Made by a program: the position numbers and the translations under genes. Positions 1 through 64,000 of a stretch of DNA of 64,000 nt are shown here, one piece after another; positions within the stretch are counted from its first letter, which is position 1, and each line of letters starts with the position of its first letter. This DNA is from Curvularia clavata. Taxonomy: Eukaryota. The stretch spans positions 372,001 through 436,000 of the forward strand of contig CP089277.1 in assembly GCA_023920165.1 (NCBI GenBank), written 5' to 3'. The notes under the pieces are model-generated. The model had not been told where the DNA came from and made no database searches. It was given only the letters and a program-made list of their open reading frames with translations.

Positions 1-290
1 GCAAGAAGCCTCTTACCGCCGCGCACGAAAAAGACGGTGCAGTCTGCGAGAACTGTCGGCCTCGTATTCCTGAGCTGTACACAAAGACCCTGACCAAGGT
101 CAGTGAGTTAGAGGTCCGTTTCTCCCGTCTTTGGACACAGTGTCAGCGTTGTCAAGGAAGTGTTCACTGTGAAGTCATCTGTGCATCGCGGGACTGCCCG
201 ATCTTCTACATGCGGATGAAGGCGAGGAAAGATGTCGAGGATGCAGGCAAGGAGTTGGTGCGGTTTGACAAGGATGCTGCGCTCTGGTAA
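1..290 (+). CDS. POL3: DNA polymerase delta catalytic subunit, C-terminal end (5'-partial)
   Basis: Manual translation from nt 3 gives [56 protein letters not shown], the CysA/CysB zinc/Fe-S motifs of the Pol delta C-terminus. TAA at 288-290. Confidence 0.95.
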
Positions 291-1691
291 TGGTCTTTTA
301 TTCGCTCTGAGAGGAGCGAGGCGTTTTGGTGTTCAATATGTACATGCAGTTGTGCGGTAATGGCAGCATGTGCTGGGTTCAGGAACAATAGCGATGACTA
401 TTGTATGATTACGTTAGTAAATTCTCTAGTAACATACAACTGCAGCCATTCTAGAGTCTGCAGTTGTTGAAAACACGTGATTTCACAAGCATCGTTTGCA
501 TGTTAGTGATGGGGTCTCAATTTAACTCGCTTGAGAGCATTGTGACATAGTTTGATCGCGACTGATTCGCTGCACGAGCAATTCAAATACCTCAATATAG
601 TACAACCACGCAGAAAGTATTTGGTGTCGTTGCTTTTACAGGATGGTTTGTAAGGGCGGCTCAGCTGCAATCTTAATCTAATATCGGTGTATGTTTCACT
701 GACATTGTCTTTTTCCACGAGCGCAGACTAGGCATGCGCGAACTGTGCTCTGGACGGCAACAACTCAGCTGCCAAGGTGCGATGAACGCCACGCTCAACA
801 ACAGTTCATAAGCTCCACTTATCAGGAAACTCAATCGAGCTGTGGTGAACATCATTTCCACATCGGCTGTAGCTACAGGAGTTTCAAGTACCGAACTTCC
901 AGAAGCTCCGTGCCACGGACGTTCCGCTCCGCTGACGTGATATGCGAAAGGAACTTTCCCGTAGATATGGTTTATGGTTTATTGACCGGAGTTTGTGCCG
1001 GCAGAGCGGCCGTTGTCATAGCGTAGCCATAACGCCGATTAATATACCCAAGGCCGTAAATTTTTGTTTTGACAGCATGAATACATACATATGAACTACT
1101 TTGTATGAGGATCGACTCTTCGTATCCAGTTTGGACCCGCGTTATGTAGGTAGAAGTGTGGTGAACGATTAGGAGCTGGCTCGCTGGGGCAGATTTACGT
1201 GTATGCGAACACCCCGGATCGGCGCGGAAACTCCCATGAGTATTTAAGATGAACAGAATGTAAGACCGACATGACTCGTCTACCGGGCTTTCTAATGTTC
1301 TCACGAAGAACTGCCACGTACGCCTGGCATGGGGATGCCCTGGTCCTTGTTTAGCCAAGCGCCAGGTACGGTGGATTGTTTGTGCACAAGGCTGTGGCGT
1401 ATCTTTTGACTTTGTTAATCGTACACTAGATGACTGGAAATTAGAGGTGATCTCTTGGCTGAAGTAAGCTGATGAGTTTCCCTAGGATGCAAAGCTGCTA
1501 AAATATTCGAAGGGATGGGCTTCAGCTAAGTAGCCGTCAGATGCCGGGGCGAAAGTGAGCTTCGGAGAGAATAAAGGGAGCTGCTTCCCAAGGAAGTGTT
1601 TCAATACTCTCGTTTCAATATACGCCTTCTCAACGCGTTTGTTTGACTTAATTTTTTGTTGACGTAATATTGGCTTTCGTGTATCCTAAGC

Positions 1692-3438
1692 ATGAAGCCC
1701 TTCGTTTTAATTGCCGCATTGGCGGCAGGTGTGCAAGCCAATAACAGGTTTGAGCCGCAAAACTTCGACGCCAATGAGGCCTTGATGAACAAGGGTGTTA
1801 ACGTTTCAAACCCTTCAACTGGAATCTCGAACAACTGCCACATAGCAGTAAGTAATTGGCATTAAGTTGCATGATTGGACGACGCTGATACTTCGCCAGT
1901 GCGACACACTCAGGAGACGATTTGGCAACAACAAACTCGTCCTGCCATCTGATGCTGCATATAAGAATTTCACCGATTCCTATTGGTCTGCTCAGCAGCG
2001 AAGCATCTCTCCAGGCTGTGTCTTCAAGCCTGAGACAGCTCAAGATGTGTCGGTTGCAGTCCTGACTTCGAGGTTGACGAACTGCCCATTTGCCGCCAAG
2101 AGCGGTGGACACTCGGCAGTTCCAGGAGGATCAAACATTCAAAATGGAATTACTATCAGCTTCGAGAAGATGAGCAAGACTACAGTGTCTGCTGATAGGA
2201 AAAGTGTCACGTTCGAGCCAGGCCAGACATGGCGCGATGTGTACTCGAAACTGGCAAAGGATAACATTATCATTATCGGTGGCAGGGTAAGATACGAAGT
2301 ACAATAATGAAGAAGGCTTGGTTAACCAGTGTTTAGGCTGCTAGTGTCGGCGTGGGAGGTCTGACCCTTGGTGGAGGTGAGTTACTTTCCACTGACATAA
2401 TAAAACCAACGCAAGCTTACATCCAATCCAGGTATCTCTTACTTCTCCAACACCTATGGTCTAGCCTGCGACAATGTCATCTCCTATGAAGTTGTCACAG
2501 CCTGTGGCCGTATCATCAACGTCAGCAAGACATCCTACCCGGATCTCTACTGGGCCCTTCGCGGCGGCGGTAACAACTTTGGCATCGTCACCAAGTTCCA
2601 GGTCAACGCCATCTCCAAGTCTCCCATGATGTGGGGTGGCATGCGCCTCTACTCCCAACAAGCCATTCCAGCTCTAATCCAGGGCTACTACAACCTGGGC
2701 TTCAACGCGTCGAAAGACGGAAAAGCACACCAAATCCTGTCATTTGCATATGGCGGCCCACAGATTGGCAGCGTTGCCAGCCTCGAGCTTGAATACGCCG
2801 ATCCAAACGGCGAGACTGCCCCCGTTCTCAAGGAACTCAACTCCATCGACCCCAGGACCGTCCTTCAGGGCGGATTTCAAAACAGCACCCTCGTCGATCT
2901 AACAGTGAGTCTGGGCCAGACGGCCGCCGTAGCCGGACTCCGCCAGTCCTTCATCACATGGACTGCGAAGCTGGATGTAGAGCTCGCCAACATCACACAA
3001 GGCATTTTCTTCGAGGAACTTCCTAGCGTCATCGACGCAGCCAATATCACGCCTGCGCTCGCACTCCAAGTCATCTCGGAGCCCATAATCCGTAAGACGG
3101 CGCTGAATGGTGGAAACCCGCTTGGTCTGTACCCAGAAGAAGGACCGCTCATGCTGGCGCTCGTTTCCATCCGCTGGTCTAATTCCACTGATGATGCACG
3201 CATCAACGCTTTTTCGCAGAGGGTGCTGGAGCGTTCCGTGCAGGCGGCCAAGGCGCTGGGTAAGAGCTCGGATTATATTTACATGAATTATGCAAATGGG
3301 GCGCAGGATGTTGTAGCTGGGTATGGCGCGCAGAACAAGGCGCGGTTGGAGCAGATTTCGAAGAAATATGACCCTGAGGGTGTGTTTGAGAGACTGCAGC
3401 CGGGCTACTTTAAGTTGAACAAGGCGCCTGATGCATAG
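1692..3438 (+). CDS. Secreted FAD-binding (berberine-bridge-enzyme-like) oxidoreductase, multi-exon
   Basis: ATG at 1692 with signal peptide MKPFVLIAALAAGVQA. Intron 1848-1899 and further introns near 2287-2336 and 2377-2431. Motifs: KSGGHS (covalent flavin His), GGRAASVGVGG after splicing, DLYWALRGGGNNFGIVTKF, and BBE-type C-terminal YMNYA..YG..N..RL..ISKKYDPEGVF. Confidence 0.9.
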
Positions 3439-3879
3439 AGGAAGTTTTAAGGAGAAGTAATTGGGGATTGAGGCTTGGGGTACTTTGAACGATAGATATA
3501 TCGTGATTCGAGATACATGATACATTCTAATGTTTTATTCTGCTGTCATACTTGCTTCATTCCATTGAGCTGCTCGTGAACTTGAAGCTTAGACTCGGAC
3601 TAGCTGAGACAGGGAGAAAGTTGAAGTGGGATTGGTTAATGCTACCTTGATTTTTACATGTACAGCCGAAAATCAAGAACGTCTCAAACTAAGTATTTGT
3701 TCTCTCCACATTCAACGCGAAAGAATTCGTAACTATCCAAGAGAACGAGGGAGGTCGTGAACCGCAGTCTGCAGAAACGTGTACCTGAACGTTATCCCTG
3801 ATCACTCAGTTAGTCCGCACCCCTACTACAATGCTAAAAGCGAACAAGGATATCGACATACCCCTTTCCCCTCTTCCGC

Positions 3880-4128
3880 TTACATGACCGCACATCCTGG
3901 ACCAATGCCACCAGGGGTACCAAGTGTTGTCTGCGTCGGGTACTTTAACTTTGTGGTGACGTCTTCACGACTTTCTGTCATGGCAGAAACCGCCGCCTTT
4001 GCCATTATCGCAGAATATATCAAGACTTGCTTGATCTGTGTGCTCAATTCGATTGCCATAGCGTTGAAATTGCGAGAAGGTGGTGTAGAAAAGTGCTGGA
4101 CCAGCAGCATTGTCGACATGTCGTGCAT
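3880..4128 (-). CDS. Putative a-factor-class lipopeptide pheromone precursor (CAAX-terminated short ORF); start codon uncertain (4128, 4005 or 3981)
   Basis: Ends ..KYPTQTTLGTPGGIGPGCAVM-TAA. In-frame ATGs at 4128, 4119, 4110, 4059, 4005 and 3981. TATATAAA at 4311-4304 followed by a C/A-rich leader. Confidence 0.5.
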   Translation of the reverse strand: MHDMSTMLLVQHFSTPPSRNFNAMAIELSTQIKQVLIYSAIMAKAAVSAMTESREDVTTKLKYPTQTTLGTPGGIGPGCAVM

Positions 4129-5336
4129 GTTTGATATTCGTTCGCACAGCGAGACTTGGTTGGTATTTAGGGTATGGGTGTGGTGGTAGTGTTGATGTAT
4201 TACTTTGCTTTGATGTTGACAGGACCAGCCGGTGGGATAAAAGTCTATGTTGAAAAAGTTGTGGTGGTATGAGGAGAGTCTTCGAGAAGGTTGCAGCATG
4301 GCCTTTATATATCTGGGGGACGACGACGTAGAATATTTTCACTCGCATACCATTGTTCTGGCTTAGCATTGTTCTGCTCATGGCTGGCGGTGCCGTGCTC
4401 GAGATGAGTGTGGGGTTGGCGGAGGTGCAAGGCGGGTTGCGTGCTTGCTATTGTTCCAAGCGTTGGGCAACCACGGCAATGCGCGGTATATGATGGCGAG
4501 TTCCCATGGCTAGGCATCAAGAAACACGCTTTCACATCAGGAATCGCAACGAGTACGATTGAGGAGGTCGGTAGTCGTCTGCATTCCTGGACGTCGTTTT
4601 CCAACGCAGTCACACATATCCCAACCCATGCCACATCAGCCGGCTCCGAATCCCCTCCAACTTAACTACACCTCTCAACTTTGATGTCGAGAATACAAGT
4701 AGATCAATTCACTAGTCCATCATATGGATCCGACTGCGTATACTCATTCGTATAATTATTCGTACAATTACCTTCTTCAAGTCTTCCGCTCAGAATATGT
4801 AGCCACAACCCACTGCACAACTTCTGTCATTCTAAACGCCAGACTAAGAAAATACCTGTGAACTCAGCCTAGCAGGCGGGGAAATAATTAGAAAAAGATT
4901 GTTTGTATTTTGCTTTGAAAATTATATAACTATTTACATACGTGATTGAACCACCTACACAAATAATACATAATCCGCTCTGCTGGCTAAGCCCCAGAGC
5001 GTCGGTATAAGCTACTCTACCTAATGAGCGCCAAACAGTCCTTGCCTCCATACATAGACTCACCACTACATGACCAATCAGTAAATCAGATCCCTTAACC
5101 TTTGCCATACACTGCATACATCAAAACAACAAGCTCAGCCATACATACAGATTTCCCTCATATTCAAGATTATAACTATTATGTAGCGAGTGTATATACT
5201 ATTCCTCCATCCACCATTCCATTCTATGTACAAAGTTTTCCCCATCCAAAAATTCTCTATTACCAAGCTTTTCCCTTTCCTCATAACATGTGTATATATT
5301 TACTCGCCTACTCCATTCAAATAATCCTCGTCAGAT

Positions 5337-6058
5337 TTAGTTACCAGCAGCAGCCTTACCCTTTCCCTTTGCGGCAGCCTTTCCCTTACCCTTGGCCTTT
5401 CCTTTTCCCTTTGCTTTGGTCGTAGCCGTGGCAGCATCACCCGCCTGGGCACCCAGGACATTCTTGGGATTTGTACCGGCCTTGTTGTTAATCACCTGGC
5501 CGCCGCTGATGCCGCCCTGGGGACTGACGTTGTTGCGTGCCTGGGCGGCCTTGTTCTGGTACTGAGTGACGGCAGCCGCATTGGGGGGGTTGATGACCAT
5601 GACCATGCCTTGTTGGCAGTGCTGGGCCTGGGAGCAGTAGATGTACATGGGCTGGGTGTCTGTGATGGGGACCATGAAGGTGGGCGTGTTGCCGGTTTGG
5701 CGGATGCGGTTGCGGCCGTTGGCGGCGTTGGCACCGGGGTTTCCCTTTGGGTTGCCGGGGATGGGCTGGAAGTCGGAGAAGATGGCGTTTCTTTGGGGTC
5801 GGCAGGGGGTGTTTGCGTCGGAGGAGGCGACGCTGTGGTTCTGGGGTCAAGTCAGATTTGATGCTGATGGGTTGAAGTGAGGGCAAGTCAATGTACCTGA
5901 GCAACAAAGTTAAAGGCGACCATGTCTCCAGGCTGAGCGGTGATGGTGTTTGGTGTAAACTGGAACTTGTTGTTGGCAGCTACGGTGACCGTCATGACGG
6001 CAGCGGATGCAGTCAAGCTCTGGGCAAGAGCTGCGCATAGGATTGTGGAGAAGAGCAT
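5337..6058 (-). CDS. Secreted cupredoxin-domain protein with Lys/Gly/Ala-rich tail
   Basis: Signal peptide MLFSTILCAALAQSLTASA and FTPNTITAQPGDMVAFNF. Intron 5841-5896 joins to NHSV. Type-1 Cu ligand motif YCSQAQHCQQGMVMVINP. Tail KAKGKGKAKGKGKAAAKGKGKAAAGN. Confidence 0.88.
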
Positions 6059-7567
6059 GGTGACTGGCACAGGAAGGTTGGATTTGAATGATTATGATTG
6101 ATGGTATGTATTAAAACTGATGCCCGATAAGGATATAAGGAAATGATCAAGGTGAAGTGGCCTGCAGCTTGACCTGAGGAAGTTGGGGCCGTTGGGCAAG
6201 ATATACACCTTCATTGTACGCCTGAGAGCCTCAGTTGAGGCTTTCTCTACTAACTCTGAGCGAGCGGAAGATGAAGCTGATTGAAAACTGCATTTGGCCT
6301 CGGAGACGTTGGTCGGCCGACATTGAGCTGGATAGTAGTCGTGGAGATGGTGTTGGATGTTTCGTGCCGAGTCTCATGCCAAGTTCCAAACACTTAGAAA
6401 CTTACGATAGGAGGGTGTGATTGGACTGCTAAACGCGAAGACAGAGCTTGTTGGATGGCTCCCTGCAAACAAGTGCGTCTCTTGTTTTGGGTGTTGCGTA
6501 TGGACTAGGCTGGTGTGTTGACAAACATTCTCGGGTCGAAGGTGATCCGACTGAAAATACACAGCATGTGCCCCATTCTGCGTAATAACAGCGGCCATGT
6601 CAAGTCAAGGCCGAACCTATTCCGTCATAATTGTCCTTTTAGGAGAAGGGTAAAGACTGTTCGCCTTCTATGATAGCCTCACTAATCATATCATCAATTC
6701 AGACGAACCCACAAAGACGGCATCACGGGCTATTGGCACTGCAAAATTGCAGCAGTCGAACAAGCGGACCAGGATGGAAGGCTCGCATCATTACATAGGC
6801 ATCTGAGCAGGTCGGAACGTGTTCGAAACAGGCAGGTCTGACACTAGAGCTTCAGGGCATCTTCTGTGAAACAGAGTCAAACACGTGCCTTATAGGTGAA
6901 GCACCAAGGGTTGTGAGATGACGGGTAATATGAAAAGACGGCAGTGTGGTCGTGTATATATGATTACGCCGTGGCCTCAGCAGTCTCGGGACATGGCTGA
7001 TGGTCACGCCTTGGTGGTCAAAGGCTTTGGCGCTCGAACAGGGCGCTATGCCGCATTGGGCGATGGTGTGTAAATTGGCTGACTCGACGCAGAGCCGCAA
7101 GGGAGCCATATTTGTTTTGAACAAAAAGGTACGTACGCAAGCGGGCGCCATGGTGAATTGCAAGCGTGACTCGGGAAGAATGAAGGGCGAAAAAGGATGG
7201 GCACCAAAGTCTTAGTCTGACGTCTAGCCTGGACAACGGGGGCGGTTCGGAGCCTAGTAGCACCTAGCGCAGCTTACAGGAGCAAAAAGGCGTTAGCTGC
7301 ACGTGTCGAGAAATTGCAGCCGCGAGGGCCGTTGGGCAGAACGACACAAGGTTGGAGTGACAGGAGCAGCGACAGGCGTTGAAGGTTGAGGGTGAAGGAC
7401 CCGCCCCCCGCACGCCATGGCGAGGATCGACGGACAGAAGGCGGCGCCTTTGCAGTCAGCCAGCAGAGGATGAGGCGCTACTGGGATAATAGCGAGATGA
7501 GAATTGGGACGAGGGAGCCGCGCACGGGCCGCGGGAGTTGAGACGGAGCGACAGTTTCAGATGGGCT

Positions 7568-7620
7568 GGAGCAGCAGCAGGAGCAGGAGCAGGAGGAGCA
7601 GGAGCAGGAGCAGCAGGAGG
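7568..7620. repeat. (GGAGCA)n/GCAGGA low-complexity tandem repeat
   Basis: Sequence gagcagcagcaggagcaggagcaggaggagcaggagcaggagcagcaggagg seen directly. Confidence 0.85.
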
Positions 7621-9054
7621 TGAGTGCGAGAGGCCGAGAGGCGCGCATGGCCGGATCTGCAGTGGGCGGCATGCATAGGCGCTGGTTGCGGTGGTGGTCG
7701 GTGGGCGGTGTTCTGGTGGCAGCGTCCAAAGTATATTTAGACGGGCTTGCCGTGGTGTCGTGGCTGCGGTCCAGCCAATCAGGGAGCGACTTGGCATGGG
7801 CGCCGTTAGCACTGCTGGTACGCTACCAATGGGCGGCCCAGCCGACGCACATAGACGCTGCCAGCGGCCGGGTGCGCGTATTGCGGTGAGCCTGGGTCTC
7901 GTGGCCGGCATGCGACGACGCTGCTTGGATGGAGTCGCTGTGAGCAGAGGGCGAATCGAGGCGCGAGGTGCTGTGGTGGCGGCGGGCATGCTGATGACGC
8001 CCCTCCCTCTCTCCCTCTCTCCCCTCGTCTCGTCGGGACTGAAACGCCAGCACTCTGCATACCAACATGGCATAATCCAGCAGCGCAGACGAGATGAGAT
8101 TGCGCGTCGCAGCAACGCAGGAACAGCGTGTCCTCCGTGGCCAAGCCAGCGTTTCAAAGGCTGCATTCGACATGGCAGACGGGGGCCGGCCCAGGGGCGC
8201 TGCATTGAGCCTAGCCCGATGCAGGGTCGCGCCCTCGCTGCCACCCACGCCCCAGTCACCTTGGCTTATAGCGCGCCCTCACGTCCCCACGGCCCGTCTT
8301 TCTCGCCCTTTGCCTTTGCTCTTCTCCTCTCCTCGCCCCTCTCTTCTCTCGTCGTCTCCTCATCTCCTCATCTCACCATCCCTCCCTCCTCTTTCTCTCT
8401 CCGCCCTCGCTCTCTTCTGCCGCCCACTGCTGCTTCTGCATCTTCTACCTGCTCCGCTTCTTTGGACCAGCTTACCCGCTTAATCTGCCTTTGTGCCTGT
8501 GTGCCTGTGTGTGTGCGAGCGCGCCAGTCCCGTCGCTCCGCCGCCGTCGAACCCCATCGAGAAAAAAAAAACACATCGCCATCTCACGCTTCATCCATCG
8601 GCTAGCCTGCGCTTGATCCTTCACGGCTTGTTCGTGCATTCACCTTCTCCCAAAAAATCTTCGGTCTTTTTCGTCGCTTCCCTCTGAGCTTCGGTGCGCC
8701 AGGTCCCGCCTTCCGCCTTCCTGCCCGCACTAGCTCCTCCCGCTTCACCGCGCCACCACCGTCAACTCCCAGTGGACGCAGCGACTCCAGACCACTCTTC
8801 TTGTTAATAGCTCCAACTGCATTGCCCATCGGCCGGTTTTCGATTCTCTCTCACACACTCTACCTTAGCCATTTCCGATCAGCTACGATCCTTAATCCCG
8901 TAATCGCCAGCGCCTAAGCTCGCCTGCCCACCCACCGTCGACTGTCCAGCTCGACTACGTCATCTTCGATTCTGTATCTTTTCTCGTGTGCCCTTTGCAT
9001 ACCCCACCCTTCGTTGCACCCTTACCCTTCGGCAACTCTTTATAGACCACCAAA

Positions 9055-10746
9055 ATGAGCATGGACGCTGGCGGTCTTGCTCAAATGACGTACAACAACC
9101 AAAACAACAACTTCCAGTCCCAGGCCGGATTCGGTGGCCCGACTGCCAGCTTTGCCTCGCGCGGCAAAGGTGCTCAGCTTAAGCGCCTGAGCGTGGCCTC
9201 TCCACCAAAGGTTGCTTCCATTGCCGAGGACTCGATTCCCACGCCGCGCACCAGCCGGTCCCACCTTTTGGCTGGCCTCCGCACTGCGCCCAAGACGCCC
9301 ACATCTGCCCAGCCCCCTGCTTCGGCTCCCTACTCGCAGGGACAGCACAACCTGGGTGCCAATGTCAACGCTGCCAATGGCGCCAACAACAACAACCGCT
9401 TGCCCAGACAGTACAACGGCGCCAACCAGGGTATTCCCCAGACTGCCATTGGTTCCGGCTTCCGTGGTGTCAACCAGTTCCAGCAGCAGCAGCAGCAGCA
9501 GCAGCCAGACTACTACAACCAGGTTCTGGCCCCGCCCTCGTTCGAGTTTGACGATGGCGAGATGGATCCCAATGTGGCCGCTCAGCTTCTGGCTACCGAA
9601 ATGTACCTTGCCCAGAGGCAGCAGCAGCTCCAGCAGCAACTGCTTGCTTTGACCACGCAGCAATTCGGCAGCATGAACATGTCTGGCGGTCAGCAGTACC
9701 CCAACACGCCCTACACGCCCCAGATGAACGCCTATGGCCAGCAGTTTGGTAACACGGCTGCGATCCAGGAGACCAATCAGCCTGGTGTCTATCTGGTTTT
9801 CAACCAGATGACTGGTCAGTACCAGTACGTTGTCGACCCAAGCTACCAGCACGACAACGGCGCTGTCCAGGCTCTCAATGGCATGTCGGGTTTGTCTCAC
9901 TCGCCACCTCCGCCAACTCCCCGCTTCGCTCCCTCGCCCCCCAAGGTCGATACCCCGGTGCTCCACGTCTCGCCTCCCAACGAGAGCAACCCCAGCCCCT
10001 GGGCCACCCGCAGCAGCTCGCCTCCCAAGAAGTCCAGCACCCCTCCTCAGGACGTGGTTCCTCTTCCCCCACCATCTGCCAACGCTTTCCGCCGCGGCCA
10101 CAAGAAGAACCCTTCTACGCTTGCTGTCGACGCCAAGACTGATGCTGCTGAGGGCCCTCGCTCCGGCCTTGCCCGCTCTGCTGGTTTCCCTGCTACTCCC
10201 ATGACTGGCACTTTCGGTCCTGGTCAAGCCCGTGCTGGAGAGCACCCTGTTCGTCAGCCCCGCAATCCTCCTTCGATTGAGGAGCTCAAGGAACGCCCCA
10301 CTACCAAGCACGAGGGTAGCAAGAACTTTGCCACCCGTCAACGCCGCCAGGCTGTGGGCAGCCTTGTACGAGCTGGCATCGGCCGCCGTGCTCACCGCAC
10401 TGGCAGTGGAAGTGCTTCTCCAGACAGCGAGAACTTTCCCTCGTCTGACAATGACACCGACAGCGTTCGCAGCGGAGCCAGTGGCAGCCTCTCTGGCAGG
10501 CCTAGCATCGGCAGCCTCCGTGCTGTCGCCAATGGCGCCATTGGCTCCGAGCGCAAGGCCTCCAAGGAGCGCTCTCGTGACAACTCGATGAACCGTACCT
10601 ACACTGCCAACAGCGTTAGCAGCGACGATGGCGCCTCGGTAGGCGGCGGCCTTGTTGATATCCGTCCAGAGGACAACAGCCAGCGCCGTGGCATGCCCAA
10701 GCTCATTCTCACCAGCACTGAGAAGCGCAAGAGCACCGTCTTCTAA
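9055..10746 (+). CDS. Conserved fungal low-complexity (Q/N/P/S-rich) protein, function unknown
   Basis: 563-aa single-exon ORF with strong C-ending codon bias and start context CAAAATG. Blocks PTPRTSRSHLLAGLRTAPK and GEHPVRQPRNPP..KHEGSKNFATRQRR, plus polyQ. Confidence 0.85.
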   Translation: MSMDAGGLAQMTYNNQNNNFQSQAGFGGPTASFASRGKGAQLKRLSVASPPKVASIAEDSIPTPRTSRSHLLAGLRTAPKTPTSAQPPASAPYSQGQHNLGANVNAANGANNNNRLPRQYNGANQGIPQTAIGSGFRGVNQFQQQQQQQQPDYYNQVLAPPSFEFDDGEMDPNVAAQLLATEMYLAQRQQQLQQQLLALTTQQFGSMNMSGGQQYPNTPYTPQMNAYGQQFGNTAAIQETNQPGVYLVFNQMTGQYQYVVDPSYQHDNGAVQALNGMSGLSHSPPPPTPRFAPSPPKVDTPVLHVSPPNESNPSPWATRSSSPPKKSSTPPQDVVPLPPPSANAFRRGHKKNPSTLAVDAKTDAAEGPRSGLARSAGFPATPMTGTFGPGQARAGEHPVRQPRNPPSIEELKERPTTKHEGSKNFATRQRRQAVGSLVRAGIGRRAHRTGSGSASPDSENFPSSDNDTDSVRSGASGSLSGRPSIGSLRAVANGAIGSERKASKERSRDNSMNRTYTANSVSSDDGASVGGGLVDIRPEDNSQRRGMPKLILTSTEKRKSTVF

Positions 10747-11691
10747 ACAAGTCTATCGGGATTGGACAAGAACAGTCTGGGACTTTGCTCCCTTGTGCAT
10801 ATTACCAAACGAGCGCTTTCATGGCCCATGACGACTTTTTCTCTTTGCTCATTTTGTTTGTTCTATTCTGTATTCCACCAAGCCCAGCTTTCACATCTTT
10901 GAAACATCACGATTACCTTTCTTGTCTTCCCCGCTTGGAAGACCCCTTTTTACCCAACCCTTTTTTTCTTCTCCTTGTTTCTCTAGGACAGTTATGTGAA
11001 TTGCTTTTTTTACGAGCATGTTGAGGGCTCTGGCTTCTGGGATCGGCGACTTGGTTTATGCTTCACGGACAACGAACTCTATTGCCTGCGGCTAGAGATC
11101 ATTGCACTCGTTGAGCTTCTTCTTGTTTCTTGTGTTATCAGTTATCTAGCAAGATTGGCGTCTTTGACCAATCCAGTCGCTATTGTGGCATGGGTGGCAC
11201 AGGCGGTAAAAAGACGAGTGCATCATGTAGAATGAGATTTGATCATCACTCGCTTGCACACCTTTCCCAGAGCTATATTGCATTGTGCCCTGTTGTGATG
11301 TGATGTGATGCGATGCGATACGACAACGAGGGGTCTCTGCTGATCCGGCTAGACCCTTTTACCTGTGCTTTGTTGCCGCGTGAATCTAATTTCGGGTACC
11401 TGAGCGCGAACGGTGATCGACAGTGTCACTTGTTGAGCAAGTCCAAGTACGAGGGTGCAAGGGGAGGGATCGCTCGATCCCATCTCCATAGGGCTGGGTG
11501 GTTTTGGTCTGAAAATGCGGGGCAGGCCAAACGCGAAACTTTGGATCATTTGTACCGCGACACACCATGACCTCCAACACAACGCGAGTCCATACTCGTA
11601 CGACTCTACCGCCTGCCCAAATTCTCTTTTACGAATAGACGAAAGTAAAAACACACTCGCGACCCTTTTCGCACCGCGCACCAAAAAAAAA

Positions 11692-12567
11692 ATGGCCGAA
11701 CCTCCCATCGCCCGTCCACTCACCCCGCCTTCACCCCCTCCAACTTCCCTCCCACTACACACACCGCCTCCGCCCTTCACATCCTCCTCCCTAACCCCCA
11801 TAACCCAAGGCGCCGAAGCCCTCGTCTACAAAACCACATTTCTCTCGCCTCAGACGCCCGTAGTCCTCAAGTACCGTCCTCCAAAGCCATATCGACATCC
11901 TACACTCGACGCGCGACTGACGAAACAACGGTTACTAGCCGAAGCGAGGAGTCTAGCAAGGGTGAAGAGAGGTGGCGTCAATGTTCCCGGGGTATTGGGG
12001 TTAGATTGGGAAAAAGGGTGGATAGTATTGGAGTTTGTAGGGGGAGGTACAGTGAGGGGGGTGTTGGATGCGTGGGCGAGTCGAAAGACGAGTACAACAT
12101 ATACAGGTACAGAAGAAGGGAAAGAAGAAGAAGAGAAGGATATGCTGGAACTTATGAGGCGCGTGGGTCGTGAGATTGGAAAACTACATGCTCTGGGTGT
12201 TTGTCATGGTGATCTCACGACGAGTAATATCATGTTGAGATCTCCTGTTGTTTCTACGTCTACCTCTTCGGATGCTGCGGCTGCTGCTGCTACTGATAAG
12301 GATGAAGACGACAAGCTGGCTCAGTCACTGCAGGGTGACGTCTTCCTTATTGACTTTGGGCTCACGAGCGCATCCATTGCAGACGAGGACAAGGCTGTCG
12401 ACTTGTATGTTCTCGAGCGCGCGTTTAGCGCTACGCATCCTGCGGCGGAACCTTTGTTCCATGAGGTACTGCGGGCGTATGGGGAGACGGGCAAGGGGGC
12501 GAGGGGTGTGTTGAAGAGGTTGGAAGAGGTGAGGTTGAGGGGGCGGAAGAGGAGTATGCTTGGTTGA
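11692..12567 (+). CDS. BUD32: EKC/KEOPS complex atypical kinase Bud32 (TP53RK)
   Basis: Motifs QGAEALVY, KYRPPKPYRHPTLD, HGDLTTSNIML, LIDFGL, EDKAVDLYVLERAF and terminal VRLRGRKRSMLG. First true ATG at 11692. Confidence 0.95.
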   Translation: MAEPPIARPLTPPSPPPTSLPLHTPPPPFTSSSLTPITQGAEALVYKTTFLSPQTPVVLKYRPPKPYRHPTLDARLTKQRLLAEARSLARVKRGGVNVPGVLGLDWEKGWIVLEFVGGGTVRGVLDAWASRKTSTTYTGTEEGKEEEEKDMLELMRRVGREIGKLHALGVCHGDLTTSNIMLRSPVVSTSTSSDAAAAAATDKDEDDKLAQSLQGDVFLIDFGLTSASIADEDKAVDLYVLERAFSATHPAAEPLFHEVLRAYGETGKGARGVLKRLEEVRLRGRKRSMLG

Positions 12568-13177
12568 GAGCTGGATTGTGCGAGGGAGAGGGAGATGGAG
12601 ATAGGTGGGTGTAAATGGAAGCTGTTTGACAAGCATGACTGGAATTGTCTTCGGGGTAGAAAGATGCATTTTCAGCGGACTGGCGTGCTGGGTTCAGGCC
12701 AGGAATATGGCCCCATGTGCGTGAGTGTGGGCAAAAGGCGATGCACGTCTTCACGACGCAAAAGTAAGAAAAGCATCTTCCTCACAACGGCTAGCCAAGC
12801 ATATCTTTCGATCGAAAGGACTAGTCAAGTCCACTCAAACCAAGTATCAGACACACATCATACAAACAACAAGCGAGATAGAAGGATCAATTGATAGACT
12901 AGACAGCTACAGTCTCAGCCATCTAGACAAAACAATACATTCGAAGCTAGTTTTGACAACGATAACAAAAGAAAAATCGTAACGAGTAGTTAACCCCAGG
13001 CCTGAAGCCATGTCTTCAAATAAAGTGCAACGCCGGTGGGGGGTTACAACAACATCCCCCCCATTCCATAGCAACGCCCGTTGCCCAACCAAGGCAAACG
13101 GGGCGAAAAACGCCAATGTCCATCCCTATGTAAAAATTCCGAAAAGAAGAAGAAAAAGTAAAATATACGCACAAGCA

Positions 13178-16100
13178 CTAGTCGTCCTGGACACTAGCAC
13201 TCGCATACCCATCATCAACATCCGACTCTGCCTTTTTCTTCTTCGTCTCATCCACCTTCTTCTGGTGGCTCAGCCCGACAAGACTCTTACTCGCGTCAAG
13301 GCAGCTATTTACAATCTTTGCCCTGACCTTGTTCGACAGACCACTCCGCTTGCCAGTCTCGTGGCCGATCCACATGCGCAGCGAACTAGCGATGCGCTCG
13401 AGGCCTCGGCTAGTCTCAGATTTTAGAGCGTCGTCGGCCATGAACTGCGTGAGCACTTTGTGACCGGCAACAAAGCTCAAGAGTGTGGTGGTGGGTTCGG
13501 GGAGGTAGGTGTTATTGACGACGAAAACGGCGCGACGGCGTGCCTCGGGGGTCGAGAACTTGCTGAGGGAGAGGCACTTGGCCAGTGTGAGAGCTTTGCG
13601 CACGTCGGGCGCCACGAAGCCGTTGCCGACAATGTTGATGAATCCGGAATCGGCAGGCTTGGGCGTAGATGGAAGAGCTTCGAGAGCGGCTGCGATGCGT
13701 TCATCGCGATCCTCATCGAGTACAACCGCCTGAGCAACCAAGCCACGAAGCTGAGCTTGCGAGTTGGGAGGTGCAGCTCGAAGGGCGAGCTCAAAGTCTG
13801 CAATGACGCTGGCCTTTGCGGTGCAGTTCTTGGTTGCAAGCGTTTTGGCCAATCCCTTGTTCAGTACAAGACTCGAGTACCAAGCAGCAAGCGCATCCAG
13901 GGGCGAGCAAATAGCAAAGTCTTCTACGACAGCATCCATAGAGGTGTCCACGGTCGTTTGCTCTGCGCTAGGCTTGTTCCAGGCAAGATTGTAGGCACGT
14001 TGTACGACTGCAGGAACAAGAACATCGTCACACTCCTTCTCGATGAGCGCAGCGAGATGGTCTGGCAGTGGCTCGACGGTGCTGTTCTTCTTGGATGCGT
14101 TTGCAGCGATGCGGTGCTCGCTTCGTGCCATGTTCCAATAGCTGCGTGCCAGTTTCGCGCTCAAATCATTCAGCGTCCACAAGGAGTTGTGGCCGATGTT
14201 GCCAATCTCCCAAAGGACGATTCGAATATGCAGAGCCTTGAGCATCAGCCTTGCAGGTGTATCTGGCAGTGTTCCGGATGCGATCAGTGTAAGGAGAAGT
14301 CGGCTCTTGCTGATCTCTGCATCTCCACCTGTAAGCTGAGAGTCGAGCGCAATCTCCCAGGCTTTGAGGCGTGCCGTTTCTTGCTCGCGAGTGATGCCGG
14401 TGAGGTATGCGTAGCCTTCCCATCCAATGATCCTGCGCAGGCTGAGCTTGAGCGTCTTCAGGCCCAGCGCAGCGAACTCAAGGATAAAGTTGTGCTGCGG
14501 TACCCAGACGGTTTGAATAGCAGTGAGCCAGGCCTTTCTTCGTACCTCGACCGGTGAAGCAAGCGATGGTGCGGGCGACAAAAGAACGCAAGATGGAGAC
14601 TTCTTCTTTGGTTTCGCCTTGAAGTTGAGCAGTGGAGCAATAAGGTAGAAAAATGCGCCGAATACCAGGAGAAGTTTAGCCAGAGGGATTTGAGCTGATG
14701 AAGCACCAAGGGAGACACGAGGAGCGAGAATGCTGACCAGGTTGACAGGCAGAGCGAACAAGCCCCGACCTTCTGGCTCTTCTTGTGACTGCTCGCGCTC
14801 GACGAGTCCTTCGAGAATCATCAAACCAGCCAGAGAACCAACCATGAGCTTGCCCATCATGGCACCGCTGCGTCGACCGTTGACCATGGGTGGGCCAGCT
14901 GTTGGGTGGCCTCCGTATCCGGTAGGGTAGGCAGGCGCGTAGTGCTGTTGGGGTGGCAATCCGCGCTGGAGGGCAGCAATGTTGTCTGGGACGGGGATCA
15001 TTCCTTGTGGTGGCCCAGATAGCGGAAGACCATGTGCTGGTGAGAAAGGATCTTCGTGGTACCTGTCGGGTGTGCCACCCGGGCCGTGTAACGTAATGGG
15101 ACCCGATATCGCCATCTTCTCGTAGCTCTCGACCCGTCCCTTCATCGTATTCAGCTCATCCTGTAGGCGCTTATTGCGCTTCTCCAGGTGGCGAATGTAT
15201 TCTGTTGCTTTTGACAAGACGGTGGCCTTGTTGAGCTTGTGAGCAGGCGTGAGTCCTTCGAGATCCTCAGGGTCGTCGTCCTCCTCAGTGCCATTCGGTC
15301 GCGACATGACACGCAAACTCGGGACACCTACAAGTATAATCAGCAACTGGTTCGCAGTGCGCGTGAATGAAACCTACTATCGCGAAGCGCTGCAATCTTG
15401 TCGTTGAGATTCGTCCGATACCGCTTCTCAATCATGTTGTGTGCAGTCTTCTTAGGCGGCGCCCCTCCTTTCTTGGAGGATGGTGCATCGTCGTCTGGCT
15501 CTTCCGAGTCCGCTAATGATTTGCGCTTCCTTGCATTAGACGGGGCAGGCTCTGGTGATGAATGCGATGAGGTTGAGCTGGATCGACCGTTGTTTAGCGA
15601 ATTTGGGCTGTGGTGCAGGCTAGGAGTAGACTCTGGTGGTGGTGGTACAGCATAGCTGGACTGCTGGTATGGCGATGGGGAAAACAGGGTGTTGTCGGGT
15701 AGGAGTTGTTGTTGTTGTTGTTGTTGTTGTTGTTGAGATTGTTGCTGCGGTTGCTGTTGCTGTGGTTGTTGTTGCCATTGCTGAGGCGAGTAGTATGCGT
15801 TCTGTTGTTGCATCTCTCCCGAGAGTGGTGAGCTCAGCGTAGAACCGCTAAAGTCAAAGGCCAGCGGCATGTCGGCAGTCTGGCCAAAGGTAAAGGGCAC
15901 GCCATGGGATTGGGCGAACATGGGAGCGGCGGTGGTGGTGACGGGTATATTGTTGGATGGCAGAGATTGAGACTGTGGGTGCTGGGAGATATGGGGCTCG
16001 GGTTGCTGTGGTGCTCCAGGGTATGCGGCGGGCCCCTGCTGGTTTGCGGCCTTAGGGTCGACGGTCTGGGTATCCTGAGACGGCTGGGCGGGGTTATAGT

Positions 16101-16445
16101 GCATCCATTCGTTCCAGTCGGTTGTGTCGTCGGCTGGAGCAGTGAGGGTCATGTCGTCGCCGGCAGTGGTGAGCCAAGGACCGCGCATGTTGCCAAAGGG
16201 AAAGTCGCTGGACATCATGGGGTCCTCCATCCTGCTCGCGGGCCGGCTTGGGGCTTGGGTGGTTGGGGGAGCTTGCTGGGGGCTCGGGGGAAGCCTGAAG
16301 TTGTCAAAGACACAGTAGGGACCGACCTGGAGAGGGAGGCATGGTTAGCAGAAGAGACAGAGGTGGCGGCGAGCATGGCGTCACGCACGGCGATTCGCTC
16401 CAGCTCCAGCCCGTCGTCGGGGCTGCCATAGGGGTCAGAAGCCAT
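13178..16445 (-). CDS. srbA: Sterol regulatory element-binding protein (SREBP; SrbA/Sre1-type bHLH with two TM segments and C-terminal DUF2014-like region)
   Basis: bHLH [49 protein letters not shown] carries the SREBP-specific Tyr. TM segments GKLMVGSLAGLMILEGL and LAKLLLVFGAFFYLIAPL. Introns 15328-15377 and probably 16232-16326. Confidence 0.92.
15706..15774 (-). repeat. CAA/CAG trinucleotide repeat encoding polyQ in the SREBP N-terminus
   Basis: (TTG)n/(CTG)n run on the + strand, translated QQQPQQQQPQQQSQQQQQQQQQQ. Confidence 0.85.
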
Positions 16446-16620
16446 TGGGGAGACTAAATGCGTCGGCGGGCGGGCGGGCGGGCTGCAAAACAATAACCCG
16501 CCAGCGACAACGACAACGGCAACGACAATAATACAACGAGAAAAAGGATACAAGACGGTGTGGGCAACTCGCGTGTAGAAGGCAGCTCGGGTCTTACCAG
16601 GTGCTGGGTCGACAATCAGA

Positions 16621-16631
16621 ATCATGCCACT
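16621..16631. promoter_or_regulatory. SrbA-type sterol regulatory element
   Basis: ATCATGCCACT matches the Aspergillus SrbA consensus RTCA(T/C/G)(C/G)CCAC(T/C) at 11/11 positions, ~175 bp upstream of the SREBP start codon. Confidence 0.6.
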
Positions 16632-19600
16632 CTCGACGTCCTCTCTCACAGACGCTGCACAAGGCGAATGCGGGCGGCGGCGGCAGATCCGGCAGAGAGC
16701 GCAGAGCTACAGTAGCAGATAGCGAATGGCGCTCAGTATTGGTGATCGCCTGCAGGAATCGTGCTACGGCGCCGGGGGTTAGATGGCTCTCGCGTGTAGG
16801 AGGATGTTGGAGTGGTTCGACAAGTCGTACGATGGATGGAGAAGCGACTGGGGTGGGCTAAGCCGCCACGAAAATCGGCCAGCAGTGCACCGCGCAGTGT
16901 TTCGCGCGTCTAGTACACCAGCGTTTTTTCTTCTTTCGCACAGAGGGGATGTGTATGCGTGCGTGCGTGTGTATGGGCGTTGCGAGAGCAAGCCAGAAGC
17001 GATGGGCAGCGTGCAGGTGGTGGGAAACGCGTCTTTGTTGCGCACAGCGGCCGAAATGAGGGGATCTGGGCCTTAAGTTTGACGCTCCGTCGTCGTAGGC
17101 GTGAGGCTGGTGCGGTATGAGCCAATCCCTGTCTCGGCGGCATGGCTTTTCATATAGCCATGCGCCATCGCCATCGCCACTGCCATGAAGCAGAGCACCA
17201 CCACGCTGGGCCATTCGATCGCGATAACCGAGCACAGCACAGCCATGACGAGGCGCTGTTGAGAGCTGCCAAATGCCCATGGGGTCGCTTTTGGTTGTTG
17301 TGACGTGTGGCGGATCAGGCCAGCCCACACAGCAACCATGGTTCATCGCGCCCTACTCCGTGCCGGACCGTACTTATGCGTCCCACCTCCTATGCTTACC
17401 AAACACCATGGCCCTCTTGCCCTGAACCCCTACTTGCCGTCTTGTCGTGTTTCGTCATTACAACAAAGGCGCTTTTCTTAGCAGCGCTGCTGACTGGACT
17501 TGCACGTCGTAAATTGAATACGAGAAGATCCCCATACATACGACGGCATTCCTATGTCATTGTCCAAGAGCCCTTGCTATAGACACTTGTCTCGAGGCCC
17601 ACCTGCCCAAACTCACTAGTCTTCGCGTCAAACGAGCACAATTCTCAAGCCTATCATGGACTTCTTTCTAAGCAGCGTATATACGGATATTCTCGTTGCT
17701 TGGTCCTCTGCTGTGACAATGTGTCAAAGGACATTTCACCTGAACCTTCAGGCCGGACGAAGAAGACGCCAGACAAGGAAACCGAGAATGAGCCAACCAA
17801 GCAGGTAGATAAACAGACCACAACGACTCTTCTGCGCTGCTGGCATGAGAGTGCGTACGTCTCCGGTTGCTGATCTGGTTTCAACCTCCCCCCTTCTGCT
17901 CCGTGGAAAGAAAACTAAGTCGTAAGCATCTTGCAAATTCTGCCGCAAGTCCTGCCGCATCTTCCATAATACCGTGTTGGAAGAATCCCCGTAACCTCGT
18001 TGCCAGCAAACCTGTCGTACGACACCAACTGGGCGGTACGTTGGCCCAACGTGCAAGGGCAAAGCATGTCTATACCCATCACGATCCCTAGATATTCGCG
18101 ACGTGGTACAGCATATGTCACCTCTTGTCTTGGGTCACTCACAGACCGACGCCGTTGCATGTCCGCCCCCAGTGTCCCTCCAGGGTTGGCTGTCATTTTC
18201 CCCGTCAGCTTGAGAATACGAGAAGACCTTCATGCTGGATGGAAAGGAACCCCGACAAAAACACCACCAGGGTGATATCGTCTCCGCGGGCTTACTGAGA
18301 ACGCGTATGCATCGCAGTCTTCCAAGCTCCTAGGTAAAAATCCAGTCTGCTGACCTCCTCGCATCTCTACAACCAAGTACAGGACCAACACTTGTACAAG
18401 GAGACTCCTAAGCCGCTCCGTAGTCCTACTAGCAGGATTTTTGCAGGGCCTAGAGCCAGTTACTGTGACATTCTGGCAGTGTTGTGTTGGATATGGGTTT
18501 TGCCGAACACAAAAAAAAAGGGTCACTTCCCGGACATCTTGACATGCCGCTTTACTCATCATCTGGAACGACAATTGGTCACGATCCTCCGCGATCCTCC
18601 ATACATGCATGATGAATGACCAAAGGCTGTACCGCAGGCATTGGTACTACGGTAAACTTACATCTCACAATCTCCTGCCCTGGATGGCTCGGGAAAATAC
18701 ACCGTGTATCAACAGCCGCTGTTAGTCTCTATACTAACGAGCAGGAGGAATCTTCGATAGCAAGAACCATCTAGATCACTCCTCTTGCTCGTATTTTGGC
18801 TCATGATGGTGACCAAGCCAGACTGGTTTGGTCGTGCGCTCGATCCCGCAGAGCCGTGAAACCACTAGCAATATCACTAGCAAATGGCTACTTTGAGAGT
18901 GAGGCTTAGCTTTGGAGGCAGAAAAAAAAAGGAAAAGGCCCTATTTTGGACTTACCAACACGCCCGGGCTGAGTTGACATGTATCGTACGTTGTCCTATC
19001 TTAGTCGCAAAGCTAGAACACGTCCAGGCGTACGTTGCAACCCGAGCGCCTGCAAAGACATCGATGGTGCGAAAGGGGTCCAGCTGCAGCTCGAATCAGG
19101 AGTGCATGCAGACTTTGTTAGCGTGAGCCTGCGTCAATCGGTGTGCGCTCAGTGGTACGAACACATGTCAGAAGGTGTAGTGTACCGGCTTAGCTTCAAC
19201 GCATACTCCGTACAGACTTCAGTATACGAATAGCTTGCAGCCTAGGGTGGTTTTGCTCGTGATGCTCGCGCTACTGCAAGCTTGGCCGACGGTGCTCTAC
19301 CTATTTTGTACCGTTGGTGATCATGATCTTCAAGGGATCTTCTTGGGCGGCAAGGCTTCACCCGTTCCAGGGGGAGCGTGCAGCCGCTTCAGGCCGTTTT
19401 GAGCCAGAGCAGTAACCCGCTTTTGCAGAAAGAGCAGTTCTGAGGGCAATGTAGGACCAAGCGAGCGAACTACAGCGCCTCGCTCTGCAGTCCGTCTTAA
19501 GCAAGATCGACATGTCTCCACAAGCCGCCATAGGGCTCATATACCCCCGTGATCATCAATTGCGGCTCGCAGGGCAGGGCCTGAGAAGCACTCTGATGCA

Positions 19601-22497
19601 GGGCAACTCGCAATACCCTGAGTGCTTCCGGGGTCTCGTACGACGTGGCGTTCAAGTTCGTACTGGATAGGCAATGGACAAAAAAGCAATAATGATTGCA
19701 GACTTATGGAGGATCAGCCTAGCTCAGCTGCACGGGCCAGTCAGACTCTTCAAAGAAGTCTGGGATGCGGGTTTTTGGTGCAACGTAGCTGGTCGTAGGA
19801 GGATTAACAATGGCCTCCTTGTAATGGGATCATCATGAATCTAGACAGAATCATGGCTCTTTGTCTTCTTTCCTTTGCAAGATGCTAGGAGTACCGAGGT
19901 GTGTGATCTTGTCTTGAGGTTTGCGCCTTGCACTAGGCATCGATTGCCAGCCAATCGGGGGATACCACTAGGATGGCTGCCGCCGCTTTAAACACGAATG
20001 GCGCTGATCTAGTAGCATCCTATCGAACGCGAAAACCGTCTATGCGGTAACTATTAGCGTTAACGTGTCGAGAATCATTTGATGACGAGTATGGTGGGGC
20101 ATCTCGAAATGAATCGACATACGAACGTAGTCATGGGGGCAGTTATGCATGCACTACAGACTGTCAGATCCGAAGTAACAGCGTCGCCATGTGTGTATTG
20201 AGATGATCTCATGCGTACGACTGACTAGGTGTTATGGGGGGTTTGGGTTTTCTTCAAGACGGCGGCAAATCCCATGTGGGGGTCAATCCGCCGTCAACCG
20301 AAGCGGGAGGATCCAGATGATTGCATATCGGACTCGAAATCGAGACAAACAAGCGAAGGGAAGAAGGAAAGAAAGCACATCACGCAGCGGAATGGCTCCG
20401 GCCGCAGTATGTGGTGTGACAGAAATTCCTTGCAATGATTGTTGCAAGCACAGCCTTGCGTTGACATGAACATCGTGTTCATGCATAAACCACGTTTGAG
20501 ATTGGAGACGAGAAATTATGTCGTCATGGATCTCGCCGCTCCAGTGTTTACATGCGGCACCAGGCCATCTGAGATTCACTACGATGGCCTTTGCGTGATG
20601 CGTTTCATATGCCAGATCCTGATGCTGGTGTGTAGTAGGCAGATCTACAATCTAGACGCAGGTCTCACGATAGCCGGTACGCTAGAAGTATTGCTATTTG
20701 GCTAGCATTCGGCACTCTGCTCTGCACGTCACCTTTGTTCTGTTGCAGGTAGACAGCCCAGAAGGGTCCTGTAATTATTAGTAATCTGCCCTGTTCATTG
20801 TTCAGGTATTCGCAGCATGTGATTGAGCAGGGATACAGTTGCGCTGCTTTCACGCATACATACTACACACGTGTCGTGTTACTAGTAGAGGGATAATTCA
20901 TGAACTGTCGTCTAGCCCAGTCACTTGTCGGTCCTAGTCGCCAGATCGTCCAAGTGCTAGTGACAAGGTGAGCTCCAGGGACACGACTCCGCTCTATTGT
21001 TTGGGCGGCATTGAACAAGGCCACGGCACAATTCGGTTTTCTAGCAACATTTGCACAACGTAAAACGCCGTCGAAATTATATCGCGTAGCCGGTGCTGCA
21101 TGAGGGCCTGCGGCACGAGGACCGAAAAAAAAACAAGGGTGACAAAGCTGCTCCAACGTTTGACGGTCGGCGCCTTCGGCTCTGGGTTATCTTCGCCCAG
21201 CGGCACCAATGTGCCGATGACTGTCAGTTGAATAGGGTCTTCCCGAAACGGGCAAACGTAACGATTCCTTCGGACATGCATGTAGCGATAAGCCGCTCAG
21301 TCCTGTGACGACCCGTGTTTCCCCAAGAGGCCACGAATATTTTGATCAACAGATTTCCACTGCATGTCGCCTAAAGAGGTTGTGGGAAAAGGCGAATTCG
21401 CGGTGGGCCTGTCGAACGTTGCTTTTTGCCGCGCCGTGCCGTGAGAAAAAATAAACCGCGACGAAGCAAGGCCACGGCGTCTGGACAAAGCTGATGGTGG
21501 GTGAGACAATCCCAAACTGATTTGAGTAAACGGCCGAGGGGGGACGAACGTGGACGGGCGGATATTCTCGAAACACACTTCGCAGAAGGTCCAGGGTACA
21601 CCGAAGGTGGTACGATGCAATGTCTTTATTGCACCCATGTCGCTTAAGCAAGAGACCAAATGGGGGACAGTGCATTAAACCTCTTTGGGCGCCGTCCACT
21701 AAAACTGGGTATCAGATGCGTGTGAGATGAAAAGGGTGTGACCGGCGTCAGATCGAGATCGTCCCCAAGCGAGGGAATGTAACTGAAGATCCTGAGTCAG
21801 ATGGCGGAACTATAGCAGGGGTGCTCATAACATCACACTTTCTGGTGTGGTGACAGGGTTAATCTGTCAATTAGTATCGAGTTTCCTCGGCTGTGACAGG
21901 CTCTCGGCATATGTGCTTGTGGTAGGGATTCACCTCATCTATCGAGACATGTGAATGAGGCATGGACCTCACGACTGACTGGTAATAGGGTTTAGAGACC
22001 CCTTGCGGCGGGTCAACAGGGTCTCGTTTGGTGAGCTACCTTGTGCTTTTTTGTGTTTGCAAGACACAAACTGTATCTGCTAAACGTGCCGCAGCTGAAT
22101 AAACGTGGAACTTGACCCATTCAAGACAAAACCAGGTTGGGGTATACACCTGGAGAGGCAAGGCGCCAGCCAAAAGCGTAGGCAATGAGCTGGAATCGCT
22201 AGTTTCTGCCTGGTATGGGCTGAAGTATGCCCACCGAGTATTGTATCAGTAGTGTGTGCGGATCCGTCAGCTACGGGATGCTTGCGACAAGATCCATCAT
22301 CTTGGTCATGGTTGAGCTGAAAGCTAGCATGGTCTTGGGCGTGTCACCCCATCCGTACGAAGCCAGCGAGTCGGATTCCATATCCATACAGATGCATGCA
22401 AAACATGGCCCGGAGTGACAAGGGCGCTCAGGGTCTCTCTCAGCAAATCAGCTCATGAACTGTGCATCTACCAGATGCACATGATTGGGTTGTTCTA

Positions 22498-22533
22498 GTG
22501 CGTGCGTGCGTGCGTGCGTGCGCAGCAGCAGCA
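22498..22533. repeat. (GTGC)n plus (GCA)n microsatellite
   Basis: gtgcgtgcgtgcgtgcgtgcgtgcgcagcagcagca seen directly. Confidence 0.8.
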
Positions 22534-25491
22534 GGGCAGAATCCTATAGGTGAGAGTGGATTTGTCCGAGTCTGTCTGGTGCAGGGCGAGCAAAATGTCA
22601 TCGACTTGTGCAGCAATGGACGGGCCAGCCGGGTGTTTTGCGAGTTTCGTCGACCTGTGTTTCAAAACGTCATGGCTCGTGTTATGGACAGACTTGAACG
22701 ACAGCCGTCGAATGCCTGCGCATAAAAGTTGGTTTGACATGGATAATGTAACACTACGTTTTAAAGGCGTTTGTCAAGGCGGTGCTTGGAGATGTGTCTG
22801 ACAGCGCGCGCGCACAACCCAAGTGACAAGGCTGATTCGCTGCCATGCCGGCAGCAACCAGCTCCGTCTTGACATGTGGATCAGGGACCAGCATGGCATG
22901 CAATTGTTTGAGCGATATGGTTGGCGAGGATGGCGTAAGCGGAGATTCTGTGCGGGTTCGACGTTGCAAGCCACCGATGGGGCGATGAAGCTTGCCGGGC
23001 TGACCACGACACAGGACACGGATGTGTGGGGGGGACTGAAAGCAAGGTTCGATGAATGGAACTGGCGAGATGGCAGCGTTGTGAGACACATGCGACATAA
23101 TTGTTTGATGCATGCGCTGATGAGATTTGTAGACGTGTTGCACTGGAATATCTTGGTACAGTGGCGACTATGGAAGAAGCGGATGCGGACCGGACAGATG
23201 AGACGGACAGACGTATACAGCATGTAGGCATGCATTGTTATTTTTGCTCAGCTTGCCATGGTGGCTGTCAGCGCACATAAGGCACGTGACGGCGTGGTTT
23301 TGGGTAATGTATTGGCGGACCGGCAAACAGATGGAGCTTTACGACGGGCTGAAGGGGCAGCAAAGCGAAGAGGTTGGGTTAGTGTGTGCAGCTAGAGGGC
23401 AACGGAGACTTGTTAGTAGCGTGGCAGCGAAGGAAAGATGGATGGGCGCCGGTCACCGTTTTCTGCTCAGGGCGTGCTAGGGCAGCAGAAGGGCGGGCCA
23501 CAGGCAATGGGCACGGGCGAAAGTGGCATAGTGGATGCAAGTGTAGCCGGGATGGCGTGGTGTGCAGCGAGCCCAGCGCGAGAACAGACACGTGCCGACG
23601 TCAACGGGCAAGTGCTCTAGTGCATGGGGGATCCATGGTTCGGAGCGAGGCGGCCAGGCATTGCGAGGGCGCGGGTGTGGGTGTGCTGAGGGCTTAGCGA
23701 ACGACTGACGTAGGCACAGGCCAGAGGTATGTATCACCATGGGCGTCCGAGTCTAGGGGTAGACGGCCTGTGCGCGACGGCAATGCAATGCAGACGATAA
23801 TGCAGCGTTGCAGGTTGGTGGGAAGGGCGTCGAGGTAAGTATTTGGGAGCGTGTGGCATGTCATCAGGACAGCAGCATATCGAGGCGGGAGCTGGAGGTT
23901 ATTGAGTCAAGGTTCCGAGGACCCGGGCCGATGAGAGGCAGAGCATGTAAGAGAGATCTCAGGGCGGGCGATGGTTCGTCGGCATGGGCAGCCTGAATCT
24001 GTCAGGACGCTGCATGATGGCCGCTGCCCCGCTGCACTAATCGCGTTGCCACCGATTCAGATGCGTCGTGGTGGGCTGGAGATTCCCGAGGGCGGCCGTC
24101 GACGGCGACGGCTGACGGTGTGCCTGACGGGAATAGCGCATACGGCGCAGCTAGCTGTTGCTAGCAGCACTACGAGCAACGGAGAAGGGCGCTGGTGCTA
24201 GTGCTGGTTTGGGCTGCTGTGCGAGGCGTTCGTCGGCGGCGGCAGCGTGGCTAGTATCTTGTCGTGTGTGGCTGCTCGGCTGCATGGCGAGATGGGATGG
24301 GCAGATGGGATGGGCAGATGGGCCCCCGGCGATAATTTGGGCCGGGCCCGGGGCGCCTTGCCGGATCGGGACTAGACGCATCTGAGCGAGTGAGCGCCCG
24401 CGGGGCGGCCATTTGCGCGGATGTTAGTCGCGATGCATGGCCCTGGTCACAACGGCTGCGGATCGAGCAGCCAGCATTGCAGCATGAGGTGAGGTCCCAG
24501 TCACGTCGTCGCCTTGGCTTGCGAGCGACAGGCGTCGTGGCGCTGATCCACGGCGCTGCTTTTAGCTGCCTCGCCGCCTATCCTTGCCCTGCTGCCGTGC
24601 TCGAGTGTTGCAGCTTGAACACCCACCCATCGCCCTCCCCACCCACATGCCTGCCCGTGGCAAACAGACGTGCCGCATCCAAAACATCCCTGCGCCCACC
24701 TGCACTCTCGCGTCACGCTTGGTAGACGACTCGCAGCCGCCGCGCTTCATCTCCGATCGTATCTGCTTTAGCCCGCAAGCCTGCCTGGCTTAGTTCTTGT
24801 TTCCGCCCTCCCCATGCCTGCCACCCTCCCCATCCATCCACCGCACGCCGCTTTCCGAGTAGTTCTGTGAGATCACGGCTTGGCCATCTGCCCTGCTCCG
24901 CTCTGCCCACTCTTCTCCTTCACTCATCCCCCCACCCCAGCCTGGAAACTCGGCGCCCTGGATCCTCTCTTCATCTACTCACCTCACTTCATCTCATCTC
25001 ACTCGCCTCGCCCTCCTGTGGCTGCCCCCGTCTTTCCCACCACTACGTCAGCCACCACCGTCCTGACGACACCACACCGGTCGCCCCCTCCAACCCACGC
25101 TTTTTGCCCGTCAGAGCCTTTCACGCAGCGTGCAGTTGAGGCAAAAAGCAATTTTGACGAAAAGAGAAGAAGAAGAAAAAAAAAACCGGAAAAAGAAGCA
25201 AATCTTCGCCCCAGCATCGCCCACTGAAGACAAGAAGAGTAGGTCATTGTGCCAAAGAGCGTGGCAATTGCATCCCAGATCACCGTCGACAATCCTGCCC
25301 GTACCATCCACTTTGCTTGGCTGCGCTCGTTAGGGAAGGAACGACTCCACGTCCAGGTGCTGCTTCTCTCCAACCCTGTGTGGCAAGGCACATGAACGCC
25401 ACGGCATTGTGACTCTCCGCCACTGCGACACTTCGCTGTTGTCGCATCTCGCAACCAAGTGCTATAAACTCCCGCCCAAACTATCCCCAAT

Positions 25492-27220
25492 ATGATGGAA
25501 ACTATAGATGCAGGAAGCAGGCAAGCGTGCGTCGCCGTTTCCCCTCCATCTGCCGTTCAAGCGCTAACCATGACCTGCAGTGTCGGCCTTCCTTCGATCA
25601 ACCACATGGATGCCGACAGAATCAAGCGTGAAGAGGTCGAGTATCAGAGAAAACACTCGCTGTCCGCCATGCCCAGTCCCTTGCACCCTTACAACGGGCC
25701 CTCGCATGCCCACAGCAATCCCCCGTCTTCAGTCCCTAATGCAGTCCCCGCCTCACTTGGGGGTCTGCTGTCTCCTCCCGAATCGCGCAGGACGTCTGGC
25801 GACGACAAGGAGTCGCAGCGGCCGACGGCTCGCCAGTCTTTGCCATCTATACATGAAGCCCTGGGCTCAGAACCGCCGCTTCCGTATCCAACTGCAGTGC
25901 CCCCGCCCTCTTCGATAACTTCCGCTCCCCAGCACTACCATGCGTCGTCTGCTGTTCCTTCACCCGCCGAGCAACGGCATAGGCAATATCCACCGGAGCC
26001 CCAGCACCCAAGCCAAGGACCCCCTAGCTCTCTGCCTCCTCCAAGAAGTCCCTACATTGCTTCAACATCGCAACCAGGCCCTCCTCCACCAGCATCGACT
26101 CCGGCAGAGTCCTTGCCTCGGCCGCCCTTTTCGGATTCACGGCCGTCATATCCAACTCCTCAGCACAATCCGAAGCTGCCCTCGCTTCATCCCCTGAAGA
26201 CGGCACCCGCCTCACCTCCAGGCCCTCCCCATTCCAGCATCCCTTACTCTTCGTATCCACCGCCACCAGCCTCAAAACCCTATGAGAACCCAGCTCCCCA
26301 GTCGGCCCCACTGCCACCCGCCAACCACCATCACCCTTATTCGCAATATCCGCCCGGATATCCACCGTCGGCCTCTTCTGCAAACCCGCCAAATCATGCA
26401 TATCCACCGCCAGCCTCGACCTACTCGGCCCCGCCTCGCTACATGCCTCCGTCGTGGCAAGATGGCTCTGAAATGGCTCGCTTGGAAGAGAAGAAGATTG
26501 GGCGCTCTAGCCTTGCTCCATACGGCGAGTCTGTCAAGCGCCATCTCGAGAGCTTTGACATTGAGGCCTCGCTTAACGAGATGGCTGACGGATCGGGGCG
26601 CATCACAGAGTTCTCCAAGATCTACCGCCAACGGGCGCACGACAACCAGCGCATTGGCATGACGCCACAGTCCATGCCAAGGTTAGAAGAAGTCGACGAA
26701 ATGCTCAAGCAAAGCGAGAGGATCCAAATGTCCCTTCAGCGCATGCGCGATGTTGTTTTCAACCACCACCAAGCCAGCCTCGTGGAAGCGCCACAGGATC
26801 CCCGCTACAGGCCCATGAATGGCTACGATGATGGTGGTAGCAACTACAGCGATGATAACAAAGTCATGGGTGGCTTTGCCGGTGGAGACAACAAGACCAG
26901 GAAACGAGGTGTAAGTAGTCCTTTGCATATTTCTCCGACATTGGGTGCTGACTTGATAACCAGCGTGCTGCTCCGCCTGGGCGTTGCCATAGCTGCAATC
27001 GCGCCGAAACACCAGAGTGGCGTAGAGGGCCAGATGGTGCCCGAACCTTGTGCAATGCGTGTGGCCTACGTAAGTAGAGTGCTCCGTACCAGCCATAGCC
27101 CACCAGCTAACACTGCTCGTAGATTATGCCAAGTTGACCCGCAAAATGGGCGGCAAGCAAGCCATGACGAGCTCAAATCTCCGGCCCAAGCCCATAGAGC
27201 ATGGCTCGCCGTCGATATGA
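25492..27220 (+). CDS. nsdD: GATA-type sexual development transcription factor NsdD (SUB-1/Pro44/Ltf1 family)
   Basis: Blocks [12 protein letters not shown] and [16 protein letters not shown]. Removing introns 26911-26963 and 27070-27122 gives [43 protein letters not shown], with TGA at 27218-27220. Probable GC-AG intron at 25521-25580. Confidence 0.95.
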
Positions 27221-28655
27221 CGAGGCCATTGATCCGAACACGCGAAGCACGACATGCCACCACTTGTACATTGACGGTTGTTGGTCACCAACCATTATCT
27301 ATTTCAGCGATCCAAAGACATGAGCACACATCTCCACGGCATCGGGCCGCTGGCTTAAAAGACTTTCTTTCTCGCATCTGCACGAGCGATATATGCACCT
27401 TGACGACTCAGTCTTTTCAAGTATCAGACGTTTGTATAATCTTCACGGGGTTTGTGGCGCAGTCTGGTTTGGCGACGTTGTCGCCGACGGCCACTTTAAG
27501 ATGGAGCACTGGGTCCACGATGCACCAGATTAGCCCATTGATTCGCTTAGGCGAAGACATGTTGCTGTTGCTGTTATTATTATTATTATTATTGTTAAGT
27601 ATTTCTTGTTTGTCCTTTAATAGCAGAGGCTGCATTTTGGCATATAGACTAGGGCTTTCAGGCCTGATACTGGTCGACGGCGTTTTCTGTACATCAACAT
27701 CTGCTAGGATGGCCCATCATCGGACGGGAGTTTTTGGTGCGCGGTCCAGCGCTTATCGTCGGAGCACAAGATTGTGGTTGTAAGCATTTTTGCACGACGG
27801 GCACTTTGTCAGAAGTGCACGAAGCTTCTGGGCAGTTTTGACTAGCGTTCACAAAGAGATACCACGGGCTTCTAGGCCCATTCCAATTAAAAGCTTTTTT
27901 TCCATGTCTACAATCGTCTTGGAAATTGACGCAGACCCACCGCAATACCAGCATTGGGCGCTGCGACATGGACGAAACCTTTGGCAATATAGGAGGCGAC
28001 TTGTGCACGTGGGGGTTGCCAAACAGCAGCTGGCCACTGACTGGCACAGTTGGTCGGGCAGCAGAAACAGAAAGGAAGACGCCATGCACTCGCCGTGCTC
28101 CTGGGCCCGCTGTCAGTAGGCCTTGAGTAACGTTGTGCCATCAGAGATCGATTGCATGCACAGTCGTAGAAAGTCCCACAGCGACAGTGGTTGAGGTTGC
28201 TCAGGTTGTGCTGGGTGCCCAAATGCGGCAAGCGCCATTGGCAGGGTCTGCCTGTTCGGAAGCCCCATAATAGGCTTCTTGCACCATGCATTATTAATCC
28301 GTACGCCCGCCTAACTACCCTGGTCTCGCATTACCGTCCTATACCGGCCATCCGTGTCTAAGAGCAAAAAAAAACATCATCATCATCATTATTCTTCTGC
28401 CCAGTACCGGCTCCCGACGATCCTTTGACTACACGGGGAAACGAGGCGCCTGCACCTCGTCCAAAACTGCTGCGACCCTGGCTGGTGCAAAACCCCGCTA
28501 AAACCCCCCAATTCCTGCAGTGCTCGCCGAACAAACCTCCCCGCAGTCGCCGTTCAGAGCCAAAAGTCATCCGTCCCCATCCAGACGTCTACCCAGCCTG
28601 CCCGTGCACCACCTCAGATTAGAACCCCTCCTACACCGCGTTACAGAAAGCCGGC

Positions 28656-30964
28656 ATGGGTCTGCTGTAAGATCCGTGCTCTGCCAGTCGCCTTCCTCGC
28701 TAATGTCATTCCAAGGGCCCTTGGAACGCCCCTCGACTGGCCAGATGCCAAGAAGGCTGCCGATCAGGTCAGGTCATGGGGAATTGAAGTATGTTTATCT
28801 GGCCAGTCTAGAAGGGATTGTATAGTAATGACATGGGTAGCAATTACTTGCTGTATGGCGCAACGCCAAAGCCAAGGAGCGTGACGCCCTCCTTTGGGGC
28901 GACGAGGTGACCAAGACTTGCTCCTTCACCGCACTGCGTCCCCAGCACTGACTTTGCATGCAGATCGAGTACCTGGTGGTTTGCTATGATCAGGACAACC
29001 ACAAGGTCCGCTTATCGCTCCGCCAAGCCGACATCTTAGCTGCTTTGGCAAACGATGAGAAACTCGTCCAACAGGGCGGCGGAGTACCCGATCTGCACAC
29101 TGGGGATGCCGAGTGAGCTCAAACACTCCTAAGCTCATTCTCTTTGTACTGACCAGGGTAGCGCCAAGGAAAATCCAGCTCCTGTGTTCCATCCTGAATT
29201 TGGAAGGTTCATGTTGGAAGCCACCCCAGGAAAGCCATGGGGAATCGGCTTCAAGGACCTGCTCGACGTAGAGCCAAATATGAAGTGGAGGTAGACGAGC
29301 TTGTTTCCATAGTTTTTTGACCCCACACTCACAAAACCACGCAGACGAACAATCGCTAAAGATCACATGGCTGAGACTGAGTTCCCAATCACGTTGACGA
29401 CATTTCCTCGTCTTGGATCGACCGATTGCATTGTACCATCATATCCGGTTTCGGGACCTAAGCTGCGTTCCCAATTTGTTCCAGATGAGATTGCTAACCC
29501 CCACATCCGCTTCCCCACCTTGGCAGCAAACATTCGCTGGCGGAGAGGTAGGAAGGTACAGGTCAATGTGCCCGTGTTCCGAGACGAGAAAACAGCATGG
29601 CCCTGGAAAGATCCGACCGTCAACTACGATTTGCACAACTGGCCTGAGGATGACGATGTCCGCAATGGTGCTGTCAAAGACAACTACATCCACATGGATG
29701 CCATGGCCTTTGGCATGGGAAGCTGCTGCTTGCAAATCACGTTCCAAGCTAAAAACATTGACGAGGGAAGGACCATGTATGATCAGCTCAGTCCGATAGC
29801 TCCAATTCTGCTAGCACTGACAGCGGCAACACCCATCTACAAGGGCTTTCTTGCCGACACAGACGTGCGTTGGAACCAGATCAGCAAGGCCGTTGATGAC
29901 CGTACCCCAGAGGAACTGGGTGAAAAGGTACGTAGATATGGTTCCAACACTTCTTTTTTTCGTGTTTCTAACATCAACAGCCCCTTAAGAACGACAGATG
30001 GCGACTTCCCAAATCTCGCTATGCGTCCAACTCAACCTACATCGCTCAGGACCCGCGCTTACGGCCAGAGTACCTTGATCCCAATCTCATCATAGACCCC
30101 GCACTCAAGAAACGCCTGATCGAAGGCGGCATGGACGATTTGTTGGCGACCCATTTTGCTCATCTCTTTATCCGCGATCCCATTGTCGTCTTTGCAGAAG
30201 ATCTCCAGGAACTCGACCTCACCAAAGCCGACCACTTTGAGAACCTACAGTCAACCAACTGGCAGCACATGCGTTTCAAACCTCCGCCAGCTGGCACAGA
30301 CATGGGCTGGCGTGTCGAGTTCCGCCCTATGGAGATCCAGATCACAGACTTTGAAAATGCAGCCTTTTCCATCTTCATCGTACTCCTCACCCGTGCGATC
30401 CTGTCGTTTAATCTTAACTTCTACATTCCCATCACACTGGTGTCAGAGAACATGGAGACGGCACACATCCGCGACGCTGTGTCGACGCAGAAGTTTTGGT
30501 TCAGGAAGAACCCCTTCCCGACACACAAACCCAGCAATGGTACGGGCACATCGACACCTGCCGAGAACCCAAGTCGACCGGTCACACCTACGGGACCAGT
30601 TGAAGATGAGTACGAGAAAATAACCATAAACGAAGTCATCGATGGACAGCAGACATGTTCTGGAAATTCTGGCTTCCCGGGTCTTATTCCCATTGTGGAA
30701 TCATATCTCAACAGCATGAATGTCGACGTAGAGACCCGTTGTGATCTCGCCACCTATCTCGACTTGATCCGCAAGCGCGCCAACGGCACATACTGGACGG
30801 CGGCCAAATGGATCAGGAATTTCGTCCAGACGCACCCAGCGTACCAGAAGGATAGTGTGGTGAATGACGAAATCACATATGACCTTGTCAAGGCTGCTGA
30901 GCAGATCACGAAGCAGGAGGGCAGAGATGGATTGGGTAAGGAAATGCTGGGAAGACGACGCTGA
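28656..30964 (+). CDS. GSH1: Glutamate-cysteine ligase catalytic subunit (gamma-glutamylcysteine synthetase), multi-exon
   Basis: Spliced N-terminus MGLLALGTPLDW. Motifs LLWGDE/IEY, FHPEFGRFMLEATPGKPW, IHMDAMAFGMGSCCLQITFQ and HFENLQSTNWQHMRFKPP..GWRVEFRPME. Confidence 0.96.
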
Positions 30965-31682
30965 GCAGGCCGAGGAAAACAAAATGTCTGCCTTACTACC
31001 CGGGGGGTTGAAAGTTTGGGGACAAAAAGTACATCTTATACACGGTTTAGTACGCCTAGAGAGCGCGTATGGCAAATAGATGATGAATATTAGACAAGCG
31101 CAAAATCTTCAAGATTACTATTCGCCGACCCCTAAAGCTCACTAGATGCAGTTCACAGTACTGATACGATTGGATCTTCCTGCTGATTACTCACAGAACG
31201 GCCTGGGACGTCCCTTCTCAATCCCGGAAGTTTTCCACAAAGGGAAGTTGGGGCTGTAGTTGGAGGAAAGCAGGGGCATGACCACTTATGCCCGACCGAG
31301 ACTTTACTCTTTCCCCACAATCTGGATCTAGACACAGATAAACGACGACCTGGGTTCAAGGTTCTCAGCGCCACGTGCGGACGCCACACCGAGCGGGTAA
31401 AGAGAGATGTCTAATCAGGGGATTGGTAGGTTAATATACGACGCATGTAAGGCTTATTAATATGCAGCTGAAGGATGCGCTAGCACAACAACTAGACGTT
31501 TTGCAGCAAAAAATGGCAAACATGAAAAGAGATGATAACTAAAGCAGTTGTTTGGGCCGCGGAGTCCCTGGCCTCAGTTTCTCGATGCGTATAAAGACTC
31601 AGATAGGGTGAAGGGGGGAAGAGGGAGGAAGAGGGCGCATTTGAAGAAGAGTGCTTTTCATCATTGTGTCTAGTTGCCCAAT

Positions 31683-32726
31683 ATGCACATTACGTATCTC
31701 AGTACTCTCTTCTCCCTCGCCATCGGCGCAAACAGTATACCGACAGCTGCGCGGCCTCAAAAACCCATCTACCTACCCAAACGGCTCATTGCCCTCGAAG
31801 AACATGTCGTGTCGCCTTCACTGGAAGCCGAGGTGGTTGCCGGGGGCCTGGTACAGCAATACCCAGGTATACTGGAGAAGATGAAGGATGTTGGAGCCGG
31901 ACGCCTTGCAGCCATGGACGCCGGGCATGTCTCTATGCAAGTCCTTGCCCAGCAATCAGCATCAGGGCTAGAAGACCCAGCAGGCTGTCGTTCTGCCAAC
32001 GACGCCGTCCGTGCCGCCATCAAAGCGAATCCCACACGCTTCGCCGGCTTCGCCGTGCTTCCCATGGCTTTGCCTGAAGAAGCAGCCGCCGAGCTAAACC
32101 GCAGCGTCACAGACCTCGGTTTCAAAGGCGCCATGATATGGAATCACCTCAGCGACGGCACGTATTACGACGCTTTACGCTTCGACCCCGTCTTCGCCAT
32201 GGCCCAGGACCTCGACGTCCCACTATACCTTCACCCAGCGCCCCCATCCGCAGCCCTCGCCGCCAAACTCTACGCCGGCAACTACGCCCCCGACGTGGCG
32301 GGCCGCCTCGGTACCATCTCCTGGGGCTGGCACATCGACGTAGGCACACACGTTCTACGACTCTTCTCCGCGGGCCTCTTTGACCGCTTTCCCCGCCTCA
32401 AGCTCATACTAGGTCACAATGGTGAGGGACTCCCTATGTTCATTGACCGCGTCGACGCTACTCAACTGCGTAAAAACGCCACGTTCAATCGGGTCTGGAA
32501 TACAAATATCTGGAGTACGACGAGTGGGCTATTCACAGTGAGGCAGTTTGAGCAGTTGCGCCAGGTGAGTCCCATTGAGAGGATCATGTATAGTGTGGAT
32601 TATCCGTTTGGGGATGGGGTGGAGGGATGGGGATTTGTGGGGAATTTGTCGAGGGAGGGGGTGTTGACGGAGAGGGAAATGGATTTGTTTGCGTATAAGA
32701 ATGCGGAGGAGTTGTTGAAGTTGTGA
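31683..32726 (+). CDS. Amidohydrolase_2 family metal-dependent (aromatic acid) decarboxylase-like protein with apparent signal peptide
   Basis: Motifs IALEEH, RFAGFAVLPM, DVPLYLHP, GLFDRFPRLKLILGHNGEGLP and RIMYSVDYPF. Single exon, ATG at 31683. Confidence 0.9.
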   Translation: MHITYLSTLFSLAIGANSIPTAARPQKPIYLPKRLIALEEHVVSPSLEAEVVAGGLVQQYPGILEKMKDVGAGRLAAMDAGHVSMQVLAQQSASGLEDPAGCRSANDAVRAAIKANPTRFAGFAVLPMALPEEAAAELNRSVTDLGFKGAMIWNHLSDGTYYDALRFDPVFAMAQDLDVPLYLHPAPPSAALAAKLYAGNYAPDVAGRLGTISWGWHIDVGTHVLRLFSAGLFDRFPRLKLILGHNGEGLPMFIDRVDATQLRKNATFNRVWNTNIWSTTSGLFTVRQFEQLRQVSPIERIMYSVDYPFGDGVEGWGFVGNLSREGVLTEREMDLFAYKNAEELLKL

Positions 32727-33380
32727 GGGGACGGAGAAGAACTGGTGGAATGGGGTGGTGAGAGTATGGGGCTGGAGAAGAATGTGGATTGGAAGTCGTT
32801 TTAATCATAGACGAACAGGTTTAGATACCACTATTAACATACATGAATGAATTTTCCTACAATGATGTAACTTGGGGAGAAAGTAAACAAGACAAAAGTA
32901 TGCTTTAGCTCGAGCATGGAGTATGCATTCCTGTGGCACAGCAAACGACATGCATGGTTGTTTCTTGGCTGACTGTTTCACCGGTCTTGCAAGGTACTGT
33001 CGGAACAGCAATTGGCTGGCTTGAATGCGATATAGGTGTGAACGCTAAGCCTGTTATGAAAATGTTGAGATGTAGCTGCCTAAGTTAACCAACCTGTTTC
33101 CTCATTGAGTGCATAGAGCAATCCTCTTAAGGGACAAAATAAAAACGAGGTAAATGATTTCTAGGCTCCTTCAAGGCTGCGCATTGAATCCTTTCTCTTG
33201 AGCCATGTGGCTATACGCCGCATGACCAGCACACTCAAGGAACGCTTCAGCCTTGCAAGTACTTATATCTGCTTTGTCTCGAATTTCTCTAGCGGTGCTC
33301 GTTCCAGTCTTGATCATTGAAATTAGTTATAAGCATCTTTGTGCCGCTACTTTGTCGTTGCAGATTCAAACTCCCTCTCA

Positions 33381-35303
33381 ATGATGGCTAGCAAGCGCCA
33401 TAGGTCCGGTAGTAACGATATCCAGCCTCGCTGTGATGCAATTCGACCCAAGACTGTTTCTGCTCCAAATGACTCGGAAGTCGAAGAAGTCACGAATGTA
33501 GAGTACAAGCCTGAGCTGGAGCAGCATAATCGACCGATAATCGAGAAGGATCTTATATACAATAGGCGTCTAAAAGAGGGAGAAGCACGTATCCTGGTCC
33601 TCAGTCCCGGCTCTGGATCCGATGAAATCAAGTGTGAACTAAAGATTGACGAGAGTTTGCCGTACGATGCACTATCTTACCAGTGGGGAGGCCAGGAAGA
33701 CAACAAATTGATTCTCCTCCAAAATGTTCATTTCGCTGTCACCAAAAATCTCGCAGAAGCCCTCCGGTACTTACGATGTCCCCGCTCTGAGAGATTGCTC
33801 TGGGTCGATGCGATATGCATCAATCAGTACGATAAAGAAGAGAAGGAAGTACAGGTACAGTCAATGCACCTGATCTACGAAAAGGCAAACAAGGTTATTG
33901 CATGGTTGGGGCCGCCAAGCGATGCCATCAATTGGGCTTTCGATTCAATGGACATGGTGCCAAGTGAATTACAGGTGGGTGTGCCTGTTACAGTAGTCAT
34001 ACGAGGCTATGGCGAGGAAGCCCTTGACGACGAAACCTCTGACGACGACAATCCTTTCGGTGAACTCATGGCCTGCACGTATTGGTCTCGCGCTTGGATT
34101 GTGCAAGAGATAATGTGTGCGAAATCCCTTTTTATTCAATGCGGCCATCGAGTACAGCCATATGATAGACTGGAGAACGCTTTTCCCCCCGGTCAGTCGG
34201 CCTCCGCTGAAGTTATTCCAGCCAACAGCGAAATGGGACGTACTTGCTACCAGGGCGAAGACGAAGTGAAAATTGTGAGGAGGGGGTTCCAGATGTTATC
34301 CTCTAAGCAATACCTGGACTACTTTCTGGACAGGGAATGCGGCCTACGGCATGACAATATCTATGCCTTTCTCTACTTGCTCCGCAATGACGTTAAGCAA
34401 AGGCGACCGAATTATCAATGCGACATCCGTGAACTCGTTTTCAAAACATTTTTGAAAATCATAGAGTCAACTCAGAGCTTACACATCATCATCATCAAAG
34501 GACGTCAGAAGCCTCCTTGTAATCGAGAAGAAGCATGGCAGCTTGACATGCCATCTTGGTGCCCTTACTTGGCCACACCGTATCAGTGCCGCCCTATAGA
34601 GGTGAAAAACGGACCAAATCTCTTCGCAGAGAAAGCTGTATCCTCCATTGTGGAGAAGAGGTTACAAATAAGAGGTTTCGTCATCGGCAGAGTTGCTCGA
34701 ACGATTTCGCAACGAATACCACCCAAGGTCCGAGGAAGCATCGGTTGGGATCCAGCAGATGTTGAACGGGAACTCAATCACTACAGAAAGTGCCTAGCTT
34801 TGGGCCTCAAAGGCGTGCCAAAAGATAACGAAAGTAGGGGCACGTCCATGATGGCTACTACTCGGACTCTTCTCGTTGCTGGCCAAGGTGAAGACCATCA
34901 TTTTCTCGAGCCGTGGAAAAGCTCATTCAGGGATCTGGACGAACAAGATGGCATGTTTTTGCGTAAGATACTCAAGAACAGGATCTCCCGTTCGGTATGT
35001 TCGTTCCGACTCGACCTTGCAGTCAAGAAGGCACTTAAAGCCAGCGAGGCTGCACCATCTACGAAGATAAACCGTATTGCTCTGGTTCCTCACACTGCAC
35101 ATGAGGGGGATGAGATATGTGTGATTCTAGGGTGCTCAACACCAGTAGTCCTGCGCAAAATTGGAGAGCAATATCTTGTATTGGGAGAGGCATACATTGA
35201 TACAACTTCAATGGGCAAATTCAAAGTCTCTGTTAGATTGAGGGACTTCCTACTTCAAGGAAAGATTGATTTGAAGGACAAGGAGGACAAGGATGAGTCA
35301 TGA
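33381..35303 (+). CDS. Heterokaryon incompatibility HET-domain protein (het-6-like architecture)
   Basis: Motifs RILVLSPG, YDALSYQWG, LLWVDAICINQYDKEEKEVQVQSMHLIYEKANKVIAWLG, YWSRAWIVQE, PSWCP and C-terminal GDEICVILGCSTPVVLRK..YLVLGEAYI. Confidence 0.92.
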   Translation: MMASKRHRSGSNDIQPRCDAIRPKTVSAPNDSEVEEVTNVEYKPELEQHNRPIIEKDLIYNRRLKEGEARILVLSPGSGSDEIKCELKIDESLPYDALSYQWGGQEDNKLILLQNVHFAVTKNLAEALRYLRCPRSERLLWVDAICINQYDKEEKEVQVQSMHLIYEKANKVIAWLGPPSDAINWAFDSMDMVPSELQVGVPVTVVIRGYGEEALDDETSDDDNPFGELMACTYWSRAWIVQEIMCAKSLFIQCGHRVQPYDRLENAFPPGQSASAEVIPANSEMGRTCYQGEDEVKIVRRGFQMLSSKQYLDYFLDRECGLRHDNIYAFLYLLRNDVKQRRPNYQCDIRELVFKTFLKIIESTQSLHIIIIKGRQKPPCNREEAWQLDMPSWCPYLATPYQCRPIEVKNGPNLFAEKAVSSIVEKRLQIRGFVIGRVARTISQRIPPKVRGSIGWDPADVERELNHYRKCLALGLKGVPKDNESRGTSMMATTRTLLVAGQGEDHHFLEPWKSSFRDLDEQDGMFLRKILKNRISRSVCSFRLDLAVKKALKASEAAPSTKINRIALVPHTAHEGDEICVILGCSTPVVLRKIGEQYLVLGEAYIDTTSMGKFKVSVRLRDFLLQGKIDLKDKEDKDES

Positions 35304-35918
35304 ATGTAAGGGACTTTCCAGAGCAAACACACTCTAAATATGGCTGATCAATCGTGTCAAATAATCGTCTTTGATTTCATAAGTCAGTCAAAGTAGTTTT
35401 GATGCGACAGAAAGTTAGTGAGTACAATTGCCGAACAGGAAGGGGTACAGAACTTGATTTTCTCTTTTGCATAAAATATCTAAAAAAACATTACGAGTGC
35501 GAGGAAGGCGGGTTAGGCAAGGCTTGAGAATTAGTAAGAATGTGAGGGCGGATGAAAGAGTTGGTTTCTATTTCGTTCCGTCGTATGGAACCGATATCAC
35601 GATCAACACCTGTATCATTGCGTATTTTTTGTGGCAGTTGAACAATAAAGCAACGTCGGCATCTTAGTTGTTGTCACGCGATGTCTTTGTTACAGTCGTT
35701 CGGCAGACCCCCGCCCACGCCCGCCTAGCCTAAGCGCAAGTGGCCCATGCACTAAAAGTTCATCATCGCCATCATCGTCACAAGCGACCACAGCTCGAGG
35801 CCCGACACCACCACCACCCATCGCCAACTCCACCCCCACATCCATCTCACCGGCCTTCTTTCCCCCTCCGGTTCTCGCCCGCTACACTTCAAATCCTCTC
35901 ATCTAAACCACCGCCAAG

Positions 35919-36513
35919 ATGGTCCAGCTCACAGAAGTCACCGACGAGGAGTTTCTGCGCGAGCAGGAAGGTCCCATTGACGAAGACGACTGGGACACCG
36001 ACTCTGGTACTTCCTCTTAATTGCCTTCTCTGTACCCTTATCATCGCTAACTCCATTTCTTCTCCCAGATTCCGACACATCCTCCGTGCACTCGGTGCAG
36101 CCCGATGAAACCTTTTTCGAGCGCCTTTCCGCGCTGCAAGACATGATTCCGGCCAGCACGCGGCGCTCCGTGTCGTCAAAAGCAAGCAAGCTTTCCTCGT
36201 GGGTCAAGAACGGCTTGAGTCTCGGCGGAAAGACGCTGTGGGTCGTGAGCACCAGTGCGCTGTTGCTTGGTGTCCCATGGGCGCTGGCGTACAGCGAGGA
36301 GCAGATGATTGTGGAGCAGGAGAGGGCGGAGCTACAGGCGCAGAGGGCGCAGAATGAGGTATGTCTTTTCCCTCTCTCTTTTTTCCAAACCCGTGATTTT
36401 GTTATCAGCGCTCGCGCAGTTTATCGGGCTTGATATGCTAACTCTGCAACCAGTTCATGGTTCCCGGTGCGCCGACCCCAGGCCAGCCCCAGGGCGCAAA
36501 GCCTGCTTTGTAA
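35919..36513 (+). CDS. TOM22: Mitochondrial import receptor Tom22
   Basis: MVQLTEVTDEEF acidic N-terminus, ETFFERLSALQDMIP and TM LWVVSTSALLLGVPWALAYSEEQ. Introns ~36007-36069 and 36359-36453. TAA at 36511-36513. Confidence 0.93.
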
Positions 36514-37150
36514 AAATATCAAAAATCGAAATGACTGTTGATGTCCCCCTCGCCTCTCATTTTGGGCGCATTCTCGACAGATACCGGGCACAAAGCGCAG
36601 ACTTCTTCTTACCTGTCTTGTTACGATAGTGGGATTGGTGCATGGACGGGGGAAATGAGCTTGTACATGTAGCGGAAATCGGCAGTTTCTTTTTTTCCCC
36701 ACCAGCCGTTAACGACCTGTATTATATTTCTCGACTCCACGATAATGTATTGCGTTGTACGCTCATCTACGCTGTTGTGATGGTTTTTTTGATTTTTGGT
36801 TTTTGTGGATGCCCCACGGCCACTATACATATATTTACAAATACAATCGCCTCGGGTGTCAAAGTCGTCTGGGCGTTACAAACATAAACCGCCATGGTCC
36901 GGCCTACCAAGCGCTCGTAGCCCATTCCATGCGAACATTGCGCCGTGTTTACACTCGTAAAGATGCTGTCGCAAGCAAAATGGTCACTCTGTCGGCGCGC
37001 ATGCAATACCGTAACCAATCCGCACGTGGTAGGTGGGGGTGGAGATAATTTTCCCCTCAGACTGCGCTCGCTCCAAGAAAGGTGGTAATACAGCAAAGAG
37101 AAGAGTCATGGTATTATAGTCGATACATGGGTGTCAGTGTGGAGAGGAGT

Positions 37151-38364
37151 TTAAAATGGGATTGAGCCGGCGGACATGGCGGCACCCTGTTGTTCTTGCT
37201 GCTCCATGACAGCCTCGTCGGCTGCTTCTATCGCGACGGCCAGACCAAGCTTGGCGGCGTTCTGCATGTTGTTAGCACTAGTCGTTGAGTCTTGCATTTT
37301 GCTATGACGTACCGCCTTGTGGTCGATCTCGCCTGAGAAGGTTACGCGAATTGGTGGCGCAATCATCTTCTCCAGCAGACACGCGACTTTGCCCTGGTTG
37401 TCGACCTGCGCCCTGAAAGACGACTGACGGAAGTCATACTTGGCACCAATTGTAACATTGCCCTCCTTCTGTGGGCCAGCCATGGGGCCACCAGGACCAA
37501 TACCAGCGAATGCCAAATTGCAGTTGATACCCGTCTCAACCTTGTCTGTGAGCCTGCGCCAGTAGGAAGCCTCGAGTACACCACGGTCGGGCAGAATCTG
37601 ACCACAGGCCATCCAGTCTTCGGTCCTGTAGCGTGCTGCATACGAGACGTTCAGCTCAGGTGGGTAGGCCATAGCGGGGCGTGTCCAGAAAGCATCGATA
37701 CCGAGTGAGAGCCTTGATGTGACCGACTGGAGGTAGCTTGCCATGAGCATACCCGTGATACCACCATCGAGTATGGAGGGGTTGACGGCCTTTAGCGAGG
37801 CAGAAAAGTCGGCGCCCGTGTAGTCGTTCTCAAGCGAGACCATGTTGCCTTGCGAAGTGAGTTGGACAGCGGCCTTGGAAACGAATGCTGACGTCCAGCG
37901 CCAGTTGAAGCGACCGGAGAAGGCGAGTTCATTGTCAATGTTTCCTTGCATGAATACCTGGGAGACAATCAGCTGGAGGGGAAAAAATTAATACAGCAGC
38001 GGAAAAGACAAACCCTTGGCGATCCGTAGAGAACCATGTACGAGTACGGAGGCATGACTTGCGATCCCATAGACAGCGAGTGTGCAACCTGGAAGAGCGG
38101 GGCAGCGCTGAAGGCCTTTGTGAGCTCGGCGCGCAGGCCTGAAAAGCTGGAGTTGTTCAGAAAAACATCGCGCTGGACCTCTCGTGCAATGTTCTCGACT
38201 GTGCCGGGGTTGCTGAGGCCCAATGCCTCTCTCCGATCTTGAAAGGTATCGTATGCGTTGAGGAAGTGTGCGAATGGACCTGTGTTGGCTGCGCGAGGCC
38301 GTGAGAGGATGTCGGCCACAGCCTGTTCCTGCGCCGGGTTGCTGAGCTGCAGCGGGGTAGCCAT
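37151..38364 (-). CDS. TOM40: Mitochondrial import channel Tom40
   Basis: Motifs [53 protein letters not shown] and [16 protein letters not shown]. Introns ~37958-38013 and 37262-37312. Confidence 0.95.
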
Positions 38365-38894
38365 GACGAGAATATGTGTCGACGTCCAACGAGAAGCTGC
38401 CTGTGGGAGACAAAGGACCGGCAGGGAGGGGGTTGGAAATGGCGGCACGAAGTTGGGGGTTGCTGTGATGCGTCGCAGTCGCTGGGCAGTGATGATATCG
38501 TGAACATTTTCTCCAATTACCGGATGACATAATAGACGCTAGCCCACGCGGCATCCCGATTCCGTTATCTTCGGCGGCCATCAACATGGACGGCAGCGAA
38601 CAATTGCTATTTGGGCTTTTCGACTACCAAATTCCTCCAAACACTGACTGCTTCTTCTCAGACAGTCCTGCGACGCGGCCTGGTAGAATCGCTGCACTGA
38701 ACTGTCGCGGGTTGTCGCGCCTTTCGCTGACGTCGCTCGGCACACCTGTGGACATAGCGGGTGCCGTGACCTTTGACCATCCTATACCTAGGACACCATT
38801 TGCTTGACAAGCCGCCGTTTCCTTTGTTTCTTCAAGTCCGCTCTCTTCTCAATACCCCTATACTTCTCTCTGTAGACTTTACCCATTTGCAGCC

Positions 38895-40656
38895 ATGGAC
38901 ACCCTCCTGTGAGTGCTATGACCCCACTTTCCGCAGCCATGATCAAACGGCAGCATTGCACATGGCATGGAGAAGACATTCACTCACCATGGACAGTACG
39001 GCGGAGATCTACGCAAATTCGCCCCGCTTCCGGCGGCGGTCGAGTACCGCTGTCGATGCCATCCACGATCTGCCGGCCAGGGAAGAAATGGCTCCTGCCC
39101 AGCTCTATAGTACAGAATCGGGCCGCCTCTTCCATTCAGGCAGGATAGTCATCGCCACCTGTGGACTCCCGGCTCGAGGGAAGACACACACCTCTGTTGC
39201 CCTGGCCCGTTACTTGCGCTGGCTCGGGGTCAAGACTCACGTGTTTCATCTTGGCGACTACCGCCGGGCTACGCTTGGCCCAGGTAACGATGTCCCTGAA
39301 GACTACTTCTTCCTAAACGCAGCACCTCAGTCTGTTTTGCTCCGGAACAAGATCTTGAAGAAATGCCGCGATGACATCTACCACTTCCTGGAGAACGACA
39401 AAGGCCAGGTGGCCATCTACGACGCTGTCAACGCCATCAGCCAAGGCCGTCGGTCGTTAGCCAAGGAGTTTGCAAAGAACGGAATCCAAACAGTCTTTAT
39501 CGAGTCACACTGCACCGATGAACGCATCATCCAGGAAAACGTGCGGCGTGTCAAGATCTCTTCGCCAGACTATAAGGGCTGGAAGGACGAGGACGCAGTC
39601 CAAGACTACCTAGCACGCATCAATGCGCGGATACCGCATTTTGAGACCATGGAAGAGACTGACCTGCACTGGATCAAGATGATCAACGCTGGCGAACGGG
39701 TCATCGTGAACAACTGCGCGTTCGGATATCTCTCCCAGCGTATTGTTTTCTATCTGCTCAATCTCCACATCAAGTCACGGCAAACGTATTTTGCCAGAGC
39801 AGGAACGACCCGAGAGGAGGACTCGTACAAGGCCGACGCAAGTCTCTCCCCAGAAGGCCACGAGTACGCCAGAAAGATGAGCGAAGTGTTGTTGAAGTAC
39901 CGTGAGGAAGAGAAGCAGAAGTTGATCGAATCGGGAGCGACGGATGCGTCTCTAAAACCATTGACTATCTGGACCTCAACACGCCGAAGGACGGTGCAGA
40001 CGTCAGAGGTTCTAGCCTCCATGGGCTACCGGGTGAGACAACGTTCGCAGATGAGCCAGATGAACCCTGGTGTCTGCGAGAAGATGTCCGAAGCCAAGAT
40101 CCGCGAAGAGTTCCCCGAGGAAGTCAAGAAGCACGAAGCAGATCCGTACCACCACCGATACCCACGTGCCGAGTCGTACCACGATCTTGCTGTGCGCATG
40201 GAACCCATCATTCTCGAGCTAGAGCGCGAGGAAAACGATCTTCTCATCATTGCCCATGAATCCGTGCTTCGTGTGCTCTACGGATACCTCATGGCATGCA
40301 ATGCTGCAGACATCCCCAAGCTCGAGTTCCCTCGTGATGAGATTATCGAGGTAGGACACCCCTATCTCCGTGCTCAAGTTAAAGTGACTGACAGCCGCTA
40401 GATCATACCCTCGTCGTACAACAACGTTGCAAAGCGCATCAAGATCCCTGGACTTCCCGAGTCAATGGTCCCCGGTAGTCCCGAGGATATCAAGATTCCC
40501 GTTCCACCCAGTGGTACCATCAGCCCACTTTCGGGAATAGGAACACCTCAGGCCAGCGGCTCGGGTAGCGCGTCGCCGCCACAACAGCAACAGCAAGAAC
40601 AGCAACAAGGTGCTCAGCCTCTGAACCTGAAGGCACACGTCAATCCTTCTTCGTAA
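38895..40656 (+). CDS. 6-phosphofructo-2-kinase/fructose-2,6-bisphosphatase family protein (yeast YLR345W-like subgroup)
   Basis: Micro-exon 38895-38908 (MDTL), introns 38909-38996 and 40351-40401. Motifs QLYSTESGRLFHSGRI, Walker A GLPARGKT and YPRAESYHDLAVRMEP..IIAHESVLRVLYGYLMAC. Confidence 0.92.
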
Positions 40657-41136
40657 TCCTGGACCCGGTGCTGCCCCGGTGGGAGCTGAGAAGCGGGGAT
40701 TAACAAAGCAAGCCTTTAAGTTCACGGGGATGAGTTTTTGTTCGGCCATGACGACACGAATTGGGACTTGGATATTGGTGGGCGTTGGGGCACTCACGCG
40801 TTGACCTGTAGACCTGTTATGATTAGACCTATACACATTTTTCGGTTATGGTGCTCATGAAATATTCTTCTTCAGTACATCATTTGCGATCGAACCTTCT
40901 CTGTAATAGGGGGGTTCTTTGAACTGGATATTCCATCGGAGGAGGTTTGTCGTCTTGTTCCTCAACTCCATACACACACCGCCTGTCATCTTTGATGCCC
41001 TCTCCTATTTTTTGGAACTAGCAGGCCACATATCGCCTTTGCAAACACAGCATAGCACAGCATCAAATCCCCAACGCCGGCATTCAACAAACCCCACCCA
41101 CTTAACTTAAACAAAAGGACATCTCACACCTTTTCC

Positions 41137-42780
41137 TCAAAGTACTATTCCCCCTCCCGGCGCTACGCCCTTCCAACAATCCCCCAACCCAATCCCATGA
41201 AACCTCAATCCATACCGCGAGCCGTCTACTTGACCCGGCGTCAACGGCCTATCATCCCGCATCATGGCATCCGATAACTCGAGTGCGAAAAGATAGGGCG
41301 CGAAATCGATCAGGGCATCGACTTGAGCGTCTGTTGCGTGGATGTCTGCCTCAGATGGGGAACAGTGGTCTGCAAAGACGTCAAAAACAACAATGGGTGC
41401 TACCGCAGCCGGGACTTCAACAGGTGGTGGAGGGGTTTGTTGAACAGGAGAAGGAGGTGCTTTTCCGGCGTAGACTTCAGCAGGAGTGGGCCATGAGGTG
41501 AGGTCCTCGATGATGGTGTGCTGGGCGCTGAGGCGTGGCGGAGGGATGAAGGTGTACTCTGGTAGAGAGGTGAGGTGGGCGTCTGGAACCGCAAAGGAAG
41601 GGCGGCGGGTGGTGGAAGAGGAAGTGCGGCGGATGGACGAGGAGGGGCCGCCGGGGGGCATGTAGACGGCATCGTCTGGGTAAATGTCCGCGGCGGAGGG
41701 TTCTGGGCCTTGGTCGCTGCGTTTGGTGCGCGTGGGTGCGCGAGGGCGCGTGTTCCGTCTGTTGCCTGGGCCGCGGTACTGTGGGTTGTGGTGCTGAAGT
41801 GAATTAGGGGGCTGAAGATCGCTGAAGCGGCGGGCGTTGCCGAAGCTGATGGGTATAGGCTGCGGGTCCTGAATGACGGAGGAGGCGGTTTGGGACTTTT
41901 CGGCGTGAATCATGCGCGGAGTCTCGCCAAAGAACCCAGGTGGTGGTTGGACTAGCTTTGTAGCCGCATCTTCTCCGTTCATCTGCTCCAATGGCATGTC
42001 CAAGTGATGACTAGGAGTCAAATCTACTGCTTCTGTGGCTTTCGAGGCTTTCGGGCTTCTCATGTAGCGAGCCAGAGCGTTAGCCGTCAATGGCTTATCG
42101 AGAGCTTGCTCCATGAGCTTGTCGAAAAGATACCCATCAGTACTATCCTCAGGATTTGAGACATCATGGGGACATACTGGTATTTCATCGCCAGTCTTGT
42201 CTTTGCTCGCCACACCGGGCAGGCCAAGTGTCAGGCTAAGCTCGTCAACTTCCGGGGTACTGAAGCTGGGCTCGTGGTGCTGCGAGGAGAAGACGTCTTT
42301 CGGGAGATAGGGCATTGCCGTGTCGATGGAATCCATGGGGGGAAAGACATTGGCTTTCGCTGCTTCGAGTTGAGCTTGTTCCAAGGCTACGCTACATTAG
42401 CAGTGAATATGTGAATGGTGATACGCTGAGTCTCACCTCGAATGAGATCATGTAGATCTAATGGCGTGTAACTTGTATCTGGCTGAGCGCGTGAACCCTC
42501 GTCGACTGCTTCATATACGGGGCGCAGTTCTGGGGCTGTTCGAAACGGAGACGCGTCTATACCCGCATTATTAACGACAACACTGGAGTCTGCGCTGGGG
42601 ATATTTACCTTTAGCAGTGGCCGGAGTTACTGCCACCTTCTGAGGGCTCATAGGCGGAGTCGGTCCATAGTCGCCAGCTGAGGACCATAACCCAGCGTTG
42701 CCCTTTGTCGGACTGAAAGTGGCTGCTTCAGGGTTGAACGACGGGGGCCGTTGTGGTAGTAGTGGTCGCTTTCCCTCCAT
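41137..42780 (-). CDS. Hypothetical Pro/Ser-rich protein with N-terminal PAM2-like motif, 3 exons
   Basis: Exons 42609-42780, 42437-42556 and 41137-42386 join in frame through GT-AG introns. The last exon alone has 415 open codons. Confidence 0.7.
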
Positions 42781-43885
42781 GTTTTGATGCAGTAGAGTCA
42801 CGGTGATCGAATTGCTGAGGAGTCGAAGTAGCGAGATAGTATCAGGAACTGTTGTTTTCGCCATGTTGCTTCAGTGAAGGTGGCAGCCAATCAAGCTGCG
42901 TTTGTCCTTCACTCTCATAGTGATATTACAGTGTGGGTCCAGCCTTGGCACGAAGCGAATTCATAATGCTCGACTGAGAGCTTACACTCGAAATTGAAGT
43001 AGGTAGACCCAGTGTGAATTAACAGTGGTTGAATGATAGCTCATACTTGAGAATGCAGCCAATTTGATGTGAAGAAACAATGATGCCCAACCGACAGCTC
43101 CCAGCGAAAATTAATCGTAGTAGACAGACTTGACGCGAACAAGTAATAGTATCCGTCCATAAGCCCATAATGGAGATTTAAGAAAGTGGCTTTGACGTGA
43201 AGAAAGAACAGCAGCGCCCAACTGACAGCTCAGACTCGAAATCGTAGTAGTAGGATGAGGGCTCGTAGTCGAATCATGCTAGTAGTACAAAGTAGTCTTG
43301 ACAGCGGATCAACTGGATAGCTACACGTCGATCGTAGCCTGGTAGAGAAAGTCGATCCCATCTGGCTAGCGGCCTCGTGGCTGTGTACGCAACCACACTC
43401 GAGTGGCAACGGGAGCTTGCCCGCGGCGAGGCACGTGGTGGTGCCAAGTCACGGGCGATGCGTTGTAGTCTCGGTTGACCCCCACGTTTGCAGTCAGCAG
43501 TGCGCTAGGCAGGGCCCGTAGAGTGATGGACGTGTGACTGCTGGGACCAGGTAGCCAATAGGCAGCCGCGACAATGACGCGCTTGCGAACAGGGCTGAAG
43601 CAGTTTAAAAAGTGCCGCATTACGCTCACCACGTCTGCCCCTTGTCTCTTCGATTCGCATTGTTGATGTTGTTGTCCATATTATTTTTTGGTTTCCTTGC
43701 TCTGGTGGCTTTAAACTGAACTCGACGGCCTCGATTTTGATTTTGTCGGACCAGTCCCCTCTCGCCTGGCTGTGGTCCACCACATCACGCGACCCGTAAC
43801 CCGTTAAGCCCACCAGCAATAATGCACACGAGCACTTTTGCGACCCTCAACCAGCAGATCCACCAGCCAGGCCATTGTCTTCACC

Positions 43886-45088
43886 ATGCCGATGATGCTC
43901 ACCCCAGATATCTTGTCGGATGCTCCAGACAAAAAATCGGCTTTTCCCTACTCGTTCTACGGCCATCCGGTCCGGACAGCTACCAAGTGCGGCCATAGTA
44001 TCCACCCCTCCAGTTCGGATCATGTACCCTGGTGTCCCCAATGCACCCTTTCTCGCGCCCGGGCAAAATCTGACGCTGCACTCAAGAGACTGGCAAGCAA
44101 AGGGGGGTTAAATCCTCCCGAGCACCTGCGCAACCAGCAATGGAACAATGCCAGAAAGGGGTACTTGATTGCAAAGCAGCGGGTCGAGAAGACGAGGAGG
44201 GACGACCAACTGCGCTGGGAACGCGAGCAAGGGTGGGACGATGCGCACAAGCAATCGGGCACTCGACCCGTCCAGGCAGCAGTCCTGTCCCAAAGTCCCT
44301 CGCTGTGCGCCGCCTGTGACTCCATGTCAGCGTTGTACCCCACCAGCGTGCCTGAGGCGCAAGCCGCTGCCTACGAGACTTGGTGGGAGAAGACAGGCGC
44401 CCTCAACACCACCTCGCAACAAGACGGCTGCGCACTCTCGCGCAACCAACATCGCAAGCATGCCAAACCCCGAAGACGCCTTGGCCAAGGCAGCCCCGAA
44501 CTCCTCCAAATCATCACTACTCTCCGTTCGCAGACCCAGGAAACCCTCGCCCTCCGTGAAGCCTGGAAAGCACGCAACAAGACCGAAGCCGCCGTGCGTC
44601 GCAAGCACGGCCTAAGTCCAGACTTTGAAATCGCCGCCGCCTTCTGGGACTGGCCCATCCCAGGCTTCTACAGCTGGCGCCAGTACCGCTGCATCAAAGA
44701 GCAAGGCCGCATGGCTGAACGCCGAGCACGCGGAAACACGGCGCGGCCTCGGCCGCCGCGCAGCTCCCTCTCGTACTCGGAGACTTCCGAGGATGTGCCG
44801 TTTGAGCCTGGCTTCATCGAGACGCTCAAGCAGCGCGAGGAGCGCGAGGAGCAAGAGCGTCAGGCGAGGAAAGTGGCGGGCGAGGTGGGCTACTTGTATT
44901 TTGTGGGCCACGGCGGGGGCATCGACTTGTGGCGCGACGACTTCGAGCGCAGCGACAAGGACTTGGTCGTGAGAATGCGGCTGTCGCAGTCCGATACGTC
45001 GGGGAGTGAGGATACGCAGGATGCGGATGATGAAGATGAAGACGACGAAGACGACGATCCGGATTGGATGGACATTGATGAGGTGTGA
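43886..45088 (+). CDS. Hypothetical protein with CGH..CxxC Cys/His cluster and acidic C-terminal tail
   Basis: ~400-aa ORF with start context CACCATG, KCGHSIHP..WCPQC, Arg-rich middle and DADDEDEDDEDDDPDWMDIDEV tail. Confidence 0.72.
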   Translation: MPMMLTPDILSDAPDKKSAFPYSFYGHPVRTATKCGHSIHPSSSDHVPWCPQCTLSRARAKSDAALKRLASKGGLNPPEHLRNQQWNNARKGYLIAKQRVEKTRRDDQLRWEREQGWDDAHKQSGTRPVQAAVLSQSPSLCAACDSMSALYPTSVPEAQAAAYETWWEKTGALNTTSQQDGCALSRNQHRKHAKPRRRLGQGSPELLQIITTLRSQTQETLALREAWKARNKTEAAVRRKHGLSPDFEIAAAFWDWPIPGFYSWRQYRCIKEQGRMAERRARGNTARPRPPRSSLSYSETSEDVPFEPGFIETLKQREEREEQERQARKVAGEVGYLYFVGHGGGIDLWRDDFERSDKDLVVRMRLSQSDTSGSEDTQDADDEDEDDEDDDPDWMDIDEV

Positions 45089-45653
45089 ATGTCTTATTCT
45101 ATGTTGTATATTATTGTTACTATCCTACCTCATTTCGATCACTCCGTCGAGAGAGAAAAAAATGTTCAAATATGTATTTCAAGAAAAAAGGTTGAATGCG
45201 TCGTGATACCCTTGATGTTGGCAGCAGACCCCTCGCATGATTAAGTACCTACCCGTAGCTCCGGGAGAGACGGGAAACAGGGAAGCCAGGCTGCTCCCGC
45301 TATGCGCTAGCCATTTTCCGGGCCCCCGGAACGTATCAGTAGATTAGCGATTGGGATGTAGCCTGTCATTGATAGATAACGCTACATGCAGCTATCCCAA
45401 CTTGGAGCTCACATACATACATGGGCAAATGGGGGAGGGGGGGGGGGGGGTTCAAACCGAGTTTTGCTCATTGAACTTGGCGCTGGCGGTTCCGCGAATA
45501 TCACACCACAGGCTTATGACGAGAGAAAATGTCGAGGAAAATCGTCTAATATTGCATCAAAGGTAATCATCTGACCCCTGGCTCGTCTAGCACCCCCAGG
45601 AACTTTTCTACAAGCTTGGAAACACACGCTGGGTATACTCAACTCCCTCTTCT

Positions 45654-47166
45654 TCACAACTCCCTCCTCTTCCTCGCCTCATCCTCCCACTCATCTGCTT
45701 CCCCCGCCCTCTTCAAATCCACAAACTCGCCTTCCTCCTCCAGAGCATCCACATCACCCTTTCCCCTTGCTGCCTTGAGCTCCTCTGCCTCTTTCATGTC
45801 GGCCTCCTTCTGCATCTGCTCATCCACCTCCTGGCGCTCTACAATCTCCGCCTCCTCGCCCACCTCTCCTACCAGTGGGCCTTCACTTTCCTCATACCAC
45901 TCCGTCGGCTCAGTCCACTCGATAATCTTTTCTTTTGCCGTCTCGCTGAGCGTGTAATAGCCTGGATTGTTGCGGGGATCGAACATGGACGTGTGAGCCC
46001 AAGTCTCCGCCGTAGCCTTGTCATTGACAGCCGGTATGAAGAATTCCTTTAATGGCCCTTTGGGTAAGTTGCAAAAGGTGCGATCTTTACCGGCAACTTT
46101 CCCCGTCCAACCTTGCTCCTTGTTTTCGCTGTTTACGGCGTGGCCCAGGGTGGTATACATGTTGCAGAAGCCAAGCTCTTGTGACTCGGTGAGCTTGACA
46201 ATCTTCTGCAGTCGCTTGCGTAGTTCCTCAGGCCGGGCGAGGACGCCAACAAATTCCAGATGCGAAGTTGCCCAGCTAACACCCTGGGTAATCTGGTCTT
46301 TCTTCATATACGCTGCAGCGCTGCCTGCCGCAATAGCGCCTGCCGCACCCGCAAACATGGCTACTTTGCCATAGCGCTGCCACAAGGGCGCCGACGCCGC
46401 ATCTGCGTTCGAGGACGCTGCAGGTGCAGGAAGCATCTTGCTCGTATCGACCGCGTTGGGCGCAGTGTCTTTGGCACCCCATCCAAAAGCACTGGCCAGA
46501 TTGGTGTATGCAGAGTATGCTGAACTCGCCGTGTTCCAGTGTTTCTCAGCTCCATGTGCCACTACGCCGGGAGCGATGCCCAGATATGGTGTGTCAAAGG
46601 CAAGGATGCCTTGTATATACGGAAACATGAGGGACGAATGCTCAGATAACGACCCTTCGCCCGTTTGGGAATTCGACTGCGAATGTATCGGCTGATCGGC
46701 GAGGATAGAGAGCAGCGTCTCTGCGGCCACGATACCGCCCATGGAATGGCCTACAAGAATGGTCCGCACCGAGGGATCGACTGTGGGCGAGGGCGTCGAG
46801 TTGGCCACCTCGAGATCGATGACCTTGTTCTGCAGCCATTCCTTGAACCGGCCTACGCACTCGTGCAAGTCGCCTCTGGTTTCAAACTGTGGGTATGTAA
46901 TGGCGAGGACCGTCACCTTGGGCAGTGCATGCTGGAGCAGCGCCTTGACATGGCTCGGAAAGGTTTTGAACGTCTGGTCTCCGCCCTGTTGTTGCATGTG
47001 TTAGCATACGTGCTTTGTGCTCATCGTGATGCTGACAGCGTCACCTCTTAACCTGAGACGACACGCAGCCATGACGTATGGACCCGGTCGTACCCCGCAG
47101 CGGTGCAAGAGGAAGCAGACGTACCTTGAAGCCGTGGATAAAGCACAACAGTAAAGTCTTCCTCAT
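45654..47166 (-). CDS. Alpha/beta-hydrolase (DUF676/lipase-like)
   Basis: Exon 1 MRKTLLLCFIHGFK, intron 46986-47124, then GGDQTF. Nucleophile elbow LVGHSMGG and GILAFDTPYLG. Confidence 0.88.
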
Positions 47167-49942
47167 CGTCTACGGCAATGCCCCTGCATAGTGGGGCTAG
47201 AATCGGCGGAGATGCGGCTGACGATAGAGCGAGGCGAGCGAGGCCAAGAGCCATTACGTCTGGGGTGCAGCTGTTGGTAGCCCACGCTCGCTTAGCTTGC
47301 AGGGGTCGCCTGCACTGGCCGGAACGCTCTAGGTTGATCAAGGAGATAGAATTCTTGCTACCTAATTTGCAGTGATGGCAGCCATCAGGAGCGAATGCAA
47401 TCGTCAGTGATGGTAATTCGAAAGTAATGGCAGGACTGGAAGCAATGAGTATACAAGGATGAATGGACTGCATTATCACTGTCGTTGTGGTTAACTCAAA
47501 TTATATTTTCTTACCGTTAATTTACTTTATGAGATTATGACTTGTTAGTTGATAGCAATATAGATTAGTGATTGTCAACCCCGTTACTCTCGTTCACGCC
47601 ACTCCACAAAATCGCCAGACAACTCTCACGGCGCTTACACCCTTCCCTACTCACTCTAACCCCGTGTAACAGCCAGGCCTCTGGGGACAGATGGCTCTTT
47701 CGAGAGTGAAGTGAAGTGGAGCGGTGCAGATTCATATCCGCATCGCGTCGGCTGTCTGCCCTCTCTGTCATCCAGGTATAGCTGTGGAGATTACGGCTGA
47801 AACCGAATAGGATACAACCAACTCATCAATCACGTGGATATGGATATTAGTAAGAATAGATACTTCATTGCTCAGATTTCCGAGAACTTTAGGAGAGTTA
47901 TAAATTACGTATTACAATGTGTGCAGTGCCGAATCCACAACATCTCAGCATAAAGGTGCTGCACAATAGGGTTGTCCGCTGGGTGTAAAACAGCAATTAG
48001 TTCCTCCACGGCACTGCAGAAGCTGTTAGTAATGGGGCAGGGTAGTTTGTTCCTAGGATTCATACTGTAAGGCCACCACATGACTGAGCAGCTACATGTT
48101 GAGCGAACATAGTAGCTAGAGCGGCAACGATAAATGCCTTGATATTCGCCATCATTACTACTGGTATGGTTAAAAAAAGATGTTCAGATTACTAGGCGAG
48201 ATACATACTAACAAGGGCTAGGGAAGATCACAAAATATATACTCTGCGTTTTGGTAGGGATATACGATAGGGAATGTTGAAAAAGAAGCAACCAATGACT
48301 TGCTTGCAGCAATTTATACGCAAAAGGTTTCTCTACTGCTCGGCCCTACTATGTTACTAGGCTAAGGTGCGTCCCTACGTACGCGGCGGAAAACCCGGTC
48401 TATGGAGATCAACAGATCAGATTGCCAGAATCGCAAGCGCCGAGAGTCTCTCAAACTAATGAATACGAGGAAATACCGGTTTTCCCATCCAAGGACCCAC
48501 TTTAGTTATAGCGATTTACAATGTCCATCCCTATGTGCTAATACATATGGTGCGACAGGATGCTTTCTCTTCTACACTCTCGGCACTGTACAAGACACAC
48601 TGTGCGCTAACCAGTAGCATAAATACTACATATGATAGTGCTAGTAGAGTCTTTTAGAGATGTTATTGACGACTAAGTTAGATAGTTATTACTACCTGTG
48701 AGCAAGAATATTCAAAGTAGATGGGCGGCAAGGCATAAGTTAAGCTAGATAAGGTAGCTAGTCTTGATTTAATATTGTGAGCAGCAGATTTTAGAGCCAA
48801 TCACAGCTCTTGACATCTGTGAAATACAGTAATTGTATTCAAATCGAAGTCCGACCAAGCAGAAGCTGAATAGCGCTCCACTTTGAATACTTTTGCTGAT
48901 AAGTACGTTGCCGGTGAAGCCGAACTCCTAATCTTAAAGAATCGCGGGAGCCGGCAATACTCTAAAGGCAAGTGTACTTACGAAGCTACTGCTACGGTAT
49001 ACCTTAATTGTATTTAGTGCTGACGCAGCTAATGTCTATTACAGAAGGGATAGACGTCAGCAACGAAGTAACACCGACTAGAAAGAAAGCTCTAACTGAC
49101 TATAGGCTAAAGAAGCACCGACATAAAGACAACGCCAAGTTATTATTCTTTAGTAGAACGGTGGCATCAGTGCAACAATTCCCTGCACCAGACTCATTTA
49201 GTCAGACAGCGCTCTGAGATCCAGCCTGGAACCGGATACAATCCAGATGAGATCCGAGTGAGATCGGTACCTAAAAGTACAAACAACAAGTACCTCTTTT
49301 TGCTATTCAGTAGATTCTTGGTATCCTTTCATACTAGGCTTATGTGTGTCTACCGAATCCACGGTGTTTCTGCTATCCCACGCATTCCCATGTGCCTCTC
49401 AGTGACACTACCTGCCGATACCAATCCGACTCATCTTGCTCATGCCGTTACAATCAGTGTCTTTGATTAGAGAAAACAGCGACAGCAGCCGAAGTCGCGT
49501 TGCAACGGAGGGGCTGGGCATCTGGCCCTAGCTCGCAAGCCAACCGCGATGCATGAATAGACGTGTTACAAGTAGACAGCTGCTGGGCTGCGCAGTTCAG
49601 TAATACGAACAATGGTAATCTAAGTGACGAGACATTTGCTGACGTGCTGTTTCATTCGTATCTCCATACTAGTCAGTCGCGGACTGATCTTGCTTTCATG
49701 CATGGCACTGTTGTACAGCCATTTTGCTCTCTTCATCGCACACAGCTATTCTTCGCTACAACATACTATCATCTCTAGCTGCTCGTGAATCTCCTTCGTC
49801 TAATCCAACAACAGTGCGGGTATATAGTACAATAAAACCAAAACAATGCAATGCCGCAAACGCCGTGTGTGTGTCATGAGCCATATCTACAACGCTAGGA
49901 AACAAGACAAGAAAAGAATAAGGAAAAGAGATTGCCGTGCGA

Positions 49943-50704
49943 CTATGCGCATATGACCAAGATCAATGTCGTTGCAAGAAGAGCCAGAGCGGCGCTGCCG
50001 AATATCTCCTGCTGGCTTGACGAGCCGGTCGCGACAATGTCAAATGGCGATCCACCGCCCGAGAATGCGTTGGACAACTGCGTGCCTGGTGCGAGCGTCG
50101 GCTCCGGTCTCGATGTGTCTTCTGGTGGGACAGCTACGGTCATGGTCGGGGTGGATCCAGTGGCATTCGGGTCCATGACCAAGCCGCTTGTTGATGAGCT
50201 CGAGCTACTTGAACTTTGAGCCTCCGTCTTCTTGGCAGAGCTTGAAGATGCCGGTGTGGATGATGCTTCAATCGCCGAGTTGGTAAAGCTTGTGGTGATT
50301 GATGACGCTTTTGTGCTCGTTGATGTGCTCGACGCTCGTGTACTCGTCGTTGGATAGTCGGAGCTTATGGTGGTTACTGCGATGCCTGGACATAGACTTG
50401 GGATGCCCAGTTCGTTCTGGAATACTCCAATAATGCTCAGTTCGCCCGCATCAACGTCGGCACACTCCCTCTTTACACGATCTGCGATCTGAGCGAGGCC
50501 TCGCACGCAAGCTACGCTACATGTGGCCCCTTGCGCAAAGTCGGTCGGTACACATCCGGCGATAGTTGAAAAGTAGACGGTGTTGCATGCTGTAGGCAGG
50601 TTGTCGATCCGTGGAATAAACGACGCAAGAGAGACGGTTTCGGCGGTCGAGACAGATGCCCAGAGAAGTGCCAGTGCGGCTGCGCGTAATGATGTTGGTA
50701 GCAT
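49943..50704 (-). CDS. Secreted, probably GPI-anchored cell-surface protein (Cys-rich head, Ser/Thr stalk)
   Basis: Signal peptide MLPTSLRAAALALLWASVSTA, 6-Cys N-terminal domain, S/T-rich linker, GGGSPFD and hydrophobic C-terminus AALALLATTLILVICA. Confidence 0.85.
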   Translation of the reverse strand: MLPTSLRAAALALLWASVSTAETVSLASFIPRIDNLPTACNTVYFSTIAGCVPTDFAQGATCSVACVRGLAQIADRVKRECADVDAGELSIIGVFQNELGIPSLCPGIAVTTISSDYPTTSTRASSTSTSTKASSITTSFTNSAIEASSTPASSSSAKKTEAQSSSSSSSSTSGLVMDPNATGSTPTMTVAVPPEDTSRPEPTLAPGTQLSNAFSGGGSPFDIVATGSSSQQEIFGSAALALLATTLILVICA

Positions 50705-52192
50705 TTTGAGGGTGGGCGAGGAAATGTGCAGGTTCGTGTGTGTAGACCAGGACGCCTGGTGAGAGGACGCGGACGCACGTCGACGGTGGTGTCCAAGTGC
50801 GCAAGGCCGGGGAGACGTTTACCGAATACAAGTCTGCCGATGGAAAAGATGTCTTCCGGAAGGGGTCTGAGACGTCTGGTGTTTGACTGCGCGATATGAC
50901 GTTTTTGAGACGATGGCGCCTGCTCCTAGCTTCTCAAGTTTTGAAATATGCTACCAGTCCACTAGATCGAGAGCGTAGGTGCAGTGACTCGTCCAAGACC
51001 TGCTGCACAAACGCTGTTCGGCGCACTTTTAGGCAAACTTATCTGAAAGATGCTGATGCCTAAGGATTCAGACTCGGGAAGCAAACTGGACGCAACTGTG
51101 TCCTCGATACCAAACCGAAAGTAACCCCCGCTCTTGAAAAGACGAAAGTAAAGACCGTAAAAAAAGGGCACAAACCGAATGCGCAAATAAATGAACGACT
51201 TGGATACCTGGTCCCAGCCTGGCAAGGAGTAGCTATGTTCTCAAATAGACCGATGAAAAACAACGCACAGCGTCATTCAGGAACAGGAGAGATGCCGGGA
51301 AAAGAGCGACCAAAAGAAGCAGACGGTGGCGCAAGAAAGAAAGAGCAAGAAAAAGGAGGAGACCAGGAAGAGGTGCGATCTTCGTGATGTTCAGTCGCTC
51401 ACCAACTCACAAGACCTCGGCGGCGACCTGGTGGCGGGTCCGCCAACATCTTAAGGCAGATCTACAAGGCCCATCAGCGTAGCTCTTCTTGACACCATAG
51501 CTTACAGCTAGCCCCACGTAGGCGTCTTGCATAGCAATTGGCGGATTGGTCACCCTGGGAAGCAGCAAGCGTCCCCGCAGGGTCGTTGTGGACTTGAAGG
51601 TGGTGTCACAAGTGAGCGTGGCCCAGGGCTTCTGAAACAACGGGGTTAGCGCACGCTTGTTATAGCCAGGGCGCCACGACGGCTGACTGGCTGGACTAGG
51701 TTCTGCAGGCGTTACAAGTCGCGAGCGCGCTTCAGGTGCAGGTACCCGCACCCAGGAGAAGAGCCGTTGGTGGGAGGCTCGTGTCGTGCGAGCGTGTACC
51801 TTGATTAGGCTCGGCGGCTGCTGAAGTGGTTGGGAGGGGCGGCATATTCGGCCTCTTGGGTGTGCGACGGCTATGGCGGCTGTGGGAGTGGCAAGGCGAG
51901 CGACGAGCCATCTAAGATATGCTTGGCTTCGAGGGAAACGTATGTATCGTTGGCTTAGTTTGCGCTTGTGTATCGCGGCAAAATAGATGTACATTCAATA
52001 GCATCTACCTTGATATCTGACTGCCAGCTGCCACGATCATCCCAGAACACACCGCGGCAACGCCGGCAAGACTTGTCGCCTGGGGGCAAAAAATGTTTCA
52101 ACAAACGTTTTCTTAATACTGCAATTATAGTTCGCTGCCAGCGCTTGTATCACAACAACTTCCCCCAACTTTCCAGGTAGTCCCCAGACTGC

Positions 52193-53309
52193 TTACTCCA
52201 TGACGAGGACACTCCTGAACCGCACCTTGCCGCTCACCATGTGCTTAACCGCGTCTTCCACCTTGTCGAATGGGAACTTCTCAATCATGCACTTGACTCC
52301 TTGCTTCTCAGCAAAGTCAATGGCCTCTTCGCTGTCCAGACCATGTCCTGATGGCCACCCGTGAACTGAGCGGCCCCCGAGAACCAAGCTCACGGTGTTA
52401 ATCGGCACATCGCCCACTGGTGCGAGGACAAGTAGCTTACCCAATGGTCCGAGTCCGTCGACCAAAGGTCCTATGATCTGTGGGTTCGGCGCCGTAACGA
52501 CGATGAGAGATGCGCCGCCCATCTTCTGGAGACCCTCTGCTGCTGACTCCTTGGACGTGTCAATGTAGTCTGTCGCTCCCAGTTGGGAAGCAAAGTCCTT
52601 CTTGTCGGCTGATGATGATATCGCAACAGTGCGGTATCCCATCTTGCGGGCGTACTGTAGTGCGAGGTGACCTAGACCACCAAGTCCTTGGATAGCCACC
52701 GTATCACCCTGCTGGATGTTCATCTTCCGTATACCGTTGAAGACAGTAACACCGGCGCAGAGAAGAGGTGCGTATTCTGCGGCATTTGCCTCCGCCGGAA
52801 TGCGCACCGCGGCTTCGCTGCGAAGAGTGCAGTATTCAGCATCTGCGTATCTCTTGTCAGCGTTGCAATTCTTCGCGCACAAAAAAAAGTATTGCTGCTG
52901 TAAAACTTGGGGATTCTCTCAACTTACATCCACCATCCTTACTCACTCCATTCACTGCCGCATTCTCGCAGATCTGGAAGAGCCCCCGATTACACGCCTT
53001 GCACAAGCCGTCATGGCCCCCATGCCAACCCCCGCCAATGCGATCACCAACTTTCCATTTTTTCTCTCCCTCGCCAACAGCAACTACTTTTCCAATGACC
53101 TCGTGTCCTGGGATACGAGGAAAGATGTGCCCGCCGAGGTGGCCCTGCTGCATGAAGTTGTCAGAGTGGCAGACGCCACAAGCCTGCACCTTGACGAGGA
53201 CTTCGCCGGCTTTTGGTGCGGAAACAGGGACATCTTTGATTGTCCATGGCGCGCCCGTCTTTTCGATGACGACAGCGCGACACGAGGAGGGGATGTCGGA
53301 TGGAGACAT
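52193..53309 (-). CDS. Zinc-dependent medium-chain alcohol dehydrogenase
   Basis: Motifs ACGVCHSD, RIPGHEVIG, structural Zn site DGLCKAC..C, APLLCAGVTVF and GLGGLGHLA. Intron 52843-52927. Confidence 0.93.
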
Positions 53310-54105
53310 TCTGTCTGAAGTTTTGCAGCTCTTCTAATTAAGACGAATTGAGACCGGAAAATAATCCTGTAGGAGATGTGTAGTATCCAGAGAAGATCAC
53401 TCTTCGAGCTGAGAAGGATGGGGGGACCAAGTGTTTATTCGACCATCAAGTTGTGATGTCAACAAGCAGAGCTAGGCGCATCCACCATCCTTTTATCTAT
53501 AAGCGGGAGTTATCTATACACCAGCCGTCAACGTCCAATCCATTCTGACTAACCCGCAAGCGGAAACAACCACAAACTCCGATGCACTCGATAGCACAGC
53601 TGTAGCGCAAGTCTGAGACAAGAACGAATGCCGCGGTTCGACGTCAGATGTCCTATTCACGCCCTATTGCTCTATCAGTGGCTTACGCTTCCCAGCTTCT
53701 TCATCCGACATTATAAAGCTGCTCTATAGATGCGGGGCGTACTTCCTAACCCCGCCTGTTGCCAACGAAATGTTGGTATACTAGCGGTCGAGCGAGCCAT
53801 GCTTCTTACATGCGGTATGGCATCCCTTAGCCATATCTCCCCAACCAGTAGAGATTCAGCCCGCTGGCTCGTTTGCTTTGCATATGTAAGCCACTAGTAT
53901 GGCGGGGTTGAATAGTCAGCAAGATGCAGCTGGAGTAGCGCACGCCTATGCATGCGACTGATGACGGAGTACCGGGTTTTGCGGGCTTTGGAGGCCTGAA
54001 CCCGGTTACGCGTTGGATACTGCCCACGAAAGTATTTTTGGGGGATGGGGTATCATTTGTCGCTACAAACATCACACGGTGATCAATCGAGGTCTAGATC
54101 GTCTC

Positions 54106-55797
54106 TCACCAGGCATCAAAGTTGCCAAAACCTCCACCTGTCTTGGCTTTCTTCTTGACAGGTGCAGTGTCCTCCTCTTCATCAACGTAGCCGATTATCT
54201 CGTCTTCATCCTGGTTCTGCATCTCTTGCTTGGCTGCTTGGAGATACTTGCCTACACCGAGGCCTTCTCCACTGCTGTTGTCTACGGTGCCGTCTGCGCG
54301 AATGCGCTTACCAGTCCATGTAGTCTTATCATCTGCTGTACCGCCCTGCCTCTTGATCTCCTCGGCCTCTTGATCCTTGGTCTCTTTCTCTTTACGCTCC
54401 TTCTGCCACTCTTCAAAGGGGTCTACGAAGACGACAACATTCAGGATCTCAATGTCGTCCACCGGCTTGTCCTTCTCGCCAACTTCAGCAATCTCCATGG
54501 ACCGTAGCGTAGTATCCAATCCTCCCACGACACGCGCGAAAATGGTGTGTTTCCGGTCGAGATGCGGGGCCGCACGGTAGGTAATGAAGAACTGGCTCGT
54601 GTTCGTGTTCTTGCCCTTGTTCGCCATACTCAGAATACCTCTGGTGTTATGCTTTTCGGGCCCATCGAATTCATCTTCAAACGGCTTGCCCCATATGCTC
54701 TGTCCGCCTCTTCCTGTGCCTGTAGGATCTCCACCCTGAATCATGAAGCCTTTGATATTCCGATGGAAGATGGTGTGGTTGTAGTAACCTTTCTGGGCCA
54801 GCTTGACAAAGTTCCATACCGCTCGGGGAGCAAACTCAGGCAGGAGCTCGATATTCAGATCGCCCAGCGACGTTGATATCCGTGCATACCCCTTTTGTTT
54901 TACACGCTTTGGTTTGAGCATATAATCTTCATCAGAGAGCAGGGCGCGTTCGCCCGACGTATGCGGTGTGACACCAGTCGAGGTGAAGGATGCTGCAGCT
55001 TTGCCAGAAGTGTATACTGCAGCGTTGTAGGCTGGCTTCTTCGGCTCTGCATTTGTTGCGGCCGCAGAGCCGTTGCGCGCAACATTGGCAACGGCCTTGG
55101 ATGTTGTCCCGCCTTGCTCCTTCATCTTCCTGTTTTCGCGTGCCTTCGCAACCGCCTCTTTCGCCTTGAGGATCTTTGCGGCATTGCCCAATGCCTCCTT
55201 GTTTACACTGCTCTCATTCTCTGCTACCACTGTGTCTCCATCCTTGACGTGCTTGTACGAGCTAAAGTCTCTCGACTCAATGCTCTGTGGATCTTGCAGG
55301 GTGATGATATCCTTGCGCGTGAACTCTTCATCGCTGACCAAATCGCGCCAGTTCTTCGCTTTGATGTTCAGTCTCTCCACGGTATCCCATGCAAATACGT
55401 TACCACTCTTCTTCAGCGCAACAATATGGGTGTTGTCTGTAAAGACCTTGTATGTGACCGGATCCACGTATTCGCCATCCTCATTCTTCGTAAAGTGCAG
55501 CGTAATCAGGTCGGCGCGCTTCAACGGTGTTCCGTCGACGGGATTTGTGTTGGGGTGTTTCGACAACCAAGTGAGGATGTGCGTGAGATCGAAGATGGTG
55601 CCCGACGAGGTGCAGACAGGGTCGGTGAATGGCTGAAGCGAAACAGCACAGTAGTTGAATGGAAGACGCTTGAATGTGGAAGACAAGCCAGCGGCAGAGG
55701 CTCGGTTTGCGCTGTTAGCGCCGCGCGCGGTGCCGAACGAGTCGGACGACGACCACTCCGAGTGGGTAATGTATAGCTTATCTGTTCCCTTGCCCAT
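54106..55797 (-). CDS. PPIL2: U-box cyclophilin PPIL2/Cyp60 (peptidyl-prolyl isomerase-like 2)
   Basis: MGKGTDKLYITHSEW, FKRLPFNYCAVSLQPF..PVC (U-box) and cyclophilin domain FHRNIKGFMIQGGDPTGTGRGG..SMANKGKNTNTSQFFIT..HLDRKHTIF. Confidence 0.95.
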   Translation of the reverse strand: MGKGTDKLYITHSEWSSSDSFGTARGANSANRASAAGLSSTFKRLPFNYCAVSLQPFTDPVCTSSGTIFDLTHILTWLSKHPNTNPVDGTPLKRADLITLHFTKNEDGEYVDPVTYKVFTDNTHIVALKKSGNVFAWDTVERLNIKAKNWRDLVSDEEFTRKDIITLQDPQSIESRDFSSYKHVKDGDTVVAENESSVNKEALGNAAKILKAKEAVAKARENRKMKEQGGTTSKAVANVARNGSAAATNAEPKKPAYNAAVYTSGKAAASFTSTGVTPHTSGERALLSDEDYMLKPKRVKQKGYARISTSLGDLNIELLPEFAPRAVWNFVKLAQKGYYNHTIFHRNIKGFMIQGGDPTGTGRGGQSIWGKPFEDEFDGPEKHNTRGILSMANKGKNTNTSQFFITYRAAPHLDRKHTIFARVVGGLDTTLRSMEIAEVGEKDKPVDDIEILNVVVFVDPFEEWQKERKEKETKDQEAEEIKRQGGTADDKTTWTGKRIRADGTVDNSSGEGLGVGKYLQAAKQEMQNQDEDEIIGYVDEEEDTAPVKKKAKTGGGFGNFDAW

Positions 55798-58478
55798 ACC
55801 GATGGTAATGTAGTGAGAGATGTGAGGGTGAAGGATTGTTGGGAGGCGCGCAAAACATGGAAACGCAAGAGCGGCAACGCGCTGCTAACTTTTGGCGCTG
55901 GATCGCCGTTAGCGCGACTCCAAGTTCCCGGCGCGGTCTTGTTGTGGGCCAACGTCATTCCGGTCCCGAATCCCAATCTCCGCCATAGGATCGTCTTAAA
56001 AAGAAACAAAAACATGCATGCTTCACTTTAGATTGACGCTCTAGCTGAGTTAGGACAGATTTGTGCTAGGGATATGGCCGATAGATAAGTTCTGAGTTGG
56101 CCGCCATGGCTGTTGTAGCTGGAATGGCGGCCACGAGGCTTCGGCTATCATATACGGTTGAACAGCAAGACGTTATTCCGCCGCCAGAAACGCTGGTACG
56201 GTACGAACCGTACTTAATGCCCCTTTCGGCGGTGTAAACGGATTCCCCAATTGACATGAATATGCCGCTGCCCTTGCACAAGACACAGCCTCAGATACTG
56301 AACAAAATCAAAGCTGATATTGCCTTGGCACGAGACATTATGCCGACGGGCAGGATGACAACACATCAGGTGTTCATGAGAAAAAGAAAGCGTTGATCGA
56401 AGAGGCTTGGAAAAGGTGAAACAAAAAAGCCACAAGATTCTTGGAGAAAGCTGGGCTTTTGGCAACTGCTGACATGATGAGGGGCAGTCGATCATGATTG
56501 CAAGGTGTATCCATGTACATTTTGTAACATGAGCTCCTAGACAGAAATCGTGATATGACAGTGTTGTGCATTCAAGGCAACTGCTATACATTGATGATCC
56601 GACCGAGACGTATTCGCTGTAGCCCAGACCAGATGTTGTTATCTTGATGGCATCTTAAACTGTAGCCTGGAAATGTTAGAACTATCTCGTAATCCCATCT
56701 GAAAATCAATAACCAAGGCTTGATGTGTAAATATTTTGGCATGTTGGGTAATATATAGCTTTCATAATTCAATACGTAGTATCTGAAGAAAAACCTCGAG
56801 GCCGTGGGGTTTCGAGAGAAAGCAGTGAAACTGGCTATGAAAATATCCGATACAAGCAATGAACTATCGATTATAGGTAGATTGTGGGTTGTTTACGAGA
56901 TAAACCACCAGTAAGCGTGTCTGAATATTCAGAAATATGATATAAATATCGACTGCTGATTAAGAATAAATAGATTCGTCATGAATAACTTGTAATAACA
57001 ACGAGAAATGTTGCTACTAGGGTATTCTCATGATCTCAAAAATCATGTACTGGTGGCGTGGTGAGCACAGAAGGATGATGACCAGCAATACACGGAAATG
57101 AGAAGTTGCTCACAGAAAACATGCCAGGCGGATAGATTGTTACCTCAATTAAACACAACAAGAGATATCTTCTGGCCAAATTTGTAGCATGCAACGAACA
57201 AACACCCCACTTCGTGCTTTCAACAGATCGGTCAAAACAAAAATGTTGAATGACGTGTCTTGTAATGAGCTTCTTGTTATTATGCGGACATCGATGCTTC
57301 TTGAAAAGCGGTCAGTTTTTGATCGGATCGAGCCCCAGTTCTTGCTGTTCAAAATAGCACAAAGGATTCCAACAATCTGAGCGACATATCCAAGTGCATC
57401 GATGATGCAATCTCGAGTCCCCATTGATCATCGTGAACAAAGCTTGCCACGAAGAACAAGTACATTCCTAGTGTGCCACCCTACATGGCCCAAGGTGTAT
57501 GACTATACCGAAAACAGTTATTCCGAGGCTCATAGTACCCGGCTGTAGCAGCGGGCGCAACCGTGTAAATGCAGCAAGAATGTTTGTTATGTTGAACGAT
57601 GCAAATATCCGGGCATGGACTTATTTTTATCGCATCGCTAGCGTGCACACTAGGCGTTCGAATGCGTGCCTAGCGGCTTCTTTTTTTTCCAGGAACCAAA
57701 TGTTGTAGCCTTCCCATTCGCCTAACTCGTAGAGTTCACAGATGTGCTTTTTCTAGATCGGCGTTGTGTGGGTCAGGAAGCAGGTGATAAGCTTTGTGGC
57801 CTTCAGCCACGGCAAGATTGCGTACGAGATGGTGCGTAATGGTGCGTTGTTGGAACGGGAGGAAAGCGGAAAAACGAAGTGAAGGACACCAAATAAAGCA
57901 TTGTTTTGCACATTTTTGGCTTAGCACGGTATATCCACTGGCCAGAATGGGTGTATCGGCTCTCGCAGCTTTCAGCTCATAACAACTGCGCTCAAACATA
58001 TCACAACTTCCCAAGAGCATTCTCTAGTTATGTGCATTCAGATTTTACCCTGTTGAAGGCAAAACACCAAGCTCATCAACCATTTTTGCACCCAATCACC
58101 AGTGGCGGTGCTAAAGCCATGGTAATCTTATCACTTGCTTTTTTTCTGTTCTTAGCCTGATCAACCCTTGACGAACGTCCCGAAGCGTAATTGTGCCATG
58201 AGAAAAGCTTTCTTCAGACCCCCTTTCACAACAATATGGATCGGGATCGGTTGAAGGAAGCACCCCATGGTGATCTACACTGCTCGAGTCAAGCCGTGGA
58301 CATTCATGCTTTTGTCTTTCGATCTGCCAAGCTGGAAGTCCCATCGGCTTGCCGCGTGTTGGGAAACGCCAGGTTCTGCTATGACAGATGAATAATCCTG
58401 GTGCGCTGGCTTGTTTAAAGCCTCCATGGTGCCTCTGTGTTGGGGATCAGCAACTTCAAGAAGTTCCTCCGTGTCAAT

Positions 58479-60568
58479 ATGTTTCTTTCGTCAGTCGCTT
58501 GTTCATATGTTTTACTCAACCATCTAATCTTGGGCACTCGTGCCGCGCCACTCGTTAGTACAACTACACAAGAGTCGTTCCCTCTCCAAACTTTGTACGA
58601 TCATATCATAGACGAAATACCGACCGATGATTCGCTCCCTCCAAACACCGCTCAAGACGGATGGAACAGTCCGGAGTACAAATGGACTTTCCAATATCCA
58701 CTTCCCATTCCCCCAGTGAAGGAACCAAAATTGTAGGATGTCTGGAATTCCGAAGATGGCTGCGATGCTAACAACGAGAAGCACTTACACCAACAACATC
58801 ACGGGTGCTGTGATTGACTACTACGAAGTTGAAGTCAAGTCCGCGAAGAAACAAATATACCCTAATCTTGCACCTGCCGAAGTATACACGTACGATGGAT
58901 ACACTCCCGGACCGACATTCAAGATGCATAAAGGCCGAGGTAAGACTTCCGAAGGCAACCTTGATAAGAAGCTAAAACAATGGTCCAGAGGCTGTTGTAC
59001 GGGTTACTAACCTCAGTCCCACGAACGCGTCTGTCCATGTCCACGGCCAGTACAACCGCGCTCCTTTTGATGGATGGGCTGCCGACTATGCGTTGCCCGG
59101 CCAGTACAAAGATTATTATTACCCAAATGCGCAAAACGCACGAACAATCTGGTACCATGTCAGTGATTCCAACCCACCGATTGGTATGAATTTTAGGCTG
59201 ATGCTCAATAGGACCACACCGAACACGAAACAGGCGAGAATGTATACATGGGACTTCATGGCTTCTACCTCTTGAGTGACGACGAAGAGCAAGCGCTTGA
59301 CCTGCCAGACGGTGATTACGACGTGCCGCTCGTTATCTCAGCGAAACAATATGCTGCAAACGGTTCCCTCGTTTACAACACTAACAACAACACTGGACTG
59401 TGGGGAGATATCATCGAAGTGTAAGAAGTCCTTAACAAGCAAAATGGTCAACCACTAATAGTGATTCTTGTAGCAATGGACAGCCATGGCCTTACATGAA
59501 TGTGGAACCACGCAAATACCGTCTTCGTGTGCTCGACGGTGCCGTCAGTCGTTGTATGTTAGACACCAAAATCATGCTACGAGTGTGCTAACTAGTGGCA
59601 GCATTCAATCTCTACTTACAGGAAGACGCAAGCAATGAAACCATGAGCTTCAACGTCATCGGCTCGGACAGCGGTACGTGCATCGACTGCTGCGTACAAA
59701 CTATGCTGACCTTGTACTAGGTCTCTTTCCTCACCCTGTAGAAACGACCAATCTGGCCATCGCTGAAGGCGAACGATACGAGATAATTGTCGACTTTGCT
59801 AATTACCAGGGCAAGAACATTACCCTGCGCAACGAGCGTGGCATGGCAGGTAACCTCGACTTTGCCGCAACAAACCGCATCATGCGATTTGTCGTCAGCG
59901 ATCCAGCCTACGGTCCACTTGACAATCCTCTGCCAACCGATCTCCACTACATTCCCCCTCCGCCAGAGACCAACATTTCCAAGAGCTTTACTTTCTCTCG
60001 CACTGACGGCCACTGGACGGTGAATGGTGTTGGCTGGGCGGACATTGAGAACCGCATTCTGACGCGCCCCATCCTGGGCCAGGACGAGATCTGGGAGTTG
60101 ATCCACGGAGGTGGAAATGCCTCTCATCCAGTTCATATCCATCTTGTCGACTTCCAGATTATTTCTCGTACCGGAGGAAGAAACGAAGTATTGCCATACG
60201 AATCAGCAGGCATGAAGGATGTGGTTTGGGTCGCTCCCGGTGAAGTTGTGAGAGTGGTGGCTAGGTACGCACCATGGAAGGGAGTGTACATGTTCCATTG
60301 CCACAACCTTGTCCACGAGGATCACGAGTAAGTCTAAACCCGTTTAACTTTTGAAACTCTGAAACTAACACTCCAAAGCATGATGGTCGCGTTCAATGTC
60401 ACGCAGCTTGAGAAATGGGGGTACGACAGTACTACTCAGTTCATCGACCCGATGGAGCCTGCTTTCCGTCCCAAGAACATCACATCTGAAGCTTACACCG
60501 AAAGCGCCATTCAAAAGAAGTTGGACTGGTTCTACCACACGAATGCATACAACCAGACCGCTGCGTAA
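58479..60568 (+). CDS. Secreted multicopper oxidase, bilirubin-oxidase-like, multi-exon
   Basis: Signal peptide. Cu motifs SVHVHG, WYH/DH (intron-split), HPVHIHLVDF and HCHNLVHEDHDMM. Also YYYPNAQNARTIW and VEPRKYRLRVL. Confidence 0.92.
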
Positions 60569-63337
60569 GGAGATGACATATGTATAAACCGCCGCTCCTG
60601 AGTATACGGTTGTGGCACCACCAAGGATACCCTAATTATTTGCTCATTCCAATTCCATTCTACCAATGTATTACTAGATCTCTTATGCGTTTTGATCTTT
60701 GTCTGCTGATGTGATATAAACCAATGCCTCCTCCGGTCGTACCACCAAATCTTTTACATGTCACTTTTTGCAATGGGTAATAGGTTGGCTTGCCGTTTCA
60801 AAACAATACAAACCACATCTGTCAAGTAATAGACACACGGTAATTATCACTATCTCAATTTTCCGTCTTTGCATTTGCCAGATAAAGAAGAGAAACCTCT
60901 TTTGACTATTGGGCCGCGACAAAATGCATTGATGAAGCAAGCTACTCACAAGCAAAATGGCAGCCTCAGGAAGCTTTACCGACATGAAGCATCCTATCTT
61001 ACCCCCTTTTCTCTCGTTTCATAGCTGAGTAATCTCACATGCAGAATTTCATCCCAGCTGAGCCATTCTACAACACCAATTCCATTTCCGTGCCCCCCTT
61101 TTCCAAAGTTTCAACCTGCTACCAAACCCCTGGTGACTTATGAAACCTGCCGTCCACCACCGAGAATGCAGACCACATCAAAACAATCCCATGAGCATGA
61201 ACTCGGCGATTCATATTGTGCAACACGCCGCTCTTGTTAAGAAAGTTACCAAGTAGGCCTTGCGTGACCCACCGAGGACAAAGACGAAACTCCTCACCTC
61301 ACATCACGCCATGTAACAACACGTCTCATATCGCAGCGTAGTCAACAACATCCGGCTGGGCTCGCCAAGAGAACCAGGCGGCTGCATGAAATCTCAACCT
61401 CAGGCCTTATTACGGCGCGAAATCCGCAGGGCGCAGGCGCAAAACCCTTGCAAGCCACCGAGAAATGAAGAGGATTACGGAAGCCAGGGTAGCGGGGCGC
61501 CCGTTTAACATACTCGGGGTCCGTACAAATGTCGCTACATAGATTAGAGTTTGTTAACGTGTATGTGCGATTGGAAAGATGAGATAAAAAGTGGCTGGTA
61601 AGGACGGTCCCAAGCAATCCCTTCCCTTTTGCAACCCCCCCGGCCATTATCCTCCACTTCCCGCGCAACCTCGTCAGCCAGGGCATCCCCAGATCACCAA
61701 CGATCAGCTAACCCGACTCGCCAAGTCCAGGGTGGCCTGTTGGGGAACGGGGACGAGGTAGCAATGCCAGGACGATGCCAGTTTTAGTTCTGACATCTTT
61801 CGTAGGGCGAGCGAAGTTCCCGGACGTTTTGAAAGAATCTACAGAAGTCTGGGCTGTCACTGCCGTTCAACCGGCCCTTCTGGAACGCAAAAGTGTTTTT
61901 CCAATGAGATAGTGTATCTAAGCATCCAGCTAGTGCTTTCTAGCCCGGCACACTGTCCACCCGTCTTTCCGAGGGAGATAACACGAAAAAAAAGCAGTTC
62001 GGATAACGGAGTAAAGTTTGGGACGTTTTGTCGGATGTTGGCCCTTTGTAACAAGCGGGCCCCACTTAATTCTGTTTTAGTCTGATCCCCAATCGTAATT
62101 GAACTTTCAGCTGGTCCCCATAGATATGATGATGCACTTGAATTGTGATAGGACGTGATGGTGAAATGCGGCGTTTGGTTGAAACCACCGACATGGCAAC
62201 CACAAGGAAAAGAATAATCTCGCAATTCGCCTAGGGAGGTGTACGAAGTTGAACATACGCGGCTCCCTATCTTACTGGTAGTCCGGCAACAACAACACCA
62301 AACTTGCAGCAAGCACACACCAGCAGCGACATTAGCGCCCGCTCATCCGAACCTAACCGTCGCCCAGGTGAATCTAACAGTCATACTGCATCTTCCCGCT
62401 GCAAAACAACGCTCCTCCACATACCCAACGGAATACTCTCCGCCCACGTGACATTGTTTGGCCCGCAAAAAAACCCACACAACTAAGTGTAGTAGCCCAC
62501 GTATCCACATCCGACACCCGCAATCACGATCGCAAAAACCCGTACTTTCGTAACTCCACCTAACATGGCTCCATTTCTTCGTCTCCCCCCCTCCCCCTCT
62601 CTTCCAGTGCTTAATCTTAGTAGATTCTGCTATTTTTGCCCCCTTTCAGTGCGGTGAATGCGTGGCGGCCAGATACCCGACATCCACATACGTATTTGTA
62701 CGGGGTATACGCGCAAAATGCAATCATGGGCTACGTAAGTACAAGGGGGATACAAGGGATTACAACAAGTACGAGGCAAGGAAAAAACAAGTACCGACGG
62801 TGGGGGGTTTTGGTGTCGGTCCGACTGCGGGTGGTTAGAGGTTAGCTTTATGATGGATGTGCCGAGGAGGGGAGCTTTGAGCCGCTTACTGCGGCGGAAT
62901 GGATGTGGGATTGAGGAAGGAGTGCCCGTGGGGCTGTTATTGTTGTTGAGAACTGAAGTCGTTGCAGCGTATTCTATGGTGGTTTCGTGTATGCATGCGG
63001 ATTGAAGGGAGGTTGGTAACGACGGCGAGATTGATTTGCCCTTAGCGTTTTGTGTGCGCCAGGAAGGCCTGTGTAAGATTGGTGAGTAGGAGCGTCTCAA
63101 GTTTGCACTTCATCCAAGGAATCAACAGTAAGATACCGGTATCTCAATTGATGTGATGTAACAAATGCATTCTTTGTATCAGCTAATATATGATCGAGTC
63201 TATGATCTATGGCGACTAGCGCTCTGTATCATCCTCTTCAAAAGTAGAGACAAGAAAAGGTACTACCCATGCGCCAACACGCCTATGCTATGCTATAGAG
63301 AATTAAACGTAACGTGGAGAAGAAAAGATTCGCCAAA

Positions 63338-64000
63338 CTACTCGTCAATCACACCAGTCGCCATCATGCTCTCCTTGAGAGCCTTCTTATATTCGCGCTC
63401 CATGCCGTGCTTGACTGCGTCAAGGACAGTGTTGACAATGGCCTTGGGCTCAAAGCGGGGCGTTGTGCCGTCTTGGAAGACACCAGTCTTGACCAAGATC
63501 GAGTACCAGTTCGCGTCGGGGTTTTGTTCGTTGTACTCATTGGTACCCCGAATGTCCGATTCGGGTGTGTCTCCTACAAAGTAGACGGTGGATGGAGGCG
63601 AGTCAATGCCGTGTGTGTCTTTGCGCCATTCCTGAAGGAGGCGTGTAGCGAACTGGAAAGTGCCGATTTGCGGCTTTCCGAATGCAGTCGTCTCAAGAGT
63701 GCGGCCGGTGACAGCCTTGAACATAGCCTCTAGAGAAACGCGGAGGGCGCCCATACCAATGCGAGTGAGGTCATGCGAAGCGCTCCAGACTACGTCGTTG
63801 TGCGAGAAGAAAACAGGTGGGCCCTCGTCAAAGTTCTCGGACCTAGTGCCGAGACGACCCTTCTTCGACATTAGCAGGTCCAGAATGATCTGTTGATCGG
63901 AAGCCCAATCGCGCGAATCGGCAAAAACGAAAATAGCCTCGATTTCGACCTCGGCGAAATTACGGGTTCGTGAGTTGTTGTATTCTTCCTCTGTAAGCTT
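63338..64000 (-). CDS. HAD-superfamily IIA hydrolase, CECR5/YKR070W-like (5'-partial)
   Basis: Motifs IEAIFVFADSRDW, FFSHNDVVW..RIGMGA, FGKPQIGTFQFA, YFVGDTPESDIRG and SILVKTGVF. Confidence 0.9.
   Translation of the reverse strand, partial: KLTEEEYNNSRTRNFAEVEIEAIFVFADSRDWASDQQIILDLLMSKKGRLGTRSENFDEGPPVFFSHNDVVWSASHDLTRIGMGALRVSLEAMFKAVTGRTLETTAFGKPQIGTFQFATRLLQEWRKDTHGIDSPPSTVYFVGDTPESDIRGTNEYNEQNPDANWYSILVKTGVFQDGTTPRFEPKAIVNTVLDAVKHGMEREYKKALKESMMATGVIDE

Follow-up and report, generated by a model that had tools for sequence, protein, structure and literature searches.

Introduction

Single-unit a-factor precursors have been described from Sordariomycetes (Neurospora mfa-1, Podospora mfp, Sordaria and Fusarium graminearum ppg2, and those of Colletotrichum). 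They are short, carry a pro-region rich in Thr, Pro and Gln, have a Gly shortly before the Cys, end in C-x-V-M and lack a signal peptide. The Colletotrichum members are 33–47 aa long and Gly-rich before the CAAX box, as given in the S2 File of PMC10569646. The open reading frame (ORF) analyzed here has the same short length, pro-region composition, Gly position and C-x-V-M end; with respect to a signal peptide it was judged by hydropathy only, which found a weak, non-conserved stretch. Its KYPTQTT resembles, by eye only, the KVPQTT of mfa-1. Unlike those precursors, it has no Asn near the Cys, no GY motif and an optional long in-frame leader, and it comes from a different fungal class; the F. 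graminearum precursor in the S2 File is also without Asn (PMC10569646). The gene has an intron in its 3’ UTR, whereas Podospora MFP is described as intron-less (PMC3125171).

Based on its sequence, its transcript and its promoter, this locus is probably an a-factor-class mating pheromone precursor gene, and one of at least two in the genome. Outside the Sordariomycetes, an a-factor-like pheromone has reportedly been described from Aspergillus fumigatus, judging by the title of Krappmann et al. 2025 (doi 10.1016/j.cub.2025.03.080), which is cited in PMC13712828. According to a 2023 paper, no a-factor gene had been found outside the Sordariomycetes (PMC10569646), and Dothideomycetes are described as retaining the receptor for a-factor along with a Ste6-like exporter (one per genome; PMC6071951). 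No Dothideomycete a-factor gene was found in our literature search, in which subscription papers were mostly not covered, and the 2025 A. fumigatus work may bear on novelty.

Genomic setting

The locus was analyzed in a window, meaning the whole stretch of 64,000 nucleotides at G000:C4:372001-436000, within a genome of 32.36 Mb in 8 contigs. A neighboring protein clusters with Bipolaris proteins (92.6–93.6% identity to five named species), and the lineage, as read from protein sequence, is Bipolaris/Curvularia (Cochliobolus), Pleosporaceae, Dothideomycetes, the fungus being none of those five species. The MAT locus has an alpha-box gene, and none of the six HMG-box matches lies on that contig; the sequenced strain is MAT1-1 and the species probably heterothallic. 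STE3 and STE2 are present in one copy each, and ICMT (STE14), the prenyltransferase subunits, STE24, RCE1 and a STE6-like gene are all present. We take the last of these to be STE6-like from its atlas label and its N-terminus. STE2 (G000:C4:501495) lies on the same contig, about 125 kb from the window gene, which is probably incidental. The locus is flanked by a gene for an FAD-linked oxidase with a BBE domain (1692–3438, plus strand) and one for a secreted cupredoxin-like protein with a basic tail of KAKGKG repeats (5337–6058, minus strand; PF13473, E 0.009, below the Pfam cut-off). There was no sign of a functional link to either neighbor.

The micro-ORF and its homologue

A preliminary description of this DNA had proposed a minus-strand ORF ending in CAVM-stop. 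Translation of the window bears this out: 4128–3880 comprises 82 codons ending MTESREDVTTKLKYPTQTTLGTPGGIGPGCAVM-stop, with the CAAX box C-A-V-M and its stop codon at 3880–3894. A Met in the last position of a CAAX box is a predicted farnesylation signal. The TATA box TATATAAA proposed earlier is present at 4304–4311 (minus strand), and ATG 4128, with A at -3, is followed by five ATGs in the same frame, as had also been claimed. The frame remains open up to an ATG at 4299, 5 bases behind the TATA box, from which translation would give 139 aa; 4129–4299 (minus strand) is probably 5’ leader. Seven ATGs (4299, 4128, 4119, 4110, 4059, 4005 and 3981) precede the Cys codon downstream of the TATA box, and all are in the CAAX frame, so that any of them would yield the same C-terminus. 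Chance would place all seven in one frame with a probability of about 1e-3 if they are independent. No stop interrupts this frame over 152 codons, which for the 119 upstream codons has a P of about 0.005.

Taken by itself, a CAAX-stop preceded by a Met is weak evidence, as chance CAAX ORFs are not rare. Under a loose pattern the window holds 10 CAAX-stops, 6 of which are preceded by a Met, and 6 of 100 local shuffles produced Met..C-x-[VI]-M-stop. Genome-wide, a DNA pattern encoding C-x-[VIM]-M plus TRR gave 330 matches compared to 227 for a reversed control, and chance CAAX ORFs are put at 500–2000 per yeast genome (bioRxiv 2021.09.28.462209). The window ORF is raised above chance by its spliced transcript, a homologue with identical last 33 residues and a cluster of promoter motifs.

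A single homologue, P0002, was found in protein collections, which were covered by three word searches and a full HMMER search. By protein size, the word searches gave one match at 45–144 aa, none at 22–72 aa and none above 146 aa. Neither the window peptide, in six variants with different starts, nor the C8 peptide described below, in two, had an exact match. None of the 33 C-terminal residues differ between P0002 and the window ORF, compared to 7 of the 38 preceding aligned residues (Fisher p 0.013), and the changes stop exactly at the last Met; the first dozen residues of P0002 align poorly. Pheromone precursors are expected to be conserved in this way, at the C-terminus (bioRxiv 2021.09.28.462209), and the identity may also reflect close kinship. 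The conserved core of 33 codons, MTES...GGIGPG-CAVM plus TAA (3880–3981, minus strand), has no nucleotide differences in the covering pieces of four sequencing runs. The in-frame N-terminal extension or leader (3982–4128, minus strand), with ATGs at 4128, 4119, 4110, 4059 and 4005, is poorly constrained.

Conservation of the CAAX box and frame in relatives, on which the earlier reading depended, was seen in one homologue only: P0002 retains the CAAX box and the last 33 residues but not the proposed start. The Mets of 4128, 4119 and 4110 are missing from it, whereas those of 4059, 4005 and 3981 are retained. ATG 4128 was rejected as a conserved start, and by this alignment the conserved precursor is 33–59 aa long, not 82 aa.

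At the nucleotide level, pieces within 3861–4284 from four runs (298, 263, 281 and 220 bases) show no differences, compared to 1.2–2.1% in the flanks, in a count that omits three flank pieces more than 5% different and an 85-base piece of run X7 (4200–4284) with 3 differences. The runs were found through shared words, which biases the count towards identity. No second copy of the window gene was found in the genome by protein search. A metagenome pattern scan yielded no relatives among 427 matches, and a degenerate G-x-GPGC-x-[VIM]-M pattern yielded no homologous sequence among the 120 metagenome matches listed, which were mostly one bacterial antisense frame. An unrelated CAAX protein, rich in Lys and Glu and ending KKGDGPGCVIM-stop, is encoded on two metagenome contigs (L031, L081).

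Transcript and 3’-UTR intron

Four of nine runs were compared over 3300–5700, using contigs only. No run is on record as RNA; the RNA status of X1 and X2, two studies under one organism label, was guessed by a program and is backed by a GT-AG joint. Contigs of these runs give a minimum transcript extent of 3666–4158 (X1, 3666–4158; X2, 3751–4123) and reach upstream only to 4158. In both RNA-like runs compared, the contigs skip the same 64 bases, an intron in the 3’ UTR at 3798–3861 (GTATGT...CTAAC...CAG) that begins 18 nt past the stop codon, whereas an X7 contig retains them. The GT-AG orientation places the transcript on the minus strand. The locus is thus transcribed and spliced, in keeping with the gene first proposed. 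A further possible intron, 4203–4155, is unsupported, as the contig begins at 4158 and matches the genome. In Neurospora, the 3’ non-coding region of mfa-1 is reported to have its own role in female development (PMC6562746), and the UTR may matter here as well, with an intron so close to the stop codon.

Promoter sites common to pathway genes

Three GAACAAT sites lie upstream on the minus strand: site 1 (GGAACAATAGCA) at 4450–4456, site 2 (AGAACAATGCTA) at 4368–4374 and site 3 (AGAACAATGGTA) at 4352–4358, 46 bases upstream of the TATA box. GAACAAT is common on its own (0.125 per kb in the genome), and RGAACAATAG is without genome-wide enrichment (125 vs 126); it is the clustering that counts. 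This triple is the only one in the 64 kb. Three or more sites occurred in 0.15% of 2000 shuffles, and about 0.3–0.4 tight triples are expected by chance genome-wide. The core AACAAT/ATTGTT is reported to be bound by the MAT1-2-1 HMG box in F. graminearum (PMC4559316). In V. dahliae, AACAAT in the Ppg2 and Pre1 promoters is reported to be bound by both MAT proteins, including MAT1-1-1 (PMC11077750). MAT1-2-1 targets listed for Podospora include MFP, PRE2, RAM1, STE6 and, under the name STE24, a gene described as the methyltransferase (PMC3125171).

Six pathway genes were located by family, and GAACAAT was counted in the 800 bp upstream of chosen start codons. Two sites were found for STE2, two for RAM1 and one for STE14, with none for RCE1, STE24 or the STE6-like gene, which has one site near -860. 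Three of six pathway genes therefore carry the motif, compared to none of 19 control promoters (STE3, CDC43, BET2, MAT1-1-1, 11 ABC genes and 4 window genes); six further ABC loci, two of which have 3 and 2 sites 1.2–2.0 kb before the first domain, were omitted because their starts were not fixed. RAM2 also has two sites in 800 bp, but it was the motif that led to RAM2, as it did to the C8 locus, and the sites of both are not independent. For the shorter AACAAT, the 19 controls have 9 sites, the candidate has 3 (P 0.012), and STE2, RAM1, STE14 and the STE6-like gene together have 7 (P 0.003). With a matrix built from the STE2, RAM1, RAM2 and STE14 sites, the candidate’s three sites rank 1–3 in the 64 kb, site 3 being the top match, although the matrix core was first noticed at the candidate gene itself. 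The 9-mer GAACAATAG of site 1 occurs twice upstream of STE2.

A common upstream motif near RGAACAATRG in STE2 (L203), RAM1 (L221), RAM2 (L210) and STE14 (L202) is a candidate signature of a Pleosporaceae MAT1-2-1 regulon. GGAACAATAGCA also lies directly upstream of a protein kinase gene (L176, G000:C1:4755725), presumably IME2-like. ATCAAAG, noted as a core in the Podospora MFM and MFP promoters (PMC3730723), occurs at 4679–4685 (minus strand) with a second copy at 4214–4208, and may be there by chance. Elsewhere in the window, a 16-codon ORF (49553–49603, plus strand) ends in CAVQ-stop with GAACAAT just past the stop, which looks like chance.

A second candidate gene on contig C8

One of 48 genome matches to RGAACAATRGYA lies upstream of an unannotated 59-codon ORF at G000:C8:1253469-1253648 (L219:2290-2469, plus strand). 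This ORF begins MKMAGIKPVPR, continues with four RGSSPGPGC-[TV]VS units and ends in CVVS-stop. Its promoter contains four AACAAT sites and, at a distance of 123 bases from the ORF, a TATAAA; its neighbors encode a HAD-like hydrolase and a HET-domain protein. The gene is single copy and, by sequence, a candidate repeat-type a-factor gene whose GPGC end is common to the window gene. Among 34 short ORFs of the Met..CaaX type in the scanned DNA, three GAACAAT sites within 1 kb were found only at the window gene and the C8 gene, both of which end GPGC-x-V-x. Likewise, of 31 genome matches to GPGC-xxx-TRR, an aliphatic CaaX followed by a stop was seen only in these two. More precursor copies may exist in the genome, because the CaaX scan spanned about 0.75 Mb (overlaps included) of the 32 Mb. 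No third precursor emerged from tandem AACAATG (25 matches), tandem GAACAAT (13 vs 9 in the control) or nine further motif pairs, and 11 other genome matches to G-C-x-V-M-TRR, five of which were inspected, included no better candidate.

The C8 gene seems no less canonical than the window gene, which is probably not the sole a-factor gene. It is conceivable that the C8 gene alone makes the Ste3 ligand and that the window gene encodes a MAT1-2-regulated small farnesylated protein that is membrane-bound or has another mating role. This would fit a genome with one STE3 gene, the clearer pheromone architecture of the C8 gene, predicted mature peptides with only GPGC in common and 33 conserved residues where a mature peptide of 8–11 would need fewer. 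Such a division of roles is nevertheless unlikely. A GPGC-x-V-x end in the only two triple-motif CAAX genes found would be improbable by chance, single-unit T/P/Q-rich precursors ending G-x-C-x-V-M are of the Neurospora/Podospora type, and divergent a-factor copies occur within one Huntiella genome.

Coding capacity of the transcript

An a-factor-class precursor also accounts for the locus better than an RNA that is non-coding, or not translated, and has its CAAX-stop by chance, a reading to which we give little credence. Chance CAAX ORFs are common, the nucleotide identity in four runs spans the leader too and names no frame, and an intron just past the stop is equally possible in a non-coding RNA. 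Against this, all seven ATGs are in a CAAX frame open for 152 codons, and the amino-acid changes in P0002 end at the last Met. Pfam, Rfam and atlas searches gave no match for the window gene, no stable RNA fold was found at the locus (z +3), and the other frames of the spliced RNA yield only a 32-codon ORF.

A longer small protein (59–82 aa) with no part in mating, perhaps secreted via residues 35–50 and with incidental promoter motifs, would fit the retention of Mets 4059 and 4005 and of the open frame in P0002, the 9-residue hydropathy peak of 2.27 and low-level RNA contigs from runs whose mating type is not on record, but it is very improbable, as residues 35–50 are only weakly hydrophobic (19-residue mean 1.28), and less so in P0002 (0.92), there is no family match and the motif pattern links the gene to the a-factor pathway.

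Proposed pathway

The a-factor reading is favored by the spliced transcript, the C-terminal conservation over 33 residues, the MAT1-2-1-type AACAAT sites common to STE2, RAM1, RAM2 and STE14, and the C8 repeat gene. The steps proposed here are modeled on yeast (bioRxiv 2021.09.28.462209) and on filamentous models (PMC6562746). In MAT1-2 cells, the HMG-box protein MAT1-2-1 would bind the GAACAAT sites and turn the gene on together with STE2, RAM1, RAM2 and STE14. A cytosolic precursor of 33–82 aa, depending on the in-frame ATG used, would be farnesylated at its Cys by Ram1/Ram2, lose AVM and be carboxyl-methylated by Ste14, and N-terminal trimming would leave a short peptide ending GPGC(farnesyl)-OMe. 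Our best guess for the mature peptide is GTPGGIGPGC, which would begin like the C8 unit (G-S/T). Export would be by a Ste6-like ABC transporter and sensing by the Ste3 receptor of MAT1-1 partners, with a role in male fertility. The window gene would be nearly silent in the sequenced strain, which is MAT1-1. The C8 repeat gene would give a related lipopeptide, GSSPGPGC, for the same single Ste3 receptor.

If true, a-factor genes would here be described for the first time in Dothideomycetes, and the window gene would fill a stated gap for a whole fungal class. Two genes and short peptides would make half of the mating dialogue testable in a large plant-associated group, including the classical Cochliobolus crossing systems. 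Looking for CAAX micro-ORFs with neighboring AACAAT clusters would reveal such genes in cases that escape homology searches, and promoter motif plus CAAX would offer a way to annotate a-factor genes across genomes.

Comparison with known a-factor systems

Saccharomycotina a-factors have an Asn cleavage site 5–20 residues before the Cys. This site is absent in the window peptide, whose nearest Asn is 57 residues upstream of the Cys, with none within 20, and whose closest basic residue is 17 before it; the peptide fails the yeast Axl1 filter. Yeast a-factor copies are reported to be usually above 70–85% alike in the mature region (bioRxiv 2021.09.28.462209), a degree of likeness not seen between the window and C8 peptides, which agree in GPGC only. 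The putative a-factor family of Leotiomycetes (Botrytis BCIN_13g03330) is described as Cys-rich and not mating-type-specific (PMC10569646). Its members are short and end in C-x-V-M, as does the window ORF, but membership was rejected because they end CxxCDG...CCCIPIPC and the window peptide has a single Cys. No clear copy of that family was found in the genome; of 4 matches with one mismatch, none ends in a CAAX-stop.

The repeat-type (h-type) a-factors of Huntiella, Verticillium (Ppg2), Fusarium and Trichoderma (hpp1) resemble the C8 gene in their 12-residue units, basic start and CaaX-like tetrapeptide end. Huntiella units start with RG, as do those of C8 (PMC10569646, S2 File), and AACAAT occurs in the C8 and window promoters as it does in that of Verticillium Ppg2 (PMC11077750). 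By the presence of tandem units, the C8 gene with its four units belongs with this type and the single-unit window gene does not. Several divergent a-factor copies in one genome are reported for Huntiella (PMC10182648). The evidence leaves it evenly balanced whether Pleosporaceae draw their a-class pheromone from two unlinked genes, a single-unit Neurospora-type gene in the window and a four-repeat Huntiella/Verticillium-type gene on C8, giving two farnesylated peptides with a common GPGC end for one Ste3. The h-type is described in a review as having replaced the ordinary a-factor gene (PMC6562746), whereas both architectures appear to be present in one genome here. Their coexistence, if true, would argue against a simple replacement of the ordinary type by the repeat type.
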